NCBI GenBank assembly: GCA_017644045.1 | Contig: JAEPMI010000004.1 | Span: 142,014 to 206,013 of the forward strand | Source: Deltaproteobacteria bacterium | GTDB taxonomy: Bacteria > Myxococcota_A > Polyangia > Polyangiales > Houyiibacteriaceae | DNA length: 64,000 nt | Direction: 5' to 3' | Shown here: piece by piece, positions 1 through 64,000 of the stretch | Layout: the number at the start of each line of letters is the position of its first letter | Position numbering within the stretch: position 1 is the first letter of the stretch | Program-made: the position numbers and the translations under genes | Notes under the pieces: generated by a model | Database searches by the model: none | The model's input: the letters and a program-made list of their open reading frames with translations, nothing else | What the model was told of the DNA's origin: nothing

Positions 1-761
1 ACCCGCTCGATCCGCGCGACGAGCTCGTCCGGCGCGAAGGGCTTCGAGATGTAGTCGTCGACGCCCAGCCGGTAGCCGCGAAGCCGCTCGCGGTCGTTCG
101 AGAGCGAGGTCAGGAAGATGATGGGCGTGTCGGCCAGGCTCGGTCGCGCACGCAGCAGGCGGAGGAGCTGCCATCCGTCGAGCGCCGGCATCTCCACGTC
201 GCTGAGGATCAGATCCGGCTCGTGCTTGAGCGCTTGGCCCAGCGCGGTCACGCCGCTGTCTGCGGTGAGCACCTCGTGGCCGGCGGCCTCGAGCGCTTGG
301 ACGGCGGCGTTCCGCTGGGACGCGACGTCGTCGACCACCAGGATCTTCGACCCTGCGACCTCCGGCACGGCGCTCTCCCGCTCCATCTCGCCGTTCGTCT
401 CCTTCTCGATGAAGGCAGCGATCTGCTTGGCGAACGGCTCCTCCTCGCTGTCGAGGAAGCGCATCCCCATTCCGGGCTTGCGCCCGAGCTCGCGCGCTCG
501 CTCCTCGCCGAGCACGTAAGCCACCCGAACGATGACCTGCAGGTCGGTGTCGCCGCTGGGCAGCGTGACCTTCACCTGAGCGACCGCGCCCACCGGGAGG
601 AAGTTGTCGGTGACGAGATACATCCCGCCCCGGCTCACGTCCTCGCTGTACGCGACCACGAGCTCGTCGAGCGACGAGTAGTGAACGCGGAACGTGGCGG
701 CGATGCGTGGACCCGAGCGTCGGAGTCGCGAAGGGCGGTCCCCTTCGTCGTGGTCACTCAT
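1..761 (-). CDS. PilZ domain + response-regulator receiver (REC) protein; 3' end lies outside the window
   Basis: Hand-translated on the minus strand from ATG 761-759: MSDHDEGDRPSRLRRSGPRIAATFRVHYSSLDELVVAYSEDVSRGGMYL... PilZ motifs RxxxR (RLRRSGPR) and DxSxxG (DVSRGG) are followed by REC motifs KILVVDD, LILSDVEMP and YISKPF. The frame stays open to position 1, so it is absent from the ORF track. Confidence 0.8.
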   Translation of the reverse strand, partial: MSDHDEGDRPSRLRRSGPRIAATFRVHYSSLDELVVAYSEDVSRGGMYLVTDNFLPVGAVAQVKVTLPSGDTDLQVIVRVAYVLGEERARELGRKPGMGMRFLDSEEEPFAKQIAAFIEKETNGEMERESAVPEVAGSKILVVDDVASQRNAAVQALEAAGHEVLTADSGVTALGQALKHEPDLILSDVEMPALDGWQLLRLLRARPSLADTPIIFLTSLSNDRERLRGYRLGVDDYISKPFAPDELVARIER

Positions 762-810
762 GGGCGGAGACTAGCATCCGGTGGGACCGGGGGATGGCGA
801 TCACGCGAGC

Positions 811-2667
811 CTACGCACGCGCGGGCGTGGACTTCGTGCCGCCGGCGTAGAAAGCGTCGATCTCGGCCGCGTACTTCTCCACGATCTGTGGACGGCGGAG
901 CTTCATGCTCGCGGTCAGCTCGCCTCCGTCCACCGAGAACTCCGCGGGGAGGACGTGGATCTTCTTGATGGTCTGGTAGCGCGCGACCTTCGCGTTGCAG
1001 CGGCTCTCGATCTCACGCTCGAAGAAGCTCTTCACCTTCGGGTCCGCAGCCATCTCGGCCATCGGCGCCTGCTGGGTGCCCGCGGCCTCGGCGAGCGCAC
1101 CGAGGTTCTCCGGGTCCAGGGTGATGAGCGCGCTGAGGAAGGGCTGGCGGTCGCCGACCACGACGACCTGACCGACGCCGGGCACCGGCGCGACGTAGTG
1201 CTCGAGCTCGACCGGCGCCACGTTCTTCCCGCCAGCGGTGATGATGAGCTCCTTGATGCGGCCGGTGATCTTCAGGTTGCCCTCGTCGTCGAAGGCCCCC
1301 TGGTCGCCGGTCTTGAGCCAGCCGTCGTCGGTGTAGAGCTCGGCGGTCTTGTCGGGCATCTTGAAGTAGCCCTTCACCATGTTCCGGCCCTTGAGTTGGA
1401 TCTCCTGGTCGTCCCCGATGCGGATCTCGACGCCCGCGAGCGGCTTGCCGACCGTACCGAAGCGCGGCTTCAGCGGGTCGCTGATCGTGGCGACGCCGCT
1501 GGTCTCGGTCAGGCCGTAGGCATCGTTCACCGAGATGCCGAGGCTGGCGAAGAACTCCTGGGTCCGCGGCGCCATCGGAGCCGAGCCCGTGAGGGCGAAG
1601 GTCAACCGGTCCAGCCCGAGCGCGGTCTTGACCTTGTCCACCACGAGCTTGCGCGCGACGCGGCGCTTGATGGGCATGTGCCGTTCCGCGCGCACGCCGC
1701 GTTCGACCTGCTCCTGGAAGCAGGCGAACTCGGTGTCGCGGGCCCACTGGGCGAGCCTGGCCTTGATGCCGGTGGCCTCGGAGAGGCGCGCTCGGAGCGC
1801 AGCCTCGAACTTCTCCCAGACGCGCGGCACGCCGAGGAAGACCGTCGGCCGGACCTCGGTGAGGAAGTCCTTCACCAGCCCGATCTCCGGGCAGAAGTAG
1901 ACCTGCCCGCCGACCGCGAGCGGCGCGATGTTCGTGAGGATCTGCTCGGCCTGGTGGCTCAACGGCAGGTAGCTCACGTGGTGGTACTCGGCCCGTCCGT
2001 CGCCGAACTCCGGCGCGAGCCGGAGCACCGAACGACCGATGAGGATCTGACCACCGTGGTCGATCTCCACGCCCTTCGGCACGCCCGTGGTGCCCGACGT
2101 GTAGATCATCAGGCAGGTCTCGTCGTCGGTGAGCGCGTCGAAGCGCTGGTCGACCTGCGTGTCCTTCTGCTGGTTCCCGAGGTGGATGAAGTCCGCGAGG
2201 CTCATCACCCGCTCGTCCGCGTGCTCGACCGGCACGAAGGTGATGATCTTGGTGGCCTTCCGGCAGAGCTCGCGCGCCTCACACTCGAGGAGCTTGAGCA
2301 ACTGCTCCTCACCGTCGCAGAACCAGAAGCGCGACTCCGAGTTGTCGATGATGTACGCGGTCTGTTCGTGGGTGCAGGTGCCGTAGATCGGCGCGGGCAC
2401 ACCGCGGGCGATCTGGGCGCCCGACTGGATCTGGACCCACTCCGGCTGGTTGGCGCCCATGAGCACGACCTTCTCGCCGACCTCGTGCCCGAGGTGGATG
2501 AGCGCCTTGGCCACCGCGCGGGCGCGATGCAGGTACTCCGACCAGCTCAGCCGCACCCAGCGTCCGTCCGGGCGTTTGCCGTGAAGCGCGGGCTGCGCGG
2601 GGCGCTCTTCCGCCCAACGGGCGAGCTGGTGGACCAGGGTGTGGGGCTCGGTGCGCTTCGGGGCCAT
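811..2667 (-). CDS. AMP-dependent long-chain acyl-CoA synthetase (FadD-like)
   Basis: C-terminal 618 aa of ORF 811..3852. AMP-binding motif YTSGTTGVPKG, then AYGLTETSG and WLKTGDQG. Start taken at the internal Met MAPKRTEPH (cat at 2665-2667, in frame). The upstream extension is antisense to gene 2740..3915. Confidence 0.9.
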   Translation of the reverse strand: MAPKRTEPHTLVHQLARWAEERPAQPALHGKRPDGRWVRLSWSEYLHRARAVAKALIHLGHEVGEKVVLMGANQPEWVQIQSGAQIARGVPAPIYGTCTHEQTAYIIDNSESRFWFCDGEEQLLKLLECEARELCRKATKIITFVPVEHADERVMSLADFIHLGNQQKDTQVDQRFDALTDDETCLMIYTSGTTGVPKGVEIDHGGQILIGRSVLRLAPEFGDGRAEYHHVSYLPLSHQAEQILTNIAPLAVGGQVYFCPEIGLVKDFLTEVRPTVFLGVPRVWEKFEAALRARLSEATGIKARLAQWARDTEFACFQEQVERGVRAERHMPIKRRVARKLVVDKVKTALGLDRLTFALTGSAPMAPRTQEFFASLGISVNDAYGLTETSGVATISDPLKPRFGTVGKPLAGVEIRIGDDQEIQLKGRNMVKGYFKMPDKTAELYTDDGWLKTGDQGAFDDEGNLKITGRIKELIITAGGKNVAPVELEHYVAPVPGVGQVVVVGDRQPFLSALITLDPENLGALAEAAGTQQAPMAEMAADPKVKSFFEREIESRCNAKVARYQTIKKIHVLPAEFSVDGGELTASMKLRRPQIVEKYAAEIDAFYAGGTKSTPARA

Positions 2668-2739
2668 CGCCGGCCTTATAGCTCGCCGAACCGAAAAGTG
2701 CTGCCGGCCGGCCGCTGTGTCCTCTAACCTCCCCCCGAA

Positions 2740-3915
2740 GTGCGCTATCTCTACGCGGACTCGACGCCATTCCCCTTCGCCTTCGACTTCTTGGCGGGGC
2801 TGGAGCGGCTGCTCCTGCACGGAGGCCGCATCGCGGCGCTGCAGGCGGAGATCGAGCAGCTCGAGACCGAGCGCGAGATGGACGCGGAGATCACCGCCCG
2901 TGCCCTCGAGGGCGTGGACCGCTGGGTCGAGGAGGCCAAGACGGCGCTCCAGACCGCGGACGTGGCCGCGGACGACGCCGGGCCGCTCTCGGAGAGCCTC
3001 TCCGAGCGCCTGCAGAAGCTGGTGGACCAGTTGGCCGGAGAGACGGAGGCCGCCGAGCAGGCGCGCCTCCGGCGAGAGAACGGCGCAGCGCACGATCAGT
3101 CCGTCGCTCACCGCCGCGTCATGCGCGACGAGCTCCAGACGCTCTTCCTCCAGACCGAGCTCGGCGCGCAGCCGAGCCAGACGGTGATTCGCCTTCGCGA
3201 GTCCGACTACGGCTTCACGGTCACGCGCGCCTTCCCAGGCGACGTGAAGGTGGACTACCTCATCGCGGAGGACGGCGTCCCCGATTGGGACGCGAAACGC
3301 ACCGTCGCTTCCGTCGCCGGAGCGATGGAGGTGCAGGTGGGGATGAAGAAGAAGTTCCTCCGGCGCGACATGACGCGCGAGCTCGTGCGCATCGGCGACC
3401 TGATCGTGACCGAAGCGCGGCTGCTCCCCAGCTCCGCCGAGGTCCGGCTGGAGAAGAAGCCAGGGAGCAAGAAAGCGCCGCTGCTCCTCGAGCTCTCGCG
3501 CGACGGTGAAGCGGTCGACGTGACCATCGAGCGCGAGAGCGACGACGGGATGACCATGTTCCCCGCGGTCCCCTCGGACGCCGAGAAGCTCGAGGGACTC
3601 TGGGAGTCGCTGGAGGAGACGGCGCAGCGTGCGTTCGCTGCTCGCGCGAGCGTGGCAGCGGTGCGGGTCGACGGGCACGACGTGCTCGCGGAGGGGCATG
3701 CGCTGCTGGCGATCGATCGCATCGGGCGCGCGTTCGCGCCGGTGGTTCGCGAGCTCGCGACGCGAACGCCGAACGATCACGAGTTGACGCTCAAGGTCGA
3801 GGGCCAGGACGGCAAGCGCGAAGAGCGCTACATCCGGCGCCGCGACCTGCACGCGCTGCTCGAAGAAGCGGGCACGGCCGCAGTCGAGCGGCTCGGCTAC
3901 CTGACCGCGCTCTGA
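2740..3915 (+). CDS. hypothetical protein (coiled-coil N-terminus)
   Basis: ORF 2740..3915 has strong GC3 bias and a protein-like composition. The opposite-strand ORF here is only the spurious extension of the ligase ORF. No family recognised. Confidence 0.7.
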   Translation: MRYLYADSTPFPFAFDFLAGLERLLLHGGRIAALQAEIEQLETEREMDAEITARALEGVDRWVEEAKTALQTADVAADDAGPLSESLSERLQKLVDQLAGETEAAEQARLRRENGAAHDQSVAHRRVMRDELQTLFLQTELGAQPSQTVIRLRESDYGFTVTRAFPGDVKVDYLIAEDGVPDWDAKRTVASVAGAMEVQVGMKKKFLRRDMTRELVRIGDLIVTEARLLPSSAEVRLEKKPGSKKAPLLLELSRDGEAVDVTIERESDDGMTMFPAVPSDAEKLEGLWESLEETAQRAFAARASVAAVRVDGHDVLAEGHALLAIDRIGRAFAPVVRELATRTPNDHELTLKVEGQDGKREERYIRRRDLHALLEEAGTAAVERLGYLTAL

Positions 3916-4042
3916 GGTCTCAGAGCCTCGGGCAGCGAGCCTCTGCGCCCCGCCCCGAACGCGACCCGGCTTCGGTGACGACCACTGACCTACATCTCAC
4001 CTGGCAGCCGTCACCGGCCAACGATCGCCACCGCCTAGCGCG

Positions 4043-5116
4043 TCACTCGCATGCGAGCCGCTCTTCGCCTTCTCCGGGTGTCAGCCGCTGGCCGCTCGCC
4101 TCGAGCACGTCCGCAAGCGGGCAGCCGGGCAAGCCCATGATGTCCGCGTACCTCCACAGCACGGAGGGCTGGGACGACGTGTCCATGCCGTAGACCATGC
4201 AGATGAATCGTCTGGTACTGGGGTGGAGACCAACGCTCGACCATAGGCGCGAGACCGCTGCGTTCCCGCCTCGGTGAAGGGCGTCGACGCCGCCATTGCA
4301 GACCACCGCGGCGCTCTCGGTGACCGAGAGAACTCTTTCAAAAACAGCAAAAAACCCTTGGATGAGCGCCGCGATCGCCTGGTCGTCGCTGGCCACCAGC
4401 GTGCCTCGCCACTCGTCTGCCGTGAGTTGGAGGTCGAAGTCGACCTGCTGGCCCATCGTCTCGGCATAGACTCTCCGCAAATCGCTCTCGACCTCTTGGC
4501 GGCGCGCATCGACTTCGGCTGGGGCCACCTCGGGAGCGATGACGCTCAGCGCAACCGACAGCCGCAGCGCGTCCCCGTCTTCGGTGAGCTTCACCGTCAG
4601 CAGCTGCGGCTCGAATCCACGGGGGTCGGAGTCCAGATTGTGTTCGAACCACTCGATCGCGGTCGACTCCAGGCGAGCCCACATGACCACCCCGTCGAAC
4701 TCGCTGGCGCAGTGACCGGGCGTCGGCTCATCCGGGCTCGTCTCGCGGTTGGAGAAGTACCCGGGCCCCACCTCGTGGCCAGCGAGCACGGTGCCACCGC
4801 TGGGCTCGACGATGGTCGTGTGGTCGTCCGGGTCGCTCGTGCTCATCGTCACTGCCAGCCGTTCGACCGACTGCTGGAGCCACCCGGCAGCGAAGAGCTC
4901 GTCGGTGAGGCGCACAAAATGCGCATGGCGGCGCGATGCCCTCATGCCCTCCAAATCATAGAAAAAGGTGAGCGGTGCGTCGGCTAGCCAGGCGGTGATG
5001 TGTGGCTCGCAGTCCGTTGCCATGGCGCCGACACCGCTCTTCACGGCGGTCGGGACCTCGGGGCTCGCGCAGGCGGCGAGCGAGAGGAGGAGCGCCAGGG
5101 AACGAGGGGCGAGCAT
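4043..5116 (-). CDS. hypothetical lipoprotein
   Basis: ORF 4043..5191. Internal Met at 5116 gives MLAPRSLALLLSLAAC with a lipobox (LAAC). The 3' third (about 4190-4400) is visibly lower in GC. Confidence 0.7.
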   Translation of the reverse strand: MLAPRSLALLLSLAACASPEVPTAVKSGVGAMATDCEPHITAWLADAPLTFFYDLEGMRASRRHAHFVRLTDELFAAGWLQQSVERLAVTMSTSDPDDHTTIVEPSGGTVLAGHEVGPGYFSNRETSPDEPTPGHCASEFDGVVMWARLESTAIEWFEHNLDSDPRGFEPQLLTVKLTEDGDALRLSVALSVIAPEVAPAEVDARRQEVESDLRRVYAETMGQQVDFDLQLTADEWRGTLVASDDQAIAALIQGFFAVFERVLSVTESAAVVCNGGVDALHRGGNAAVSRLWSSVGLHPSTRRFICMVYGMDTSSQPSVLWRYADIMGLPGCPLADVLEASGQRLTPGEGEERLACE

Positions 5117-5298
5117 CCGCGATAGGTGGAGGATGTGCCCAAACAACGCAACCCCATGAGGCCGGTCGCGCCGTCCATCGCAGACAGGCAAGAGCGTGGA
5201 GCCGTCGACCCAGTCTGTTGGGCGTGAAGCGACGCCTCGGCTGCCTGACCGCGCTCCGAGCTCGGCGGAACAAACGGTTCCGTCGCTTGACGCGCACT

Positions 5299-5325
5299 CA
5301 ATAGCGAACTAGCAATTCACTATTG
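5299..5325. promoter_or_regulatory. candidate TetR operator (imperfect palindrome)
   Basis: CAATAGCGAA-ctagcaa-TTCACTATTG. The arms match 9/10 as an inverted repeat. AT-richer than its surroundings. Ends 10 nt before the tetR ATG. Confidence 0.45.
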
Positions 5326-5335
5326 AGAGACTCGG

Positions 5336-5956
5336 ATGGCCCAACAGCTCAAAGAAGAGGTGCGCGAGCGGATGACCTCCGCCGCCGAGGTGGTGTTCGC
5401 CGAGGCCGGCTACGGCGGCGCGACGATGGCCGCCATCGCTCGTGAAGCCGGAATCTCGACCGGCAACCTCTACCGTTACTTCGGTAGCAAGGACGACCTC
5501 TTCTACGCCGTCTTCACCGACGCCTTCGCGGACGAGCTGCTCGACCTGTTGCAGCGCCGGGTCGCTTCGTTGGTGCAGGCGAGCGACCTGACCGAGCTGG
5601 ACGCGGACGCCGCGGCCGACGGGGAGGCGCTTCTCTCGTTCTGGGTCGCGCACCGCGAGAAGGTCATCGTGCTGCTCGATGGGGCGGCCGGCTCCCGCTT
5701 CGAGGGCTTCGCGCGGTCGTTCGTCGACGCCCTGATGAAGCCGACGGCCGCGCACCTCCGGGAGCGCGTCGGGAACGAGCGGCTGCCGGCCATGGTGCGC
5801 TTCACGCTGGAGAACGTCTTCGCGAACACGGTGCGGACCATCGTCGCGATCCTCCGCCGCTACCGAACCGAACGCCACATCCGGGAGGCCTTCCAGGCCT
5901 TCTGGAGTTACCAGCTCGCAGGCCTGGCGGGCCTGCAGGAATGGGTGACCGAATGA
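5336..5956 (+). CDS. TetR/AcrR family transcriptional regulator
   Basis: N-terminal HTH AAEVVFAEAGYGGATMAAIAREAGISTGNLYRYFGSKDDLF is typical of TetR_N. Confidence 0.9.
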   Translation: MAQQLKEEVRERMTSAAEVVFAEAGYGGATMAAIAREAGISTGNLYRYFGSKDDLFYAVFTDAFADELLDLLQRRVASLVQASDLTELDADAAADGEALLSFWVAHREKVIVLLDGAAGSRFEGFARSFVDALMKPTAAHLRERVGNERLPAMVRFTLENVFANTVRTIVAILRRYRTERHIREAFQAFWSYQLAGLAGLQEWVTE

Positions 5957-7344
5957 CCGATCTCTGGAGACTGGATGCCACCGCGCAGGCCGCGTTGGTT
6001 CGCGATGGAGAGCTGAGTGCGCTCGAGCTCGTCGACGCGGCGATCGCACGCATCGAGGCGCTCGAGCCCGAGCTGCACGCGCTCTCGAGCCACGATTTCG
6101 ACGCCGCCCGCGAGCGAGCACGCGGTGAGCTCGGCGGCCCGCTCGCCGGCGTGCCCTTCCTGGCGAAGGACCTGCTCGGTGTTCCCGGGCTGCCGCACCG
6201 CTTCGGCTCGCGACTCTTCGCGCAGCAGGTCGCCAACGAGCACAGCCCCTACAGCGCGGCGCTCGACGCCGCGGGTTTGAACGTCCTCGGCAAGACCACC
6301 ACGTCCGAGCTCGGCCTGATGGGCAGCACGGAGACGCTCCTCGAGGGTGCGACCCACAACCCGTGGGACCTCTCGCTCTCGGCGGCCGGGTCCTCCGGCG
6401 GCTCCGCAGCGGCGGTCGCGGCGCGGTTGGTGCCCATGGCGCACGCCAGCGACGGCGGCGGCTCCATTCGGATCCCGGCAGGGGTGAACGGCGTCTTCGG
6501 TCTCAAGCCGAGCGGCGAGCGTATGCGCACGAGTGGCCCCGGCGACATGAACGGCCTGGTCATCGATCACTGCGTGAGCGTGTCGGTGCGGGACAGCGCC
6601 TTGCTCCTCTCGCTCACCGAGCGGGACGATGGTCCGCTCACCCCAGTGGGCTTCGTCGATGGACCGGTGCCCCGGCGCATCCGGATCGGGGCGTACCACC
6701 AGACCCTCATGGGCGCCGAGCCGAGCGCGGCCAACCGGGAGGCCTTCGAGAAGACGGTCGCGCTCTGCGAGTCACTCGGTCACGAGGTGGTCGTCACCGC
6801 TCCGCCGCCCATCGCCGGGCCGGACGTGAGCCGCGCCTTCTTCACGATGGCCGGTTTCCAGCTGACGCAGCTCTCCGCGATGGTCGCTCCCATGCTCGGG
6901 CGACCGCCCGGTCCCGACGAGCTCGAGCCGCTCACCCTGGCGCTCATGGCCTGGTTCGCGGAGCAGCCCGCGGACGCCTTCGAGAAGGCCACGGCGACGC
7001 TGACGACGGCCGCCGCCGCGATGACGGACTATCTCGCCGAGGTCGACGTCACCCTCTGCCCGACCATCCCGGTCGACCCCTACCCGCTCGGGTCCCTGAC
7101 GCCGACGATGAGCCGCGAGGCGTTCCTCGAGCGAACCGAGGCGCTCGCGGGCTACACGCCCATCCACAACTTCGCCAAGGCACCAGCCATGAGCGTGCCC
7201 CTCTTCCAGAGCGCGGCGGGCCTCCCCGTCGGCAGCCACTTCGCCGCGAGCCCGGGCGCCGAAGCGACGCTGCTCTCGCTCGCCTACGAGCTCGAGGCGG
7301 CCGCGCCCTGGGCGGACCGACTCCCACCGCTCATCGCCGACTGA
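5953..7344 (+). CDS. amidase (amidase-signature family)
   Basis: AS-family motifs GKTTTSELG and GGSSGGSAAAVAA...DGGGSIRIPA. ATG at 5953 overlaps the tetR stop (ATGA). An alternative in-frame ATG lies at 5941. Confidence 0.9.
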   Translation: MTDLWRLDATAQAALVRDGELSALELVDAAIARIEALEPELHALSSHDFDAARERARGELGGPLAGVPFLAKDLLGVPGLPHRFGSRLFAQQVANEHSPYSAALDAAGLNVLGKTTTSELGLMGSTETLLEGATHNPWDLSLSAAGSSGGSAAAVAARLVPMAHASDGGGSIRIPAGVNGVFGLKPSGERMRTSGPGDMNGLVIDHCVSVSVRDSALLLSLTERDDGPLTPVGFVDGPVPRRIRIGAYHQTLMGAEPSAANREAFEKTVALCESLGHEVVVTAPPPIAGPDVSRAFFTMAGFQLTQLSAMVAPMLGRPPGPDELEPLTLALMAWFAEQPADAFEKATATLTTAAAAMTDYLAEVDVTLCPTIPVDPYPLGSLTPTMSREAFLERTEALAGYTPIHNFAKAPAMSVPLFQSAAGLPVGSHFAASPGAEATLLSLAYELEAAAPWADRLPPLIAD

Positions 7345-7630
7345 AGCTCCAGTGCTTCTCGACCTCGCTGCGGTCTCGGACCGTGGCGAGGGCGTCGTCG
7401 AGCGCCGACTGCGCGTCCACTTCCGCGGCCGACGACTCGAAGGCGACGTTCACGTAGAGGTCCCAGGCCTTCGCGGCCTCGAGCCCGGCCGGGACGCCCA
7501 CGCGCAGCTCCCATCCCTTCGTCTTCACGTGGGGCAGCAGCTTGGCGTGAATGTCTTCGGCCAGTCGATCGCGGGTCGGCGCGTCCGAGTGCGCGTCGCG
7601 AAGCTTGAAGAGGTGCACGCGATCGATCAT
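7331..7630 (-). CDS. Dabb (stress-responsive alpha/beta barrel) family protein
   Basis: C-terminal 99 aa of ORF 7331..8170: MIDRVHLFKLRDAHSD...WDLYVNVAFES...VEKHWSF. Size and pattern fit a Dabb domain. The upstream part of that ORF is antisense to 7644..8294. Alternative start at 7645. Confidence 0.65.
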   Translation of the reverse strand: MIDRVHLFKLRDAHSDAPTRDRLAEDIHAKLLPHVKTKGWELRVGVPAGLEAAKAWDLYVNVAFESSAAEVDAQSALDDALATVRDRSEVEKHWSFSRR

Positions 7631-7643
7631 TCCTCGGTCTACC

Positions 7644-8294
7644 ATGGGTTGGCTGAGCGCTCTGCTGGGAAGGGATCGCGGGAGCGAGCGAACGCTCCAT
7701 CGCCTCCTTCGCCAGCGCGGGGCCAACCGCGGTCTCCGCCGCTTCGCCGAGCCCTTCGGCGCAGACGCCGAGCGCTTCTGGGACGCCCTCCCCCGAGGCA
7801 CCTGGGCGCTGTGCGCCGCGGCTCGGCTCGGCGTGAACCGTGCCCTCGTCGCGACGGCGATGGCCGCCCTGGCCGAGCAGGCGCGCACCCGCCGAGCCAA
7901 CGAGCCCGACCCGACCGAAGGGGTCGAACCGCTGGGGCTGCTGAGCGAGCCTGCCTTCACCCGGCCAGGCGTGAGCGAGGCGCTCCTCGACCAGACGACG
8001 ACCCTCGGCCGGGTCTTCGCGACCCGTGGCGTTCCCATCGATCGCTTCGCCACCGAGAGCACCTCGCTCCTGCTGGCCGTCATCGACGCCGACCCGAGCG
8101 TTCGAGCGGTGCAGGCGAGAGTCGAGGAGGCCCAGCGCTGGGGCCGCCTCGAAGAGGTCCTCCACGGCAAGCACGCCCACGACGCGGTCTACGCCGAGCG
8201 ACACCTCGCCATGGCCCAGCTCGTCCGCCGGCACATCGGCGCCCACGACCTCACGGCCGCGATCCGTGGCGCCGCAGCCCATCCGTACCGCTAG
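7644..8294 (+). CDS. hypothetical protein
   Basis: Internal Met (MGWLSALLG) of ORF 7551..8294 with high GC3 codon pattern. The start is uncertain because it lies only 13 bp from the divergent Dabb gene. Confidence 0.55.
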   Translation: MGWLSALLGRDRGSERTLHRLLRQRGANRGLRRFAEPFGADAERFWDALPRGTWALCAAARLGVNRALVATAMAALAEQARTRRANEPDPTEGVEPLGLLSEPAFTRPGVSEALLDQTTTLGRVFATRGVPIDRFATESTSLLLAVIDADPSVRAVQARVEEAQRWGRLEEVLHGKHAHDAVYAERHLAMAQLVRRHIGAHDLTAAIRGAAAHPYR

Positions 8295-8359
8295 CGCCCG
8301 GAGTCACGGTTCGAGGGCCGGCGAGCTTTGTGACGAATTCCCGAGACGGGACACGCTGG

Positions 8360-8845
8360 CTACTTGCGCGGCGGGTGCGTGAGGCTGGTGGTCGCCGCGG
8401 CGGCGATCCGCTGGCGGAGCTCGTCGTCGGCCACGCCGGCCAGGGCGCGACCCAGGTCGGCCGGGAGCTCGGTGATGGCGACCTCGGGGGGCTCGCGCTT
8501 CTTCCGTCGGCGGAGGGTGGTGATCTCCGGGAGCGGACCCACCCGAAAACGGAGGGTGGTCACGCCGGCCTCCGGCGCGAAGGCGCGGATCCGGGCGAGG
8601 AAGTCGGTGCTCTGAAAGGAGAGCTCCTGAGCCCAGGTGCTGGTCTCGCAGTGGACCACCAGCGTGCCATGGCGCAGCGCGACCGGCCGCGCGCGGCGCA
8701 CGATCCGCTCGGGGAGCGCCCGAACCCACCAGCCGAAGACCCGCGCCATCTGCATCTGGTCCGGCGCCGGGTGCACCTTCTGCAAGATGTTGCCGAGGGG
8801 TTGCAGCTTACCCTTCCGGCGTCTGGGCCCTTTGCGGGGTACCAT
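8360..8845 (-). CDS. DUF721 (DciA-like) domain protein
   Basis: Pattern LGNILQKV...ARVFGWWVRALPERIVRRARPVALRHGTLVVHCETSTWAQELSF matches the DUF721/DciA family layout. Confidence 0.7.
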   Translation of the reverse strand: MVPRKGPRRRKGKLQPLGNILQKVHPAPDQMQMARVFGWWVRALPERIVRRARPVALRHGTLVVHCETSTWAQELSFQSTDFLARIRAFAPEAGVTTLRFRVGPLPEITTLRRRKKREPPEVAITELPADLGRALAGVADDELRQRIAAAATTSLTHPPRK

Positions 8846-8862
8846 CGTCTCTTCGGTCTATC

Positions 8863-11169
8863 ATGCCTGCACGATTCCGCCCGTTCCTCCTGCTCGCGCT
8901 CTCCGTCTCGCTCGCCTGCGGGGACGATGACGACATCGACCCGATGGATGCGGCGGTCGACATGCCGGCGCCGCCGGTGGACATGGGGCCGCCCCCCGAT
9001 CCGCGCCCAGCGGTCGCGCCCTACGTGGACTACGTGGACCCGTTGATCGGGAGCGGCGGCCTCGGCTTCGGGGTCGGGTCGTCCTCGGTCGCGCCGCAGA
9101 CGCCGTTCGGCATGGCGCGCCCGGGTCCGGACACCGCCGGCGAGAGCGGCGCGCTCAGCTTCGCCCACTGCAGCGGGTACTACTACACGACCGACACCTA
9201 CATCTGGGGGTTCAGCCAGATCCGTCCGCACGGCATGGGCGTGCCCGACTACGGCAACGTGGCGCTGATGCCCACGGACGGGATGACCGCCGAGAAGACC
9301 GATCAGGTCGGCTACCGGATGGGCTTCTCGCACGACAACGAGACCGTCCAGGTCGGCTACTACTCGATCACGCTCGACGACGGAATCCGCGCCGAGCTGA
9401 CCGCGAGCGACCGTGTCGCCCACCACCGCTACACCTTCCCCGCCTCGGTGAGCGACCCGACGGTCATCGTCGATGTCGGGCACGTCTTGGCGACCCCGAA
9501 CGTCGAGGTCGCCGAGGGCGACGTGAGCATCGACCCGGACGCACGGGAGGTCCGGGGCATGGGCCGCATCGACGGCGCGTACTCGAACCGCTTCGGCGGC
9601 GTGGGCATCTACTTCGTCGCGCGTTTCGACCAGCCCTTCGAGAGCCACGGGACCTTCGTGGACGGCGCGCTCACTGCCGACGGCACCAGCGTCGAGGGCA
9701 CGACCGCGGGCGCCTACCTCGGCTTCGACGCCGAGACGGTGAACGTGAAGGTCGGCATCAGCTTCGTGGACGAAGCGCACGCGGCGATGAACCTCGACGC
9801 CGAAGACGACACCTTCGAGGCCACCCGCGAAGCCACCGTCGCGCAGTGGGAGGAGCTCCTCTCACGCATCGAGGTCACCGGTCGCTACGAGGACGACTTC
9901 ACCCTCTTCTACACGGCGCTCTACCACGTGCTCCTGATGCCCACGCTGGCCAGCGACGTCGACGACGCGTACCGCGGCATCGACGGCGAGGTCCACGCCA
10001 CCGACGACGAGGGCGAGGCCTTCCGTTACAGCACCGACTTCTCGCTCTGGGACACGTTCCGCACCCAGACCCCGGCGCTGGCGCTCTTCTATCCGGAGCT
10101 GCTCGACGATCAGCTGAAGTCGCTCGTGCGGATGGCCCGCGACGGCGGCTACGCCCCGCGCTGGCCGCTGGGTCACGGCTACACCGGGGGCATGGTCGGC
10201 GACAGCGCCGACCTGGTGATCGCGGACGCGCTGGTGAAGGGCGGACTGCCGATGCCGGCCGAGGAGGCCTACGCCGCGCTCCGGCCGACCGCGTTCGGGC
10301 CGACCGCCGAAGGCTCGAGCTATGGCGGTCGCCGCGGTATCTCCGACTACATGGAGCTCGGCTACGTCCCGATGGACCGGCATGGCTCGTCGGCGTCGGA
10401 GACGCTCGAGTTCGCGTACGACGACTGGGGCTTGGCCCTCGTGGCCGACGCCGCGGGCGAGAGCGCCGACGCCGAGGCGCTCCGTGAGCGCGCGGGCAAC
10501 TGGCGCAACCTGTGGGACCCCGCGACCGAGTTCCTCATCGGGCGCAACGCCGACGGCTCGTTCCCCGCAGAGCTCGACGAGCTCACCTGGGAAGGCTTCT
10601 ACGCCGAAGGCAACGCGCGCCAATACCTCTGGTACGTGCCGCACCAGCTCGACGAGCTGGTCGACCAGATGGGTGGCTGGACCGTGGCCAAGGGGCGCCT
10701 CGATGCGTTCATGACCGGCGCGACGCGACGCACGAGCACGCTCTACCCGCCGAACGACTACTGGCACGGCAACGAGCCCGACATTCACGCGCCGTGGATC
10801 TACTCGTACATGGACGAGCCCTCGGAGACCGCGCGCTGGACCCGCTGGGTCGCGCGCACCCTCTACGGCACCGGCCCCGACGGACTCCCCGGCAACGACG
10901 ACTCCGGCACCCTGAGCGCGTGGCTCGTCTTCTCGATGCTGGGCATCTACCCGATCACCGGCTGGGACCACTACCTGCTCTCGGCGCCCTTCTTCACGGA
11001 GGCGACCGTTCATCTCCCGGACGGTGACCTCCACATCGAGGCACCGGAGAGCTCGGACGGGGCGCTCACGGTCGACGAGCTCCGCTGGAACGGCGAGCCA
11101 CTCGAGCAGGCGCGGATCCCCCACGCCGACCTCGCCGCCGGCGGCACCTTCTCCGCCGACCTCCACTGA
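8863..11169 (+). CDS. glycoside hydrolase family 92 (alpha-mannosidase-like) lipoprotein
   Basis: 768 aa. Lipobox LSVSLAC. GH92-type blocks HWHGNEPDIHAPWIYSY and GLPGNDDSGTLSAWLVFSMLGIYP. Confidence 0.9.
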   Translation: MPARFRPFLLLALSVSLACGDDDDIDPMDAAVDMPAPPVDMGPPPDPRPAVAPYVDYVDPLIGSGGLGFGVGSSSVAPQTPFGMARPGPDTAGESGALSFAHCSGYYYTTDTYIWGFSQIRPHGMGVPDYGNVALMPTDGMTAEKTDQVGYRMGFSHDNETVQVGYYSITLDDGIRAELTASDRVAHHRYTFPASVSDPTVIVDVGHVLATPNVEVAEGDVSIDPDAREVRGMGRIDGAYSNRFGGVGIYFVARFDQPFESHGTFVDGALTADGTSVEGTTAGAYLGFDAETVNVKVGISFVDEAHAAMNLDAEDDTFEATREATVAQWEELLSRIEVTGRYEDDFTLFYTALYHVLLMPTLASDVDDAYRGIDGEVHATDDEGEAFRYSTDFSLWDTFRTQTPALALFYPELLDDQLKSLVRMARDGGYAPRWPLGHGYTGGMVGDSADLVIADALVKGGLPMPAEEAYAALRPTAFGPTAEGSSYGGRRGISDYMELGYVPMDRHGSSASETLEFAYDDWGLALVADAAGESADAEALRERAGNWRNLWDPATEFLIGRNADGSFPAELDELTWEGFYAEGNARQYLWYVPHQLDELVDQMGGWTVAKGRLDAFMTGATRRTSTLYPPNDYWHGNEPDIHAPWIYSYMDEPSETARWTRWVARTLYGTGPDGLPGNDDSGTLSAWLVFSMLGIYPITGWDHYLLSAPFFTEATVHLPDGDLHIEAPESSDGALTVDELRWNGEPLEQARIPHADLAAGGTFSADLH

Positions 11170-11178
11170 ACGCCGTCT

Positions 11179-12123
11179 TCAGAGCGGGAGGACGTGCTGG
11201 GCGTCCAGCCGGTACAGGCTGGTGACGAAGTCGTCTTCGTAGGCCTCGCTCGCTTCGAAGTGGCCGTAGACCTGGACGCCGTGGTTCTCGAGGTTGCGGA
11301 CGCGCTCGGCCATGCGCTCGGGGACACGGACGACGATGGCCTCGTTGATCTCCGGCGGGGCGCCGAAGCAGCAGCTCCAGAGCGACTGGACCAAGAGGTA
11401 CTGGTTCTCTTCGAGCGCGATGAGGTAGCCCCACGCCTTGGCGTTCTTGCCGTCGAGCGCGTTGATCGGACCCGGGAGGTTCATGCCCTCTTCGTAGGGG
11501 AAGCCCTTGAGCAGCGGCCACGCGGCGTCAGCCCACTCACCTTCGGGCTCCTCCATGGTCGCGCCCTCGACCTGGCCGCCGAGGGTCGTGATCAGCGTGC
11601 GCGCCATCATGCGCGCCTGACCGGCGATGGCCTGCTCCTGGAGTGAGCTGAGGCCGCGGTTGCCGTCGGCCTCGGCCGCGCGCGCGACGATGGTGCCGAT
11701 GGCGCCCATGGCCTCCTCGCGACGGCTCTCGGGATCACCGATGCCGGCCTCTTCCAAGACCGCGGCCATCTCGCCAGAGATCTGCTCCTCCTCGACCATC
11801 TCGTCCGAGGCAGCCGTGCGGATCACGCCTTCGAGAATGGTCGCGAGCTTGCCCTGAGTGGAGTCGTCCTCGTCTCCGCGCTCGGCGCTGAAGGTGGTCG
11901 GCTGCCGGAAGGCGCCGGTCATCTCGTCGGTGCACCAGAGCGGCGCGGTCATCAGCGCACCGAGGCCCACGAAGAGCGCGCCGCGCATGACCTTGTCGAA
12001 GGCGCTCCGCTTCACCTTCGGCGCCTCTGCCGCCGGCTCGCTGGCCTTCACGGCCTCGGGCGCTTCCGGCTCGGGCGCGTCCGCCTTCTTCTTCTTCGAC
12101 TTCTTCTTCTTGTCGTCGGCCAT
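11179..12123 (-). CDS. DUF3299-like protein, partner of the ABC transporter
   Basis: Internal Met MADDKKKKSKKKK of ORF 11179..12798 (cat 12121-12123, in frame). One TM segment. C-terminal block GKNAKAWGYLIALEENQYLLVQSLWSCCFGAPPEINEAIVVRVP resembles DUF3299 as I recall it. Lies 2 nt after the permease stop. Confidence 0.7.
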   Translation of the reverse strand: MADDKKKKSKKKKADAPEPEAPEAVKASEPAAEAPKVKRSAFDKVMRGALFVGLGALMTAPLWCTDEMTGAFRQPTTFSAERGDEDDSTQGKLATILEGVIRTAASDEMVEEEQISGEMAAVLEEAGIGDPESRREEAMGAIGTIVARAAEADGNRGLSSLQEQAIAGQARMMARTLITTLGGQVEGATMEEPEGEWADAAWPLLKGFPYEEGMNLPGPINALDGKNAKAWGYLIALEENQYLLVQSLWSCCFGAPPEINEAIVVRVPERMAERVRNLENHGVQVYGHFEASEAYEDDFVTSLYRLDAQHVLPL

Positions 12124-12125
12124 GG

Positions 12126-13712
12126 TCAGCTCGTCGGTCGCAGGTTCTCGGCGACGTCGGTCGCGTAAGCCTTCCACGCGGGCCACAAGCCGGCCAGCGC
12201 CCCCGCGAGGACCACCAGGAGCACCACCAGCCCTTCGGTCGGCACCACGTCGAGTGCATTCGGCCGGAAACCGGCGGCGGACTCCACCCGGCCGGCGGCC
12301 AGGGCCACCAGGGCGTGGCCCATCAACACGCCGAGCCCCGCGCCGATGGCCGTGATGAGGGCGGCCTCGATGACCACGGACCCCAGCACCCACCGTCGCG
12401 GGGCGCCGATGGCGCGGAGGATCGCGACCTCGCGCCGACGCTCGTTCATCGAGTTGTAGAGGGCGATGAGCACCGAGAGGAGCCCGACGACGATGACCAG
12501 GATCGACACCAGGAGGAAGAGCACGTCCACGCTCCCGACGATGTCGAAGAGGTGGCCGATCTCCTCGTGCACGTCCGCGACCTGGATCTCCGGCCGCCGG
12601 TTCAACCGCGAGAGCAGCATCACCTTGTGCACGCCCGGTCGTGGGAACACGAGCACCGCGCTCAACCCCGGCTCGGTGGTCCCCGGAAGGAGCGCGCCGC
12701 CGCGGTGGTCCTCGATGGAGAAGAAGCTGTCGAGCGGGATCAGCACGAGTCGGTCCACCGGTGTGTCGGTGGGCTTCAGGATCCCGACCACTTCCCACAG
12801 GTGCTCGTGGTCGTGCGCGCGCCCGCCCTCGACCCCGTGGGTCGGCTCGATGCGATCACCGACGCGCACCCCGAGCGTGCGCGCGACCTCCGCCCCGACC
12901 ACCGCCTCGTAGTGCGTCTCGTGCTCGTGGTGCTCGTCCTCGTCGTCGACGTGCTCGTCCTCGTCGTGGTCGTGCTCGTCCTCGTCCTCGTCGAGCTCGT
13001 CCTCGTCGTCGTGATGCTCGTCCTCGTCGCCGTCGAGCTCGTCCTCGTCGTCGTGGTGCTCGTCCTCGTCGTCGTGGTGCTCGGCCTCGTCGTCGTGGTG
13101 CGCGGCCGACTCCGACCCCGACTCAAACTCCGACTCCGGCCCAAACTCCTCTTCCTCTGCGCCCTCTGTGGCTCCGTGACTCTGTGCGAGGCCCGGCCCC
13201 CCGCCAGATGCAGACGCCGCGGCCGACGCCGACTCCAGCTCCGCCCCGAGCTCGCGCAGCACGTCCTCGAGCCGCTCCCGATCGAAACGAAACGGCCGCC
13301 CCTCCGCGAGCTTCTCGGCCCCCTCGCCTTCCGGATGCGGCGAGCGCCCGGCGAAGAACGCGTCCGTCGTCGCGACCACCCGGAACCCGCGGAACGAATC
13401 ACCGACCGCGTAGGGCACCGCGAGCGCGACCGAGTCGTCCTCCTCGAGCTCCCACCACACGCGCATGGGCATCAGGCCAGGCGCGTCGTCGACGTGATAG
13501 ACGGCGTTGAGCACCAGCTGCAGCGCCGAGCCGGGCGCGCCGACGACGATCTGGTAGCCCCGACCGGGCGCGTCGTAGTGCCGGTCGAGCGCCCCCTGCA
13601 GGATTAGGATGGCGGTGACCAACATCGTCCCGAGCGCCACGCTCAGCGCCGTGAGCGTCGAGCTCAGCCCGCGCAGGCGCAGGTTGCGCAGCACCAAGCC
13701 GAAGAGACTCAC
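12126..13712 (-). CDS. ABC transporter permease, FtsX/MacB type, with a His/Asp/Glu-rich periplasmic insertion
   Basis: Part of ORF 12126..14393. GTG at 13712-13710 overlaps the ATPase stop (GTGA) and gives VSLFGLVLRNLRLRGLSSTLTALSV, a typical MacB/FtsX N-terminus. The C-terminal FtsX helices include RRREVAILRAIGA. Confidence 0.85.
   Translation of the reverse strand: MSLFGLVLRNLRLRGLSSTLTALSVALGTMLVTAILILQGALDRHYDAPGRGYQIVVGAPGSALQLVLNAVYHVDDAPGLMPMRVWWELEEDDSVALAVPYAVGDSFRGFRVVATTDAFFAGRSPHPEGEGAEKLAEGRPFRFDRERLEDVLRELGAELESASAAASASGGGPGLAQSHGATEGAEEEEFGPESEFESGSESAAHHDDEAEHHDDEDEHHDDEDELDGDEDEHHDDEDELDEDEDEHDHDEDEHVDDEDEHHEHETHYEAVVGAEVARTLGVRVGDRIEPTHGVEGGRAHDHEHLWEVVGILKPTDTPVDRLVLIPLDSFFSIEDHRGGALLPGTTEPGLSAVLVFPRPGVHKVMLLSRLNRRPEIQVADVHEEIGHLFDIVGSVDVLFLLVSILVIVVGLLSVLIALYNSMNERRREVAILRAIGAPRRWVLGSVVIEAALITAIGAGLGVLMGHALVALAAGRVESAAGFRPNALDVVPTEGLVVLLVVLAGALAGLWPAWKAYATDVAENLRPTS
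12910..13103 (-). repeat. imperfect tandem GAC/GAG/CAC codon repeats encoding a His/Asp/Glu-rich tract inside the permease gene
   Basis: The plus strand shows reiterated gtgctcgtcctcgtcgtc(gtg) units. They encode HHDDEAEHHDDEDEHHDDEDELDGDEDEHHDDEDELDEDEDEHDHDEDEHVDDEDEHHEHETH. Confidence 0.85.
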
Positions 13713-14377
13713 GAGTCCACCTCCAGCGGCCCGTCGTCCAGGTCGAGCACCCGCTCGAAGCGGTCGCGCACCCTCGGCTCGTGGGTCACCAGCAGGAGCG
13801 TCGCGCCGGCTTCGGCCACCACCTCGTCGAGCAGGTCGAGCACCTCGGCCGAGCGGCGCTCGTCCAGGCTCGCCGTCGGCTCGTCCGCGAGCACCACCGC
13901 CGGCTTCGTCACCAACGCGCGCGCGATGCCCACCCGCTGCTGCTCGCCCACCGAGAGCGTCCCGGGCCGCGCGTCGAGCCGGTGCCCGAGCTCGACCCGC
14001 TTCAGGATCGCCTCGGCCTTCGACCGCGCGTCGGCGCGCCCCAGCCCCGCGAGGCTCGCGGCCAGCGCCACGTTCTCCATCGCACTCAGCCCCTGGAGGA
14101 GCTGCGCGGTCTGGAAGACGTAGCCGATCTTCTCGGCCCGGAAACGATCGCGAGCCGCCTCCTTCAGAGCGAAGAGGTCGGTCTCGCCGTGCCGGACCCG
14201 GCCCTGGGTCGGGCTCACGATCCCGGCGAGGACATGCAGCAGAGTGGTCTTCCCGCTCCCCGATCCACCGACCACGCATGCGCGCTCGCCCGCCGCCAGA
14301 TGGAGACTGCCCAGCGCGAGTGTCTCCGACCCGGCCTGGCGGCCGAAGGCGACCTCGAGATCGTCCGCGCGGATCAC
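13709..14377 (-). CDS. ABC transporter ATP-binding protein (LolD/MacB-like)
   Basis: Walker A GGSGSGKT, signature LSVGEQQR, Walker B VVLADEPT. GTG start. Confidence 0.92.
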   Translation of the reverse strand: MIRADDLEVAFGRQAGSETLALGSLHLAAGERACVVGGSGSGKTTLLHVLAGIVSPTQGRVRHGETDLFALKEAARDRFRAEKIGYVFQTAQLLQGLSAMENVALAASLAGLGRADARSKAEAILKRVELGHRLDARPGTLSVGEQQRVGIARALVTKPAVVLADEPTASLDERRSAEVLDLLDEVVAEAGATLLLVTHEPRVRDRFERVLDLDDGPLEVDS

Positions 14378-14460
14378 GCCCTCGGCGTGGCACGGTCGGC
14401 GGCTCCGATCAACGGGCGACCGCGATTGACGTTGGCCAGCCGGGACGGCAGAACGTCGCC

Positions 14461-15261
14461 ATGACCATGGACGCCATCGCCCTCCTGAAGCTCTCGCTGG
14501 ACCAGCTCGGGAGCGCTCTCCGCCTCGAGGACGAGACCGACGACACCACGATCTTCCGGGCGATGGGCCGTTCCCTCGAGGCCCGCGCCCTCGACGACTG
14601 CACCACGTTGAACCTGGCGTTCCGCTTCGACACCCCGGAATCCACCCTCGGCTCGGTGCTGCGCCGCGACCTGGGCGAGCTCATCGAGGCCCACGACGAC
14701 GAGCGCGGCGTCTTCGTCTATCCGAGCGTCGCGCACCTCCAGGCGACCGACTACGAGGGCGCCCTCGAGGAGCTCGGCGAAGGCGGCATGTGGGTCGCGA
14801 TTCCGGAGGCCGAGGACGCCCGCGTCGGAGCGGGCGACGCGCTCGGTGTCTTCCAGGGACTGGCGGGGGGTCTCGGCCCCGATCTGATGGGTCAGGTCCA
14901 GCAGATGGTCGGCAACATGCCCAAGGGCGACGACGGCCAGCCCCAGCTCCCCGCCGGCCTCGCGGAGTTCGCCAAGGGATTTCTCGAGAACCCGGAGATG
15001 CGCGGGATGATCGAGGGAATGGCGCAACAGGTCCTCGGCGGTGGCGGGGTCCCCGACGACCTGCTCGGGAAGGCCCAGGAGGTCGCCGAGAAGGCCACCG
15101 CGGCCAACCCGGAGCTCGCCGCTCAGGCGCAGGCGATGGCCGGTGGCTCCGACGCGATCACCGAGCTCGCTCAGAAGCTGGGTCTCGGCGCGGTCGCCCC
15201 TCCTCCCGAGTCGGACGAAGAAGAAGAGGAAGCGGAAGAGGAAGAGGAAGCGGACGACTGA
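14461..15261 (+). CDS. hypothetical acidic protein
   Basis: Internal ATG (MTMDAIALLKLSLDQLG) of ORF 13609..15261, in frame, with high GC3. The upstream part of that ORF is antisense to the ABC ATPase. The C-terminus is poly-Glu (ESDEEEEEAEEEEEADD). Confidence 0.7.
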   Translation: MTMDAIALLKLSLDQLGSALRLEDETDDTTIFRAMGRSLEARALDDCTTLNLAFRFDTPESTLGSVLRRDLGELIEAHDDERGVFVYPSVAHLQATDYEGALEELGEGGMWVAIPEAEDARVGAGDALGVFQGLAGGLGPDLMGQVQQMVGNMPKGDDGQPQLPAGLAEFAKGFLENPEMRGMIEGMAQQVLGGGGVPDDLLGKAQEVAEKATAANPELAAQAQAMAGGSDAITELAQKLGLGAVAPPPESDEEEEEAEEEEEADD

Positions 15262-15265
15262 CGCG

Positions 15266-15886
15266 TCAGTCCTTCGGGGCCTGACGAACCGCGGTGAGCG
15301 TGAGCGTCGGGAGCCGGAGCCCGGCCGACGACGCGATGAAGCCCATCACCGCCGAGGGGTGCACCAGGACCACTTCTCGCAGCTTCGGGCAATGACCGAG
15401 CTCTCGGACCACGACGTCGGTCAGTCCGGGTGGCGGCGTCTCGCCGGGGTTGAGGAGCAGTACGGCGCGATTGCCGTCGCTCACCCGGAGCTTCAGGGAC
15501 GCCGCGCCGAACGCCTGCACCAGCGAGCGCTCGCGCAGGTCGAGGATCGTCGCGCTGCCGTGCGGCGGCGTGAGCGTGTCGTTTCGCCGCTCGTCGACCT
15601 TGGAGAGGTCGCGTTCGCCGCGGACCTTGCAGCGCGGAATGCGGAGCCCGAGCGATGACGCGAGGAAGCCGATGGTCGCGCCCGGATGGACCAGCACGAG
15701 CTCTCGCATCGCTTCGACCTGTTCCGCGCCAGCCGCGATCACTTCCGCGAGCGACGCGCTCACCCGCACGTCCGCGGGAAAGACGAGCGCCACGCTCTCC
15801 GGTCTGGAGGCGGCGACCCGCTTCAGCCCATCCATGATGGACTGCTCCACCTTGGATGCGTCGACCTCGACCACCACCGAGCTCAC
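15266..15886 (-). CDS. hypothetical protein with a tandem internal duplication (weakly STAS-like)
   Basis: C-terminal 206 aa of ORF 15266..16606. GTG 15886-15884 overlaps the upstream stop (GTGA). Two ~95-aa halves share LVLVHPGATIGFLASSLGLRIP / VVLVHPSAVMGFIASSAGLRLP. Confidence 0.65.
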   Translation of the reverse strand: MSSVVVEVDASKVEQSIMDGLKRVAASRPESVALVFPADVRVSASLAEVIAAGAEQVEAMRELVLVHPGATIGFLASSLGLRIPRCKVRGERDLSKVDERRNDTLTPPHGSATILDLRERSLVQAFGAASLKLRVSDGNRAVLLLNPGETPPPGLTDVVVRELGHCPKLREVVLVHPSAVMGFIASSAGLRLPTLTLTAVRQAPKD

Positions 15887-16980
15887 GACGCTGCCCTCGC
15901 ATGACGAGCGAGATCGCCCAAGGCGCGCGCCAGCTCGGCCAGGTCTCCGGCCGTCGTCGTCGAACCGGAAGAGACCCGCACCGTGCCGGTGCGCTCCGTC
16001 CCCAGCACCCGATGAGCACTCGGCGCACAATGGAGCCCCGCTCGGACGGTCACGTCGAAGACCCGGTCCAGCATCTCCTCCACGGCGCGCGGCTCCTGGC
16101 CGGCGACCGTGAAGCTGACGACCGGGAGCGCCGGCGCGTCGGCCGAGCGACCGAGCACACGCAGACCCGCGGCGTGCACGACCTCCTCGAGCGCGCCACT
16201 GGCCGCCTCGACATCCCACGACACGCCCACGCGTGCCGCCGCACCGAGCGCGAGGATTCCCGGCAGGTTGGGGGTCCCGGCCTCGAGTCGCTCGGGGAGC
16301 ACCTCCGGCATCTCGTCGGCGGCCGCGTCGAAGCCCACGCCGCCACGCACCAGCGGCTCGAGCTCGACGCCAGGTCCGACCCCCAGCACGCCGGTGCCAG
16401 GGAGCGCGCGCAGATGCTTGTGCGCGGAGAACGCGACCAGGTCGGCGCCCAGGTCGAGCGACCACACGCCAGCGGTGGGGGCGGCGTCGAGCACCACCCG
16501 CGCCCCCAGCGCTTTCGCCAACGCGCAGAGCGCTTCGACCGGCTGGCCGACCCCGGTCACGTTCGACGAGTGACCCACGACCACCAGCCCGGTGTCGTCG
16601 ACCCACTCCGCGCGGGCCCGGTCGAGATCGATCACTCCGTCGGCATCATGCGGGAGGGTCCACGTGGGCACGCCCAGCGCGCGCGCCGGTCGGCGAGCGG
16701 CGTTGTGGAGCATCGGTCCCAACGCCACCACGCGAGGGCGGGGGCGGAGGCCGGCGATGGCCTGATTGAGCGCGGCGGTCGCTCCCGCGTGGAAGGTCAC
16801 CGTCATGGCCGGAAGGAGCGCGCCGACCGCACGACGGGCACGGTCGACCTCGTCGGCGGCCGCTCGCTGGAGGCGATGGAGACCCCGACCGGGGTTGCCC
16901 AACTCGGCGCCACGAAGCGCACCCTCCAACGCGACGGGCGCACGCGGCAGCGAGGTGGCCGCGTGATCGAAGTAGCTCAC
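15883..16980 (-). CDS. aminotransferase class V-fold PLP enzyme (cysteine desulfurase / selenocysteine lyase-like)
   Basis: 365 aa. GHSSNVTG and the PLP-lysine context FSAHKHL. GTG start overlaps the upstream stop (GTGA at 16977-16980). Confidence 0.85.
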   Translation of the reverse strand: MSYFDHAATSLPRAPVALEGALRGAELGNPGRGLHRLQRAAADEVDRARRAVGALLPAMTVTFHAGATAALNQAIAGLRPRPRVVALGPMLHNAARRPARALGVPTWTLPHDADGVIDLDRARAEWVDDTGLVVVGHSSNVTGVGQPVEALCALAKALGARVVLDAAPTAGVWSLDLGADLVAFSAHKHLRALPGTGVLGVGPGVELEPLVRGGVGFDAAADEMPEVLPERLEAGTPNLPGILALGAAARVGVSWDVEAASGALEEVVHAAGLRVLGRSADAPALPVVSFTVAGQEPRAVEEMLDRVFDVTVRAGLHCAPSAHRVLGTERTGTVRVSSGSTTTAGDLAELARALGDLARHARAAS

Positions 16981-17270
16981 GCGGCCAACTCCCGCGCCAC
17001 GGCGAGCGCCGTCTCCTCGGCGCGATCCCGGTGAGCCAATCGCATGGTGAAACGGACCCGTCGCTCGCCGACGATCCCGGTGAGCAGGAAGAACCCCGGC
17101 CGGTCGTAGCGTGCGAAGGGCTTCGGCAGCGAGTCGAGGACCATCAACGTGCCCGAGCCATCGAGTCGCTCGAGCGCGTCCCGCCGAAGGCCATCGGCGA
17201 GCTCGATTTCGACGACCCGCTCGCCACCGAGACAGTCGCGCATCAGTACGACTTCGGGGTCGGGGCTCAT
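16977..17270 (-). CDS. small hypothetical protein (97 aa)
   Basis: Internal Met MSPDPEVVLMRD of ORF 16977..17657. Its ATG overlaps the upstream stop (ATGA at 17267-17270). GC3-rich. Confidence 0.6.
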   Translation of the reverse strand: MSPDPEVVLMRDCLGGERVVEIELADGLRRDALERLDGSGTLMVLDSLPKPFARYDRPGFFLLTGIVGERRVRFTMRLAHRDRAEETALAVARELAA

Positions 17271-17914
17271 TGTCGCCTGGCGACGAACTCGCAGCGGTCG
17301 GCGCCCGCAGCGCGGCAAACGATCTCTTCGGCGGCGAAACCGGCGTCGTTGCCGAAGAGCTCGGCGTAGTACGTCGGGTTCAGCGCCGGGCGGTTCGTGA
17401 TGTCGCCGTGGTAGAGCAGATTCATGAGCCCGGCGACGCCGCCGGTGGCGAGGAAGCACACGCCGCCGAGCTCGGACTCGCCGTGCTCGGCCAGGTAGCC
17501 CGTCGACTCGTAGCTGTCGGCGACCGCGATGCGCATCTCGTCCTGGGAGAGGTCCTCGACGCTCCATCGCCCCCAGCCGAGCGCGTTGACCACCGCGACG
17601 ATCCCGTACATCCAGTCGGCGCGTTCCTCGATCATCGGCGCGACGACCGCCTCCCACTCCTGCGAGAGCATGATGCCGCCGAAGGTGTTGAACGCGCAGA
17701 TGTGGCCGGCTTCGACCAGCGCCGCTCGCGCCTTCGCGAGCGACGCATCGCCTTCATCTCGCGCGTGGTGCAGGTACGCGTAGGAGACGGCGTTGTAGTA
17801 GGGCGCGTAGTGCCGCGTGAGGTAGAGGCCGAAGGCGGGGATGAGCCCCTCTTCGTTGCCGGCGAGCGGAAGCCCCGCGACCGCCTCGGTGACCGCCCTG
17901 CCGTCGACGCTCAT
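17267..17914 (-). CDS. V4R (4-vinyl reductase-type) domain protein
   Basis: C-terminal 215 aa of ORF 17267..18571, starting MSVDGRAV. The ATG overlaps the upstream stop (ATGA at 17911-17914). C-terminal V4R-like block GGVCFLATGGVAGLMN...CRAAGADRCEFV. Confidence 0.7.
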   Translation of the reverse strand: MSVDGRAVTEAVAGLPLAGNEEGLIPAFGLYLTRHYAPYYNAVSYAYLHHARDEGDASLAKARAALVEAGHICAFNTFGGIMLSQEWEAVVAPMIEERADWMYGIVAVVNALGWGRWSVEDLSQDEMRIAVADSYESTGYLAEHGESELGGVCFLATGGVAGLMNLLYHGDITNRPALNPTYYAELFGNDAGFAAEEIVCRAAGADRCEFVARRQ

Positions 17915-18423
17915 CGGTTCACCGCCACGGTGAAGGCGCAGTCGTCGGCGCCCATGGCGAAACACCGGCTCTCGGTGACCACGACCGCTGCGGGGTCGAC
18001 CGAGTGTGCGACGGCGAAGGCCCCCGCGATGAAGCCGGCCGGGAAGAAGCACGCCGGCGTCTCTCTCGGTCCACGAGTCGCGAGCCACCCCATGGCGTAG
18101 TGCGAGTGCGGTGAGACGGCCTCTCCCCCGTCCGGCCCCAAGGCCCCGAGCGAGAGCGCTCCGAACCCGAGCTCGGCGAAGAGCTGCTCGGCCCGCTGGA
18201 GCAAATCGGCCCCCGTGGCTCCGTCGGCGATGGCTCGAAGCTGCGGGGAGACGGTGTCGACCGCGGCCTTCGTCAGCACCCCCGGGGCCGCCGAGCCCAT
18301 GCCGTCCTCGATCGCCTCCTGCAGCTGGCAGTTGTAGAAATGACAGTGAAAAACCAGGGACTGACCCCCCAGATGGGTGGTCCCCTTTTCCAATTCTGTC
18401 AGATAATTGAATCCCCCACTCAT
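17911..18423 (-). CDS. V4R (4-vinyl reductase-type) domain protein
   Basis: ORF 17911..18423. FHCHFYNCQLQEAIED...PACFFPAGFIAGAFAVAH...ESRCFAMGADDCAFTV matches V4R domain hallmarks (paired Cys near the C-terminus). Confidence 0.7.
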   Translation of the reverse strand: MSGGFNYLTELEKGTTHLGGQSLVFHCHFYNCQLQEAIEDGMGSAAPGVLTKAAVDTVSPQLRAIADGATGADLLQRAEQLFAELGFGALSLGALGPDGGEAVSPHSHYAMGWLATRGPRETPACFFPAGFIAGAFAVAHSVDPAAVVVTESRCFAMGADDCAFTVAVNR

Positions 18424-18439
18424 ACGTCCCAGGATGGAC

Positions 18440-18455
18440 TAACCCATATGGGTTA
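18440..18455. promoter_or_regulatory. perfect 16-bp palindrome TAACCCATATGGGTTA (candidate operator)
   Basis: Seen directly. Lies 17 nt upstream of the first V4R gene ATG (18423), in the 90-bp divergent region shared with yidD. Confidence 0.5.
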
Positions 18456-18513
18456 AGCAACCCCACATGGACGGTGGCTTGCCGACGACCCCCTCGAACG
18501 CCAGTCTGGCGGG

Positions 18514-18765
18514 GTGCTGCGATGGCTCGCGCTGGCGTTGATTCGCCTCTACTGGTGGACCCTCTCGCCATTGATCGGGCGGGTCTGCATCTACGAGCCG
18601 TCGTGCAGCCGGTACACGGCGGCCTGCATCGAGCGCTTCGGCTTCTTCAAGGGCGGCTGGCTCGGCACCAAGCGCATCTGCCGGTGCCATCCCTTCGCCG
18701 AGGGCGGCTTCGACCCGCCGCCTCCCCTGCCGAGCGACATCGACGCACCGGCCGAGTCCGCCTGA
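18514..18765 (+). CDS. yidD: membrane protein insertion efficiency factor YidD
   Basis: LIRLYWWTLSPLIGRVCIYEPSCSRYTAACIERFGFFKGGWLGTKRICRCHPF is the canonical YidD sequence pattern. GTG start. Confidence 0.92.
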   Translation: MLRWLALALIRLYWWTLSPLIGRVCIYEPSCSRYTAACIERFGFFKGGWLGTKRICRCHPFAEGGFDPPPPLPSDIDAPAESA

Positions 18766-18766
18766 C

Positions 18767-19555
18767 TCAGATCGAGTCGAGGGTCTCGAGGTGCCAGCGC
18801 GGTCCGATGTGGCCACACCCGTCGCGACCGATGTCGACCCGGCCAGGGCAGTCGTCCTCGTCGCCCGCGTCGTTGGCGGGCCCGTTGCCGCACTGGATGT
18901 CGTTGTAGACCGGTCGACCCTCGGAGCCGGGCCCTGGTCCGAGGGCATCGCAGACCTGTCGCACCGTCCGTGAGCCGAAGGGCGTCTCTACCTCGATGTC
19001 GCCGATCGCATGATCGAAGGTCGACTCGCAGTAGCACTCGGCGCCGACCGAATAGCTGTCGCTCCAACCGCTCGCAGGATCGCGACCGACCACGTCATCC
19101 ACACGAACGACGTCCGGGTGAGTGCCCTCGGGTGACACGCAGGCCTCGTCCACGCAGCGCATGCTGATGCAGTCCGTGTCGTCCGCGCACGACCTGCCGT
19201 TCTGACAGCTGTCGCAGCCACCCCCGCAATCGACATCGCTCTCGTCGCCGTTGCGAAGCCCGTCGTCGCATGCGGGCCCGGGCCCGAAGTCCAGACCGCC
19301 ATCGTCCCCTCGTCCGAGGTCGGGACTGACGGCACACGCCATCGTCTGATCGATCTCGACGACGCGACCGTCGCGACAACCGTGGGCGATGTAGCCACAG
19401 CGTCCGTCGACGTCGTCGATCGCTTCCACCCGGCAGACATCGGTGAACGAGCAGGCGTCGCCCACCGACGAGCGCATGCAGGCCTCGGGCCCTTCCTCGG
19501 CGTCTTCGTTGCAGCCGAGCAGAAGCACCACCGACGCGAAGATCACGGCACGCAT
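18767..19555 (-). CDS. Cys-rich secreted lipoprotein
   Basis: Lipobox VVLLLGC. Contains a myxobacterial-style Cys module DGLRNGDESDVDCGGGCDSCQNGRSCADDTDCISMRCVDEAC. The C-terminal domain is unassigned. Confidence 0.75.
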   Translation of the reverse strand: MRAVIFASVVLLLGCNEDAEEGPEACMRSSVGDACSFTDVCRVEAIDDVDGRCGYIAHGCRDGRVVEIDQTMACAVSPDLGRGDDGGLDFGPGPACDDGLRNGDESDVDCGGGCDSCQNGRSCADDTDCISMRCVDEACVSPEGTHPDVVRVDDVVGRDPASGWSDSYSVGAECYCESTFDHAIGDIEVETPFGSRTVRQVCDALGPGPGSEGRPVYNDIQCGNGPANDAGDEDDCPGRVDIGRDGCGHIGPRWHLETLDSI

Positions 19556-19595
19556 GTCGCCATGCTAGCCCATGCATCCGTGCATCGCAGTCGGG

Positions 19596-21887
19596 TCAGC
19601 GGCGCCAGACCTGGCGGGCACGACGGTCGACGGATCGGAGCACGTCCTGGAAGCGCGGTTCGTCGTGGAGCCGTTCGAGGATCGGACATCGACGCAGCCA
19701 GACGACGTCCACCAGCGCGCTCTCGGCCGCGTGCTCGAGCATGGTGAGCGCGCGCTCGGTGTCGTTCGCCGCCGCGAAGACCTCGGTGGCGATCTGGAGG
19801 ATCAACGTCCGGAAGCGGAGGTTCGAGGTCGGAATGCCGTGCACCATCGCCTCCGCGACCGAGGCGTCGCCCTCACCGAGGCCGATGTCGAAGAGCCTGG
19901 CGGTTCGCTCGCCGATGGGCGTCGGCAGCTCGGCGGTCACCTGCCGCCAGTGGCGCGCGGCGTCGGTGTCCCCGCGCCAGAGCCCGGCCCGGAACTGGAG
20001 CCCGGCGAGCGGCAACGTCGGGCCGCCAGCGGCCTCGGTCATGGCGTCGACCCACGATTGGAAGCTCGCCCAGCGCCCCTGCAGCGCATCGAGCCGCGCC
20101 AGCGAGAAGCGCGCGGCGCTCAGCGAGGGGTCGAGCTCGAGCGCGAGCTCCAGCCGCTCCCGACCTTCGCGCTCGCGCCCGGCCTCGATCTGGAGCGCGC
20201 CGAGGTACTGGTGGGCGAACGCCAGCGTCGGCACCAGCTCGAGCGCCTCGGTCGTCGACCGAGCGACCTGGCGAAAGTCCCCGGTCTGTCCCGCGAGCAT
20301 GGCCCGCGCGAGGTGCGTCTCGCCCAGCTTCGGCGCGTCCTCGACCGCGCGCCAGACGTGCTGGGTCGCGCGCTCGGCTCGCTCGCCGTCGGGGTCGGGC
20401 CGCCCCCACCACGCCCGCACGCTGGCCATCGCGAGCGCGGCGATGGCCGGTGCCATCCGGGGCGCGAGCTCGAGGCTCCGCTGCAGGTCCGCTTCGGCGC
20501 GATCGGGCTCGTGCATCACGTCCGCCATCAACCCGCGCCGACCGCGCAGGTAGAGCGACACCGCCTCCTCGGAGGTGCTCCCTCGGTAGTGCGCCGCCTC
20601 CACCTCGAGGCGGAGCGCCTCGGCGACCCGGCGACCCAGCGACTCCTGCAGCGCGAGCACGTCGGAGAAGCGCCCTTCGAAGGGCTCGCTCCAGAGCTGC
20701 ACGCCGGCGGCGTCGCTCAGCCGAGCGCTGAGCCGAACGCGGTCGCCACCGAGCGTGACGGTACCGTCCACCACCGCCGTCGCGCGGAGCTCGCGGGCGA
20801 TGCGTCGCGGGTCCCGCTCGTCCTCGAAGCGCCGCGTCGCGCCGAGCGCCAGGACCTTCAGCCCGCGCGTTCGCGAGAGCACGTCGATGAGCTCCTCGGC
20901 CAGCCCCTCCCCGAGGTAGTCGTGCTCGACCGGCCCTCGATAGCGGAGGGGCAACACGGCCACGGACGGTTGCCCATCGGAGGGCAGCGGCGCGAAGAGA
21001 CTCATCCGTCCCGACGTCGTCTTCAGCGCGCCACCGGAGCCGAGCGCCTCTTCGACCACGGCCGCGGATCGCGGGCGTTCGTTGGGCTCGCGTCGAAGGC
21101 AGCGCATGACGATCTCGGCGAGCGGGTCGGGGATGCTGGCGAGCGAGCGCGGATCCTCCGGCACCTCGTGGAGGAGCCGCTGCGACACCACCGCCATCGG
21201 AGTGGTCCCCTCAAAGGGCGGACGGCCCGTGAGCAGCTCGTAGAGGATGCAACCGAGCGCGTAGAGATCGGTTCGCGCGTCCACCGGCTGACCGGAGACC
21301 TGCTCGGGCGCCATGTAGTGGGGGGTGCCGAGGAGCGCCCCGGTCTCGTGAGTGCGGTCCTGCGTCTCCGCTGCCCGCGCGATGCCGAAGTCGGTGATCC
21401 GGACGCGGCCGTCATCGGCGACGAGCACGTTCGCCGGTTTGAGATCGCGGTGAATCACCCCCGCCTCGTGGGCGGCGTGCAGCCCCGAAGCGATCGCGAC
21501 CCCGATGGGTACGGCCTCCTCCGGTGAGAGCGCGGTGCGGTCTCGGATCACCTCGTCGAGCGGTCGCCCTTCGACGAGCTCCATCGTGAGGAAGTGGAGG
21601 CCGCGATCTTCGCCGAGGTCGTGGGTCCGGACGATGTTCGGGTGGGTGACCTTTCGGCCGAGCTTCACCTCGCGCGAGAAGCGTTCGATGGCAGCGGGGC
21701 TCGTCCGGGCGAGCACCTTGAGCGCGACGTGCTCTCCCAGCGCGCGATCCCAGACGCGGTAGACCGCGCCCATTCCACCCACGCCGAGCAGCCCTTCCAC
21801 TTCGTAGCGCTCGGCGAGGACCTCGCCCTCGCTCAACGTGCGCGTCGTGCTTCCGTTCGCCCCCCCGTCCCGTTCATCGGACGTCAT
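19596..21887 (-). CDS. Ser/Thr protein kinase with C-terminal TPR-like region
   Basis: GVGGMGAVY, VALKVL, HRDLKPANVLV, DFGIA, GTPHYMAPE. Followed by SVAVLPLRY...LGEGLAEELI and helical repeats. Confidence 0.92.
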   Translation of the reverse strand: MTSDERDGGANGSTTRTLSEGEVLAERYEVEGLLGVGGMGAVYRVWDRALGEHVALKVLARTSPAAIERFSREVKLGRKVTHPNIVRTHDLGEDRGLHFLTMELVEGRPLDEVIRDRTALSPEEAVPIGVAIASGLHAAHEAGVIHRDLKPANVLVADDGRVRITDFGIARAAETQDRTHETGALLGTPHYMAPEQVSGQPVDARTDLYALGCILYELLTGRPPFEGTTPMAVVSQRLLHEVPEDPRSLASIPDPLAEIVMRCLRREPNERPRSAAVVEEALGSGGALKTTSGRMSLFAPLPSDGQPSVAVLPLRYRGPVEHDYLGEGLAEELIDVLSRTRGLKVLALGATRRFEDERDPRRIARELRATAVVDGTVTLGGDRVRLSARLSDAAGVQLWSEPFEGRFSDVLALQESLGRRVAEALRLEVEAAHYRGSTSEEAVSLYLRGRRGLMADVMHEPDRAEADLQRSLELAPRMAPAIAALAMASVRAWWGRPDPDGERAERATQHVWRAVEDAPKLGETHLARAMLAGQTGDFRQVARSTTEALELVPTLAFAHQYLGALQIEAGREREGRERLELALELDPSLSAARFSLARLDALQGRWASFQSWVDAMTEAAGGPTLPLAGLQFRAGLWRGDTDAARHWRQVTAELPTPIGERTARLFDIGLGEGDASVAEAMVHGIPTSNLRFRTLILQIATEVFAAANDTERALTMLEHAAESALVDVVWLRRCPILERLHDEPRFQDVLRSVDRRARQVWRR

Positions 21888-21903
21888 GGCGAGGTCCGTG
21901 AGC

Positions 21904-23058
21904 TCAGAACGACGCGCGATAGAGCGTCAGCAAATCCTCCGCGGTGCACTCGCGGGGGTTCAGCTTGTGGCAGACGTCGTCGTAGGCGAGGTTCGCGAGC
22001 CGGGCGAGCCCGTCCTCGGGGATCTCGACCGCTTCGAGGCCATCCGGGAGGCCGACCTTCTTGCGGAGCGCACGGACGGCGCCCGAGCACTCGAAGGCGA
22101 GCGTCTCGGTGTCGTCGCCGCGCGCGCCGAGGATCTTCGCGATCCGGCCGATGCGCTCCGGGACGACGCTGCGGTTGAAGTCGAGCACGGCCGGAAGGCA
22201 GAGCGCGTTCGCGAGGCCGTGGTGGAGGTCGTGCTCCGCGCTCAGCGGATGCGCGAGCGAGTGGCACGCGCCGAGGCCCTTCTGGAACGCGACGGCCCCC
22301 ATGAGCGAGGCCTTGAGCATCTCGCCGCGCGCCTCGAGGTCCTTGCCGTCGTGCACGGCGCGCTCGAGGTACTCGGCGCAGAGCCGGATCCCCTCGAGGG
22401 CGATGGCGTCCGCCATCGGATGATCGCCCTGCGCGCAGTAGGCCTCGATGAGGTGAGTCAGCGCGTCGATGCCGGTCGCCGCGGTCAGCCGCGGGGGCAG
22501 GCTCTCGGTCATCTTCGGATCGAGGATCGCCACGTTGGGCATCAGCTTCGGCGCGAAGATCACCGTCTTCTTGTTGGTCGCCTGAAGCGTGACGACACCG
22601 CTGCGGCCGACCTCGCTGCCGGTTCCGGCGGTCGTGGGGATGGCGACCATCGGCGGCACGTCGTTCACGACCTTGGCATCGCCACCGATCGCATCGTCGT
22701 ACTGTGCCAGGGGCAGCGGATGGGTCGCCGCGAGACGAACGATCTTCGCGACGTCGAGCGGGCTACCGCCACCGACCGCCACCAACAGATCGGACTCGCT
22801 CTTGCGGTAGGCATCGGTCGCGGCGAGCACCTCGGACTCCAGCGGGTTCGAGGAGATCTGGTCGAAGACGTCGCTCTCGATCCCGGCCTCGGAGAGCGCT
22901 TCGGCGAGCGGCTCGATGAGACCCGCGCCCTTGACGCCTTCGTCCGTGACGAAGAGCACCTTCGACCCGCCGAGGCTCTTCACCTCGGCGGCCAGGGCCT
23001 CCGTGGCGAGCCCTTCTCCGAAGAGGATCCGAGTGGGAAAGCTCCACACCGTGGTCAT
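21904..23058 (-). CDS. iron-containing alcohol dehydrogenase
   Basis: Internal Met MTTVWSFPTRILFGEG of ORF 21904..23112. GGGSPLDVAK and the metal-site His cluster CHSLAHPLSAEHDLHHG. Confidence 0.9.
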   Translation of the reverse strand: MTTVWSFPTRILFGEGLATEALAAEVKSLGGSKVLFVTDEGVKGAGLIEPLAEALSEAGIESDVFDQISSNPLESEVLAATDAYRKSESDLLVAVGGGSPLDVAKIVRLAATHPLPLAQYDDAIGGDAKVVNDVPPMVAIPTTAGTGSEVGRSGVVTLQATNKKTVIFAPKLMPNVAILDPKMTESLPPRLTAATGIDALTHLIEAYCAQGDHPMADAIALEGIRLCAEYLERAVHDGKDLEARGEMLKASLMGAVAFQKGLGACHSLAHPLSAEHDLHHGLANALCLPAVLDFNRSVVPERIGRIAKILGARGDDTETLAFECSGAVRALRKKVGLPDGLEAVEIPEDGLARLANLAYDDVCHKLNPRECTAEDLLTLYRASF

Positions 23059-23068
23059 CGACTGCTCC

Positions 23069-24043
23069 TTACTCCGTCCCGACCTCACGCGCCATGAGAG
23101 CCGCCATCGCATCCCTCGGATCGCGGCGGCCTTCGACGACGTCGGCGATCATACCCGCAATCGGGGTCGCCTCGCCGATCTTCCTCGCATGGGCGTTCAC
23201 CCGGCGCGCGATCGTCACGCCCTCGATGTGTGCGCCGGCCGCCTTTCCAGCCTCTTCCAACGAGGCGCCGGTCGCGAGCGCCCGGCCCAGGCGGACCTCC
23301 GGGCGGTCGTCGCCACCGGTCACGGCCAGCAGGTCGCCCTGGCCGGCGAGGCCGTAGAGGGTGGCCGGATCGGCCTGGAGGGTGGGCGCCCAACGCGCCG
23401 CCTCGGCGAGGCCCCGAGTCAGCGCGACGGCGACCGTCGCCGGTGACACACCGAGCTCCTGGCCCATGCCGACGGCGAGGGCGAGGTAGCCGACCACGGC
23501 GGCGGCGATCTCGACGCCCACCACGTCCCGGCTCTCGTAGATGCGCAGCGTGTCGCCACCGATGGCCTCTCGGACGGCGGTGGTGACCTCCGGAAAACGC
23601 GAGCCCACGATCGCGCCGGTCGGCTCCCCCTCGGCGAGCGCCTCCGCGTCGAGCGGGCCCGCGAGCACGCCGACCCGGTGCGCCGCCGTTCGCTGACGCA
23701 GCACGCGCGAGAGGGTCAGCAGGTCGTCACCGATCAGACCGCGGCTGACGTGGACCAGCAGGTGCTCGCCATCGAGGTGCTTGCCGAGCTCCTCGGCGGT
23801 CTCGGGAACGTAGGGCGAGGGCACCGCCAGGAAGAGCAGCTCCGAGCGCCTCAGATCGGCGAGCTCCTGGGTGGTCTCGACCCCCTCGAGCTCGAGGGGG
23901 CGACGACTCCAGAGCTGCGCCTTCCGACCGCAGCGGAGCATCGCCTTCGCGAGCGCCTGGCCGAAACCACCGCCGCCGACGACGCCGACGGGCGGGAGCT
24001 CGCCGGGCGCGGCGGCGGGACCGGTGAGGACGGGCGCGATCAT
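23069..24043 (-). CDS. gpsA: NAD(P)H-dependent glycerol-3-phosphate dehydrogenase
   Basis: Internal Met MIAPVL of ORF 23069..24670. Its ATG overlaps the upstream stop (ATGA 24040-24043). Rossmann motif VVGGGGFGQALA and GpsA block LYGLAGQGDLLAVTGG. Confidence 0.85.
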   Translation of the reverse strand: MIAPVLTGPAAAPGELPPVGVVGGGGFGQALAKAMLRCGRKAQLWSRRPLELEGVETTQELADLRRSELLFLAVPSPYVPETAEELGKHLDGEHLLVHVSRGLIGDDLLTLSRVLRQRTAAHRVGVLAGPLDAEALAEGEPTGAIVGSRFPEVTTAVREAIGGDTLRIYESRDVVGVEIAAAVVGYLALAVGMGQELGVSPATVAVALTRGLAEAARWAPTLQADPATLYGLAGQGDLLAVTGGDDRPEVRLGRALATGASLEEAGKAAGAHIEGVTIARRVNAHARKIGEATPIAGMIADVVEGRRDPRDAMAALMAREVGTE

Positions 24044-25752
24044 CGGGTCACCCCCAGCTGCGCGATCTCGCGCGCGGCGATGGCGTGCTCGCTGCCACAA
24101 ACGTCGACGGCGAAGGGCACGAGGCGGTTCTGGTAGTAGAGGAGCAGGGTCGGATCCTCGGCGACGATCTCCTTGCCCACGTCCTTGGCGGCCATGCGCG
24201 TGTGGTAGCCGTTCCAGACCCGCAGCGCGCGCGCCACGATCGCCTCGGGGTCGGCTTCGGTGAGCCAAGAGTTCAGCCGAACCTCGCCCGCGTCCTGGAG
24301 CTCGGCGAGCCGATCGCGGAGCTCGGCGACCTCCCGCGTGAGGTCCGCCTTGGTCATGGAGACCTCGCCACGCATCCGGAGGCGCGAGAAGAGATCGGCG
24401 CGAGGCGAGTGCGCGACGATCCGGCGCCAGAGCACGTGAGCGACCAGCGCGGTCGACATCAGCACCGTCTCGCGGCGGAAGCGTTCGACGAGCACCTCGC
24501 CGAGATCGCGCGTGTAGGCCGCGTCGCGCGCGTCGTCGAGAGTCGGTCGCCCTCGGCGCCGCACGTAGGACGCGGGGTCGATCGCCTGGCCCCCCGGCGC
24601 GATGGAGCAGCCATCGTCGTCGACCGGGTTGCCGAAGGGGTCGACGGGCTCGCCGAAACGGATCACGCACGCGGCCTGCATGCCGAGCACCTTTCGGAGG
24701 AAGGCCACCCAGCGGTCCAAGCGCGAGAACTCGTCGTCCTCGATGATGTAGCGGGCCCTACCCTCGGCCTTCAGCCAGTCCTCGACCAACGTCTCCGCCT
24801 CGAGCGTGAGCGCGTAGTTGATGGTCGTCGGAACGAAGAAGACCTTCCGGTCGACGCCGCGGGACTGGTTGTGCGCGAAGGCCGAGAGCGCGCTGCCCAT
24901 CAGGCCGAGCTTCAGCTTGTTCTCGATCAGGTTGGACCGGCTCCGCGTGCCGCCCGGAAAGAAGAGCGAGTGGTAGCCGCGCTCGATCATCACCTGCGAA
25001 TAGGTCTTCAGCACGTCCTTGTAGAGGCTGGCGCCGATGCGCCGGTCGACGCGGTAGGCGCCGAGGTTGTGCATGAAGAAGCTGATGATCGGGTTCGTGA
25101 AGAGGTTCTTGCCGGCGCCGTAGACCACCGGCGAGAGCCCGGCCTGCTCGAGCGCGCGGCCGAGCACGATCGAGTCGAGGTTCGACGAGTGGGTCGGCAC
25201 GTAGACCACCGAGCCGACCTGCTGCAGCTCCTTGATCTTCTCCGTCTCGCCCTCGACGGAGAGCAAGCGGTCGAGCACCGTCTGGCCGGCGGTGAGCGCC
25301 TTGGGCATCTGCGAGGGCTGCATCAGCGTCGCGAGGAGCTTCGGCACCGCGCGGATCGCCATCCGATAGACCCGCGGGTCGAAGTTGCCGGCGACGTCCT
25401 CGGCGAAGCGATGGGTCACCTGACGGATCGCCTTTCGCTGCTCGCCTTCGCTCATGCGACCGAGCTGACGGGAGAGCGCGCGCCACTTGCCGAGGTCTCG
25501 GCGCGCCTCGTCGTCGCGCTGCGAGTCGAGGCGTCGCATCTCGGTCATCGCGCAGTCGTTGAGCGCGAGCTCGAGTGAACCGACCGAGCGACCGTGGTCC
25601 TCGGCGACCCGCTCGGCGACCTCGCGGACGATGTCGTCGCGCTCGCCGTTGAACCAGAAGATGGCCGGATCGCTCGCCTGCGGGACGTACGCCTCGATCC
25701 GCGGGAGCCGCGGTCGCTCGACGAACTGGCGGATGGCTTTGGGGACCCTCAC
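24040..25752 (-). CDS. glycerol-3-phosphate acyltransferase-like (PlsB-type, HX4D) enzyme
   Basis: Part of ORF 24040..25839. Acyltransferase blocks PTHSSNLD (HX4D), GAYRVDRR and FFPGGTRSRS. Start placed at GTG 25752-25750, 1 nt after the GS-like stop. Start is uncertain. Confidence 0.8.
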   Translation of the reverse strand: MRVPKAIRQFVERPRLPRIEAYVPQASDPAIFWFNGERDDIVREVAERVAEDHGRSVGSLELALNDCAMTEMRRLDSQRDDEARRDLGKWRALSRQLGRMSEGEQRKAIRQVTHRFAEDVAGNFDPRVYRMAIRAVPKLLATLMQPSQMPKALTAGQTVLDRLLSVEGETEKIKELQQVGSVVYVPTHSSNLDSIVLGRALEQAGLSPVVYGAGKNLFTNPIISFFMHNLGAYRVDRRIGASLYKDVLKTYSQVMIERGYHSLFFPGGTRSRSNLIENKLKLGLMGSALSAFAHNQSRGVDRKVFFVPTTINYALTLEAETLVEDWLKAEGRARYIIEDDEFSRLDRWVAFLRKVLGMQAACVIRFGEPVDPFGNPVDDDGCSIAPGGQAIDPASYVRRRGRPTLDDARDAAYTRDLGEVLVERFRRETVLMSTALVAHVLWRRIVAHSPRADLFSRLRMRGEVSMTKADLTREVAELRDRLAELQDAGEVRLNSWLTEADPEAIVARALRVWNGYHTRMAAKDVGKEIVAEDPTLLLYYQNRLVPFAVDVCGSEHAIAAREIAQLGVTR

Positions 25753-25753
25753 G

Positions 25754-27133
25754 TCACACCGACTCGAAGTAGCGGGCGAGCTCCCAATCCGTGACCGCCT
25801 TGCGGGCCTCGCGGACCTCCCAGTCGCAGCGACGCACATAGTGGTCGACGAAGGCCTCGCCGAGGATCGTTCGCGCGACCTCGCTCTCCGCGAGCTTCTG
25901 GGTGGCCTGGTCCAACGTCCGCGGGAGCGGCGCCCCCTGAGCGCCGCTCGCCGTGGCGTCGCCCTTGGTCTCCGGGGGGAGCTCGAGGGCTTCGGTGATG
26001 CCGTGCAGACCGGCGCCGAGCGCCGCCGCCATCGCCACGTAGGCGTTCACGTCCGCGGCCGTCTGGCGCAGCTCCACGCGCGTCGCGCTCTGGCTCCCGG
26101 TGATCACGCGGAGCCCACAGGTCCGGTTCTCGATGCCCCAGCTCGCCGTGAGCGGCGCCCAGAGCCCGGGCACGTAGCGCCGGTAGGTGTTGATGAAGGG
26201 CGAGTAGAGCGCCGTGAGGTCGGGCGCCGTGTGGTAGAGGCCGGCGATGTAGTGCCGTGCCTTGGCGCTCAGACCGTTCGGATCCTTGCCGTCGTAGAAG
26301 AGGTTGGTCTCCTTCTCGGAGTCCCAGAGGCTCTGGTGGATGTGGCCGCTCGACCCGGGCAGCTTCTCGTTCCACTTCGCCATGAAGGTCACCGCCAGCC
26401 CGTGGCGGTGGCAGATCTGCTTCATGGCGGTCTTGAAGAGCACCGCCTTGTCGGCCGCGCGAACGACGTCGTCGTAGAGGATCGCGGCTTCCCAGACGCC
26501 GGGGCCGGTCTCGGTGTGGAAGCCTTCGATCTCGACGTCGTAGGCCTTCATCGTGTCGAGCACGTCGTGGACGAGCTCGGCGTACTGACCCTCGCGCAAC
26601 CAGGAGTAGCCGAACATCCCCGGGCTCAGCGGCGTGAGCCCGCCGAAGCGCTTGGAACGCAGCGACTCGGGCGACTCCTTGAAGATCCACATCTCGAGCT
26701 CGCACGAGAACACGGCGTGGTAGCCGCTGCTCTCCGCGCGCGCCGTGACCTGCTTGAGCAGGTTGCGCGGGCAGGCCGGGTGCGGCTTGCCGTCTGGCGT
26801 GAAGAAGTCGACCAGGAAGTGCGCCGTGTCCGGCTCGTGCGGGTCGACGCGGTAGGTGCTCGGATCGATCTTGGCCAGCGCGTCCGGGTAGCCGCTGTCC
26901 CAGCCGGTCACGGTCGCGTTGTCGTAGAGCTGGTCGGCGATGTCCCAGCCGAAGATCACGTCGCAGAAGCCGAAGCCCTTCTCCAGGGCGGAGAACGCCT
27001 TCGACGGCGCGATGAGCTTGCCGCGAAGGACGCCATCGACGTCCGTGCCTCCGACTTTGACGTGTCGAATGCCGCGCTTCTCGAAGTCCTCGCGAAGGCT
27101 CGCGGCGTCCCAATCCCGGCGCTCGGTGGTCAT
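25754..27133 (-). CDS. glutamine synthetase family protein (gamma-glutamyl ligase-like)
   Basis: 459 aa. GS catalytic-domain blocks FHTETGPGVWE, KWNEKLPGSSGHIHQSLW, NTYRR and ENRTCGLRV. Confidence 0.88.
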   Translation of the reverse strand: MTTERRDWDAASLREDFEKRGIRHVKVGGTDVDGVLRGKLIAPSKAFSALEKGFGFCDVIFGWDIADQLYDNATVTGWDSGYPDALAKIDPSTYRVDPHEPDTAHFLVDFFTPDGKPHPACPRNLLKQVTARAESSGYHAVFSCELEMWIFKESPESLRSKRFGGLTPLSPGMFGYSWLREGQYAELVHDVLDTMKAYDVEIEGFHTETGPGVWEAAILYDDVVRAADKAVLFKTAMKQICHRHGLAVTFMAKWNEKLPGSSGHIHQSLWDSEKETNLFYDGKDPNGLSAKARHYIAGLYHTAPDLTALYSPFINTYRRYVPGLWAPLTASWGIENRTCGLRVITGSQSATRVELRQTAADVNAYVAMAAALGAGLHGITEALELPPETKGDATASGAQGAPLPRTLDQATQKLAESEVARTILGEAFVDHYVRRCDWEVREARKAVTDWELARYFESV

Positions 27134-27187
27134 CGCCCGCGAGCATACACGCCCGAGCGGGGGTCGTGTTCCGTCCGATACCGGGTG

Positions 27188-27655
27188 TCAGCCGGGGGTC
27201 CAGCTCGGCGGATCGCTCGCCGGGAAGGACTCGAGCCCCGCCTCGTGGACCACGTCGATGGCGCGGCCGGCGCACATGTCCGGGACGTCCACGTTCTCGA
27301 AGAGTGGCGCCAGGTCGACGAAGACCTGAACGCTCGCTCCCAGCGCGCCGCGGAGGCGCCACGCCGTGAACGTGGGTACGTGGAGCACGGCGCCGTCACC
27401 CAGCCGCGTGACCCGAAGGTTCGCTTGGAAGCCGAGGAAATCCCCGTCCTCCCATACCCGCACCGGGTAGTGCTGGAGGTTCCCCATCTTCTGGAGCAGC
27501 TCACCGTACCCGTCGCGAGCCGCGTGCTTGCCGTGCAACGGGTGCGCGTTGCCGAAGCGGACGCGGACGTCGTCGGTGAGCCTCTCCAAGAACCCCTCCA
27601 GGTCCTTCGCGTCGAGGCAGGCGTAGGTGTCCTTCAACCAATCGATCGCATTCAT
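27188..27655 (-). CDS. NTF2/SnoaL-like fold protein
   Basis: 155 aa. MNAIDWLKDTYACLDAKDLEGFLERLTDDVRVRFGN is typical of SnoaL-like proteins. The C-terminal tail is ESFPASDPPSWTP. Confidence 0.65.
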   Translation of the reverse strand: MNAIDWLKDTYACLDAKDLEGFLERLTDDVRVRFGNAHPLHGKHAARDGYGELLQKMGNLQHYPVRVWEDGDFLGFQANLRVTRLGDGAVLHVPTFTAWRLRGALGASVQVFVDLAPLFENVDVPDMCAGRAIDVVHEAGLESFPASDPPSWTPG

Positions 27656-27680
27656 GTGACCTCCATAGGGCGTCGAGCGC

Positions 27681-28949
27681 TCAGCGGTAGAGGGTCCAGA
27701 GAAACGCGCCCACCGAGAAGGCCAGGAGCGCCCCGCCGAGGGCGAAGGGAACGGCGGCCATCGCGAGGCCGCTCGCGAGGCCGACGATGCCCCCGATGCC
27801 GAGCGCCACGCCGACGAAGCTGAGCAGCACCCATCGCATCAACCCGCCCGCGCCGAGCCGCGCGTCCACACCCGCGGGCACGGGCTCGCCCGGTCGCAGA
27901 AACGTCAGCTCCCCGCTGGTCTGCTCCGGCGGTGGCGGATCGCCCGCGGGCGGCAGCGGCTCCACCTGCGCACCGAGGGTCTTCAAGCGAACGTCCTTGG
28001 CCACGTCCGGGAGGCCCGCGATGTCGAGGTGCAGCTTCAGGTCGTAGGTCAGCCCGGACCCGGCCGAAGGCGGCCCGTTCGGTGGCAGGCGAAAGCCGGT
28101 GCGCCACTCGAACACGGGTCCATTCTTCGCTCGCCGGCGACCACCACCTCGGTAGGCACCGCCGCCGAGGTTCTGCTCCTCCGCGCCGATCGCGATGATG
28201 CGGTCCACGAGGATCGTCTGGCTCTCGGTGTGGAACACCTTGCGGTGACTTCGGCGGCTGTCGCCCGAGCCCGTGGTCCAGCGCTCGCTTCCGGAGAAGG
28301 TCAGGTCGAGCTTCTCGAGCTGGAAGGGCCGGCGCCCGTGGAAGCGAACGACGACCGGGACCCACTCGCCGTGCGCCACGCGGCGTTCGGGGACCACGAC
28401 CTGCACGTCCCGCACGCGGGTGCGCGTGACCGCCGAGCGCGCCCACAAGATCAGAGCGATGGGCAGGAGTGGGAACATGGCCAACGCGACCGCCCCGATG
28501 AGGAGCCAGAGGATCGCGCTCGCGATCGGCCCGGTCTCCACCTTCGTCACCGCGGCCTCCGCCGCCGCGGAGAGCTGGCCGAGCATGCGCTCGTCTGGCG
28601 GCACCTTTCGCGGGCGCACCACGAAGTCGGTCTCCACCTTCGGGTCGATGCGCCACGCGATGTCGGCCGACGCCTTCACCTTCCAGGTGACGGAGACGTT
28701 CGGCATGTCCCAGCTGTAGGGGCCCTCGGTGAGCGTGAGCTCGAACGGGATCACCTGACCCCGATGCACGGCCCCATACACGAGTCGCTCTTTGACCAAC
28801 ACGTGCGGGGAGTGCCGGACCGTGTAGACCAACTCGACATCGAGCCCCTCGGCGGCCGAGAGGTCTTGCTCGACGCGAACCTCGCCGCGTACGACGTCAC
28901 CGACCCGCAGCTCCTTCGACTCGAGGCTGAGGGTGAGCGGCGCGGCCAT
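27681..28949 (-). CDS. hypothetical multi-pass membrane protein with two arrestin/Spo0M-like beta-sandwich segments
   Basis: ORF 27681..28949. Two soluble segments have the pattern G..V.G.V.V....L.V.L. They are separated by two TM helices (ILWLLIGAVALAMFPLLPIALILW), and several Gly/Ala-rich TM helices follow at the C-terminus. Confidence 0.7.
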   Translation of the reverse strand: MAAPLTLSLESKELRVGDVVRGEVRVEQDLSAAEGLDVELVYTVRHSPHVLVKERLVYGAVHRGQVIPFELTLTEGPYSWDMPNVSVTWKVKASADIAWRIDPKVETDFVVRPRKVPPDERMLGQLSAAAEAAVTKVETGPIASAILWLLIGAVALAMFPLLPIALILWARSAVTRTRVRDVQVVVPERRVAHGEWVPVVVRFHGRRPFQLEKLDLTFSGSERWTTGSGDSRRSHRKVFHTESQTILVDRIIAIGAEEQNLGGGAYRGGGRRRAKNGPVFEWRTGFRLPPNGPPSAGSGLTYDLKLHLDIAGLPDVAKDVRLKTLGAQVEPLPPAGDPPPPEQTSGELTFLRPGEPVPAGVDARLGAGGLMRWVLLSFVGVALGIGGIVGLASGLAMAAVPFALGGALLAFSVGAFLWTLYR

Positions 28950-28964
28950 GACGAGGAGAGTAGC

Positions 28965-30224
28965 TCAGGGCGTCATGCGGTCCTGAAGCTCTTCTTCCAT
29001 TCGCGCGAGGATCGCCTCGAACGCCTCGCGCCCCGCCGTCATCCCGAGGCGGGCGCGCACGTAGGCGTCGCCGTTGGTGACCACGATGAGCGCCGCGTTG
29101 CTGCCGGGGAGCATCAGGAAGTTCGCGCTCCCGCCGATGCCGGCGCCACTGTGGCCGACGTAGGTGTTCCCGTTGACCACGTCGTAGCGGAGCACCAGCC
29201 CCTGCCGCGCGCTCAGGTCCGGGACCTGCTGGCGGAGCATCGTCTGCACCGTCTCCTCCGCGAGGAAGCGTTGACCGTCGAGCTCGCCGAGGTTGAGCCA
29301 GGCCTGCGCATAGCGAAGCAGGTCACGGATGCTGCTGCGCAGCCCACCCGCGGGGTAGTGCGCGTAGTTCACCTGCTCGAGCGGGACGAACGAGTCGCGG
29401 GGGGTGTTGTAGGTATAGAGCACCGCGAGCTTCGACTCGTCGATGTCCTGGAAGTGCCAGCCGGTGTCCTGCAGGGCGAGCGGCTCGAAGATCATCCGTT
29501 CGCTGAGCGCACGGAAGTCCTCGCCCCAGCCGAGCTCCGCCAGGTGCGCGGCGACCGCGAACGCCGCATTGCAGTACTCCCAGTCGGTGCCCGGCTCCGG
29601 TCCGAAGTTCGACCCTTGGTAGTACTCGCCTCCCGGTTGCGCGTACCCGCGCGCGAAGTCGCCGAGGTCGATCGGCGGGTCGCCGGAGTAGGTGGTCTCA
29701 CCGAGGGTGATCCAGGCATCCACCATGCCGCTCGTGTGCGTGAGCAGCCGGCGCGTCGTGATGTCGTCGTCGGGGAAGCCCGGATGCGCGATCGGGAAGT
29801 CGAAGGCCTCACCGGTGGGGACGTCGAGGTCGAGCATGCCCTCCTCGACCAGACGCATCACCGGGACGGCGGTGAAGAGCTTGGAGACGGACGCGACGAC
29901 GAAGAGCGTGTCGTCCGCCACCGGCCGCTCGTTCTCCACGTCCGCGTAGCCCCAGGTCCCGACGAAGGCGATCTCGCCATCGACCACGAGCCCCGCCGCG
30001 ACCCCCGGCAGCCCGCCCGCGTCCATCTGCCACTCGACGAACCCGTCCAGATCCTCCGGTGGCCGCGCGTCGATGGCCGGCGCCGCGTCGACGGGACCCG
30101 CGTCGCGATCGAAGGACCCGTCGGCCCCATCGACCGCGAGCTCGTCACAGCCGGCGACGGCCCCACACAGGAAGGCCGCCCCGAAGGCGACCCGACACCA
30201 CCCGAGGACCCGACACACACCCAC
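28965..30224 (-). CDS. serine hydrolase (beta-lactamase / PBP4-like family) lipoprotein
   Basis: SxxK (SVSK), YxN (YCN) and HxG (HSG) motifs. Lipobox AVAGC. GTG start. Confidence 0.88.
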   Translation of the reverse strand: MGVCRVLGWCRVAFGAAFLCGAVAGCDELAVDGADGSFDRDAGPVDAAPAIDARPPEDLDGFVEWQMDAGGLPGVAAGLVVDGEIAFVGTWGYADVENERPVADDTLFVVASVSKLFTAVPVMRLVEEGMLDLDVPTGEAFDFPIAHPGFPDDDITTRRLLTHTSGMVDAWITLGETTYSGDPPIDLGDFARGYAQPGGEYYQGSNFGPEPGTDWEYCNAAFAVAAHLAELGWGEDFRALSERMIFEPLALQDTGWHFQDIDESKLAVLYTYNTPRDSFVPLEQVNYAHYPAGGLRSSIRDLLRYAQAWLNLGELDGQRFLAEETVQTMLRQQVPDLSARQGLVLRYDVVNGNTYVGHSGAGIGGSANFLMLPGSNAALIVVTNGDAYVRARLGMTAGREAFEAILARMEEELQDRMTP

Positions 30225-30301
30225 GGAGTGCCAGAGCCGCCCGATGACGGCAAGGCTCGCCGTGAGTTGCGACCCTCTCCGCCGTCGTCGAGACTTCCGC
30301 C

Positions 30302-31129
30302 ATGGCGCGACCCATCGGCTGGCTCCTGGTGCTCGCCGCCCTCTCCGGCTGCACCGGTGGGCCGCGGCACGAAGCGCCGTGTGGCTTCACCAACCCCGCC
30401 CTGGAAGAGGACGCCGACGGTGATGGTCTGATCCGCGCCTACGAGGGCATCGACTCGGACCAGGACGGCGACGGGCTGGTGAACGACCTGGACACCGACG
30501 CCGACGGTGACGGTTACCCGGACGCCGACGAGATCGGCATGCGCATCGATCGCTGCTATCCGCCGGTGGACACCGACCGCGATGGCCTCCCCGACTTCCT
30601 CGACACGGACTCGGACGGCGACGGGCTGCTGGACGGGGAAGAAGGTGCGATGGGCCTGGACCCGGTCGACCCGGACAGCGACGCCGATGGCTGCCCCGAC
30701 GGCGCAGAGGACCTGCTCGACGGTTGCGCGGACCTCCGGGATCTCGCGCTGCGAATGGTCTGTGGCGACCGCTTCGGGACGGTCATCTTCCCCTGGGAGG
30801 GACCAGCGCTCTCGACCGCGACGCTGCGAGCGGTGATGGACGAGGACGACGACCCGAGCACCTTCTTCTCGTTCGCGACCTTCGCCGACGCCGCGTTCCC
30901 GGCCGGCTCGGCCACGCTGGTGAGCGAGCTCGACGATGGCTCGGATGCGACGTTCGTCGACATCGCGTCGGGGGCCTCGCTGGTCTTCGCCGTCGAGGTG
31001 CTGACGGTGCAGACGGAGGGGCCGCGCACGCTCGGTCGGCTGGAGCTCCTCGGTCCCGGCGGCGAGGTCCTCGACACCGGTCGGCTCCTGATCCTCGGCG
31101 AGCGCAGCTGCGCCGTGCGTCGCCCATGA
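30302..31129 (+). CDS. thrombospondin type-3 repeat (Ca-binding) lipoprotein, paralog A
   Basis: Lipobox ALSGC. Repeated DxDxDGxxDxxD units (DSDQDGDGLVNDLDTDADGDGYPDADE, DTDRDGLPDFLDTDSDGDGLLDGEE). Confidence 0.85.
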   Translation: MARPIGWLLVLAALSGCTGGPRHEAPCGFTNPALEEDADGDGLIRAYEGIDSDQDGDGLVNDLDTDADGDGYPDADEIGMRIDRCYPPVDTDRDGLPDFLDTDSDGDGLLDGEEGAMGLDPVDPDSDADGCPDGAEDLLDGCADLRDLALRMVCGDRFGTVIFPWEGPALSTATLRAVMDEDDDPSTFFSFATFADAAFPAGSATLVSELDDGSDATFVDIASGASLVFAVEVLTVQTEGPRTLGRLELLGPGGEVLDTGRLLILGERSCAVRRP

Positions 31130-31545
31130 ACGAACCCGATGGGGTGCCGAGCCGCCCGCCCCTCGCCATCCTGCTCGCGCTCTGCGGCGCGCTCGCGCTC
31201 GGTCCACTGATGCTCCCCGACGGCGTCGGCGGCTTTCGAATGTTCACCTCGCCGGTCGAGTACCGGCTCGACCTGGCCGTCGAAGGTGAGCGCGGCTTCC
31301 CCCGCCGAATCCCGCTTCGCACGCTCGAGCCGCATCTCGGGCGCGACGCCCGGCGGGTGATCGGCGCCGCGGGCGATTGGAACCTCGGCGAGACGAACGC
31401 CGCCCTCCTCCGCAGCGCGCTCGACGACGTCGGCACCTTGCTGTGCGACGTGACCGACGCTCGCACCGTACGCCTGGTCCTCTCTCGCCGACGGGTCGGA
31501 GGGACGCCCCTGGACCGCACCGACCACGCGGTGACCTGCCGATGA
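31126..31545 (+). CDS. small membrane-anchored hypothetical protein
   Basis: Internal Met MNEPDGVPSRPPLAILLALCGALALGPLML of ORF 30724..31545. Its ATG overlaps the upstream stop (ATGA 31126-31129). Confidence 0.6.
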   Translation: MNEPDGVPSRPPLAILLALCGALALGPLMLPDGVGGFRMFTSPVEYRLDLAVEGERGFPRRIPLRTLEPHLGRDARRVIGAAGDWNLGETNAALLRSALDDVGTLLCDVTDARTVRLVLSRRRVGGTPLDRTDHAVTCR

Positions 31546-32465
31546 CGACCGCCCGCACGTGGCTCGAGTCCCTCTTCGGCGGCTGGGTCCAGCCCTGGCC
31601 CTTCGCGCTCCTGAGGGTCGGCCTCGCGGCGCTGGTGCTGCTCCGGACCACGGTCGTCGACTGGCTGCCGATGGACCACCACGCTTGGGTCGGCGGGCTC
31701 GAGTACCACCCAGCGACCGACGCCGCCGAAGCGCCCACGCTCCACTCGCCGCTCTGGCCCTTCCTGCCACCGCTCGGTCCGGGGCTCACGGCAGGGCTGG
31801 TGTGGGCCCGGACCGGTCTGGCCGCCCTGCTCCTCGTGGGCATCCGGCCGCGCGTCGTGGCCGCGCTGCTCGCCCTGGTCGGCTACGGCCTGATGGCCGC
31901 GGACCGCACGCGCTACCTCCACCACCTGCACCTGCTCTGGCTGAGCGTGGGCCTCCTCGCGTTGACCCCGTGTGGGGAACGCCTCGCGCCCTTTCGACGG
32001 GTGCCCTTCCTCGGAAGCGGCGAGCCGCTCGCGGAGTGGGTCCCCCGATGGTCGCTCCAGGTCCTCCGGTTCCATCTGCTGGTGGTCTACACCGCCGCTG
32101 GGGTCGCCAAGCTCGACCCACGCTGGCTCTCGGGCGAGACCCTCCTCGAGCTCCACCGAGCAGAGCTGCTGACCGGCCCACTCGTCGCTAGCGTCATCGA
32201 ATCACTCGGGGCGGCGACGCTCGCCATCGCCATCGCCGCGACCGAGCTCGCCCTACCGCTCTTGCTGGTGTTTCGCCGTTCTCGCTGGATCGGCATCGCC
32301 ATCGGTGTGCTCTTCCATCTGTCGGTCGAAACCTCGATCATGGTCTCGACCTTCGGCGCCACGATGATCCTCCTCCTGCTCGTCTTCTCACCTGGATGGG
32401 TGAAAGTACCGCCAATGAGCGACGACACCGACATCGACTCCGAGCCCGCGGCTCGCGCGGACTGA
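31542..32465 (+). CDS. HTTM domain membrane protein (vitamin K-dependent gamma-carboxylase-related family)
   Basis: Internal Met MTTARTWLESLFGGW of ORF 31377..32465. Its ATG overlaps the upstream stop (ATGA 31542-31545). Polytopic, with the HTTM-like block RWSLQVLRFHLLVVYTAAGVAKLDPRWLSGETL. Confidence 0.7.
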   Translation: MTTARTWLESLFGGWVQPWPFALLRVGLAALVLLRTTVVDWLPMDHHAWVGGLEYHPATDAAEAPTLHSPLWPFLPPLGPGLTAGLVWARTGLAALLLVGIRPRVVAALLALVGYGLMAADRTRYLHHLHLLWLSVGLLALTPCGERLAPFRRVPFLGSGEPLAEWVPRWSLQVLRFHLLVVYTAAGVAKLDPRWLSGETLLELHRAELLTGPLVASVIESLGAATLAIAIAATELALPLLLVFRRSRWIGIAIGVLFHLSVETSIMVSTFGATMILLLLVFSPGWVKVPPMSDDTDIDSEPAARAD

Positions 32466-32599
32466 AGCGTCGTGGCTCAACCTGGCACTCGCCAACACGA
32501 CAATCTCACTTTCTCGATGGGTGTTTGGAAAGTCCCACCCGAAAGAGCGACAGCCACTCGACCGTGCTAAGTCGATGCACGAAGCGCAGGGGTGAGACG

Positions 32600-34435
32600 A
32601 TGAAGACGTTCGCGATCGTGATGGGTGTGATGCTGGCTCTGACCGGCTGCAATGAATCGGGTCCCGGCTCGGACGACACCCTCTTCCCGCCCGACGGTGG
32701 CCCCGACCCCCGCACGACCCGGGACCTCGGCCCGAACCCCACGCCGGCCTACCCCTCCACGCCCGAGTACGTGCAGCACCCGACCTCGGTCGGCGCGGCC
32801 TCGGTGCTTCGGACCGCCGCGGGTGACGCGGCCGTGGTCACGGACCCCTACCGCGACCGCATCTACGTCACCACCCCCGGCCTCGGTGACGAGGTCGCCG
32901 TCATCGACCTCGCGGCCGGCGACGAGCCGGGTGCGCTGGTGGAGGACGCCGCCGGCCGAGTGCACGTCGCGCTCCGACGCGGTGGCGCCCTCGTCACGCT
33001 GGCGGCCGACCTCCGTTCGGTCGCCGAGCGGCGCCCGGTGTGCCCTGCACCCCGCGGCGTCGCGCACGACCCCGCGTCCGACCAGATCCTCGTCGCGTGC
33101 AGCGGCGGTGACCTCGTCCGCTTCCCGGCCGAGGGCGGCGCCGAGGTCGACCGGGTCTTCGTCGACGGCGACCTCCGCGACGTCATCGTCACCGAGAGCG
33201 CGACCTACGTGACCCGCTTCCGGAGCGCGGAGCTGATCACCCTCGACGACGCGGGCGCGATCGTCGAGCGCCGTGCGCCGCTCAGCGCCACCGTCAACGC
33301 ACGACCCGCGCCCACCAGCATCCTCCCGAACGTGGCTTGGAAGACCCTCGCGCTGCCCGGCGGTGACCTGGTGATGCTCCACCAGCGATCGGTGTCGAGC
33401 CCCATCGACGTCGACCCGAGGACGGGCGGCGGCTACTCGGGTGAGAGCATCGCGCCGGGCTGCGCCACCAGCGTGGTCCAGACCTCGCTCACCCGCTTCC
33501 CGCCCACGGGCATCGCAGAGCTGAGACCCGGGCCCGTCCTCCAGGGCGTGGCTCTCGCGGTGGACATGGCGCTCCTCGAGGACGACCGTCTCGTGATCGC
33601 GACCGGTGGCTCCGGTGCCGAGACCACCCACGTGTTCCCGCTGAGCGCGGCGACCAGCTCGAGCCCGACCGACTGCCTCGACCCGCTCGCTCGAGTTCCG
33701 GGCGGCGAAGCGGTCGCGGCGGACGGCGCCGAGGTCCTCATCTACCAGCGCGAGCCCGGCATGCTCAGCCGGTGGGACGCGAGCCCCTTCCAGAACATGC
33801 CCCGCATGTGGCTCGACCAGGAGCGGAGCATCGTGGACCTCGGTCACCTGAAGTTCCACGAGGTCACGGGCGTGGGGATCGCGTGCGCGTCCTGCCACCC
33901 AGAGGGCAGCGAGGACGGTCACACCTGGGAGTTCCAGGGCACCGATCCTCGGCGCACTCAGAGCCTCCTCGGCGGCATCCTCTCCACGGTGCCCTTCCAC
34001 TGGAGCGGTGACCAAGCCGACCTCCGCGCGATCATGACCGCGACCTTCGAGGAGCGGATGCGTGGTGGCCCGGTCTCCGACGGCGAGCTGCGCCTGCTCG
34101 GCGACTGGATGGACGCCCAGCCGTCCATCCCCGCACCGGAGACCGATCCCTCGCGGATCGAGGCCGGTCACGAGGCGTTCGTCGCCGCCGGCTGCGCGGA
34201 CTGCCACTCCGGCGACCAGGGCACCAACAACGAGTCGGTCGAGCTCGAGGGCTTCGGCGCCATTCAGGTCCCGATGCTCGTCGGCGTCTCCCACCGGAGC
34301 CCCTGGCTCCACGATGGCTGCGCCCAGAGTCTCGAGGAGACCTTCGACGGCGCGTGCATCCCCGAGCACGCCCCCGCGTCCCCGCTCGAAGAGGGCGAGT
34401 CGCAAGCCATCGTCGACTACCTGCGGTCGCTCTGA
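32600..34435 (+). CDS. lipoprotein with a beta-propeller-like N-terminal region and a di-haem cytochrome c peroxidase/MauG-like C-terminal domain
   Basis: Internal Met MKTFAIVMGVMLALTGC (lipobox) of ORF 32396..34435. Two CxxCH haem motifs (CASCH, CADCH), with FHWSGD and SPWLHDG blocks typical of the CCP/MauG family. Confidence 0.8.
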   Translation: MKTFAIVMGVMLALTGCNESGPGSDDTLFPPDGGPDPRTTRDLGPNPTPAYPSTPEYVQHPTSVGAASVLRTAAGDAAVVTDPYRDRIYVTTPGLGDEVAVIDLAAGDEPGALVEDAAGRVHVALRRGGALVTLAADLRSVAERRPVCPAPRGVAHDPASDQILVACSGGDLVRFPAEGGAEVDRVFVDGDLRDVIVTESATYVTRFRSAELITLDDAGAIVERRAPLSATVNARPAPTSILPNVAWKTLALPGGDLVMLHQRSVSSPIDVDPRTGGGYSGESIAPGCATSVVQTSLTRFPPTGIAELRPGPVLQGVALAVDMALLEDDRLVIATGGSGAETTHVFPLSAATSSSPTDCLDPLARVPGGEAVAADGAEVLIYQREPGMLSRWDASPFQNMPRMWLDQERSIVDLGHLKFHEVTGVGIACASCHPEGSEDGHTWEFQGTDPRRTQSLLGGILSTVPFHWSGDQADLRAIMTATFEERMRGGPVSDGELRLLGDWMDAQPSIPAPETDPSRIEAGHEAFVAAGCADCHSGDQGTNNESVELEGFGAIQVPMLVGVSHRSPWLHDGCAQSLEETFDGACIPEHAPASPLEEGESQAIVDYLRSL

Positions 34436-34437
34436 TC

Positions 34438-35253
34438 GTGCGGCTCGTGGTCGTCGCCTGTCTCGCCGCCACATGGGCGAGCTGTGGTGGTGACTCCGAT
34501 GGGCTCGGCGACGCCGCCGCGGACGCAGCGCCCGATGCCCCACTCGAGCGGGACATGGGCGACCCGTGCACCGACCGGGACGGAGACGGGATCCCCGATC
34601 GCTTCGAGGGGACCAGCGACGACGATGAGGACGGAATCCCGAACGACGAGGATCGCGACTCGGACGGCGACGGCATCCTCGACGAAGTCGAGGCGGGTGA
34701 GCTCGCCGACTGCGACTTCCCTCCGCAGGACACCGACTTCGACGGGTGGCCCGACTACCTGGACGACGACTCCGATGGCGACGGGCTGCCCGACGCCGAC
34801 GAACGCGAGCGCGGTTTCGACCCCACGCACGGCGACACGGACCGCGACGGATGCCCGGACCCCGCCGAGCTCTTCGACGGCGCGTGTGACGATCCGCGCA
34901 ACGCGTTCGTGCTGGTCGAGTGCGGCGTGCCCACCGGCGGCACGGCCACGTTCGTCTGGGAGGGCGACGAGCCCCTGCCGAGGGCGAGACTCACGGTGAC
35001 GCTGGATTCCCCGGAGGCCGGGGCCGGTATGGGGGCGCCTCAGGCGGTGACCCCCGCCGGAGCGGCCAGCATCGCGGACTTCGAGTTCAACGACGTTCAG
35101 CCTGGAGCCCAGCTGACCTTTGGCATCGCGCTCCGCATCTCGGAGCCGATGGCGACCGGTACGCTCGAGCTCGAGGATGGCGCGGGCCTCACGATCGACA
35201 CCGGCCGGCTCTACGTCTTCAGCCACGACAACTGCATGCCCCTGGTGATCTGA
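34438..35253 (+). CDS. thrombospondin type-3 repeat (Ca-binding) lipoprotein, paralog B
   Basis: Part of ORF 34354..35253. GTG 34438 lies 2 nt after the upstream stop and gives VRLVVVACLAATWASC (lipobox). DxDxDG repeats. The C-terminal end resembles gene 30302..31129. Confidence 0.8.
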   Translation: MRLVVVACLAATWASCGGDSDGLGDAAADAAPDAPLERDMGDPCTDRDGDGIPDRFEGTSDDDEDGIPNDEDRDSDGDGILDEVEAGELADCDFPPQDTDFDGWPDYLDDDSDGDGLPDADERERGFDPTHGDTDRDGCPDPAELFDGACDDPRNAFVLVECGVPTGGTATFVWEGDEPLPRARLTVTLDSPEAGAGMGAPQAVTPAGAASIADFEFNDVQPGAQLTFGIALRISEPMATGTLELEDGAGLTIDTGRLYVFSHDNCMPLVI

Positions 35254-35268
35254 ACCAGAACTCTGGTT

Positions 35269-35431
35269 TAGACCGCTCACGGCTTGAAATGGTCCGATGA
35301 TCGGGGTGCTGTGCGGCCGCGGGTCGGTTTCGGCACGACGAGTCGATGCCGAGCATCGGCGAGGAGGGACGGGGCCGACCTGTGGTCGCACAGCCCGCGA
35401 GGGCGGATCAGAGCAAGTCGTGAGCGGTCTA
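35269..35431 (+). other. long nested inverted repeat: candidate structured RNA / 3'UTR element or bidirectional terminator
   Basis: Outer arms 35269-35286 / 35414-35431. Inner arms 35308-35332 / 35370-35394. Apical hairpin 35342-35360. Every non-Watson-Crick position is G opposite T on the plus strand. Confidence 0.55.
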
Positions 35432-36412
35432 GATCTTGCCGCGCATCGACGCCATCGCCTCGGCGAAGGGCACCCGGGGCACCCAGCCGAGCACCTCGCG
35501 TGATTCGTCGAGCGAGTAGCTGGAGCGCCGACTCACGTAGCGAACCGCGCCCGGCGTGAGCGGCGGCGGTCCGATGACTCGCTCGGCCGCCACCGCGACA
35601 CGCGCGGCCGCGAGCGCGAGGGTCTTCGGCATGGACCGGGGCTTCGGGGCGCCGCCGACCTCGGCGAGCGACTCGAAGTAGGTGCGATAGGCGACGCCGT
35701 CGCCACCGTCGTGAAAGGTGAAGATCCCGCCGCCGGCGTCCGGGTGGGCGAGCGCCGCCGCCAGACCGTCGACGAGGTTGTCGATGAAGGCGGGCGCCAT
35801 CCGGCCCGACCCGTCACCGAGGATCACCGGCAGCCCCTGGCGCATCATCTCGAGCGGTCGGACGACCCAGGGATCGCTGCGGGGACCGTAGACGTCACCG
35901 GGACGCACGATGGCCCACTCGATTCGCCGCTCCGCGCGGACCAGCGCTTCGGAGTGGGCCTTGGTGCGGAAGTACGCCGCGCCATGGTGGCCGGCGTCGC
36001 GGTCCGGTCGCGCCGGGTCGAAGCAGAGGGGACTCGCGGCGGTGCACCCGGGCGGCGGATCGATACCGAGCGCCGCGATCGACGAGACCTGGACGAAGCG
36101 CTCGACCTCGTGGGCGGCGGCCACCTCGAGCACGTTGCGGGTGCCCTCGACGTTCACCTTCTGGTGTGCGGCGAGCGGGAGCCGGTCGTCGACGATCGCC
36201 GCCGAGTGGACGACCCGCCGCGGCGCGTAGCGCTCCATCACGGCCGCCACCTCGAGCGGGTCGGTGATGTCCATCCGCACGGTCGGGAAGCGACCGGCCA
36301 GCAGGTCGGTGCCGATCACCGTCGCGCCGTCGGCGAGCAGTCGCTCGATCAGCGCCTCGCCCACGAAGCCCGCGGCACCGGTGACCAGGACGTCGACCGG
36401 TCCTTCAGTCAA
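35429..36412 (-). CDS. NAD-dependent epimerase/dehydratase family protein
   Basis: VLVTGAAGFVGEALIERLL Rossmann motif. The ORF-track start is TTG at 36412 and overlaps the GMC gene stop by 8 nt. Confidence 0.88.
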   Translation of the reverse strand: MTEGPVDVLVTGAAGFVGEALIERLLADGATVIGTDLLAGRFPTVRMDITDPLEVAAVMERYAPRRVVHSAAIVDDRLPLAAHQKVNVEGTRNVLEVAAAHEVERFVQVSSIAALGIDPPPGCTAASPLCFDPARPDRDAGHHGAAYFRTKAHSEALVRAERRIEWAIVRPGDVYGPRSDPWVVRPLEMMRQGLPVILGDGSGRMAPAFIDNLVDGLAAALAHPDAGGGIFTFHDGGDGVAYRTYFESLAEVGGAPKPRSMPKTLALAAARVAVAAERVIGPPPLTPGAVRYVSRRSSYSLDESREVLGWVPRVPFAEAMASMRGKI

Positions 36413-37949
36413 AGCGGCCCTCTGCGAGCCACGCGCCGTAGCGCTCGCCGACCATGAGCGTCGGGAAGTTGGTGTTCGCGCTCGGCACCGTCGGGAAGAG
36501 GCTGGCGTCGGCGACGATCAGCCCCTCGGTTCCGCGCACGCGCCCGAGCTCGTCGGTCGCGGCGTCGGGGTCGCTCGGCTCGCCCATCGGCACCGTGCCG
36601 CAGGGGTGGTAGCCGCTGCCGCACTGCCGCGGGATCCACTCGCGCATCTTGGCGCGCGAGGTCATGTCGCGCTCGCGGGGCCAGAAGAAGTCGGCCAGGT
36701 CCTTCATCGGATACGAGGTCGCGCAGAGCCACGCGAGCTCCATCGCCTCGCACGCCATCTCGAGATCGTCCGGATCGACGAGGAGCTCCGAGTCGATGCG
36801 TGGCTTGGCCCGGGGGTCCGCCGACCGGAACTCGAGGCGCCCGACACCGCGCGGCTTGCCGACCGAGGTCATGAGGCTGACCAGCTCGACCGGTCCAAAG
36901 GGGAGCGGCACGAACGAGCCGGGCTGCAGCTGCATGTCTCCGCGCAGCCCGGTGCGCTTGGCGCCGTAGCGGAGCGTCGTCTGGATGAGCGGATCCCGGG
37001 TGTCGACCACGCCGGGTCGGGCCGCGAGAATCATCGCCGCTCCCGGGTGATCGAGGAGCCGCGCGCCGACCGCAGGCACGTCCGCCACCAGGTCGACGCC
37101 GAGCCCCTCGATCGTCGCGCGCGGTCCGATCCCCGACCGTATCAGCACGCCCGGCGTGTGGATGGCGCCAGCACAGAGCACCACCCGATCCGCGGCGACG
37201 CGGTGCACGGTTCCAGCGATCTCGACCTCGACGCCGTTGGCCCGCGTGCCGTCGAAGAGCACGCGGTGGACCAGCGCGTCGGTCGCGATCGAGAGCGCCG
37301 GCCGATCGCGCACCTCACGGGTGAGGTAACAGAGGGCCGCGTTCATCCGCTGCCCGTCGATCTTGTTCATCGCGTGCGGGCCGTGGCCGTCGGTGTTCGG
37401 CTCGTTGTGGTCGTCGCAACGCGCGAACCCGAGCTCGTCGCACGCGGCCAGGAAGGCCGCTTGCCAGGTCACCCACTCCTCGGGCGGGTGGCGGCGCACC
37501 GGGATCGGCCCCTCGCTCCCGTGGTGAGGCGCGTCCCCGTAGTCGAGGTCGGTCTCGATGCGGATGAAGGCGGGGAGGCACTTCTCCCAGCGCCACTCGT
37601 CGAGCCCCCACTCGTCGTAGTCGTAGGGGTGGCCGCGGAGGACGATGCAGGTGTTGACCGCGCTCGAGCCGCCCATGACCCGGCCACGCGGAAACGGGAA
37701 GACCGCGGCGTCACGGGTCGGCACGTGATGCATGCCCCAGTCGTGGTGGACCAGGCTGTTTCGGGTGCCGTCGTGCAGGTCCGGTGGGAGCGCGACCTCG
37801 GGCGGCGTGTCTGGCCCAGCCTCGAGCAAGAGCACCTCGCGCCCGGCCGCCGTCGCTCGGGCAGCGATGACCGCGCCGGCCGAGCCGGCGCCGACCACGA
37901 TCGTCTCGACCCGCTCGGGGAGCCCGGCGGGTCGGTTCGAGGGAGCCAA
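36405..37949 (-). CDS. GMC family FAD-dependent oxidoreductase
   Basis: IVVGAGSAGAVIAARA FAD-binding motif; the length and C-terminal HPCGTVPMG block fit GMC oxidoreductases. TTG start in the track, so the start is uncertain. Confidence 0.88.
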   Translation of the reverse strand: MAPSNRPAGLPERVETIVVGAGSAGAVIAARATAAGREVLLLEAGPDTPPEVALPPDLHDGTRNSLVHHDWGMHHVPTRDAAVFPFPRGRVMGGSSAVNTCIVLRGHPYDYDEWGLDEWRWEKCLPAFIRIETDLDYGDAPHHGSEGPIPVRRHPPEEWVTWQAAFLAACDELGFARCDDHNEPNTDGHGPHAMNKIDGQRMNAALCYLTREVRDRPALSIATDALVHRVLFDGTRANGVEVEIAGTVHRVAADRVVLCAGAIHTPGVLIRSGIGPRATIEGLGVDLVADVPAVGARLLDHPGAAMILAARPGVVDTRDPLIQTTLRYGAKRTGLRGDMQLQPGSFVPLPFGPVELVSLMTSVGKPRGVGRLEFRSADPRAKPRIDSELLVDPDDLEMACEAMELAWLCATSYPMKDLADFFWPRERDMTSRAKMREWIPRQCGSGYHPCGTVPMGEPSDPDAATDELGRVRGTEGLIVADASLFPTVPSANTNFPTLMVGERYGAWLAEGRFD

Positions 37950-37958
37950 GGGAGCGAC

Positions 37959-38231
37959 CTACTCGGAGTCCGAGTCGTCGCCCTCTTCGGACTCGCCGCC
38001 TTCGGGGAGCATCAGGTCCTCGTCCGAGAGGCCGTCGTCCCACTCCTCCTCTTCCTCCTCGGCGTCCACGTCGAGCGGATCCTCGGCGCCGACGTACTCG
38101 GCGAGCTCCGGGCGCTCCGCGACGGGCGGCTGCGGCGGGAAGGGATAGTCCGGAACCGGCGTGTCCTCACCACAGGCGAGGGCGAGGAGCAGCGGGAGGG
38201 GGATGAGGGAAAGGGCTCGCATCGGCGCCAT
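37959..38231 (-). CDS. small acidic lipoprotein
   Basis: ORF 37959..38258. Met at 38231 gives MAPMRALSLIPLPLLLALAC (lipobox). The remainder is Pro- and Glu/Asp-rich. Confidence 0.6.
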   Translation of the reverse strand: MAPMRALSLIPLPLLLALACGEDTPVPDYPFPPQPPVAERPELAEYVGAEDPLDVDAEEEEEEWDDGLSDEDLMLPEGGESEEGDDSDSE

Positions 38232-38376
38232 GAAGCCACGACGCCGCCCACCCCGCAAGGGTGGACGGCGTCATGGTGCAAACGTGCGGTCGAATCACTG
38301 TCGCGAGAGCGACAGACGGGAGCGGAGCGAGCGGAGTCGGGAGGGGCCCCGTCTCGGGCTCCGCCCGAGTGGGGAA

Positions 38377-39810
38377 CTAATGAGCGGGGATGAGGGAGAA
38401 GGGATAGGTGACCATCACCGACCCGCCGCCCTCGGGCTGGGGGAAGGACCAGCGGCGGACCGCGGTGGTCACGCAGCTCTCGACGCCCTGGTTCCCGAGG
38501 CTGGAGCTCTGGACGCCAGCCACCTGCACCGCGCCGGAGGGAGCGATCATGAAGCGCATGGTCACGCGGCCGGCGAGGTCGGGGCGGCTCTGCAGCGCCT
38601 GCTCGTAGCAGAACTTCACCTCGTTCCGGTGGCGGTTGATGACCCGGCGGATGGCCTCCTTCGAGAGAGTGCCGATGGCCTCGACCTGGCCGATGCTCAT
38701 GCTCGGGGGCGTGCGGCCCTGGCGGCTCATCTCACCGCCGACGCCGCTGCCGTAGCGGGTGCCCTCGCCGCAGCGACCGCCGCGGCAGCCGTGACCGAGG
38801 GTGCCGTACTGACCGGCGCCGACCGTGCCGTCACCGTTGCCGCCCGCGCCGCGGCCGGTGCCGTGGAGGCCGAGACCGCCCGCACCACCGGCGTTGCCGA
38901 TGTTGGCGCCCATCAGGTTGCCGAGGAAGGAGTCGGTGTCGGTGCCGAGCGCGTTCTCGCGACCGAAGGGCGAGGTCGGCTGGTTGAACGAGCCATTGAA
39001 GCTCGCGATGGTGCCGAGAATGCCGGCGGTGCGCGCCTCCTCCATCTGCCGCTCGCGGGCCAGGTGCGGGTCTTCGTTGTCGGCCGGGCCCTCGACCGCG
39101 TAGGCGGCATCGGCGCGGGGCGCCTCGGTGTCGCCCATCTCGCCTTCGTCACCGCTGTGGGCCTGGCCCTCGGTGCCGCCGGGGTCTTCGACGGCCGAGG
39201 AGTCGGGGAGCTCGACGGTCTCGGTGACCTGCGGCTCCATCAGGAACTCCACCAGACGCGAGTCGGTGTCGATCCCACTCGAGGCGAGCGCGGCGCCGGC
39301 GGGCGGCATCAGCGCGAAGAGGGCCAGCAGGAAGCCGGCGACGGCCATCGCGCCACCGACGAAGAAGAGCGGCTGGCGCTCGACCGCGATGGCGCGGCGC
39401 TTGGTCTTCTTGCCGGCGCGCACGCGGCGGACGACGAAGTGCAGCTCGCCGATCTCGACGGTGCAGGTCTCGCCGGGCACCAGGCTCGGGGCTTCGTCCG
39501 TGAGCTCACCGTCGCGGGCGACCAGGATCGTCGCGGCGGCCGGCGCCATGAGGCGGCCACCGTCGACGAGCGAGAGGCGACCGAAGCCGAGGGTCTCGGC
39601 GCCGGCCAGGAAGTCCACCTGGCCTTCGCCGTCCTCGCCGATGACGAAGGACCCGTCGAGGGGCACGTGGGTGACCTGGAGCACCTGGTGGTCGCCCCAC
39701 TTCACCATGACCTCGAGGCAGTCCTCGTCGGACTCCAGGCTCATGGCGTCCGCCGGGGTCAGGGGCGGGCTCACCGGTCGAATGCCGTACTTGGTGGTTT
39801 CTTCGTTCAT
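38377..39810 (-). CDS. AgmX/PglI-type protein with TonB-like C-terminal domain
   Basis: Internal Met MNEETTKYG of ORF 38377..40113. One TM, a Gly-rich linker, then the C-terminal block IRRVINRHRNEVKFCYEQALQSRPDLAGRVTMRFMIAPSGAV...VRRWSFPQPEGGGSVMVTYPF. Confidence 0.8.
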   Translation of the reverse strand: MNEETTKYGIRPVSPPLTPADAMSLESDEDCLEVMVKWGDHQVLQVTHVPLDGSFVIGEDGEGQVDFLAGAETLGFGRLSLVDGGRLMAPAAATILVARDGELTDEAPSLVPGETCTVEIGELHFVVRRVRAGKKTKRRAIAVERQPLFFVGGAMAVAGFLLALFALMPPAGAALASSGIDTDSRLVEFLMEPQVTETVELPDSSAVEDPGGTEGQAHSGDEGEMGDTEAPRADAAYAVEGPADNEDPHLARERQMEEARTAGILGTIASFNGSFNQPTSPFGRENALGTDTDSFLGNLMGANIGNAGGAGGLGLHGTGRGAGGNGDGTVGAGQYGTLGHGCRGGRCGEGTRYGSGVGGEMSRQGRTPPSMSIGQVEAIGTLSKEAIRRVINRHRNEVKFCYEQALQSRPDLAGRVTMRFMIAPSGAVQVAGVQSSSLGNQGVESCVTTAVRRWSFPQPEGGGSVMVTYPFSLIPAH

Positions 39811-39993
39811 CGTTCGTCTCCTCCCGGGCAAAGCCCGCACGTCTCCATCGCCGGGAATCCATCCCGGTCCGCGAGTAGCGTCGGCCGCGCTCTTTCGGGC
39901 CGTTCGCCTCGTCGCTTGCATGAACCGACACCGGCCCCCGCCATGAGTTCCGGCGGAGCGCAAAAAAAATCTCCGAGGGTGGAATGAACGGCC

Positions 39994-40020
39994 GTAACGC
40001 CCACGCTCGCGGGGGCGTAA
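39994..40020 (+). promoter_or_regulatory. possible ECF-type promoter (GTAAC-N17-CGTAA)
   Basis: GTAAC (39994-39998) and CGTAA (40016-40020) are separated by 17 nt, just upstream of the ECF sigma ORF. This rests on pattern resemblance only. Confidence 0.2.
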
Positions 40021-40027
40021 GGCCCCC

Positions 40028-40645
40028 GTGTCCGCCCTCGCCGTCCCGATCGCGTTGCTTTCCTCGCCCGCCGCGGCTCGGGTAGGCTCCCGCGCAGTGG
40101 GGGCGGATCGCACCGACGAGGAGCTGATGCTCGCGTATGTGGATGGGGACGAGGGAGCCTTCCGCGAGCTCTTCGAGCGTTGGGCACCGGTGGTCCATGG
40201 GCTGACCCGCCGTCACGTCCGCGACGAGGACCTCGCCCGGGAGATCACTCAGCAGACCTTCTTCAAGCTGCACGGTGCGCGGAACGACTTCCGCCGGGAC
40301 GGCAAGCTCCGCCCGTGGCTCCTCACCATCGCGATGAACCTGGTCCGGGAGCACTGGCGTCGAGGGAAGCGGCGCAAACACGTGGAGCTCGACGAGAAGC
40401 GCGAGGTCGCCCCGACCCCGGAGCGGAGTCGGCTGGAGCTCGAGCAGCGAGCGCAGCTCCTCCACGAAGCGCTGGCCGAGCTCCCGGAGACCCAACGCGA
40501 GGTGGTCGAGCTCCACTACTTCCAGGAGCGCCCCTACAAGGAGGTCGCCGCCATCGTGGGCAGCTCCGAGGGCGCCGTCCGAGTGCGGGCCCACCGCGCC
40601 TATCGTAAGCTCCAGGCCATCCTCGAAGCGCGGGGACTGCGATGA
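40028..40645 (+). CDS. ECF-type RNA polymerase sigma-70 factor
   Basis: Region 2 (LAREITQQTFFKLHGARNDF...WLLTIAMNLVREHWR) and region 4 (LPETQREVVELHYFQERPYKEVAAIVGSSEGAVRVRAHRAYRKL). The start could be GTG 40028 or GTG 40097. Confidence 0.88.
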   Translation: MSALAVPIALLSSPAAARVGSRAVGADRTDEELMLAYVDGDEGAFRELFERWAPVVHGLTRRHVRDEDLAREITQQTFFKLHGARNDFRRDGKLRPWLLTIAMNLVREHWRRGKRRKHVELDEKREVAPTPERSRLELEQRAQLLHEALAELPETQREVVELHYFQERPYKEVAAIVGSSEGAVRVRAHRAYRKLQAILEARGLR

Positions 40646-41379
40646 GCGAGCCGGTGGAACGACACGAGCCAGAACCGGAGCTGGCCTTCCTCGACGGCCT
40701 CGAGGACCAACCTAGCCTCGACTCGGGGGAGCTCGACGATCTCTTCGCGGGCATTCAGGGCCAGGTCGAGAAGAGCGGCGCGCGGCCCCTGAACCGCCTC
40801 GCCGAGCAGCCGACGAACCGACGGAGACTCTTCGGGCTGCTCTGCTTCGGGCTGATCCTCGGAGGGCTCGGCACCCTTCCGGCAGGCTACTCGCCGCTCA
40901 CGGCGGCGGTCGTGATGGGCTCCTTCGGCACGCTCCTCGTCGCCGCGGTCTTGGTGGCGTTCCGGCCGATCTACGTCCCGGCCCTCTCGCCGGTGTGGAA
41001 GGTGGGCCTCTGCGTCGTGGCCATCGTCGCCGCCGTCGCGGTCGCGCTCGTCCCGGACCTTCATCACCACGCCACCGGAGAGGTGCCCGAAGGCGCGTTC
41101 CTGTGGCATGCGGTCCCCTGCCTGAGCTTCGGCCTCATGGCCGGGCTCCCCGGCTACGTCTTCCTTCGACTGCTCGATCGAGGCGCCCCCTTCGGACGGG
41201 TGCTCGCCGGCGCGGCGGCTGGCCTGATGGGGAACATGGTCCTCGAGCTCCGATGCGCGGTCGGCAACACGGAACACCTCGTTCTCGGCCACGCGATGGT
41301 CGTCGCGGCGTTCATCGTCGGAGTCGTACTGGTGGAGCGGGTGATCGTTCGAGCGCTCGCGGCTCGGCGCACAAAATGA
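40642..41379 (+). CDS. six-TM membrane protein, candidate anti-sigma factor (NrsF/DUF1109-like topology)
   Basis: ATG overlaps the sigma-factor stop (ATGA 40642-40645). An acidic cytoplasmic N-terminus is followed by six hydrophobic segments. The function is inferred from position and topology only. Confidence 0.6.
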   Translation: MSEPVERHEPEPELAFLDGLEDQPSLDSGELDDLFAGIQGQVEKSGARPLNRLAEQPTNRRRLFGLLCFGLILGGLGTLPAGYSPLTAAVVMGSFGTLLVAAVLVAFRPIYVPALSPVWKVGLCVVAIVAAVAVALVPDLHHHATGEVPEGAFLWHAVPCLSFGLMAGLPGYVFLRLLDRGAPFGRVLAGAAAGLMGNMVLELRCAVGNTEHLVLGHAMVVAAFIVGVVLVERVIVRALAARRTK

Positions 41380-41384
41380 TGTAT

Positions 41385-41412
41385 CCTCGCCTGGCGAGGT
41401 TGGTTTGGGATT
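41385..41412 (+). terminator. weak hairpin + U-rich tail after the anti-sigma candidate
   Basis: CCTCG-cctgg-CGAGG followed by TTGGTTTGGGATT, 6 nt after the stop at 41379. The stem is short and the next gene starts at 41425. Confidence 0.25.
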
Positions 41413-41424
41413 CGGAGGGGACAC

Positions 41425-42105
41425 ATGAGAGCGGCGCTCGCGTTCGCGGCGCTGCTGGCAATTGGGTGTGAGGCGACGGCGACCGAGATCGTCGTCGTGG
41501 TCGACAGCGATCTGGTAGCCGGCACGGAGCTCACCGACGTGGTCGTCGCCACCGACGGAGCGAGTCACCAGTTCCCGATCGACGACGCAGCCGACCTGCC
41601 GTTGACCTTCAGCGTGGTACCGGGCCTCGGACAGTCGGACCGGGCAACGGTCCGAATCTCCATCACCGGCCTGAACGCCGGTGGCGTGCCGCTCGTCGAG
41701 GCGCTCGCGGTCACCACCTTTCGCCCCGACCAACGGCGAGTGCTGCCCATTCCCCTGGCCCGGAGCTGCATCGTGCTGGAGGACTGCCCGGACCACGGAG
41801 GCGACTCCACGTGCCGGGACGGCGAGTGCGTCTCCGCGATGGTGGACAGCTCGACACTCGGCCGAGGCGACGGTTCGGGCGTCCGCCTCTTCGACGGACC
41901 GAGCGAAGGAGACGCGGGCATCGCGGTGGACGACGGTGGGCCCGCGTGCGAGCCGGGCGGGAGCTGCGAGGTCAGCGCCGGCTGCGCGGTGGGCACCCAG
42001 GTCTGCGACCCCGCGCCGGACTGTGTGGACCTGACGTCCATGCCGGCCGGTACCGAATGTGGCGATGGCCGGTTCTGCGATGGGATGGGCATGTGCGGAC
42101 GCTGA
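41425..42105 (+). CDS. hypothetical lipoprotein (Cys-rich C-terminus)
   Basis: Lipobox LLAIGC. GGAGGGG lies upstream of the ATG. The C-terminal Cys-rich stretch is CEPGGSCEVSAGCAVGTQVCDPAPDCVD...CGDGRFCDGMGMC. Confidence 0.75.
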   Translation: MRAALAFAALLAIGCEATATEIVVVVDSDLVAGTELTDVVVATDGASHQFPIDDAADLPLTFSVVPGLGQSDRATVRISITGLNAGGVPLVEALAVTTFRPDQRRVLPIPLARSCIVLEDCPDHGGDSTCRDGECVSAMVDSSTLGRGDGSGVRLFDGPSEGDAGIAVDDGGPACEPGGSCEVSAGCAVGTQVCDPAPDCVDLTSMPAGTECGDGRFCDGMGMCGR

Positions 42106-43046
42106 GTCTGGCGGCATGGCTGGTCTTCGTCGGCACCGCCGCAGCGCAGCCGACGACCGAGCCGACCGAAGAGGCCCCGGATCCGGCGGAGGAAGAGGCG
42201 CGCATCCTCTTCGACCACGGGCGAGAGCTCGCGGAAGAGCGCCGCTTCGCCGAAGCCGTGGAGGCCTTCGAGCGAAGCCTCGAGCGTCACGCCCGCCCGT
42301 CCACGCGCTTCAACCTCGCGCTCTGCCTCTTCGCCCTCGGGCGGCACGTCGAGACTCTCGACGTGCTCGAGCGCTACGTCGCCGAAGCGCCACCGGAAGA
42401 AGCGGAGGGTGTGATCGAAGCACGGCGCATGATGGCGCTGGCGCGCGGCCGCCTGGCGACGTTGGCCGTCGAGACGGTCCCCGCGGACGCGAGCGTGACC
42501 ATCGACGGAGACACGGTCTCCGACGCGCGCGAGCTGCGCCTCGACCCGGGCGTGCACGTGGTGCGCGTCGCCGCGCTCGACCACGCGACCCAGGTGATGC
42601 GTCTCGAGCTCGGCGCCGGTGAGCGACGTCGCGAGCTGGTGCGCCTGGAGTCGACGCGCAGCCCCGCGCTCCTCAGCCTGAGCGTCGATCGTCCGGCGAC
42701 GATCACCTTGGATGGCGTCGTCATCGATGCGGTCCGAGACGAGCGACTCGAGCCCGGCCCGCACCGACTCGTGGTCGAAGCGCCTGGCGCGAGTTGGACG
42801 CGAGACCTGACCCTCGAGTCCGGCCAGCACCACGAGATCGATCTCGCCCTTCCCCCGGAACCGCCGCCGCCGGCCGAGTGGTGGCAGAAGCCGTGGCCCT
42901 GGCTCGCGGCTGGCGTCGTGGTGGTCGGCGGCATCTTGGCGGCCGTGTTGCTCACCGGCCGCACGGGCGAGCCGACCGGCGGCAATACCGGCGTGGTGCT
43001 GGAAGGCGGGAGCGCGGGACCGACCGGGGCGCGGATCGTTCCGTGA
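42093..43046 (+). CDS. TPR-like + PEGA-domain membrane protein
   Basis: Part of ORF 41811..43046. GTG 42093 (or ATG 42057) gives the signal peptide LSLAAWLVFVGTAAAQ. PEGA-like strands (LAVETVPADASVTIDGDTV; LSLSVDRPATITLDGVV) and a C-terminal TM. Confidence 0.75.
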   Translation: MRTLSLAAWLVFVGTAAAQPTTEPTEEAPDPAEEEARILFDHGRELAEERRFAEAVEAFERSLERHARPSTRFNLALCLFALGRHVETLDVLERYVAEAPPEEAEGVIEARRMMALARGRLATLAVETVPADASVTIDGDTVSDARELRLDPGVHVVRVAALDHATQVMRLELGAGERRRELVRLESTRSPALLSLSVDRPATITLDGVVIDAVRDERLEPGPHRLVVEAPGASWTRDLTLESGQHHEIDLALPPEPPPPAEWWQKPWPWLAAGVVVVGGILAAVLLTGRTGEPTGGNTGVVLEGGSAGPTGARIVP

Positions 43047-43054
43047 GCGGAGCG

Positions 43055-44380
43055 ATGGTGGCCGGCCGTTTCGAGCGCGGTCGCCTGCTCGGCAAGGGCG
43101 GGATGGGCACGGTCTACGAAGCCGAGGACACGGTGCTCGGTCGGTCCGTGGCGCTGAAGTTCCTTCGGCCGGAGCTCGCGGACGATCCGGAGATGGTCGC
43201 CCGCTTCCAACGAGAGGTCCGCGCGATCGGCCGACTGCAGAGCCCGAACGTGGTGGCCGTGCACGACGTGGGCTCGGACCCGGACGCAGGCCTCTTCATG
43301 GTGCTCGAGAGGCTCGATGGCGAGAGCCTGCACGACGTGATCGTGAGCCGCGGGCCGCTCTCGATTCGAGAGGCGTGTGCCATCGCCGGCCAGACTCTGG
43401 CTGCGCTGCGTGCCGCGCACGAGGCCAAGGTGATCCATCGCGATCTCAAGCCGGACAACGTCTTCGTTCTCCGCGACGGATCGGTGAAGGTGCTCGACTT
43501 CGGCATCGCGCACCTGCTGGAGGGACACCGCACCCACCCCGGGAGAGACACCACGCCCGACCTCGGAACGACCCCGAGCTCACCCACGCTCACCCGAGCG
43601 GACCGCGTGTTGGGCACGCCGCTCTACATCGCACCCGAGCAGCTCACGAAGCAGCCACCCGGTCCGGCGACCGACCTCTACTCGCTCGGAGTCGTGCTCT
43701 TCGAAATGATCGCGGGACGGCCACCCTTCGAGTCCCTCGATGCCAAGGAGCTCTGCGACATGCACCTGGCCATGCCGCCGCCGCCGTTGACCTCACCGAA
43801 CGGTGCGGTACCCGCGGACCTGGTCGCGCTCGTGGCCAAGATGCTGGCGAAGTCCCCGGGCGGCCGACCCACCGCGAGCAAGGTCGCGGAGATCCTCGCG
43901 CGCCACGCGAGTGACGCCCCGCCGATCCAAACGCCAGGGTTGCCGGTCGCGCGTTGGCTGGTGATGACCCTCGGGGCGCTGGCCGTGCTCGGCGTCGTTG
44001 CGTATGCGGGGATGCGGCCCGAGTCCCCCCACGCGCACCTCCGGCCAGCGATGCCGGTGCAGGAGCCGCCGCCCCTCCCGGAGCCGGCGCCGGAACCAGA
44101 GCCGGACGAAGGGACGGTGGAGCGGCTGCCCACCGAGGTCACCCTCGAGGTCGCGGGACTCCCGAGCGACGCCGAGCTCCGCTGGGACGGGGACGTGGTC
44201 TCGAACCCGTGGACCACGGCGGAGGACGACGAGGCCCACCGACTCGAGGTGGTGCGCGGTGGACGACTCGAGACCTTCGAGGTCGTGCCCGACGAGGATC
44301 GCGTCATCGAGCTGCCCACCACCCGACGACGAACGAGGCGACGCCGAGAGGCATTGCCTGCCCAGCTGCGGGAGTGGTGA
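43055..44380 (+). CDS. Ser/Thr protein kinase
   Basis: Part of ORF 42794..44380. GKGGMGTVY, VALKFL, HRDLKPDNVFV, DFGIA, APE. The start is ATG 43055, or GTG 43043 overlapping the upstream stop (GTGA). Confidence 0.9.
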   Translation: MVAGRFERGRLLGKGGMGTVYEAEDTVLGRSVALKFLRPELADDPEMVARFQREVRAIGRLQSPNVVAVHDVGSDPDAGLFMVLERLDGESLHDVIVSRGPLSIREACAIAGQTLAALRAAHEAKVIHRDLKPDNVFVLRDGSVKVLDFGIAHLLEGHRTHPGRDTTPDLGTTPSSPTLTRADRVLGTPLYIAPEQLTKQPPGPATDLYSLGVVLFEMIAGRPPFESLDAKELCDMHLAMPPPPLTSPNGAVPADLVALVAKMLAKSPGGRPTASKVAEILARHASDAPPIQTPGLPVARWLVMTLGALAVLGVVAYAGMRPESPHAHLRPAMPVQEPPPLPEPAPEPEPDEGTVERLPTEVTLEVAGLPSDAELRWDGDVVSNPWTTAEDDEAHRLEVVRGGRLETFEVVPDEDRVIELPTTRRRTRRRREALPAQLREW

Positions 44381-44386
44381 CTCGTT

Positions 44387-44953
44387 TCAGTCGTCTTCGG
44401 GACGACGAGCGACGAGTCGCGCGAGGTGGCGGTCGCCGACCCATCCCTCGCGGTAGTAGACGACCTCGAGGCCCTTGCAGTCCTCGAGCAGCTCGTTCGG
44501 TCGCGCCAGCCAGCGGCGAGACGGCTTCTCGCGCTTCTCGAGGGTCTTGATCGTCGCGAGCTCGGCGACCACCACGCCGCCGGGCGCGATCTGAGCGGCG
44601 ATGACCGGGAAGAGCGCGCGCTGCCGGTAGTGGAAACAGGCGACGAGATGGAAAGGGCCCTCGGGGAAGGGCTCGCGCTCCAAATCCGTCACGACCGTGG
44701 CGATTTGCACCCCTTCGTCCGCGGCTGCCTCACGCGCGAGGGTCAGCCCGACCGGCGAGATGTCGATGGCCGTGACCTCGAAGCCGCGCCGCGCGAGCCA
44801 GATCGAGACCCGTCCGGCGCCCGACGCGATGTCCAGCGCGCGGCCGCCCTCGGGCAGCTCGTCCTGCAATTCCAGGAGCCAGGAGGGGTCTCCGGCGCTC
44901 GGCGCGCCGGCGCGATAACGCGCATCCCACTTCTCGCGATCGGCTTCGCCCAT
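44387..44953 (-). CDS. class I SAM-dependent methyltransferase
   Basis: Internal Met MGEADREKWDARY of ORF 44387..45184. Motif I is ALDIASGAGRVSIWLARRG. Confidence 0.85.
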   Translation of the reverse strand: MGEADREKWDARYRAGAPSAGDPSWLLELQDELPEGGRALDIASGAGRVSIWLARRGFEVTAIDISPVGLTLAREAAADEGVQIATVVTDLEREPFPEGPFHLVACFHYRQRALFPVIAAQIAPGGVVVAELATIKTLEKREKPSRRWLARPNELLEDCKGLEVVYYREGWVGDRHLARLVARRPEDD

Positions 44954-45032
44954 GGAGCCGGACTTTGGGGAATGGGCCCGACGGATGCAACGCTGTTCGT
45001 TGGAACGAGATGTGAATGAAAGGAGGGACGAG

Positions 45033-45110
45033 ATGAATTCGTCCCAACACTCGGGTGCGCTCGCAGGCGCCAGTCTCGTCCTCGCGCACCCCGAAGGGAG
45101 CCGCCGATGA
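45033..45110 (+). CDS. candidate 25-codon upstream ORF / leader peptide (MNSSQHSGALAGASLVLAHPEGSRR)
   Basis: A perfect AAGGAGG (45020-45026) lies 6 nt before ATG 45033. Its TGA stop (45108-45110) overlaps the ATG of gene 45107 (ATGA). Too short for the ORF track. Confidence 0.35.
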   Translation: MNSSQHSGALAGASLVLAHPEGSRR

Positions 45111-45454
45111 CGGTCTCCCATCACCCCGAGCCGGAGGGCAACGTCTTCCGCGCCGAGCCCGACGACATGGCCGTCGAGGTCCACTCCGTCGCGGAGCCGG
45201 TGGCGGTGGTGAAGCGCCGCGACCCCGTGGGGATCGCCCGCTTCGCGCGCTTCCTCCGCGACCGCTTCGGCCGCTTCATGCCCTCGCGGAAGCGGCGACC
45301 GGGCCGCGAACGCATGGTCCAGGCGCTCGTCGAACGCTGCGACCTACCCCGGCGACGGGCTCGATCGCTGGTCAACCGACTGGAGGACAAGGGCCTGCTC
45401 CGCTTCGTCCGGCGAAAGCGCCGACGCAACGGTTTCTTCATCGAGACCGCTTGA
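45107..45454 (+). CDS. small basic hypothetical protein (possible winged-helix)
   Basis: ORF 45107..45454 is GC3-rich. The C-terminal half is Arg-rich (RMVQALVERCDLPRRRARSLVNRLEDKGLLRFVRRKRRRNG). Confidence 0.6.
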   Translation: MTVSHHPEPEGNVFRAEPDDMAVEVHSVAEPVAVVKRRDPVGIARFARFLRDRFGRFMPSRKRRPGRERMVQALVERCDLPRRRARSLVNRLEDKGLLRFVRRKRRRNGFFIETA

Positions 45455-45491
45455 GCGGCCCCCCACGCCCCGGCTGTGCTAAGGCGGGGCC

Positions 45492-47096
45492 GTGGGCAGC
45501 GTGGGCTCCATACTGACCGGGATTTTCTACGCGCTCATCGCGGGCGCGGCGGCGTTCTTCGTCCACAAGGTCCTCTGGTTCGTCCGCTATCGGAAGATCC
45601 AGGAGAAGCTGGTCGCCAAGGCCCTCGAGCGCTTGCGCGAGGAAGCCAACACCACCGTCGTCCGCTGGGACCAGGGCGCGGACGCCAGCTGGTCCGAGGC
45701 GTCGATGCACGGCCAGGGCGCGACGCCCACGGACTACGTGCGCAAGGTCGAAGCGAAGCTCGCCGCCATCGAGGAGGAGCTCGAAGGGAGCCACTCGCCG
45801 ATCCGTCGCCGCTTCGTCCACGCGGTCGCCGGCGAGGCGCTCGACGAGCCCATCGAGGTGTTGTCCGTGCCCCGCCTCAAGGGCGAGCCGGCGAAGGTCA
45901 CGCTGGCCCTCGACTTCAAGCCGATCCCCGATCCCGAGGTGCCGGACGAGTCGATCTTCCAGCTCGAGGTCCGCTCCCGCTACGGCTTCGGTCGACGCCT
46001 CCTCGCGTTCGTCTTCGGTGCCGCCGACGTCGTCTACAGCAGCCAGCACCTGGTGCGCATGTCGCAGGACCCGAAGGTTCCGGCCGGCGTGCTGCTGCGA
46101 CGCATCTCGCTGGTGCTGCTGATCCTGCTCGCGCTCATGGTCGACATGGGCTTCGGCATCCGTCCGCGGCTGCACGACTGGGTCGAGACCAAGCTGATCG
46201 AGTCCGCCGGCATGGAGCCGGGGTTCATGCGCGACGCGCTCTCGAACACCTTCGCCCTCGGCCTCTGGCTGACCGTGTACGGCGCGCTCTACCTCGGCCT
46301 CTACTTCTACCTGCGCTGGCGCTCCGGTCGGTACCTCTCACAGCTCGAGGAGATGCGGCGGACCTTCTCCAACCGCGTCGCCGATCTCCGCGACCAGCAC
46401 CTCGACGAGCTGCAGCGCTGGGCGCACGAGTACGCAGGCACGCTCGACGACGCCGCCGCGCTCACGCGGAACCAGGCGGCGATGCTCGTCCACCGGTCGG
46501 TGCACCGGCTCCGGCGCCGCATCGCGAGCCCACGGCTGCTCGCGCTCGCGAGCGAGGTGGCCGTGTGCTTCTTCGATCGGCTGCCGGAGTCGTCGAAGCA
46601 GCTGCAGGACGTGGCGACCTCGCATCAGCATTCGTGGAAGCACAGCTTCTGGCCGCAGGCGACCGAGATGCGCTACCAGCTCGAGCTCGCGCAGTGGCGA
46701 CACGCCTGGCGAGCGATCGAGGTCTGCCTGAGCACGCTCCGCGGCAAGGACCCCGACCCGGATCTGGCCGACCAGCTCTGGCGATCACTCGTCCGCTACG
46801 CACGGATGTTTCCAAAGATCGTCCCCGAGGATCTCTTCGCCCGTCTGCAGGAGGCCCACGGCGACACCGTGGCGACGCTCGTGGAAGCGACCGAGCAGGA
46901 CCTCCACGAGCTCGACGCGCGCCTGGGTGAGCTCACCGTTGCCCTACAGCACACGGTCGATGCGGTCGGACCGCTCGTCGAATCACGCATCGAGCTCGCC
47001 ATGCGCGGGATGGAAGCGTCGGTCGCCGACCTCACGAGCGAGGTCCTCGCGGTCCGGGAACGAGCCCGCCTCGAGGCGATGGCGTTCGAGATTTAA
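45492..47096 (+). CDS. hypothetical membrane protein (534 aa)
   Basis: ORF 45492..47096 with a GTG start. N-terminal TM ILTGIFYALIAGAAAFFV, central TM cluster, long helical C-terminal region. No family recognised. Confidence 0.75.
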   Translation: MGSVGSILTGIFYALIAGAAAFFVHKVLWFVRYRKIQEKLVAKALERLREEANTTVVRWDQGADASWSEASMHGQGATPTDYVRKVEAKLAAIEEELEGSHSPIRRRFVHAVAGEALDEPIEVLSVPRLKGEPAKVTLALDFKPIPDPEVPDESIFQLEVRSRYGFGRRLLAFVFGAADVVYSSQHLVRMSQDPKVPAGVLLRRISLVLLILLALMVDMGFGIRPRLHDWVETKLIESAGMEPGFMRDALSNTFALGLWLTVYGALYLGLYFYLRWRSGRYLSQLEEMRRTFSNRVADLRDQHLDELQRWAHEYAGTLDDAAALTRNQAAMLVHRSVHRLRRRIASPRLLALASEVAVCFFDRLPESSKQLQDVATSHQHSWKHSFWPQATEMRYQLELAQWRHAWRAIEVCLSTLRGKDPDPDLADQLWRSLVRYARMFPKIVPEDLFARLQEAHGDTVATLVEATEQDLHELDARLGELTVALQHTVDAVGPLVESRIELAMRGMEASVADLTSEVLAVRERARLEAMAFEI

Positions 47097-47112
47097 CCCG
47101 CCTTAACCCGCC
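47093..47112 (+). repeat. perfect tandem direct repeat TTAACCCGCC x2
   Basis: Seen directly. It straddles the TAA stop of gene 45492..47096 and lies about 80 nt upstream of the first MYXO-CTERM small-protein gene. Confidence 0.7.
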
Positions 47113-47192
47113 ACTCGTTCTTCGCTCTCCCCCATCGGTGGTAGGCTCCCGCCTGGCTCTGGGTGGATTCGAGCCGGAACGGAGAGACCAAG

Positions 47193-47681
47193 ATGACTTT
47201 CAAACTACTCGCGAGCTTGGCGTTGGCCATGCTGATCACCCTGTTGATGCCGGCCTCCGAGGCCCTGGCCCGTTGCTGTGGCGCCAGCTGCTGTTTCATC
47301 GATGGCATGTGTCGTACGACCGGCGAGGTGAACCCCGACAACTCGTGCGAGATGTGCGACCCGTCGAGCGCCGGTACGGCCTGGACCACCATCGATGGCT
47401 GCGGCGACGACGCGGGCGCCGGCGACGAAGACGCCGGCATGTCGATGGACGAGGACGCCGGCATGTCGATGCCAGGCGAAGACATGGGCCCTCCCGCGGG
47501 AACCGACATGGGCACCCCGGGAACCGACATGGGCACCCCGTCGGGAACCGACATGGGCACCAGCGGAGGCGACGATGACGGCTCGGACGACGGCGGCTGC
47601 TCCGCCGGCGGCACCGGCGCCTTCGGAGGCCTCTTCGGCCTCCTGCTCCTCGGCCTCCGCCGTAAGAAGGGAATGCAGTGA
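47193..47681 (+). CDS. small Cys-rich secreted protein with MYXO-CTERM anchor, paralog 1
   Basis: Internal ATG of ORF 47163..47681 with GGAGAG upstream. Signal peptide, CCGASCCFIDGMCRTTGEVNPDNSCEMCDPS module, Met/Asp repeats, and tail GGCSAGGTGAFGGLFGLLLLGLRRKK. Confidence 0.8.
   Translation: MTFKLLASLALAMLITLLMPASEALARCCGASCCFIDGMCRTTGEVNPDNSCEMCDPSSAGTAWTTIDGCGDDAGAGDEDAGMSMDEDAGMSMPGEDMGPPAGTDMGTPGTDMGTPSGTDMGTSGGDDDGSDDGGCSAGGTGAFGGLFGLLLLGLRRKKGMQ
47424..47561 (+). repeat. in-frame tandem repeats encoding DEDAGMSM x2 and GTDMGTP x3
   Basis: gacga(a/g)gacgccggcatgtcgatg occurs twice in tandem and ggaaccgacatgggcacc three times, inside gene 47193..47681. Confidence 0.75.
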
Positions 47682-48040
47682 TGAAGCGATTTGGAATCGG
47701 TTTGGCGTTGGCCCTGGGCCTCATGGCGACCAGCGCCAGCGCTCAGGAAGACGTGGGCTCACAGGTCGACCAGATCTGCTGCGGCAGCAACTGCTGCCTC
47801 ATCGGCGGCACGTGCTTCACGAGCGGCGAGGCCAGCCCCGACGACGCCTGCATGGTGTGTGACCCCTCGGGCTCGAACACCAGCTTCACCAACACCTGCG
47901 GCAGCCCCGACATGGGCGGCGGCGATGGTGGAGACGACGGCGACGACGGCGGCTGCTCGGCAGCCGGTGGTCCCGCCGGCGCCTACGGTTTCGCGCTCAT
48001 CGGCGCGGCGCTCGCCTTCGTGCGACGCCGCCGGCGCTGA
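47681..48040 (+). CDS. small Cys-rich secreted protein with MYXO-CTERM anchor, paralog 2
   Basis: ATG 47681 shares 1 nt with the upstream stop (GTG 47678 is also possible). CCGSNCCLIGGTCFTSGEASPDDACMVCDPS module. Tail GGCSAAGGPAGAYGFALIGAALAFVRRRRR. Confidence 0.8.
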   Translation: MKRFGIGLALALGLMATSASAQEDVGSQVDQICCGSNCCLIGGTCFTSGEASPDDACMVCDPSGSNTSFTNTCGSPDMGGGDGGDDGDDGGCSAAGGPAGAYGFALIGAALAFVRRRRR

Positions 48041-49227
48041 GCCAGCAGCAGGACCAAACCGAACGCGCCCTCCGTCAGGGGGGCGCGTTCACGCGTGGAG
48101 ATGGCACACGCGCACCCGCCACCGCCGGTCGACGTCCCGGGAGGCGGCACGCCATCGACCGGCACCTCCACGTCCTCGGCGAGCGCCTCGCGGAAGGCCG
48201 GGCAGACGAGCGCTGCGTCGCTCTCCGCTGGGCACGCTCGGAGCGAGTCGAAGTCCGCGAGGTGGACGATCGGGGCGACGGCCTCGCGGGTGACGTGCGC
48301 GAGGAGCGCCGGATCGCGAGCCGGATCGAGACACGCCGCCAGTGACCCATCGATCGTCACGAGGCATCGGCCGGCCACGTCGTGGGCCCGCTCGAAGGTC
48401 CGACCGTCGGGGCTGAGGTCGAGCCCCTCGAGCCGACTGATCACCCAGAGCCCGTCGTCCGTCCATGCTCCGACCTCGAGCTGCGCGGCGGCGTGGACCT
48501 GCTCGAAGGTCTCGGTCGTCACGTCGAATCGCAGCACGCGCTCCGGCTCCGCCTCGCCATCGAAGTGCCGAACCACGAGGTGGACCTCTCCATCGCGCGC
48601 CGCGAGGAGCGTCGCGGAGTACTCCGTGCCCTCGAGGGCGACTTCGTAGCGGTCGAAGGCGACGCCGTCGTCGGATCGCTCGAGGAACACCTGCGGTGGT
48701 CCCTCGGCGCTGCGCGGGAGGAAGAGCACGCGCCACAGCGTCGACCCATCCATCAAGAGCTGGGCGACGAGGGCGTCGAGGGGATCGCCGACCGACTCCC
48801 ATGGTCCATCGACGGTTCGGTGAAAGAGCTGGTCCGGGGCGGCGACGCGCGTGGCGGCCGCGTAGACGCCACCCTCTGGATCGGTGACCACGTCGACCAC
48901 CCAGCTCTCGGCGAGCGGTCCGGCGGGCTGGGAGAACGTACACCCATCGGTCGATTCGAAGAGCCCATCGAAGGTGCCGAGGACGATCGTCCCCGCGCCA
49001 TCCAGCGCGACCTGCGCATCCTCCTCGTCGGCGTCGACCGCGAACGCAGCGGCGCAGCCCAGGGACCACTCGCCCGCGTCGCGAAAGGCCAGGCCCCAGG
49101 TCGCCCCGAGCACCAGGCTCCCGTCCGCGCGCTGGTGCGCCGTGGTGAGCGCCGCGGGCCGCGCGTGCGCGCGGGCGGAGCTCGCGGTGGATGCCACGAG
49201 AGCGAGCGCCGCGAGGCACCGAGTCAC
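47983..49227 (-). CDS. secreted protein with MYXO-CTERM-like anchor
   Basis: C-terminal 414 aa of ORF 47983..50274. GTG 49227-49225 overlaps the ACAD stop (GTGA) and gives the signal peptide VTRCLAALALVASTASSARA. Tail GGGGCACA...GAFGLVLLLAQRRRRR. Confidence 0.75.
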   Translation of the reverse strand: MTRCLAALALVASTASSARAHARPAALTTAHQRADGSLVLGATWGLAFRDAGEWSLGCAAAFAVDADEEDAQVALDGAGTIVLGTFDGLFESTDGCTFSQPAGPLAESWVVDVVTDPEGGVYAAATRVAAPDQLFHRTVDGPWESVGDPLDALVAQLLMDGSTLWRVLFLPRSAEGPPQVFLERSDDGVAFDRYEVALEGTEYSATLLAARDGEVHLVVRHFDGEAEPERVLRFDVTTETFEQVHAAAQLEVGAWTDDGLWVISRLEGLDLSPDGRTFERAHDVAGRCLVTIDGSLAACLDPARDPALLAHVTREAVAPIVHLADFDSLRACPAESDAALVCPAFREALAEDVEVPVDGVPPPGTSTGGGGCACAISTRERAPLTEGAFGLVLLLAQRRRRRTKASAAPMSAKP

Positions 49228-50450
49228 TTGCCGATGGAACCCAGCTCGAGGCCGTAGCCGCGGAGGATGCGCCGCGCGACCGAGGCCTTGTGCACCTCGT
49301 CCGGGCCGTCGTAGATGCGCGCGCCGCGCTCGTGGCGGAAGAGGTGGCTGAGCGGCGTGTCGTCGGTGATGCCGAGCGCGCCGTGCACCTGGATCGCTCG
49401 GTCGAGCACCGTCTGCAGCACGTTCGCGACGAAGAACTTGATGCACGAGATCTCGGTGCGCGCGGCGTGCACGCCCTTCTGATCGATCGTGTCGGCGACG
49501 TGCTCGACGTAGAGGCGCGCCGCGTCGATCTCGGCCCGGCTCTCCGCGATGAACGCCTGGACCATCTGGCGCGTGCCGAGCGGCTTGCCGGGCGCGACCT
49601 CGCGGCTGACCGCGCGCTTGCACATCATGTCGAGCGCGCGCTCGGCGATGCCGACCCAGCGCATGCAATGGTGGATGCGACCCGGCCCGAGTCGCTTCTG
49701 TGCGATCAGGAAGCCCTGGCCGCGACCGCCGATGATGTTCTCCTTCGGGACGCGGCAGCCCTCGTACTTGATCTCCGAATGGCTCGCCCAACCGCTGCCC
49801 TCGTCGCCCATGATCGAGATGCGGCGCACGTGGTCGAAGCCGGGCGTGTCGGTCGGCACCAGAATCATCGAGGCCCGCGCGTGCGGCGGCCCCTCGGGCT
49901 CGGTCACCGCCATCACGATCGCGAAGTCCGCGCCGTCGGCCGCGGTGGTGAACCACTTGTGACCGTCGATGACCCACTCGTCGCCGTCGAGGACGGCCTT
50001 GGTGTCCATCCAGGTCGGGTTCGATCCGGCGCGACCGGGCTCGGTCATCGAGAAGCAGCTGCGCATCTCGCCCGCCGCGAGCGGGCGAAGCCAGCGGTCC
50101 TTCTGCTCGTCGGTGCCGAGCTCGAGGAGCACCTCCATGTTGCCGGCGTCCGGCGCCTGGCAGCCGAAGACGTAGTGGCCGAGCGTGCTGCGCCCGAGCA
50201 CCGTGCTCAGCTGCGCGTGCGGCCGGAAGGGCAGCCCCATGCCGCCGTACTCCTCCGGCACCTGCGGCGCCCACATGCCCGCGGCCTTCACCTGGTCGCG
50301 GGCCGCCTTCAGCGCGTCCGCGGACCCGGTGAAGCCCTCGTGCATCACCTTCTCTTCGAGTGGGTAGACGAGGCTCTCCATGAGCTCGCCCGCCTTCTCG
50401 AGGAGGCGCTTCATGTCGTCTTCGTTCATCGGCTTGGCGCTGGCGTTCAT
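49224..50450 (-). CDS. acyl-CoA dehydrogenase
   Basis: Internal Met MNASAKPMNEDD of ORF 49224..50666. ACAD blocks CFSMTEPGRAGSNP, DGHKWFTT and IYDGPDEVH. Confidence 0.9.
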   Translation of the reverse strand: MNASAKPMNEDDMKRLLEKAGELMESLVYPLEEKVMHEGFTGSADALKAARDQVKAAGMWAPQVPEEYGGMGLPFRPHAQLSTVLGRSTLGHYVFGCQAPDAGNMEVLLELGTDEQKDRWLRPLAAGEMRSCFSMTEPGRAGSNPTWMDTKAVLDGDEWVIDGHKWFTTAADGADFAIVMAVTEPEGPPHARASMILVPTDTPGFDHVRRISIMGDEGSGWASHSEIKYEGCRVPKENIIGGRGQGFLIAQKRLGPGRIHHCMRWVGIAERALDMMCKRAVSREVAPGKPLGTRQMVQAFIAESRAEIDAARLYVEHVADTIDQKGVHAARTEISCIKFFVANVLQTVLDRAIQVHGALGITDDTPLSHLFRHERGARIYDGPDEVHKASVARRILRGYGLELGSIGK

Positions 50451-50517
50451 CGGCCGCAGCCTACCCCACCCGGCGCCTGGGGTCCGCCACGCGATCGATT
50501 GCGGTATCGTCCGGCCG

Positions 50518-51591
50518 ATGATGAGCTTCCCCGAGCCGCCCGAGAGCACCCGCGAGGTCCGCGAACGCCACCAGTTCGACGAGGCCCAGCTCCTCCAATG
50601 GTGGAAGGAGGCGGTCCAGCCGACCGAGGCCCTGCTGGTGCGCCAGTTCAAGGGTGGCCAGTCCAACCCGACCTTCTGGATTCACGATGGGACCCGCGCG
50701 TGGGTCCTGCGGAAGAAGCCGCCCGGCAAGCTCCTGCCCTCGGCGCACGCCGTCGAGCGCGAGCACCGCATCATGAGCGCGCTCGCCGAGACCGACGTCC
50801 CGGTGCCGGACGTGTCGGCGCTCTGCGAGGACGAGGCGATCATCGGCACGCCCTTCTTCGTGATGGCCTACGTCGAAGGTCGGATCTTCTGGAACGTGCA
50901 GCTCCCGAAGGTCGAGACTCCCGAAGAGCGAACGGCGATCTACGACGAGCTCGCCCGCGTGCTCGCGGCGCTCCACCAGGTCGACCCCGCGAAGGTCGGG
51001 CTCGCGGACTACGGCAAGCAGGGCCGGTACGTCGAGCGCCAGGTCGCGCGCTGGACCAAGCAGTACCGCGCGAGCGAGACCAGCGACATCGCGGCGATGA
51101 ACGCGCTGATCGACTACCTCCCCGCCCACCTCCCGGCGAGCGACGACGTCACGACGCTGGTCCACGGCGACTACCGGATGGACAACATGGTCTTCCACCC
51201 CACCGAGCCGCTCTGTCTCGCGCTCCTCGACTGGGAGCTGTCGACCCTCGGTCACCCGCTCGCGGACGCGGCCTACACCTGCATGCTCTACGACGTGGCG
51301 CTCCCGAACGTCGGTGGGCTCCTCGGTGTGGACTTCGCGAAGACCGGCATCCCGACCGAGGAACGCTTCCTCGAGCGCTACCTCGCGCACGGCGGCCACG
51401 CGCCCGAGGGCGGCGCGAGCGAGTGGGCCTACTTCAAGGCGTTCAGCCTCTTCCGCCTCGCGGCCATCGCGCAGGGCGTCTACAAGCGCAGCCTCCAGGG
51501 CAACGCCTCGAGCGATCAGGCCTCCATGTTCGGGGCCGCGGTCGGCCACCTCGGAGGCATCGCCTGCAAGCTCGTGGGGCTGAAACCGTAG
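50518..51591 (+). CDS. phosphotransferase (APH/choline-kinase-like) family protein
   Basis: Internal Met MMSFPEPP of ORF 50380..51591. FKGGQSNPTF, catalytic HGDYRMDNMVF and the DWE motif. Divergent from the ACAD gene. Confidence 0.88.
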   Translation: MMSFPEPPESTREVRERHQFDEAQLLQWWKEAVQPTEALLVRQFKGGQSNPTFWIHDGTRAWVLRKKPPGKLLPSAHAVEREHRIMSALAETDVPVPDVSALCEDEAIIGTPFFVMAYVEGRIFWNVQLPKVETPEERTAIYDELARVLAALHQVDPAKVGLADYGKQGRYVERQVARWTKQYRASETSDIAAMNALIDYLPAHLPASDDVTTLVHGDYRMDNMVFHPTEPLCLALLDWELSTLGHPLADAAYTCMLYDVALPNVGGLLGVDFAKTGIPTEERFLERYLAHGGHAPEGGASEWAYFKAFSLFRLAAIAQGVYKRSLQGNASSDQASMFGAAVGHLGGIACKLVGLKP

Positions 51592-51897
51592 CTACTGGCA
51601 GCTGACCTGAACGGGCATCGACTCGGCGAGGTTGCACCCGCCGTCGCAGTCGAGCGCGCTGCACGCGTCGTCGGTGCTCTCATAGCAGCACTGGCCGACC
51701 ATCGCGGCGCAGACCTGGTCCGGACCACCGACCCCGGCGATGAAGCCGCCCTCGCAGTGCTCCGGCCCCTCGGTGTCGTCGCCCGCCACGTCCGAGCCCG
51801 CCGAGTCCTCGTTCGAGACCGGCTCGTCCCCGCCCCCGCCGGCACACCCGAACGCGAGCGCACCGACGATCACCACCAACCAAGTCAACTTCGTCAT
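51592..51897 (-). CDS. small Cys-rich lipoprotein
   Basis: Internal Met MTKLTWLVVIVGALAFGC (lipobox) of ORF 51592..51933. Confidence 0.65.
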   Translation of the reverse strand: MTKLTWLVVIVGALAFGCAGGGGDEPVSNEDSAGSDVAGDDTEGPEHCEGGFIAGVGGPDQVCAAMVGQCCYESTDDACSALDCDGGCNLAESMPVQVSCQ

Positions 51898-51998
51898 CCT
51901 CCGTGAATACGGAGCGCGGGGCCTCCACGTCAAGCCCCCGGCTCGTCCTTGACGGTGTCGGGCGGGACGGGAAGGCTCCGTACTCCTTCGGGTTCTCC

Positions 51999-54395
51999 AT
52001 GCGGCCGCTCGCGTTCGTCCTGTGTCCTGCGCTCTTCTGTCTCGGCCCCTCGGTCGTGCGCGCCCAGGCCGAAGATGCGCCGAACGAGACCGCGCCGACC
52101 GTCACGCCACCCTCGGTCGTCTCGATGCCGGACGTCGTGCTCGGCGAAGACGCCCGCGCCGCCGCGCGAGAGCTCGACGACCCGGCCGTCACGCTCGTCG
52201 TGCTGGTGCTGGCGGACGGGAGCGCCGAGCTCCAGGAGTGCCCGGCGCCAGACTCGGTGTGCGCGGACCTGCGAGCCGCGATCGAGGGCGCGGAGTTCAC
52301 GCCGGCACGGCGCGGCGAGGAGGCGCTGCCGGCGCGCATCTCCCTTCGCTTCTCCGTCGCTGTGCCGGACGAAGCCGAACCCGAGCCCGAGGAGCCCGAG
52401 CCCACGGAGCCGACGGCGGACTCCGACACGCCGCCCTCCCCCGCGGAGACGGCCGCCGCCGCGGAGCCCGAGCTGGCGTTCGGCGCTCGCGCCGTGGTGG
52501 TCAACCCACCGGAGGGCGCGCTGCGTCTCACCCTCGACGAGGCGCGCTCGCTACCCGGGACCCTCGGCGATCCCTTCCGGGCGGTGGAGGCGCTGCCGGG
52601 CGTCACGCCCATCTTCAGCGGGCTGCCCTACTTCTACGTCCGCGGCTCCCCGCCCTCGGGGACGCTCTACACGTACGACATGATCAACATGCCGATCCTC
52701 TTCCACCTGGGGCTCGGTCCGTCGGTCGTGCACCCACGCATGGTGGGGCCGATCCGGCTCTACTCGGGCGTGGGTCCGGCTCGCTACGGGCGGTACATCG
52801 GCGGCGTGATCGAAGCCGAAGGGCCGGAGCCGACACAGAGCGAGCTCATGGGCGAGGCCGAGCTGCGGCTGCTCGACGTGAACGGCTTCGTGCAGACCCC
52901 GGTGGGCGACGGCGAGCTGATGGTCGCCGCGCGCTACGGCTACCCGGGCCTGGTCATCTCGCTGGTGAGCCCCGGCACGAAGCTCTCCTACTGGGACTAC
53001 CAGCTCCGCTTCCGCCACCCGATCGGTCGCGACACCGACTTCGAGCTCGTGGCGCTCGGCTCCTTCGACCGGCTCGTGACCGAGGACGTCGACACGGACC
53101 CGATCACCGGCGCGCGCATGCGGACCGAGAACAAACTGAGCATCCACTTCCACCGCTTCGAGGCGCGGCTGGTCCACGAGTTCGGCCGCAACGAGTACGG
53201 CATGGCGCTCCGCTTCGGCTGGGGTGAGTCCTCGCTCGACGAACGCAACGACGCCGGTTCGCCGTCGGAGGTGGGCGTCCGCTCCACCAGCGTGGGCCCG
53301 CGCTTCTGGCTGCGCACCCGACGGCCGAAGCTCCAGACCTTCGTCGGCGGTGAGCTCTTCGGCACTGCGGGGAACATCGACATCGGCGATGCCGCGGACG
53401 GAGCCGACATGAGCTCGATGGACCCGGCGACCAACCAGTTCCTCGCGAGTGTCTCGGGACGGAGCGTGGCCGCGCTCTACGCCGAGCTGAACTGGAAGCC
53501 GAGCTCGGCGATGACCTACGACTTCGGCTTCCGCTCGGACCTCTGGCTGGCCGGCGGCACCGCCGAGCTCGCGCTCGACCCGCGGCTCCGCGGGACCTTC
53601 CACGTGCACGAGATGGTGGACCTGCACCTCGCCGTCGGCGTCACCCGCCAGCCAGCGGTCTTCTTCATTCCGCTCCCGGGCCTCGACGAGGTCGCCGTCG
53701 CCCGCGGCCCTCAGGTCGCCATCCAATCGGAGGCCGGCATCGCGCTCGAGCCCATCGACGACCTCCGCATCGAGGCGCAGGCGTTCGTGCACCGCTACAC
53801 CGGCTTGCTCTTCCTGGACCTCTTCCTCGACGGAGAGACCTGCGTGGAGGACGACATCGGCTGCCAGCGGGTCGACGTGCCCGACCGCGTGAGCGGCACC
53901 TCCTACGGCGCCGAATTCTTCATCCGTGCCGATCCGAAGCTGCGGCTCAGCGGCTTCGCGAGCTACACGCTCTCCTGGGCGCAGATCGACGCGCTCCCGG
54001 GCCTCGACTACACGCCGAGCTTCGACGTGCGCCACGTCTTCAACCTGGCCGGCCGCGCGCAGATCGTGCCCGATCGCTTCAGCATCGGCGCGCGGCTGCA
54101 CGTTCGGACCGGCAAGCCGCTCGGCGTGATCTACGTGGACCCCGCGGGACCGACCATCGGCCGCTACCAGCAACGGCTCCCGACCTTCTATCGGATCGAC
54201 GCCGAGATCGCCTACCAGTGGAAGACGCGCTGGGGTCGCTTCCGGCTCTCGCTCGAATGGCTCAACCTCACCTGGTCGCGCGAGCCGACCGACCTCGACT
54301 GCGGCTCGCTCATCGGCGCGCCCGATCCGCCTTGTGACGTGGGCTTCGCGCCCGCCATCGTACTCCCCAACATCGGCCTGCGAGGGACCTTCTGA
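51999..54395 (+). CDS. TonB-dependent receptor-like outer-membrane protein with N-terminal TonB-C-like domain
   Basis: Internal Met MRPLAFVLCPALFCLGPSVVRAQA of ORF 51903..54395. TonB-C-like AIEGAEFTPARRGEEALPARISLRFSV, plug motif LPGTLGDPFRAVEALPGV, a long beta-barrel region, and a terminal aromatic residue (RGTF). Confidence 0.8.
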   Translation: MRPLAFVLCPALFCLGPSVVRAQAEDAPNETAPTVTPPSVVSMPDVVLGEDARAAARELDDPAVTLVVLVLADGSAELQECPAPDSVCADLRAAIEGAEFTPARRGEEALPARISLRFSVAVPDEAEPEPEEPEPTEPTADSDTPPSPAETAAAAEPELAFGARAVVVNPPEGALRLTLDEARSLPGTLGDPFRAVEALPGVTPIFSGLPYFYVRGSPPSGTLYTYDMINMPILFHLGLGPSVVHPRMVGPIRLYSGVGPARYGRYIGGVIEAEGPEPTQSELMGEAELRLLDVNGFVQTPVGDGELMVAARYGYPGLVISLVSPGTKLSYWDYQLRFRHPIGRDTDFELVALGSFDRLVTEDVDTDPITGARMRTENKLSIHFHRFEARLVHEFGRNEYGMALRFGWGESSLDERNDAGSPSEVGVRSTSVGPRFWLRTRRPKLQTFVGGELFGTAGNIDIGDAADGADMSSMDPATNQFLASVSGRSVAALYAELNWKPSSAMTYDFGFRSDLWLAGGTAELALDPRLRGTFHVHEMVDLHLAVGVTRQPAVFFIPLPGLDEVAVARGPQVAIQSEAGIALEPIDDLRIEAQAFVHRYTGLLFLDLFLDGETCVEDDIGCQRVDVPDRVSGTSYGAEFFIRADPKLRLSGFASYTLSWAQIDALPGLDYTPSFDVRHVFNLAGRAQIVPDRFSIGARLHVRTGKPLGVIYVDPAGPTIGRYQQRLPTFYRIDAEIAYQWKTRWGRFRLSLEWLNLTWSREPTDLDCGSLIGAPDPPCDVGFAPAIVLPNIGLRGTF

Positions 54396-55723
54396 TGCGT
54401 CGCCGTCGTCTGCTCCTCCTGATCACGCTGGCCGCCTGTGGCAGCCGCGAGTGCCGCCTCGATCCTTCGCCGAGCTGCAGCTACCGGCCGGAGCGCGGCG
54501 TCTCCGACGCTGGGACGGAGACCTTCGCCGACGAGGTCGTCACCGTGCGCGCCGGCGACGTCCACGCGTGCGTGCTCCTCTCGACCGGAGACGACGTCTT
54601 CGGCGGCGAGGAGACGCGGGCGCGCTGCTGGGGCGGCAACCCGAACGACCAGCTCGCGCGGGTCGCGTCGCCGGGCGTCGGCGAGCTCTGGTGGTACGCG
54701 AACTGGGACGACCGCGGTCCCTTCGACGTCGGCGCGGCGCACGCGTGCGTGATGGACCCCGAGAGTCGCGGCGACGGACCGGAGCTCACCTGCTGGGGCA
54801 ACAACGAGGGCGGCCAACTGGGCGTCGACCCCGACGACACGATCGAGGGCGTCGTGCGCTCGAGCATCGGGTTCTCAGATGCGCTCGCGAGCATGGGCCT
54901 CGGTGGACTGCACGGCTGCATCGCAGGTTCCGACGCCGTGATCTGCTTCGGCGACGCGCGCTGGGGTCAGCTCGGCGAGCCCGACGCCGAGTGTTGTGGG
55001 CCGCGGAGCGTGAACGGCGGCGGCTGGGACGGCGCTGACGTCGTGGGCTTCCGACTCGCCGCCGGGACTCGCCACAACTGCGCCATCGCGCTCGAGGAAG
55101 ACGGCGTCGGACCGCTCCGCTGCTGGGGCCACGCCGGCTTCGGCCAGGTCGGCCCCACGCCCGAGCCGACGGAGGTCAGCCCCGCGCCCTACCCGGTGCT
55201 CCCGGCCGTGCGCGCCGTCGCCGCGGGTCCGCACCACACCTGCGTGATCGACGAGTCCCGCGCGGTTCTCTGCTTCGGTCGCAACGCGCGGGGGGAGCTC
55301 GGCGTCGGCGACGAGAGCGATCGCGTCGAACCGACGACCGTGGCGCTCGGCGCGGAGGCCGCCGCCATCTTCGCCGGCGGCGAATCCGGTCTCGACTTCG
55401 GCGGCGACCTCGACGTGGTCACTCCGGGCGCCGCGCACACCTGCGCGCTCGACGCCGAGGGACGCGCCTACGGCTGGGGCGACAACTCGGCGGGCCAGCT
55501 GGGACTGCCGGCAGGGCCGCCCGAGCTCGTCCCCGTCGCCGTCCACCCCGACCTCCGCTTCGCGAGCCTGGCGCTCGGCGGTCGCTTCACGTGCGGCGCC
55601 ACCCTCGACCACCGAGTGCTCTGCTGGGGCGCGAACGATCTCGGTCAGCTCGGCCGCACCGGCGAGGGCAGCCACGAGCCAACCGAGGTGCCGATCTTCA
55701 CCGAGAGCTTCGCGTCGCCCTGA
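54395..55723 (+). CDS. RCC1-repeat lipoprotein
   Basis: Lipobox LITLAAC. Repeated CWGxNxxGQLG-type units (CWGNNEGGQLG, CFGDARWGQLG, CWGHAGFGQVG, CFGRNARGELG, GWGDNSAGQLG, CWGANDLGQLG). Confidence 0.88.
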   Translation: MRRRRLLLLITLAACGSRECRLDPSPSCSYRPERGVSDAGTETFADEVVTVRAGDVHACVLLSTGDDVFGGEETRARCWGGNPNDQLARVASPGVGELWWYANWDDRGPFDVGAAHACVMDPESRGDGPELTCWGNNEGGQLGVDPDDTIEGVVRSSIGFSDALASMGLGGLHGCIAGSDAVICFGDARWGQLGEPDAECCGPRSVNGGGWDGADVVGFRLAAGTRHNCAIALEEDGVGPLRCWGHAGFGQVGPTPEPTEVSPAPYPVLPAVRAVAAGPHHTCVIDESRAVLCFGRNARGELGVGDESDRVEPTTVALGAEAAAIFAGGESGLDFGGDLDVVTPGAAHTCALDAEGRAYGWGDNSAGQLGLPAGPPELVPVAVHPDLRFASLALGGRFTCGATLDHRVLCWGANDLGQLGRTGEGSHEPTEVPIFTESFASP

Positions 55724-55853
55724 GGAGCCTCAGGACACCCCCAGCGGTCGGCGATTGGTGCGAATCGGCCCTCCCCTGACGCCATTCGTGGCCACGGAAA
55801 GATCCACCCCCTTTGTAGCGGCAACCGTACGTTCCTCTGCTATAGTTCGCGCC

Positions 55854-56825
55854 GTGCGGTGGCTGTTTCACTTCTGCGCCCTCGGCGTGGTGTCGGCGTT
55901 CGGCATCTTCGCGTCGAGCACCCACGCGCAGAACGACACGGCGGCCGCAGCCCGGGCGTTCGAAGAAGGGCAACGGGCACAGCTCCGTGGCGACCACGCT
56001 CAAGCCGCTCAGCTCTTCGAGCTGGCCCACCGGGCCGCACCTGCGCCGGCTGCGCTGCGAAGCGCCATCCGAAGCCATCGCTCCGCCGGGAACCACGCCC
56101 GCGCCGCGACGCTCTCGCTCCGAGCGCAGCGCGAGTACCCGGACGACGCCGACACTGCCGCGCTCGCCACGAGCACCATCGGCGAGGTCGAAAGCGAGCT
56201 GACTCGGTTGAACGTCACCTGCTCCGAGCCCTGTACGCTCACGACCGACGGGCGCCTGGTGAGCCTCGAGGAGGCCGAGAGCCACGCGCTCTACCTGCTC
56301 CCCGGCAGTCACGAGCTCGTCGCACGCTTCGACGGCCGATCCGTCTCACGCTCGCTGACGGCGGAGGCCGGCACGACGCTCGACGAGAGCTTCGACGCGC
56401 CGGAGGCCGTCGCCGAGGAACCCGAGCCGGAACCGGAGCCCGAGCCGGAGCCCATCGTCGACGACCCCGAGCCCGTGATCGACGAGCCCGAGAGCTCCGG
56501 CCTGCCGCCGGCGCTGACCTTCGTCGGTCTCGGTGTGACCGCGGCCCTCGGCGCGGTGATGGTCTGGTCCCTCGTCGATACGTTCGCCGGGAGTGACCGC
56601 TACGAGGCCAACCCCACCCGCGAGCGCTGGGAGGACGGCCAGGACCGGATCCGGCGCACCTGGATCCTCGGCATGTCGACGGCCGCCGTCGGACTGGCGA
56701 CCATCGTCATCGCCGCGGTCGCGACCGATTGGGGCGGCGACGACGAGCCGGACGACACCCGAGTGCGTCTGGTGCCGAGCGTGGGTCCCCGCGCCGGCGG
56801 TCTCCTCCTCGAGGGAGCGTTCTGA
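55854..56825 (+). CDS. TPR-like/PEGA-like membrane protein (paralog of 42093..43046 in architecture)
   Basis: Part of ORF 55755..56825. GVG 55854 region: GTG 55854 gives the signal peptide VRWLFHFCALGVVSAFGIFASSTHAQ. Helical region, beta domain, PEPEPEPEPEP linker, two TM segments. Confidence 0.7.
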   Translation: MRWLFHFCALGVVSAFGIFASSTHAQNDTAAAARAFEEGQRAQLRGDHAQAAQLFELAHRAAPAPAALRSAIRSHRSAGNHARAATLSLRAQREYPDDADTAALATSTIGEVESELTRLNVTCSEPCTLTTDGRLVSLEEAESHALYLLPGSHELVARFDGRSVSRSLTAEAGTTLDESFDAPEAVAEEPEPEPEPEPEPIVDDPEPVIDEPESSGLPPALTFVGLGVTAALGAVMVWSLVDTFAGSDRYEANPTRERWEDGQDRIRRTWILGMSTAAVGLATIVIAAVATDWGGDDEPDDTRVRLVPSVGPRAGGLLLEGAF

Positions 56826-58423
56826 TGGAGAGCCTGCCCGAACGTCGACTCCTCGGTCGCCACGAGCTGGTGGCGGAGATCGCACAGGGCGGGATGGGGA
56901 TGGTCTACCTCGCCCGCCTCGAGGGCATGGGTGGGTTCCAGCGTCTCTTCGCGGTGAAGGTCCTGCACCCGCACCTGGTCCGCGAGAAGGCGTTCGTCTC
57001 GATGCTCCTCGACGAGGCGCGCCTCGCCGCGCGGCTGCATCACCCGAACGCGGTGAGCATCGTCGACGTCGGCGAGGGTCCGCTCGGCCCCTACGTCGTG
57101 ATGGAGTACGTGGACGGCTTCACCCTCGAGGAGCTCCTCGAGAAGGCCCCCAACCCCGCGGAGCGCGCGCGGCTGGGCATTCGGCTGCTCCTCGACGCGT
57201 CGAAGGGACTGCACGCCGCGCACAACCTCGTCGACGACCACGGCAGCCCGCTCGACATCGTCCACCGCGACGTCTCGCCGCAGAACGTATTGGTGGGTGC
57301 CGACGGCATCGGTCGCATCACCGACTTCGGGGTCGCGCGCGCCGCGGCCCGGATCACCTCGTCGCGCCCCGGCACCGTCAAGGGCAAGCCCTGTTACATG
57401 GCGCCCGAGCAGGCCCGCGCGGAAGACATCGACGCCCGCGCCGACATCTTTGCGATGGGCATCATGCTCTGGGAGATCCTGGTCGGCCACAGCCTCTTCC
57501 AGTGTGATGCCGACGTCGCCACGCTGATGGCCGTCATCCACAAGCCCATCCCCTTACCGAGTCACGTCGTCGAGTGCCCGGAGGAGCTGGACGCGGTCAC
57601 CATGCACGCCCTCGCGCGCGACCCGGAAGAGCGTTTCTCGTCCGCGCGCGCCTTCGCCAAGGCGCTCGAGCGGGCCGCCCGCGACGCCAACTGGGTCGCG
57701 ACGAACGACGAGGTCGCCGACTTCATCGAGGAGGCTTTCGGTGAGGAGCTCGCCGCGCGGCGCGAGGCCGTACGTGGTCACCTCGAGAGCCTGCGCGGCT
57801 CGGTCGCCGTGCCCATCGTCGCGAGCGACGTCTTCGCGGTGCCCAAGCTCGATGGTCGCCTGAGCCTCCTGGACGCGGAGAGCCGCGGCGCCTGGCACGA
57901 GACACCCGCGGAGACCGCGCGGGTCGATCCGACCGGCAAGACGGTCGCTACCCTGACCTCCGCGCCCGACCACCGAGCCCCGGCGCCGGCACCTGCGCGC
58001 CGCACGGGCCTGCTCGCCTTCGCGCTCGGCCTCGGTGGCCTCGCGATGCTCGGCGTCGCCCTCTTCGTGCTCCTGCGAGAGCCGGCCGACCCGCCGACGC
58101 CAGAAGAAGAAACCACCGCCGAAGCGCCGACCGCCGAAGCGCCGACCGCCGAAGCCGAAGCGCCGGCCGCCGAAGCCGAAGCGCCGACCGCCGAAGCCGA
58201 GGCGCCGACCGCCGAAGCCGAGGCGCCGACCGCCGAAACGCCGACCGCCGAAACGCCGACCGCCGAAGCCGGGACCGCCGAAGCCGACGAGCCCGAGGTC
58301 CAGCGCTCTCGCCGCGGCCGGCGCGCCCGCATGGCACCCGCCATGGCGGAGCCCACCGTGGAGACGGCGCCGGTGAGCCCGATGACCGGCAGCACGCTCG
58401 AGACGAACCCCTACCTCCGCTGA
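56825..58423 (+). CDS. Ser/Thr protein kinase with a TAEAP-repeat C-terminal region
   Basis: Part of ORF 56729..58423. ATG 56825 shares 1 nt with the upstream stop. AQGGMGMVY, FAVKVL, HRDVSPQNVLV, DFGVA, MAPE. TM, then (TAEA[EA]P)n repeats. Confidence 0.9.
   Translation: MESLPERRLLGRHELVAEIAQGGMGMVYLARLEGMGGFQRLFAVKVLHPHLVREKAFVSMLLDEARLAARLHHPNAVSIVDVGEGPLGPYVVMEYVDGFTLEELLEKAPNPAERARLGIRLLLDASKGLHAAHNLVDDHGSPLDIVHRDVSPQNVLVGADGIGRITDFGVARAAARITSSRPGTVKGKPCYMAPEQARAEDIDARADIFAMGIMLWEILVGHSLFQCDADVATLMAVIHKPIPLPSHVVECPEELDAVTMHALARDPEERFSSARAFAKALERAARDANWVATNDEVADFIEEAFGEELAARREAVRGHLESLRGSVAVPIVASDVFAVPKLDGRLSLLDAESRGAWHETPAETARVDPTGKTVATLTSAPDHRAPAPAPARRTGLLAFALGLGGLAMLGVALFVLLREPADPPTPEEETTAEAPTAEAPTAEAEAPAAEAEAPTAEAEAPTAEAEAPTAETPTAETPTAEAGTAEADEPEVQRSRRGRRARMAPAMAEPTVETAPVSPMTGSTLETNPYLR
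58115..58288 (+). repeat. 15/21-nt tandem repeats encoding (TAEAP / TAEAEAP / TAETP)n in the kinase C-terminus
   Basis: Units accgccgaagcgccg, accgccgaagccga(a/g)gcgccg and accgccgaaacgccg are reiterated about 9 times. Confidence 0.85.
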
Positions 58424-59403
58424 TGATGCGCACCCTTCGCTTCTCGCTCCTCCTCCTTCCCCTGCTCGGCTGCGACCTCTACCCGGAGGAACTCTACATG
58501 AACGCCGACATGAGCGCCGAGGGGATGGAGCTCGCCGACACCTGCAGCGGTGACGTGCCGATGGTGGTCTCGAGCTCCACGAGCATCCCGATCGATCTGA
58601 CGAGCCTCAACGACGACTTCCGCGACCTCGCCGCGTGCACCGGTGAGTCGACCCCGGGTGCGGACGGCTTCTTCGCGGTCGAGATGGAAGCCGGCGAGAA
58701 GTGGCACTTCCACCTCAGCGTGCCGCCCGGCGAGCTGGTGAACCCGGCCATCTACGTGCTCGATTCGTGCGACGACCGGCGCTGCCAGCCCGGCGACGGC
58801 ATCGACGTCTGTGGCGGCGAGCAGGACGAGCACTTCTCCTTCGTCGCGCCGCGGGCCGGCACCTACTTCGTGGGCATCGACGCCAGCACCACCGGCGGGG
58901 CCGCCTACGAGCTGCTCGCCGTGCGCCCCGAATGCGGCAACGGCGGCTCGCCGGAACACAGCGAGACGTGCGACGACGGCAACACCACCTCGGGCGATGG
59001 CTGCGACGAGCGCTGCCGCGCGGAGCTGGGTGCCGGCGCGCTCAACGAGGTCGAGCCGAACGACGACCTGACCGGCGCCAACGTCTTCACGCCCCCGCTC
59101 GCCATCGACGCGATCACCGGCGGCCGCTGCGACGTGGACCACTTCACCTTCACGCACGCTGGTGGACCGCTCACGGCGAGCATGCTCGCTGGTGGCGCCG
59201 TCGCCTGTACCGACCCGCCCGTGGGGCTCTCGCTGCAGCTCCTCGCGAGCGACGGACTCACGCTCCGTGGCACGGGCGCACCGACCGTGGACAACGACTG
59301 CCCGGTGATCGAGCTCGCCGACCTCGCGGCGGGTGAGTACTTCCTGAAGGTCTCGGCGCCCTTCGACGCGCGCACCTTCGGCTACGTGCTCGACGTCGAG
59401 TAG
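58423..59403 (+). CDS. lipoprotein with PPC-like domains and a myxobacterial Cys-rich repeat
   Basis: Lipobox LPLLGC. ECGNGGSPEHSETCDDGNTTSGDGCDERC matches the Myxococcus Cys-rich repeat pattern. Flanking beta-rich domains end in FGYVLDVE. Confidence 0.8.
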   Translation: MMRTLRFSLLLLPLLGCDLYPEELYMNADMSAEGMELADTCSGDVPMVVSSSTSIPIDLTSLNDDFRDLAACTGESTPGADGFFAVEMEAGEKWHFHLSVPPGELVNPAIYVLDSCDDRRCQPGDGIDVCGGEQDEHFSFVAPRAGTYFVGIDASTTGGAAYELLAVRPECGNGGSPEHSETCDDGNTTSGDGCDERCRAELGAGALNEVEPNDDLTGANVFTPPLAIDAITGGRCDVDHFTFTHAGGPLTASMLAGGAVACTDPPVGLSLQLLASDGLTLRGTGAPTVDNDCPVIELADLAAGEYFLKVSAPFDARTFGYVLDVE

Positions 59404-59409
59404 CCGCCC

Positions 59410-59739
59410 TCAGCGGCGCGGCGTCTCGTCGATCACGCGAACGATCTTGGCGAGCAGCTCGGCCGAGTCGCCCGACTCGAGGCGCTCACGAATGTCGGTC
59501 GGGACCGGGATGGTCACCGGCACCAGGCGGCGCGAGACCAAGAGATCGAAGGGCACGTCGAGCGCCGCGGCGAGGCCGCGCACCTGCTCGACGCCGGGAT
59601 CGCCGACCTCGGCGCTCTCGAGCCGCGCGATGGTCCGGCGCGACACTCCGACGCGCTGGCCGAGCTCGAGCTGACCGAGCTTCCCGCGCAGCTCGCGGAG
59701 CACTCGGAGGTTGGCGGCTAGGATCTTCGTTACATCCAT
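59410..59739 (-). CDS. XRE-family helix-turn-helix transcriptional regulator
   Basis: LRELRGKLGQLELGQRVGVSRRTIARLESAEVGDPGVEQVRGLAAALDV is a typical HTH_3 pattern. Confidence 0.85.
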   Translation of the reverse strand: MDVTKILAANLRVLRELRGKLGQLELGQRVGVSRRTIARLESAEVGDPGVEQVRGLAAALDVPFDLLVSRRLVPVTIPVPTDIRERLESGDSAELLAKIVRVIDETPRR

Positions 59740-59831
59740 CGTTGGCTCGAAGGCATGGCATCACCGGACGGATTCGTCAAAGGCCGAGCTGCACCGGTGT
59801 CGCTTTCGCCACCCGCCCACGCGATTCGGCC

Positions 59832-61241
59832 CTACTCGTCGAGGTCGTAGACGAACTCCACCCGCTCGAAGGGAACGACCACCGACGGGGTGGGGATCTG
59901 GTCCGACATTCGCGCCTCGGGTGCAAGGGGCTCGACGTACTCGACCTCCACGTAGGCGAAGGGCGGATGGAACGCGAAGTCTTCGTACGACAGCCCTGCA
60001 GGCAGTGGGAGCGACGCGGGCTCGAGCTCGATCAGATCCACCGGAGCGACGTAGACGACGATCCAGTCGCGGGACCCATCGGAAATCGTCACCCGGACCC
60101 GAGGCCAGTCCGAAGGCGCGATCTCGACCCGGGCCTCGCTGAAGAAGTCGCCCGATGGACGAGGTCGCGCCGTCAGGTCGCGCACGGTGACGTCGGTCGT
60201 CGTCTCGTCCAACGCCACCGTTGCAAGCACGGCTCCTGCATCGTCGAAGGCGGTGATCGACCGATACTCGAAACTTCCCCAAGGGCCGTCCGGGAACACG
60301 GGGATCTCTCCCTCCAGGGTGGCGTCGTCGGTCCGAAGGAGAGCCGCGGTACCCGAAGCAGGCGAATCTAGAGCGTCGCCATGCGGCGGATGGAATCGCA
60401 CCTCGCCTTCGGCATAGCGAGGACCATCGGTACCGGGCCACTCACCGATCCGAAGTCGGAAGGGTCGGTTGCCGACCGAGATCTCCTCTCCAGAAGCATC
60501 GAGAGACGAGCCATGGGATGGAATCGTCGAACCCCGCCAGAGACCGTTGATTCGAACCGGCACAGATCCGACGAAGAGGCGCTCGCTACCGTCGTCTGCT
60601 CGATAGAGGGCATCGTCGATGTCGAAGACCAACGCATACGTATCGAAGGGACCGTCGGCCTCGGAGTAGCTCAAGGTGATGTCGTCGGAGATATCGGTGG
60701 CACGAGGGACGAAGCGGAGCTGGGGTCCGCTGATGAAAGCACGTTCGCTGGGCGCCAGACCATCCACCCGAATGCCTCGCGTGGTGAGCGCCTCGTCGGG
60801 CCTCTCGACCGAAGCGGGCTCGTCCCTCCCGAAGGTCACCGACGCGCACAGGTTCTCTCGAACCTCGTAGAAGGAGCGGAGGCCTGCTCCCTCCAGGCCG
60901 AGGGTCACGCGATACGGGGCGCAGCTCCGATCGAGATCGCGCCAGGCCACCTCGCCCCGCCGAGCGGTGACACCCTCGATGGGAGGGCGACCGCAGCTCC
61001 CCTCGACGCGGGTGAGCACGGGCCCGTCGGTCGTGGTCGAGGGGAGTCGCTCCGCCACGTCGACCGAGATTCGAATCTGGAGGTCGGGCGTCCCCGTCTC
61101 GCCGCACTCCGCCACGTCTGGGGGAACCACCGCGTCGGGGGTGGCGGCATCGCTCGGCGGCGAGTCGCCGATCTGGTGGGACAGATAACAACCCGCCACC
61201 AAACTCAATGCGACCAGTGTGGGCGCTTTGGCGCAGAACAT
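59832..61241 (-). CDS. hypothetical lipoprotein (lower-GC gene)
   Basis: Internal Met MFCAKAPTLVALSLVAGC (lipobox) of ORF 59832..61301. No family recognised. Visibly less GC-rich than its neighbours, especially 60350-60720. Confidence 0.7.
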   Translation of the reverse strand: MFCAKAPTLVALSLVAGCYLSHQIGDSPPSDAATPDAVVPPDVAECGETGTPDLQIRISVDVAERLPSTTTDGPVLTRVEGSCGRPPIEGVTARRGEVAWRDLDRSCAPYRVTLGLEGAGLRSFYEVRENLCASVTFGRDEPASVERPDEALTTRGIRVDGLAPSERAFISGPQLRFVPRATDISDDITLSYSEADGPFDTYALVFDIDDALYRADDGSERLFVGSVPVRINGLWRGSTIPSHGSSLDASGEEISVGNRPFRLRIGEWPGTDGPRYAEGEVRFHPPHGDALDSPASGTAALLRTDDATLEGEIPVFPDGPWGSFEYRSITAFDDAGAVLATVALDETTTDVTVRDLTARPRPSGDFFSEARVEIAPSDWPRVRVTISDGSRDWIVVYVAPVDLIELEPASLPLPAGLSYEDFAFHPPFAYVEVEYVEPLAPEARMSDQIPTPSVVVPFERVEFVYDLDE

Positions 61242-61323
61242 ACCCAATGGTAGCGGCACTCGGCGCACGGGTCTCACGGTTCGACGAATCCGAATACCCA
61301 TGGCGACGATGCCCCGCCCGGCT

Positions 61324-61593
61324 TCAGCGTTCCTGGGGCAGGTGACCGTGCGTCTTCAGCCAGCGGAGCACCTTTCGCTCGGGACGTGGACCGGCGGCGA
61401 ACTCCTCGAGCGACTCGCTGCGGACATGGCTCCCGTAACCGGGGGGAGCTTCGTCGCCGAAGGTGTGGTGCCAGATGCGCCCGCCGCTGAAGTAGATGGC
61501 GTAGCCGCCCCCGGAGCACGGCCCGAAGATCGACCAGTGGGCATCCCAGCGTTCGGGCAGCTCCTCGGACTCCGGGACGCCCGGGTCGGTCAC
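61324..61593 (-). CDS. small hypothetical protein translationally coupled to trpA
   Basis: ORF 61324..61593. GTG 61593-61591 overlaps the trpA stop (GTGA). GC3-rich codons. Confidence 0.6.
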   Translation of the reverse strand: MTDPGVPESEELPERWDAHWSIFGPCSGGGYAIYFSGGRIWHHTFGDEAPPGYGSHVRSESLEEFAAGPRPERKVLRWLKTHGHLPQER

Positions 61594-62384
61594 CGCTTGC
61601 AGCCGACGGCGAGCGCCGCGACCTGCTCGCGCACGGCAGCCGGCGCGTTCGCGCCCTCGCGCTCGATGGTGCGCACGACCGCGCTGCCGACGACGACGCC
61701 GCTCGCCTTGGCCGCGACCACCGCGGCGTCGCTGGCTTCACGGATGCCGAAGCCGACGGCGACCGGCTTGTGGGTCTCGTTCTGCAGCGACGCGGCGGTG
61801 GACGCCGCGGACTGGAGGTCGGTCGCCTTCGAACCGGTCACGCCGGTCATCGACACGTAGTAGACGAACCCGGTCGCGGTGGTGGCGATCTCTTCCGCGC
61901 GCTCGGTGCCGCTGGTGGGCGCGACGAGCGGCACCCAATCGAGCCCCTTCGCCGACGCGGCGGCGCGGAGCGGCCCCGCCTCCTCCATCGGCAGGTCGAC
62001 CACCAAGAGGCCGTCGATGCCGGCCTCGGCGGCGCGCTCGCAGAGCGTCTCCTCCCCCATCGCGAGGATCGGGTTGTAGTAGCCGAAGAGGAGCAGCGGC
62101 ACGTCACAGCCGCTCGCGCGCACCTCGGCGACGGCCTTCAGCAAGCCCGCCATGGTGGCGCCGCCCTTCAGGGCGCGTTCGCTCGCCTTCTGGATGGCGG
62201 GACCGTCGGCGGTCGGGTCGCTGAAGGGCATCCCGATCTCGACGATGTCGGCGCCACCCTCGGCGGCCGCGCGGATGAGCGCTGGGGTCACCTCGAGCGA
62301 AGGGTCGCCGGCACAGAGATAGATGATCAGCGCCGCGCGGTCTTCGCCGCCGGCCTTCACCATGGCATCGGAGATGCGCCCCAT
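61590..62384 (-). CDS. trpA: tryptophan synthase alpha chain
   Basis: Internal Met MGRISDAMV of ORF 61590..62927. IIYLCAGDP, EIGMPFSDPTADGPAIQ and GFGI blocks. Its ATG shares 1 nt with the trpB stop. Confidence 0.92.
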   Translation of the reverse strand: MGRISDAMVKAGGEDRAALIIYLCAGDPSLEVTPALIRAAAEGGADIVEIGMPFSDPTADGPAIQKASERALKGGATMAGLLKAVAEVRASGCDVPLLLFGYYNPILAMGEETLCERAAEAGIDGLLVVDLPMEEAGPLRAAASAKGLDWVPLVAPTSGTERAEEIATTATGFVYYVSMTGVTGSKATDLQSAASTAASLQNETHKPVAVGFGIREASDAAVVAAKASGVVVGSAVVRTIEREGANAPAAVREQVAALAVGCKR

Positions 62385-63598
62385 CAGTGCGCTCCCTTCT
62401 TCACCTCGAGCGCCGCCAGCACGGTGTCGAGATCCTTGTCGCCGCGACCCGAGAGGCAGACGAGCAGCTTCGCGTTCGCGCCGAGCTCCTTCGCCAGCGG
62501 CCAACACGCGGCCACGGCGTGCGAGCTCTCGAGCGCAGGGAGGATCCCTTCGAGGCGCGCGAGCTGCTGGAACGCGGCCAGCGCCTCGGCGTCGGTGGCG
62601 GCGACGTAGCGCGCGCGCTTGGTGTGCAGGAGATACGAGTGCTCGGGACCGACGCCCGGGTAGTCGAGACCCGCGCTGATCGAGTGCGCCTCGTCGATCT
62701 GACCGTCCTCGGTCTGCAGCAAGAAGCTCTTGGCGCCATGGAGCACGCCCACCTTGCCCGCGTTGAGCGGCGCGGCGTGCTTGCCTTCCAGCCCCTCGCC
62801 GGCGGCCTCGACTCCGATGAGCTGGACCTGATCGATGAGGAAGCCCGCGAAGATCCCGATGGCGTTGCTCCCGCCGCCGACGCAGGCGACGACCGCGTCC
62901 GGGAGCTCGCCCATCTGCTTCAGGCACTGCTCGCGCGCCTCACGACCGACGACTGCCTGCAGCTCGCGCACGAGCAAGGGGTACGGGTGCGGCCCGGCGG
63001 CGGAGCCCACGCAGTAGTAGGTGGTCTCGACGTTGGTGACCCAGTCGCGGAGCGCCTCGTTCATCGCGTCCTTGAGCGTCCGCGAGCCGGACTCGACCGC
63101 GTGGACGGTGGCGCCGAGCAGCTCCATCCGCTTCACGTTGGGTGCCTGCCGCCGGACGTCCTCGGCGCCCATGTAGACCTCGCACGGGAAGCCGAGGAGC
63201 GCGCAGGCGGTCGCCGTGGCGACGCCGTGCTGACCGGCACCGGTCTCCGCGATGATGCGCGTCTTGCCCATCCGCTTGGCCAGGAGCACCTGGCCGACCG
63301 TGTTGTTCACCTTGTGAGCGCCGGTGTGCGCGAGGTCCTCGCGCTTGAGCCAGACCTCCGCGCCGACGGCCTCCGAGAGACGCTCCGCATGGTAGAGCGG
63401 CGTCTCCCGACCGACGTAGTCGGCGAGGAGCGCGTCGAGCTCCTTGCGGAACGCGGGGTCGTTCCAGGCCGAGTAGAAGGCTTCGGTCAGCTCGTCGAGA
63501 GCGGGGACGAGGGTCTCGGCCACGAAGCGGCCGCCGAAGTCGCCGAAGCGGCCGGTGACCGGGTCGAAACCGGGGGGGAGATCGATGGTCGCGCGCAT
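62384..63598 (-). CDS. trpB: tryptophan synthase beta chain
   Basis: [26 protein letters not shown] (PLP lysine), ETGAGQHG and GGGSNAIG are canonical TrpB blocks. Confidence 0.97.
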
Positions 63599-63643
63599 GG
63601 GGGAGCGGGATCTTACACGCAGAACCAGAATGCGCCCGGGTCG

Positions 63644-64000
63644 CTATGTCGCCGAGCGATCGTCCGCGTCACGCACGGCCGCGACGAACGCCTCCAGCAG
63701 CGCCGCGCTCTTGATCCCCGGCGCCGACTCGACGCCGCTCGCGACGTCGACGCGGAAGGGTCGGATGCGCGCGATGGCCTCGGCGACGTTGTCGGGGCGG
63801 AGACCACCAGCGAGGGTCAGCGAGCGCTCGGCGGCGATCGCTTCGGCGAGCGCCCAGTCGAAGGCGTGGCCGGTGCCGCCCGGCATCGCGCCCGGCACCC
63901 GCGCGTCGAGCAGGAGGTGGTCGCCGCCGAAGCGCCGCGCGCTGGTGACGTCGGCAGCGTCCGCCACGCCGACGGCCTTGTACGCATGGGGCTGGAGCGA
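63644..64000 (-). CDS. trpF: phosphoribosylanthranilate isomerase (5' end outside the window)
   Basis: The frame of ORF 63644..63967 stays open to the window edge. [21 protein letters not shown]...[16 protein letters not shown]...[14 protein letters not shown] is typical of TrpF. Confidence 0.85.

Follow-up and report, generated by a model that had tools for sequence, protein, structure and literature searches.

A hairpin between convergent genes of a Myxococcota genome is very probably an IS630-type MITE, from a family with copies at stop codons and one-sided G-U mismatches

The long hairpin at positions 35269-35431 of the window, the window being the whole 64-kb stretch of DNA analysed here, is an insertion when judged by comparison with orthologous loci, and very probably an IS630/Tc1-mariner-type MITE. 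The element comprises 163 nt and trivial open reading frames only, is non-autonomous and cannot move by itself, and no transposase gene was detected in the 64-kb window by tblastn with an IS630-family transposase. At the sequence level it belongs to a new family, found so far only in Myxococcota, whose mobilisation in trans would depend on a transposase of the type encoded by the insertion sequences (IS) L034 and L044 described below. A full-text literature search returned no report of a bacterial MITE of this type in myxobacteria. The kind of element is ordinary, except for the mismatches, which are G-U only throughout the family, and the main points of note are the docking at stop codons and the polarity of the G-U pairs. 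The first-pass annotation of this region had favoured an RNA under selection and had mentioned a MITE-like element as an alternative; absence from orthologous loci, dispersal in other Myxococcota genomes and an end common to IS630-family IS all speak for this second reading.

The nested hairpin that had been described from the letters alone was recovered with all of its arms. An outer stem (35269-35286 / 35414-35431, 18 bp with one G-T), a second stem (35290-35296 / 35404-35410, 7 bp with one G-T), a central stem (35308-35332 / 35370-35394, 25 bp with six G-T) and an apical stem (35342-35349 / 35353-35360, 8 bp with one G-T) together form a single long nested hairpin over 35269-35431, continuous in the plus-sense RNA fold. 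Folding of 35250-35440 in both senses upheld the strand difference proposed earlier: the plus-sense RNA reaches -130.8 kcal/mol (z -11.3, shuffled mean -77.9, none of 200 shuffles as good) and the minus-sense RNA -90.9 kcal/mol (z -5.9). The same asymmetry appears with DNA parameters (-60.5 kcal/mol for plus vs -44.2 for minus), so that folding alone cannot separate RNA from single-stranded DNA. We take the plus strand, which is the G-U-rich one, as the sense strand of the element, whose limits, including both flanking TA copies, are set by the folds, by the family copies and by its absence in orthologs.

The GACCGCTCACG inverted repeats are flanked by TA dinucleotides in the window, as the first-pass annotation had remarked. 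The left TA (35269-35270) and the right TA (35430-35431), neither assigned to a strand, are the putative two copies of a target-site duplication, since TA is present at all MITE and full-length IS copies and, for the right one, taking out the element with one TA restores an epimerase ending in ...GKI-TAA. Between them lie the left terminal inverted repeat (35271-35296, plus strand), which matches the left inverted repeat (IRL) of the related IS and is conserved in all copies, and the right terminal inverted repeat (35404-35429, minus strand), which is IRL-like too, with CTC replacing AAA at positions 19-21. These repeats are perfect over 13 nt, pair over 18 bp with one G-T, and about 28 nt of them are conserved across copies. 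The interior (35308-35394, plus strand) is specific to the sub-family and consists of the 25-bp central stem with its six G-U pairs and an apical hairpin at 35342-35360. No Rfam 15 family matched, whether the whole window was scanned at the gathering threshold or 35000-35700 at E <= 10, and a scan of 34800-35900 detected no promoter-like or U-tract terminator-like site. The 3' flank of the hairpin reads GATCTTGCC, and the stem is therefore not a canonical intrinsic terminator, as no U-tract follows it.

The element separates two convergent genes. Upstream lies a TSP3-repeat lipoprotein-like gene (34354-35253, plus strand, TGA stop at 35251-35253), whose syntenic orthologs carry PF18884 TSP3_bac, and on the other side an NAD-dependent epimerase/dehydratase (SDR) gene (35429-36412, minus strand; PF01370, E = 4.9e-29), whose closest homologs, where organism-labelled, are from Myxococcota, Polyangiales or Polyangiaceae. 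The right arm of the hairpin does contain the epimerase stop codon, as had been noticed: TAG at 35429-35431 on the minus strand, made of the target TA and the terminal base of the element, and the ortholog L027 ends at the same residue position. A small hairpin AACCAG-aact-CTGGTT, correctly located earlier at 35253-35268 on the plus strand, lies outside the MITE in the ancestral spacer of about 14 nt between the stop codons. It overlaps both ancestral stop codons (TGA, TTA) and has no counterpart at the orthologs or at other MITE copies.

The order GMC oxidoreductase, epimerase, convergent TSP3 lipoprotein and cytochrome-c-peroxidase-like gene is conserved at four syntenic loci, whose epimerases are 84% (L001), 87% (L027), 86% (L026) and 73% (L007) identical to that of the window, and the hairpin is absent from all four. 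The convergent stop codons are 0 nt apart in L001, 12 nt in L027 and 25 nt in L007. The L026 spacer is instead occupied by a hexamer tandem repeat of about 200 nt, (CGGAGT/CGGTGT)n at L026:3846-4048, which is unrelated to the MITE and thus indicates that the tight convergent junction was expanded independently there. The C-termini of both proteins stand at conserved positions in the orthologs (lipoprotein ...PLVI* in the window and ...PVLI* in L001 and L027; epimerase ...MRGKI* in the window and ...MRGKV* in L027). When the element and one TA are removed from the window, the sequence reads ...CTGGTT-TA-GATCTT..., that is AAG ATC TAA on the minus strand, which gives an epimerase with an unchanged protein ending and an ancestral TAA stop (...GKI-TAA). 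After insertion the stop is composed of TA and the element-terminal G, hence TAG. Duplication of TA at this site was assessed by reading-frame reconstruction only, since the orthologs are just 73-87% identical, and we infer that the TA was duplicated upon insertion.

Scanning of one genome per species with the 18-mer TAGACCGCTCACGRCTTG returned 16 loci. About half are isolated matches surrounded by unrelated sequence, as chance predicts, and seven are genuine copies, which belong to two Myxococcota MAGs. The Polyangiales genome OZ245758.1 carries three copies (L011, L013, L019) together with a 38-nt internally deleted remnant (L021), and the Kofleriaceae MAG carries two (L010, L024) and a degenerate one (L015), so the element is dispersed over at least four and at least three sites within these genomes, respectively. 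All complete copies are 161-238 nt long, TA-flanked and folded into full-length hairpins. At both ends the copies have about 28 nt in common (5' TAGACCGCTCACGRCTTGAARTGRTYC..., 3' ...GGATCARAGCAAGKCGTGAGCGGTCTA), and their interiors belong to three unrelated sequence types, each of which folds end to end. As the GC contents of the hosts differ (about 53%, 61% and 70%), the family spans distinct lineages. The L021 remnant (TAGACCGCTCACGACTTGAAGTGGTCGTCCACGGTCTA, L021:3131-3168) consists of both TA-flanked tips and resembles an internal deletion of a full copy; it lies between two convergent ORFs that both use its TAG ends as stops.

The window's own genome has one copy within the 64-kb window, and an inverted-repeat search allowing up to four mismatches over the window and the fetched loci (241 kb) gave no copies beyond those listed. 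A 23-nt pattern had no match in the metagenome collection, and a shorter one retrieved parent-type IS and no MITE copies. Two Logan assemblies with an identical epimerase (L008:10982-11009 and L009:2149-2176) end exactly 28 nt inside the right end of the element; these breaks resemble a branch of the assembly graph and suggest that other copies sharing this end are present in that community. Eight loci (L012, L014, L016, L017, L020, L022, L023 and L025), having neither a partner repeat nor a hairpin, were judged to be chance matches. In three IMG/VR contigs (L041, L042, L043) the exact 18-mer stands in the same context (ctcTAGACCGCTCACGGCTTGAGCGCAAGCC...) and lacks a partner repeat, and this is probably a chance occurrence in a conserved phage gene. 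In Actinomadura sp. GC306 the 13-mer TAGACCGCTCACG occurs twice in inverted orientation, 4.7 kb apart (L018:2116-2133 and L018:6775-6799), one occurrence forming a 25-nt mini-palindrome TAGACCGC-N9-GCGGTCTA. Neither of these two sites has a second inverted-repeat end or a hairpin, and they may represent a remnant, a binding site or a coincidence.

A relaxed pattern identified an IS with the same end on three metagenome contigs (L030, L034, L039). It is about 1001 bp long, with the left inverted repeat TAGACCGCTCACGTCTTGAAGTGATCCG, cTA...TAg flanks and the terminus ...CATTTCAAGGTGAGAGCGATCTA, and downstream of its left end come a Shine-Dalgarno sequence and an ORF starting MISIELRRRIVEAY. An HTH ORF and a DDE ORF are joined at a run of eight A (L030:700-720, also in L034 and L039), which is probably a programmed frameshift site. 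The fused ORF scores 181.5 bits against the IS630 family transposase model NF033545 (NCBIfam, cutoff 100) and also matches DDE_3 (5.5e-35) and HTH_Tnp_IS630. In the L030 copy one nucleotide is deleted near the YSPEFNPIEE motif, and by its sequence this copy is probably inactive. Homologs of this transposase are abundant, one of them, with 74% identity, being encoded in the Myxococcota MAG GCA_039186435.1 by a full-length IS (L044:1131-2134) with the left inverted repeat TAGACCGTTCGCGTCTTGAAGTGATCG and again cTA...TAg flanks.

Positions 1-28 of the window element (35269-35296, including TA) are identical to the L034 left inverted repeat at 25 of 28 positions (89%), a figure that rises to 93% for the L013 copy, and the right end of the MITE matches the same repeat at about 85%; both MITE ends thus resemble the left end of the IS. 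The right-end variant (CTTGCTCTG) is present on none of the IS found, so the direct parent is not among them. No similarity was detected between the interiors of the MITEs and that of the IS, and the MITE is therefore not a simple internal deletion of it. TA flanks all eight MITE copies and five IS copies, with c preceding the left TA at 10 of 13 ends and g following the right TA at 10 of 11. Members of the IS630 family use TA as their target and duplicate it (PMC2170065), and the title of a study cited there (Tenzen & Ohtsubo 1991) states a preference for TA within CTAG. The cTA...TAg flanks, as read from the sequences, match this TA duplication and, as far as that title goes, the CTAG preference (PMC2170065).

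With the genes flanking the relatives' copies called by long ORFs and Pfam, 8 of the 15 element ends examined proved to supply, by their terminal TAG/CTA, the stop codon of the adjacent ORF, and six of these eight ORFs are Pfam-confirmed (epimerase, Hsp70/DnaK, SelO, trypsin-like protease, RibD_C and DUF1963). The full-length IS of L044 shows the same docking pattern, its terminal TAG being the stop of an upstream 822-aa ORF. Reconstruction of the pre-insertion site yielded cTAg in L010, L011 and L021, and in L011 and L021 it yielded two convergent genes sharing overlapping TAG stops; several other copies likewise lie between convergent genes. L013 is an exception, its DnaK side being reconstructed as TAC with no stop. 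The coding flanks of L013 contain a 7-bp inverted repeat, CCGAAGA...TCTTCGG (L013:2675-2694 and L013:2856-2875).

The epimerase stop is kept at the same residue because the element begins with G after TA, so that each end reads TAG outward. Every reading frame meets a stop at the sense 5' end (35269-35300), with TAG at position 1 and TGA at positions 17 and 30. The TGA stops of the left terminal inverted repeat (35271-35296) cover the two frames that the terminal TAG leaves uncovered, and the opposite end has a stop in frame 1 only. Three-frame stops are also present at the left end of the IS (L030:324-372), upstream of its ribosome-binding site. TA is presumably rare outside stop codons in these GC-rich genomes, and outward-reading TAG ends would make insertions into stop codons nearly harmless, which would make these the insertions that persist.

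The first-pass annotation had stated that all the mismatches it checked in the hairpin, eight in total, are G-U on the plus strand; the direction is right, and the count in the fold is nine. The minimum-energy fold of the plus-sense RNA has these nine G-U pairs and no A-C mismatches, and that of the minus-sense RNA has one G-U pair; aligning one arm against the other gives ten G-U-type differences and no A-C-type ones. The asymmetry recurs in the relatives, with ratios of G-U pairs in the sense and antisense strands of 9:1 in the window, 7:1 in L013 and L011, 6:1 in L010 and 10:2 in L024, or about 22:3 for the three independent sub-families combined. The G-U-rich strand is always the one with ...CTTGAAATG at its 5' end, and the polarity is identical in all copies; in the other sub-families it was predicted from the window by this end marker, which is independent of the G-U counts. 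The intact copies L010 and L024 show six differences at paired positions, of which five are switches between Watson-Crick and G-U pairs and none creates an A-C. The degenerate copy L015 of the same genome has three A-C and seven other disruptions and, taken as a rough neutral control, argues against a pure mutational bias. One change could be polarised against the inverted-repeat consensus, at pair 9/153 in L010, and it is A-to-G, not C-to-T. The orientation of the copies bears no consistent relation to the neighbouring genes, and any selection therefore seems tied to the element lineage and not to each host locus. The earlier argument from G-U asymmetry to selection is thus strengthened by the same polarity in three sub-families with unrelated interiors, and loses its reference to one locus. 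On balance we consider it somewhat probable, from these sequence patterns, that a single-stranded form of one strand, RNA or single-stranded DNA, is under selection.

How far can other explanations account for the hairpin and its asymmetry? A functional RNA evolved in place for the lipoprotein and epimerase genes, be it a 3'UTR regulatory hairpin, a 3'UTR-derived sRNA or a bidirectional terminator, would fit the very stable plus-sense fold, the G-U-only mismatches and the position between convergent genes. It is nevertheless very improbable, given that the hairpin is missing from all four syntenic orthologs, that the same ends are found at unrelated loci of other genomes and on IS630-family IS, and that there is no Rfam match, no U-tract and no promoter-like site; with no conservation in the orthologous intergenic regions, the RNA selected as a locus-specific element of the lipoprotein 3'UTR, as the first-pass annotation had it, finds no support. 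More remote still is a REPIN or REP doublet mobilised by a RAYT, or an IS200/IS605-type palindrome moving as single-stranded DNA, which we regard as scarcely credible. REPINs are hairpin-forming mobile doublets (PMC3116915), and such elements would share the long imperfect hairpin and its strand-specific folding; the perfect 13-nt terminal inverted repeats, the TA flanks and the end homologous to an IS630-family left inverted repeat speak against them, as do the lack of a conserved GTAG-type REP head and of a Y1/HUH transposase linked to any copy. Two further hairpin-forming candidates were rejected, a retron msd for want of a reverse transcriptase gene annotated beside the hairpin, and an integron attC because no GTTRRRY core was seen in the ends and there is no cassette array.

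Two explanations concern the asymmetry itself. It could be a mutational artefact with no structural selection, produced for instance by strand-biased cytosine deamination on the non-template strand, since every G-T pair is derivable from a C-to-T or an A-to-G change in the sense strand and the ancestral state is unclear at most positions. We hold this to be unlikely: a ratio of about 22:3 without transversions in the long stems is far above usual strand biases, at least one polarised change is A-to-G (pair 9/153 in L010), and A-C and transversion mismatches have built up in L015, whose genome also carries L010 and L024. Alternatively, the MITE might fold back on one template strand at replication, its paired ends then serving as a transposase substrate and its copy number being amplified, a fold-back mechanism that has been proposed for eukaryotic MITEs. 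In its favour, the asymmetry persists with DNA parameters (-60.5 vs -44.2 kcal/mol), the polarity is tied to the element and not to the adjoining genes, and the differences between intact copies are G-T-compatible while decay of the dead copy is random, a contrast suggestive of selection as the element propagates. A single-stranded intermediate of this kind is nonetheless decidedly unlikely, as excision of IS630 and ISY100 proceeds through double-strand cleavage with no hairpin intermediate (PMC2170065) and the sample is small, with three sub-families. It must be added that IS630 cut-and-paste transposition uses double-stranded DNA and by itself leaves selection on a single strand unexplained.

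We therefore return to the IS630-type MITE and propose the following scenario for it. The ends of the element (about 28-34 nt) are the predicted binding sites of an IS630-family transposase encoded outside the window. Cut-and-paste insertion would have occurred into the TA of the ancestral TAA of the epimerase gene, in the convergent spacer of about 14 nt, with duplication of the TA, and the terminal G after TA would have recreated the stop as TAG, leaving the length of the epimerase unchanged. The selected single-stranded form would most likely be RNA read through from the flanking genes; at the converging 3' ends the stem-loop could block or terminate this read-through or undergo RNase III processing, and either effect would keep gene-end insertions tolerable. 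That the hairpin acts specifically as an RNA terminator or processing site is a tentative suggestion. Equally speculative is a broader proposal, in which the full-length hairpin would be the element's own adaptation and not the debris of decay: Myxococcota lineages of IS630-type MITEs may have been selected to keep one defined strand foldable, G-U/G-T being tolerated and A-C not, with the fold serving either as a two-way transcription block, which together with the TAG ends would allow harmless docking in the CTAG-overlapping stops of convergent genes, or as folded single-strand DNA, a substrate for copy-number amplification. If true, this would be evidence, taken directly from sequence, that the success of bacterial MITEs is affected by single-strand structure.

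For annotation, the appropriate label of the intergenic hairpin is mobile repeat, not candidate riboswitch or sRNA, and its MITE identity also accounts for short-read assembly breaks at this spot. The findings add an undescribed IS630-derived MITE family in Myxococcota, in which TA/CTAG targeting and outward TAG ends would steer insertions into the stop codons of very GC-rich genomes with proteins left unchanged, and the family-wide G-U asymmetry is a testable hint of a selected single-strand structure in bacterial MITEs.

The element does not appear to be a sequence member of ERIC, Correia, RUP, Stowaway or the Coxiella QMITEs, and its likeness to each of these is partial. Stowaway MITEs of plants, which are Tc1/mariner-dependent, duplicate TA, fold over their whole length and rely on mariner-like transposases. 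The element resembles them in its putative TA duplication and whole-length fold, but Stowaway is eukaryotic, and to our knowledge its hairpin transcripts feed small-RNA pathways missing from bacteria. ERIC (127 bp, enterobacteria) and Correia/NEMIS (Neisseria) likewise measure 100-200 bp and have TA termini; they duplicate TA, as the present element putatively does. Both are transcribed into long stem-loops, and reported effects on adjacent mRNAs are RNase III cleavage in the case of Correia and orientation-dependent mRNA stability in that of ERIC (PMC2229807, PMC2759123). The likeness is one of organisation only, as far as the lack of an Rfam match shows; the ends derive from a different IS group, the hosts of the present family are high-GC Myxococcota, and insertion at the stop codons of convergent genes is prominent in it. 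The RNA hairpins predicted for QMITE1 and QMITE2 of Coxiella are very stable, some of the copies give rise to sRNAs, and some have inserted at the 3' ends of genes, where they alter or supply stop codons (PMC5896051); these elements are, however, different families with different target-site features, and protein length is extended there and unchanged here. The closest systems are IS630, ISY100 and their MITEs, such as RUP of Streptococcus pneumoniae, with which the element has in common the terminal inverted repeats, the insertion at TA with its putative duplication and the cTAg bias (PMC2170065). Its end is homologous to that of an IS with a DDE_3/HTH_Tnp_IS630 transposase frameshifted at an A-run, and, unlike in the IS630 and ISY100 systems, its interior, which is unrelated to the IS, is palindromic over its full length.

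What the first reader, a model, noticed from the sequence alone, without database searches (positions are those of the whole stretch)
47193..48040. Tandem small Cys-rich MYXO-CTERM paralogs sharing a CCGxxCCxIxGxC...PDxxCxxCDPS module
Two adjacent genes share 1 nt at the stop/start junction. They encode 162- and 119-aa secreted proteins with the same N-terminal module: CCG-x2-CC-x-I-x-G-x-C-x-T-x-GE-x2-PD-x2-C-x2-CDPS-x3-T-x-[WF]-T. Each then has an acidic linker and a MYXO-CTERM-type tail (GGCS...hydrophobic...RRKK/RRRRR). Paralog 1 additionally carries Met/Asp-rich repeats (DEDAGMSM x2, GTDMGTP x3), a composition seen in some Cu(I)/metal-binding segments. I do not recognise the Cys module as a named domain. 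It could be a disulfide-knotted or metal-binding surface-displayed mini-protein family.
Basis: partly seen in the sequence, partly recalled or inferred. Interest (0 to 1): 0.6.

Follow-up and report, generated by a model that had tools for sequence, protein, structure and literature searches.

The report
Lipid-anchored cysteine-knot surface mini-proteins
Two small overlapping genes of a marine Sandaracinus-like myxobacterium encode surface proteins that each carry one copy of a common but unnamed cysteine repeat on an acidic stalk, and these genes usually sit next to a surface beta-propeller gene.

Summary
ORF1 (47193-47681, 162 aa) and ORF2 (47681-48040, 119 aa) share one nucleotide. Both pass the NCBIfam MYXO-CTERM cutoff, and their modules align at 21/42 identities (E=2e-13). 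dN/dS against the closest relative is about 0.11-0.12.

The module has no match in Pfam-A, NCBIfam or PDB sequences. It is not an orphan, though. It is a single, capped copy of a widespread 37-aa repeat (C-x-I-x-G-x-C...G-x2-N-P-x-N-x-C-x2-C-x-P...W-T/S). That repeat has 803 cluster representatives, occurs up to 44 times per protein in Polyangiales giants, and is present in a brachiopod, a chiton and an annelid.

All 38 small-family members have exactly 8 module cysteines, even where one cysteine has moved. In the big repeats the fourth cysteine occupies one of two mutually exclusive positions (p=5e-93). This favours disulfides over metal binding. The Met-rich repeats are a lineage-specific variant of a generic acidic D-A-G linker.

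One to three such genes lie next to a fast-evolving BNR-like beta-propeller with a sub-threshold MYXO-CTERM tail in about five distinct non-syntenic loci or groups, but not at five others.

Most likely these are myxosortase-sorted surface binding modules working with that propeller. The ligand is unknown.

The parts
47181..47186 (+). GGAGAG Shine-Dalgarno-like site, 6 nt upstream of the ORF1 ATG
   Evidence: Read directly from the sequence. Its function is inferred.
47193..47681 (+). ORF1, the long-stalk paralog (162 aa)
   Evidence: It is called as a 162-aa gene in public assemblies. dN/dS is 0.12 against L001.
47193..47270 (+). ORF1 signal peptide (residues 1-26, ending ...SEALA|R)
   Evidence: A hydrophobic core followed by an A-x-A site, judged by inspection. 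This region is conserved in the family alignment. No signal-peptide predictor was run.
47274..47402 (+). ORF1 8-Cys module (residues 28-70, CCGASCCFIDGMCRTTGEVNPDNSCEMCDPSSAGTAWTTIDGC)
   Evidence: An HMM built only from repeats of proteins of 350 aa or more scores it at 49.9 bits, while 1000 shuffles reach at most 7.4. It has 8 cysteines.
47403..47597 (+). ORF1 acidic low-complexity stalk (about 64 aa, 18 acidic and 0 basic residues) with DEDAGMSM x2 and GTDMGTP x3 repeats
   Evidence: Tandem repeats were found by TRF.
47592..47678 (+). ORF1 MYXO-CTERM sorting signal (GGC136S..., a transmembrane helix, then RRKK)
   Evidence: TIGR03901 scores 21.6 bits against a cutoff of 20, and TIGR03382 scores 16.4 against 15.85.
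47681..48040 (+). ORF2, the short-stalk paralog (119 aa). Its ATG shares base 47681 with the ORF1 stop codon.
   Evidence: It is identical to P0167, named by NCBI 'hypothetical protein JJ863_11280 [Deltaproteobacteria bacterium]'. dN/dS is 0.11 against L001.
47681..47743 (+). ORF2 signal peptide (residues 1-21, ending ...SASA|Q)
   Evidence: Judged by inspection. AF2 predicts a helix at residues 7-19.
47777..47899 (+). ORF2 8-Cys module (residues 33-73)
   Evidence: Scores 43.4 bits against the big-protein repeat HMM. AF2 pLDDT is 74-91 over residues 31-75, with strands at 38-41, 44-47, 58-60 and 69-71.
47900..47953 (+). ORF2 short Gly/Asp stalk (18 aa)
   Evidence: AF2 pLDDT is below 50 here.
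47948..48037 (+). ORF2 MYXO-CTERM sorting signal (GGC92S..., a transmembrane helix, then RRRRR)
   Evidence: TIGR03901 scores 25.2 bits against a cutoff of 20. AF2 predicts a helix at residues 104-118.
47983..49227 (-). Convergent neighbour p414 (414 aa): a signal peptide, a BNR/Asp-box-like beta-propeller, and a Cys-containing MYXO-CTERM-like tail. Its 3' end overlaps ORF2 by 58 nt.
   Evidence: The AF2 model is a propeller with pLDDT 76.5. Foldseek's best matches are sialidases, PLL/PHL lectins, Ycf48 and sortilin, at E about 1e-7 to 1e-6. The tail scores 16.2 bits on TIGR03901, below the cutoff of 20. Homologues lie next to small-family genes in several lineages.
48061..48090 (.). 13-bp GC-rich hairpin, 21 nt after the ORF2 stop and inside the 3' coding end of p414
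   Evidence: Minimum free energy is -38.2 kcal/mol, z=-3.97. The stem is kept in five related loci, and 3 of 13 pairs show double changes. Its role is not established.

Best explanation
ORF1 and ORF2 are translationally coupled genes for two myxosortase-dependent cell-surface mini-proteins.

Proposed pathway, by analogy with TraA:
1. Sec exports the protein and the N-terminal signal peptide is removed.
2. The 41-43-residue N-terminal module folds in the periplasm into a small beta structure locked by four disulfides.
3. The invariant Cys of the MYXO-CTERM motif (C136 in ORF1, C92 in ORF2) is lipidated.
4. A myxosortase (a CPBP-family intramembrane protease) cuts off the transmembrane helix and Arg tail.
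5. The type II secretion system moves the lipid-anchored protein to the outer surface.

The result is one cysteine-knot module displayed on an acidic, disordered stalk. The stalk is about 64 aa in ORF1 and about 18 aa in ORF2.

The module is a stand-alone version of a widespread, unnamed 37-aa extracellular repeat, capped by three extra N-terminal cysteines and one extra C-terminal cysteine. That repeat builds giant mosaic adhesin-like proteins in Polyangia and in some lophotrochozoan animals. I therefore infer that it is a ligand-binding or adhesion module, not an enzyme or a metal site.

I also infer that it works together with the adjacent surface-anchored BNR-like beta-propeller, which recurs next to one to three such genes in several lineages.

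What is shown: the anatomy, family membership, selection, cysteine covariation and gene neighbourhood. What is inferred: sorting, disulfide formation, the binding function and the partnership with the propeller.
For: Sorting signal. TIGR03901 is above its cutoff in both proteins. The tripartite tail and the MrtX, lipidation and T2SS pathway are described for TraA in PMC11980579 and in Haft's preprint.

Real, constrained genes. dN/dS is 0.11-0.12 against L001. The genes are syntenic in L001, L010, L012, L015 and L018-L020.

Family. There are 38 small homologues with the same architecture.

Widespread repeat. The module profile finds 803 cluster representatives at E<=1e-3, with up to 44 copies per protein. 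An HMM trained only on proteins of 350 aa or more scores ORF1 at 49.9 bits and ORF2 at 43.4 bits, against at most 7.4 bits for 1000 shuffles. Carriers include Polyangiales giants and Lingula, Liolophura and Owenia proteins encoded on large (Lingula, 87 kb) or chromosome-scale (Liolophura, Owenia) contigs.

Extracellular mosaic context. The repeat co-occurs with Somatomedin_B, Dicty_CTDC, D8C_UMOD, F5/8 type C and ADAMTS_CR_2 domains.

Disulfides.
- All 38 small members have exactly 8 module cysteines, although one cysteine changes place in the 'CCC' variant.
- In the AF2 model the old position (C45) and the new position (residue 40) are cross-strand neighbours in the 38-41/44-47 hairpin.
- Across 714 repeats, loss of the fourth Cys goes with gain of a Cys at -4: 225 of 275 against 4 of 439, Fisher p=5e-93.

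Cassette. A p414 homologue (32-41% identical) is adjacent in L003, L004, L016, L017, L021, L022 and the P0164 contig, in three different arrangements, in addition to the Sandaracinus synteny group. The small genes have 3-7 times, and p414 2.5-4 times, higher dN than the flanking p534 and acyl-CoA dehydrogenase genes in the same genome pairs.
Against: - No experiment or expression data exist for any member.
- No myxosortase gene is in the window; only a crude motif scan was done.
- The disulfide map is not known, because model coordinates could not be inspected.
- The fold search found nothing significant (best E=3), so a binding function rests only on domain context.
- The propeller is absent within the flanks available at L013, L014, L023 and L024, and on the short contig L002. 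The partnership is therefore frequent but not obligatory.
- The window's p414 tail is below the MYXO-CTERM cutoff (16.2 bits against 20).
Confidence: 0.6

Rival explanations
1. Surface metal-binding proteins. The CC-x3-CC cluster and/or the Met/Asp-rich repeats of ORF1 bind Cu(I) or another metal at the cell surface.
For: Four cysteines lie within seven residues. ORF1's stalk contains 8 Met and 18 acidic residues. DM[GF] units recur three or more times in 8 of 38 members. A TonB-dependent receptor gene lies about 4 kb downstream.
Against: Met is replaced by Ala (D-A-G) in most members, including close orthologues such as P0106, P0158, P0160 and P0168, and ORF2 has a single Met in its stalk. 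The cysteine count is always even (8), and cysteines relocate in a compensatory way. The same repeat builds extracellular proteins of animals. No metal-binding family was hit in Pfam or NCBIfam.
Confidence: 0.08
2. Dedicated partners of the propeller. The knot modules are tethered ligands, regulators or inhibitors that dock onto the adjacent BNR-like propeller, in the way small Cys-rich modules pack on the Vps10 propeller. They would not be independent adhesins.
For: The genes are adjacent in three different orientations across lineages. All cassette genes evolve faster than their flanks. The 3' ends overlap by 58 nt and share a conserved hairpin. The propeller resembles lectin, sialidase, Ycf48 and sortilin folds, which bind ligands on one face.
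Against: About half of the non-syntenic loci lack the propeller nearby. The repeat mostly occurs in giant proteins with no such propeller. No complex prediction could be run.
Confidence: 0.2
3. A polymorphic self or kin recognition set, or a decoy or receptor under diversifying selection, analogous in logic to TraA.
For: Module identity falls to about 42-44% between genomes whose flanking genes are about 90% identical, with dN close to dS for the ORF2 module against L010. Module types are shuffled between paralogs. Copy number varies from 1 to 3. TraA is a polymorphic MYXO-CTERM receptor.
Against: Part of the divergence is module replacement by recombination, not point substitution. dS is near saturation. 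No site-level test was done. There is no variable-domain architecture like the PA14-type domain of TraA, and no TraB-like partner.
Confidence: 0.1
4. Chance ORFs in GC-rich DNA, or decaying gene remnants.
For: High-GC DNA carries many shadow ORFs. For example, the antisense ORF at 47093..47614 has GC3 of 0.84.
Against: dN/dS is 0.11-0.12. There are 38 homologues with invariant cysteines. Curated HMM hits are above cutoff. The module is predicted with confidence.
Confidence: 0.01

Closest known systems
TraA of Myxococcus xanthus, and MYXO-CTERM surface proteins in general (TIGR03901; myxosortase MrtX substrates)
   Same: An N-terminal signal peptide, a Cys-rich extracellular part, and a C-terminal tripartite MYXO-CTERM tail with an invariant Cys. 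Cleavage by a CPBP-family myxosortase and T2SS-dependent surface display are expected.
   Different: These proteins are tiny, about 71 and 110 mature residues. They carry one copy of a different Cys module: no hit to TIGR02232 or any TraA-type repeat was listed at E<=10. They have no PA14-like variable domain, and their neighbour is a propeller, not TraB.
The unnamed 37-aa repeat of giant Polyangiales proteins (e.g. MET0388882.1, 44 copies) and of lophotrochozoan proteins (Lingula XP_013390349.1, Liolophura XP_064595574.1, Owenia CAH1779195.1)
   Same: The same core, C-x-I-x-G-x-C-x3-G-x2-N-P-x-N-x-C-x2-C-x-P-x2-S-x3-W-[TS], at 43-50 bits against an HMM built from those proteins alone.
   Different: Here the repeat is single-copy, sits at the mature N-terminus, and is capped by three extra cysteines (CCGxxC) upstream and one downstream, giving 8 Cys instead of 4. 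It is fused directly to a stalk and a lipid-anchor signal.
Fibronectin type I and von Willebrand C (VWC) modules
   Same: These are small disulfide-stapled modules made of a beta-hairpin plus a short sheet. They are the top Foldseek rows, and they share a loosely similar G-x2-Y-x2-G-E...C-x2-C motif (the motif comparison is from my own knowledge).
   Different: The matches are not significant (E 3-7, probability <=0.14, TM about 0.2-0.3). Profile searches of PDB sequences found nothing. Membership is not established.
GPI-anchored small Cys-rich proteins of eukaryotes (the Ly6/uPAR/CD59 type). This is a functional analogy from general knowledge.
   Same: A small disulfide-rich module is tethered to the outer face of a membrane by a lipid added after a C-terminal hydrophobic signal is removed.
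   Different: The fold, the anchoring chemistry and the enzymes are unrelated. This is an analogy only.
Sortilin/Vps10-type and BNR/sialidase-type beta-propellers, and the NCBIfam NF045728 'F510_1955 family glycosylhydrolase' (for the neighbour p414)
   Same: p414 has a propeller fold. Its remote homologue P0195 hits Sortilin-Vps10, BNR_2 and BNR below their cutoffs. The L016 and L017 homologues hit NF045728 at 56.6 and 48.2 bits.
   Different: All these scores are below the curated cutoffs (175 bits for NF045728). The window copy itself hits no family. No catalytic residues were assessed.

Membership tests
MYXO-CTERM sorting-signal proteins (TIGR03901; myxosortase substrates) | A C-terminal tripartite domain: a short signature with an invariant Cys, a transmembrane helix, and an Arg-rich end at the extreme C-terminus | tested here: met
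   TIGR03901 scores 21.6 bits (ORF1) and 25.2 bits (ORF2) against a cutoff of 20. The Cys is invariant in all 38 family members.
MYXO-CTERM sorting-signal proteins (TIGR03901; myxosortase substrates) | An N-terminal signal peptide | tested here: met
   By inspection only: a hydrophobic core followed by ALA|R (ORF1) or ASA|Q (ORF2), conserved across the family. No predictor tool was available.
MYXO-CTERM sorting-signal proteins (TIGR03901; myxosortase substrates) | The host is a Myxococcota or Bradymonadales genome with many such tails and a myxosortase (MrtX, MrtC or MrtP; core model NF040914) | not testable with these tools
   The lineage fits: the closest locus is an uncultured Sandaracinus MAG. 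The window holds two clear tails and one sub-threshold tail. Only 64 kb of the genome is available, and a motif scan found no CPBP candidate.
MYXO-CTERM sorting-signal proteins (TIGR03901; myxosortase substrates) | Actual cleavage, lipidation and surface localisation | not testable with these tools
   This needs experiment. It has been shown only for TraA and a few other M. xanthus substrates.
Unnamed 37-aa Cys repeat (C-x-I-x-G...C-x2-C-x-P...W) | A significant match to a profile built from repeats of unrelated large proteins | tested here: met
   49.9 bits (ORF1) and 43.4 bits (ORF2), against at most 7.4 bits for 1000 shuffles.
Unnamed 37-aa Cys repeat (C-x-I-x-G...C-x2-C-x-P...W) | The invariant positions C2, C20 and C23, plus I4, G6, G12, P16, P25 and W/F32 | tested here: met
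   All are present in both ORFs (column frequencies, alignment).
Myxococcus cysteine-rich repeat (TIGR02232; the TraA stalk type) | An HMM match | tested here: not met
   TIGR02232 is not among the NCBIfam hits listed for either ORF at E<=10.
Met-rich Cu(I)-binding segments | Met motifs conserved among orthologues | tested here: not met
   DM[GF] occurs three or more times in only 8 of 38 members. Most have D-A-G instead, including close orthologues.
FN1/VWC-like disulfide modules | Significant structural or profile similarity | tested here: inconclusive
BNR/sialidase-like beta-propeller (neighbour p414) | A propeller fold with Asp-box-type repeats | tested here: met
   The AF2 model is a propeller. 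Foldseek matches sialidases and lectins at probability 1.00 and E about 1e-7. Asp-box-like S/T-x-D-G-G-x-T/S-[FW] motifs are seen in homologues. The family-level HMMs score below their cutoffs.

The most novel reading that the evidence does not exclude
The cassette of one to three rapidly diversifying, recombining cysteine-knot mini-proteins plus a MYXO-CTERM-like beta-propeller could be a previously unrecognised cell-surface recognition or adhesion system of marine Sandaracinaceae and other Myxococcota. It would be a ligand-receptor pair comparable in logic to TraA/TraB. It would be built from an ancient extracellular repeat shared, possibly by horizontal transfer, with lophotrochozoan animals, and that repeat has so far escaped domain databases.
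Probability: 0.12. Interest if true: 0.7.

Novelty: new variant of a known kind. Interest (0 to 1): 0.42.

Why it matters
MYXO-CTERM proteins determine how myxobacteria touch prey, kin and surfaces, yet only a few passengers, such as TraA, are understood. This locus contributes three things.

- It defines a compact, easily expressed passenger: a 41-43-residue knot on a stalk.
- It exposes a large extracellular repeat family (803 cluster representatives, bacteria and animals) that has no Pfam, NCBIfam or PDB representative. A curated model would annotate hundreds of proteins now labelled hypothetical.
- It suggests a testable surface cassette with a BNR-like propeller.

The importance is moderate. 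The sorting mechanism is already known, and the function of the module remains unknown.

Tried and rejected
- The word-indexed homologue search with the two-module alignment found nothing. The exhaustive profile search and a DNA-pattern scan were needed instead.
- Pfam on both ORFs and on eight multi-repeat carriers gave no model for the repeat. NCBIfam hit only the sorting tails.
- PDB sequence searches with a 2-sequence and a 77-sequence profile gave no credible hit.
- The promoter and terminator scan was uninformative.
- Literature searches for the animal accessions and for Dicty_CTDC gave nothing on this repeat.
- A motif scan of the window for CPBP/myxosortase gave no candidate, but it is a weak test.
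- The metagenome scan with the 38-sequence alignment failed for lack of a conserved stretch. An 8-sequence module alignment worked.
- I rejected the Cu/Met-binding reading and the chance-ORF reading.
- I rejected p534 and p115 as cassette members, because they accompany the small genes only within the Sandaracinus synteny group.
Full report
**1. What is in the sequence**

The window is 70% G+C. ORF1 runs 47193..47681 (162 aa) and ORF2 47681..48040 (119 aa), both on the + strand. The ORF1 stop TGA (47679-47681) and the ORF2 ATG (47681-47683) share base 47681. A GGAGAG site lies 6 nt upstream of the ORF1 ATG.

The two proteins align without gaps over 42 residues, with 21 identities and BLASTP E=2e-13. 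Each protein has the same four parts:
- a signal peptide;
- an 8-Cys module (ORF1 residues 28-70, ORF2 residues 33-73);
- an acidic stalk with no basic residues (about 64 aa in ORF1, 18 aa in ORF2);
- a C-terminal tail that passes the curated cutoff of NCBIfam TIGR03901 MYXO-CTERM (21.6 and 25.2 bits against 20).

The DEDAGMSM x2 and GTDMGTP x3 repeats are true tandem DNA repeats.

**2. Are they real genes?**

Yes.
- ORF2 is identical to a protein that NCBI names 'MAG: hypothetical protein JJ863_11280 [Deltaproteobacteria bacterium]'.
- Both genes are called at the same coordinates in four independent assemblies.
- The closest other genome is an uncultured Sandaracinus MAG (L001). It keeps both genes and their neighbours in the same order.
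- Against L001, dN/dS is 0.12 for ORF1 (0.02 within the module) and 0.11 for ORF2.

**3. The small-protein family**

An exhaustive profile search and a profile-seeded word search recovered 38 small proteins of 113-208 aa with the same architecture. They come from Sandaracinaceae, 'Myxococcota bacterium' and 'Deltaproteobacteria bacterium' MAGs and from marine metagenomes.

A long-stalk and a short-stalk gene occur as an overlapping tandem pair on at least eight contigs. One genome has a single gene (L012). Another has three in tandem (L016).

Every member has exactly eight module cysteines.

A variant module, VCCGxxCCC-x-DG-xxQ, has lost the Cys of 'G-x-C' and gained one directly after 'CC'. 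In the AF2 model of ORF2 (module pLDDT 74-91), these two positions, residues 45 and 40, face each other across the 38-41/44-47 hairpin. This variant module occurs in either the long-tail or the short-tail gene in different genomes, so the paralogs exchange modules by recombination.

**4. The module is a capped single copy of a widespread unnamed repeat**

The two-sequence module profile matched 803 cluster representatives at E<=1e-3, and 232 at E<=1e-10. Most are large proteins with many matched stretches, up to 44 in a 3932-aa protein.

From 714 near-full-length copies, the 37-residue consensus is gCLIGGTCYaaGaaNPaNaCqvCdPstSttaWTnvag. C2, C20 and C23 are essentially invariant, and C8 is present in 61% of copies.

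An HMM trained only on repeats from proteins of 350 aa or more scores ORF1 at 49.9 bits and ORF2 at 43.4 bits. One thousand shuffles reach at most 7.4 bits.

Named carriers are hypothetical proteins of Polyangiales and Myxococcales MAGs. There are also uncharacterised proteins of the brachiopod Lingula anatina, the chiton Liolophura sinensis and the annelid Owenia fusiformis. The last two are encoded on chromosome-scale contigs.

The repeat has no representation in the databases searched:
- Pfam-A gave no hits for the ORFs or for the repeats of the multi-repeat carriers scanned.
- NCBIfam hit only the sorting tails.
- PDB sequence searches with a 2-sequence and a 77-sequence profile were empty.

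Foldseek of the model gave only non-significant rows, for fibronectin type I and VWC modules, at E 3-7. In the large proteins the repeat is mixed with Somatomedin B, Dicty_CTDC, uromodulin D8C, discoidin (F5/8 type C) and ADAMTS Cys-rich domains. That is the vocabulary of extracellular adhesion and matrix proteins.

**5. Disulfides, not metal**

Among the 714 repeats, copies that lack C8 have a Cys four residues before C2 in 225 of 275 cases. Copies that keep C8 have it in 4 of 439 cases (Fisher p=5e-93). A cysteine that can sit in either of two positions, but must be present, is the signature of a structural disulfide.

Together with the constant count of eight in the small family, this argues for four disulfides in ORF1 and ORF2: two from the core, and two from the CCGxxC cap plus the C-terminal Cys.

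The Met-rich reading is weak. The generic stalk unit across the family is x-D-A-G-x. D-M-[GF] occurs three or more times in only 8 of 38 members, all close relatives of the window. Near orthologues such as P0106, P0158, P0160 and P0168 have D-A-G instead. What is conserved is acidity and the absence of basic residues.

**6. The neighbourhood**

Upstream, on the same strand, lie a 115-aa gene and a 534-aa membrane/coiled-coil gene with no family hits. They accompany the pair only within the Sandaracinus synteny group.

Downstream, convergent and overlapping ORF2 by 58 nt, is p414 (47983..49227, minus strand). Its AF2 model (pLDDT 76.5) is a beta-propeller. The best structural matches are sialidases, the PLL/PHL lectins, Ycf48 and sortilin-type propellers.

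Homologues of p414 carry Asp-box-like motifs. They also give sub-threshold hits to Sortilin-Vps10, BNR and the NF045728 'F510_1955 family glycosylhydrolase'.

The tail of p414 (GGGGCACA, a spacer, a transmembrane helix, RRRRR and 12 further residues) scores 16.2 bits on TIGR03901. This is just under the cutoff of 20.

Homologues that are 32-41% identical sit directly next to small-family genes in distant lineages and in different arrangements:
- divergent in L003, L004, L017, L021, L022 and the P0164 contig;
- convergent after three tandem small genes in L016.

The propeller is not within the flanks available at L013, L014, L023 or L024, nor on the short contig L002. The association is therefore frequent and independent of arrangement, but not universal.

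In the same genome pairs, the small genes have dN of 0.30-0.51 and p414 has 0.23-0.37. The flanking p534 and acyl-CoA dehydrogenase genes have 0.06-0.13. The cassette thus evolves several times faster than its surroundings, as surface-exposed proteins often do.

**7. How it most likely works**

The proposed route follows the pathway described for TraA and other MYXO-CTERM proteins: a signal peptide, an invariant Cys that is presumably lipidated, cleavage by the CPBP-family myxosortase MrtX, and T2SS-dependent surface display (PMC11980579 and Haft's preprint).

On that basis, ORF1 and ORF2 are exported and oxidised in the periplasm. They are then lipid-anchored at C136 or C92, trimmed of their transmembrane/Arg tail, and moved to the outer surface. 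There they present the same kind of knot on a long and a short acidic tether.

I infer a binding or adhesion role for three reasons. The repeat's other carriers are mosaic extracellular proteins. The module is too small and too disulfide-dense for catalysis. The cassette partner is a lectin- or sialidase-like propeller.

Three readings cannot be decided here: whether the knots bind the propeller itself, share a ligand with it, or act as polymorphic recognition tags. I rank them as rivals. The sorting and disulfide parts of the explanation are well supported (about 0.85). The binding and cassette part is an inference (about 0.4).

**8. Comparison with known systems and novelty**

As myxosortase substrates, these are ordinary members of a known class. 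The HMM, the tail architecture, the signal peptide and the lineage are all met. The enzyme and the processing itself are not testable here.

They are not TraA-like in their passenger domain, because neither ORF gave a listed hit to TIGR02232. The passenger is an undescribed repeat family of considerable size and with a cross-kingdom distribution. The small capped form with its propeller neighbour is, as far as the libraries and literature searched show, not described.

I rate this a new variant of a known kind, of moderate interest.

**9. Limits**

- No expression or localisation data exist.
- The myxosortase gene lies outside the window.
- No coordinates were available for reading disulfide pairs from the model.
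- The Nei-Gojobori estimates are rough, given 70% G+C and dS of 0.4-1.5.
- The neighbourhood tally is based on about ten independent non-syntenic loci.

Noticed in passing
window 48061-48090: A 13-bp GC-rich hairpin lies 21 nt after the ORF2 stop, inside the 3' coding end of the convergent propeller gene. Its z-score is -3.97. The stem is kept in L001, L010, L012, L015 and L016, and 3 of 13 pairs are changed on both sides. It could be a terminator or stability element shared by the convergent genes.
   Followed up: partly
window 47983-48040: ORF2 and p414 overlap convergently by 58 nt, so the ORF2 transmembrane/Arg tail and the last 19 codons of p414 are encoded on opposite strands. Similar 3' overlaps (51-61 nt) are kept in the gene tables of L006-L012, L015 and L016. 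This may explain the 12-residue extension after p414's RRRRR.
   Followed up: partly
window 41425-44322 compared with L009, L010, L012, L015: Three genes lie between the anti-sigma-like gene and the methyltransferase: a 226-aa lipoprotein-like protein with a Cys-rich end, a 317-aa TPR/PEGA protein and a 441-aa Ser/Thr kinase. They are present here and in L006-L008 but absent in L009, which has an identical ORF2, and in L010, L012 and L015. This is a strain-level insertion or deletion.
   Followed up: no
P0164, P0171, P0178 (small-family members): Some family members have lipobox-like signal peptides (LLAGC, FVGC, LTGC). They may be lipid-anchored at both ends before myxosortase cleavage.
   Followed up: no
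L002:2719-3375: This variant has two core modules in tandem (only the first carries the CCGxxCC cap) and a long (PT)n/Pro-rich linker before its MYXO-CTERM tail. P0099 and P0141 are similar and add Dicty_CTDC-like CxDGxxCTxDxC segments. These forms are intermediate between the mini-proteins and the giant repeat proteins.
   Followed up: partly
L016:4423-7293: Three tandem small paralogs (170, 179 and 126 aa) are followed by a convergent, overlapping propeller gene that is 36% identical to p414. The first paralog has yet another cysteine spacing (CCLILGC) but still 8 cysteines.
   Followed up: partly
P0006, P0008, P0114 (Lingula, Liolophura, Owenia): The same 37-aa repeat occurs 5-21 times in uncharacterised animal proteins. 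One of them is a type I membrane protein. This distribution between Myxococcota and lophotrochozoans suggests ancient sharing or horizontal transfer.
   Followed up: partly
window 45492-47096 (p534) and 45107-45454 (p115): These are a conserved 534-aa membrane/coiled-coil protein and a 115-aa basic protein, both without any family hit. They sit upstream on the same strand and are highly conserved (82-96% identity) within the Sandaracinus group. Their function is unknown.
   Followed up: no
window 51903-55723 (seen through L006:14319-18043): A TonB-dependent receptor gene is directly followed by an RCC1/WD40_RLD-like propeller gene, about 4 kb downstream of the cassette. The pair is conserved in L010.
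   Followed up: no
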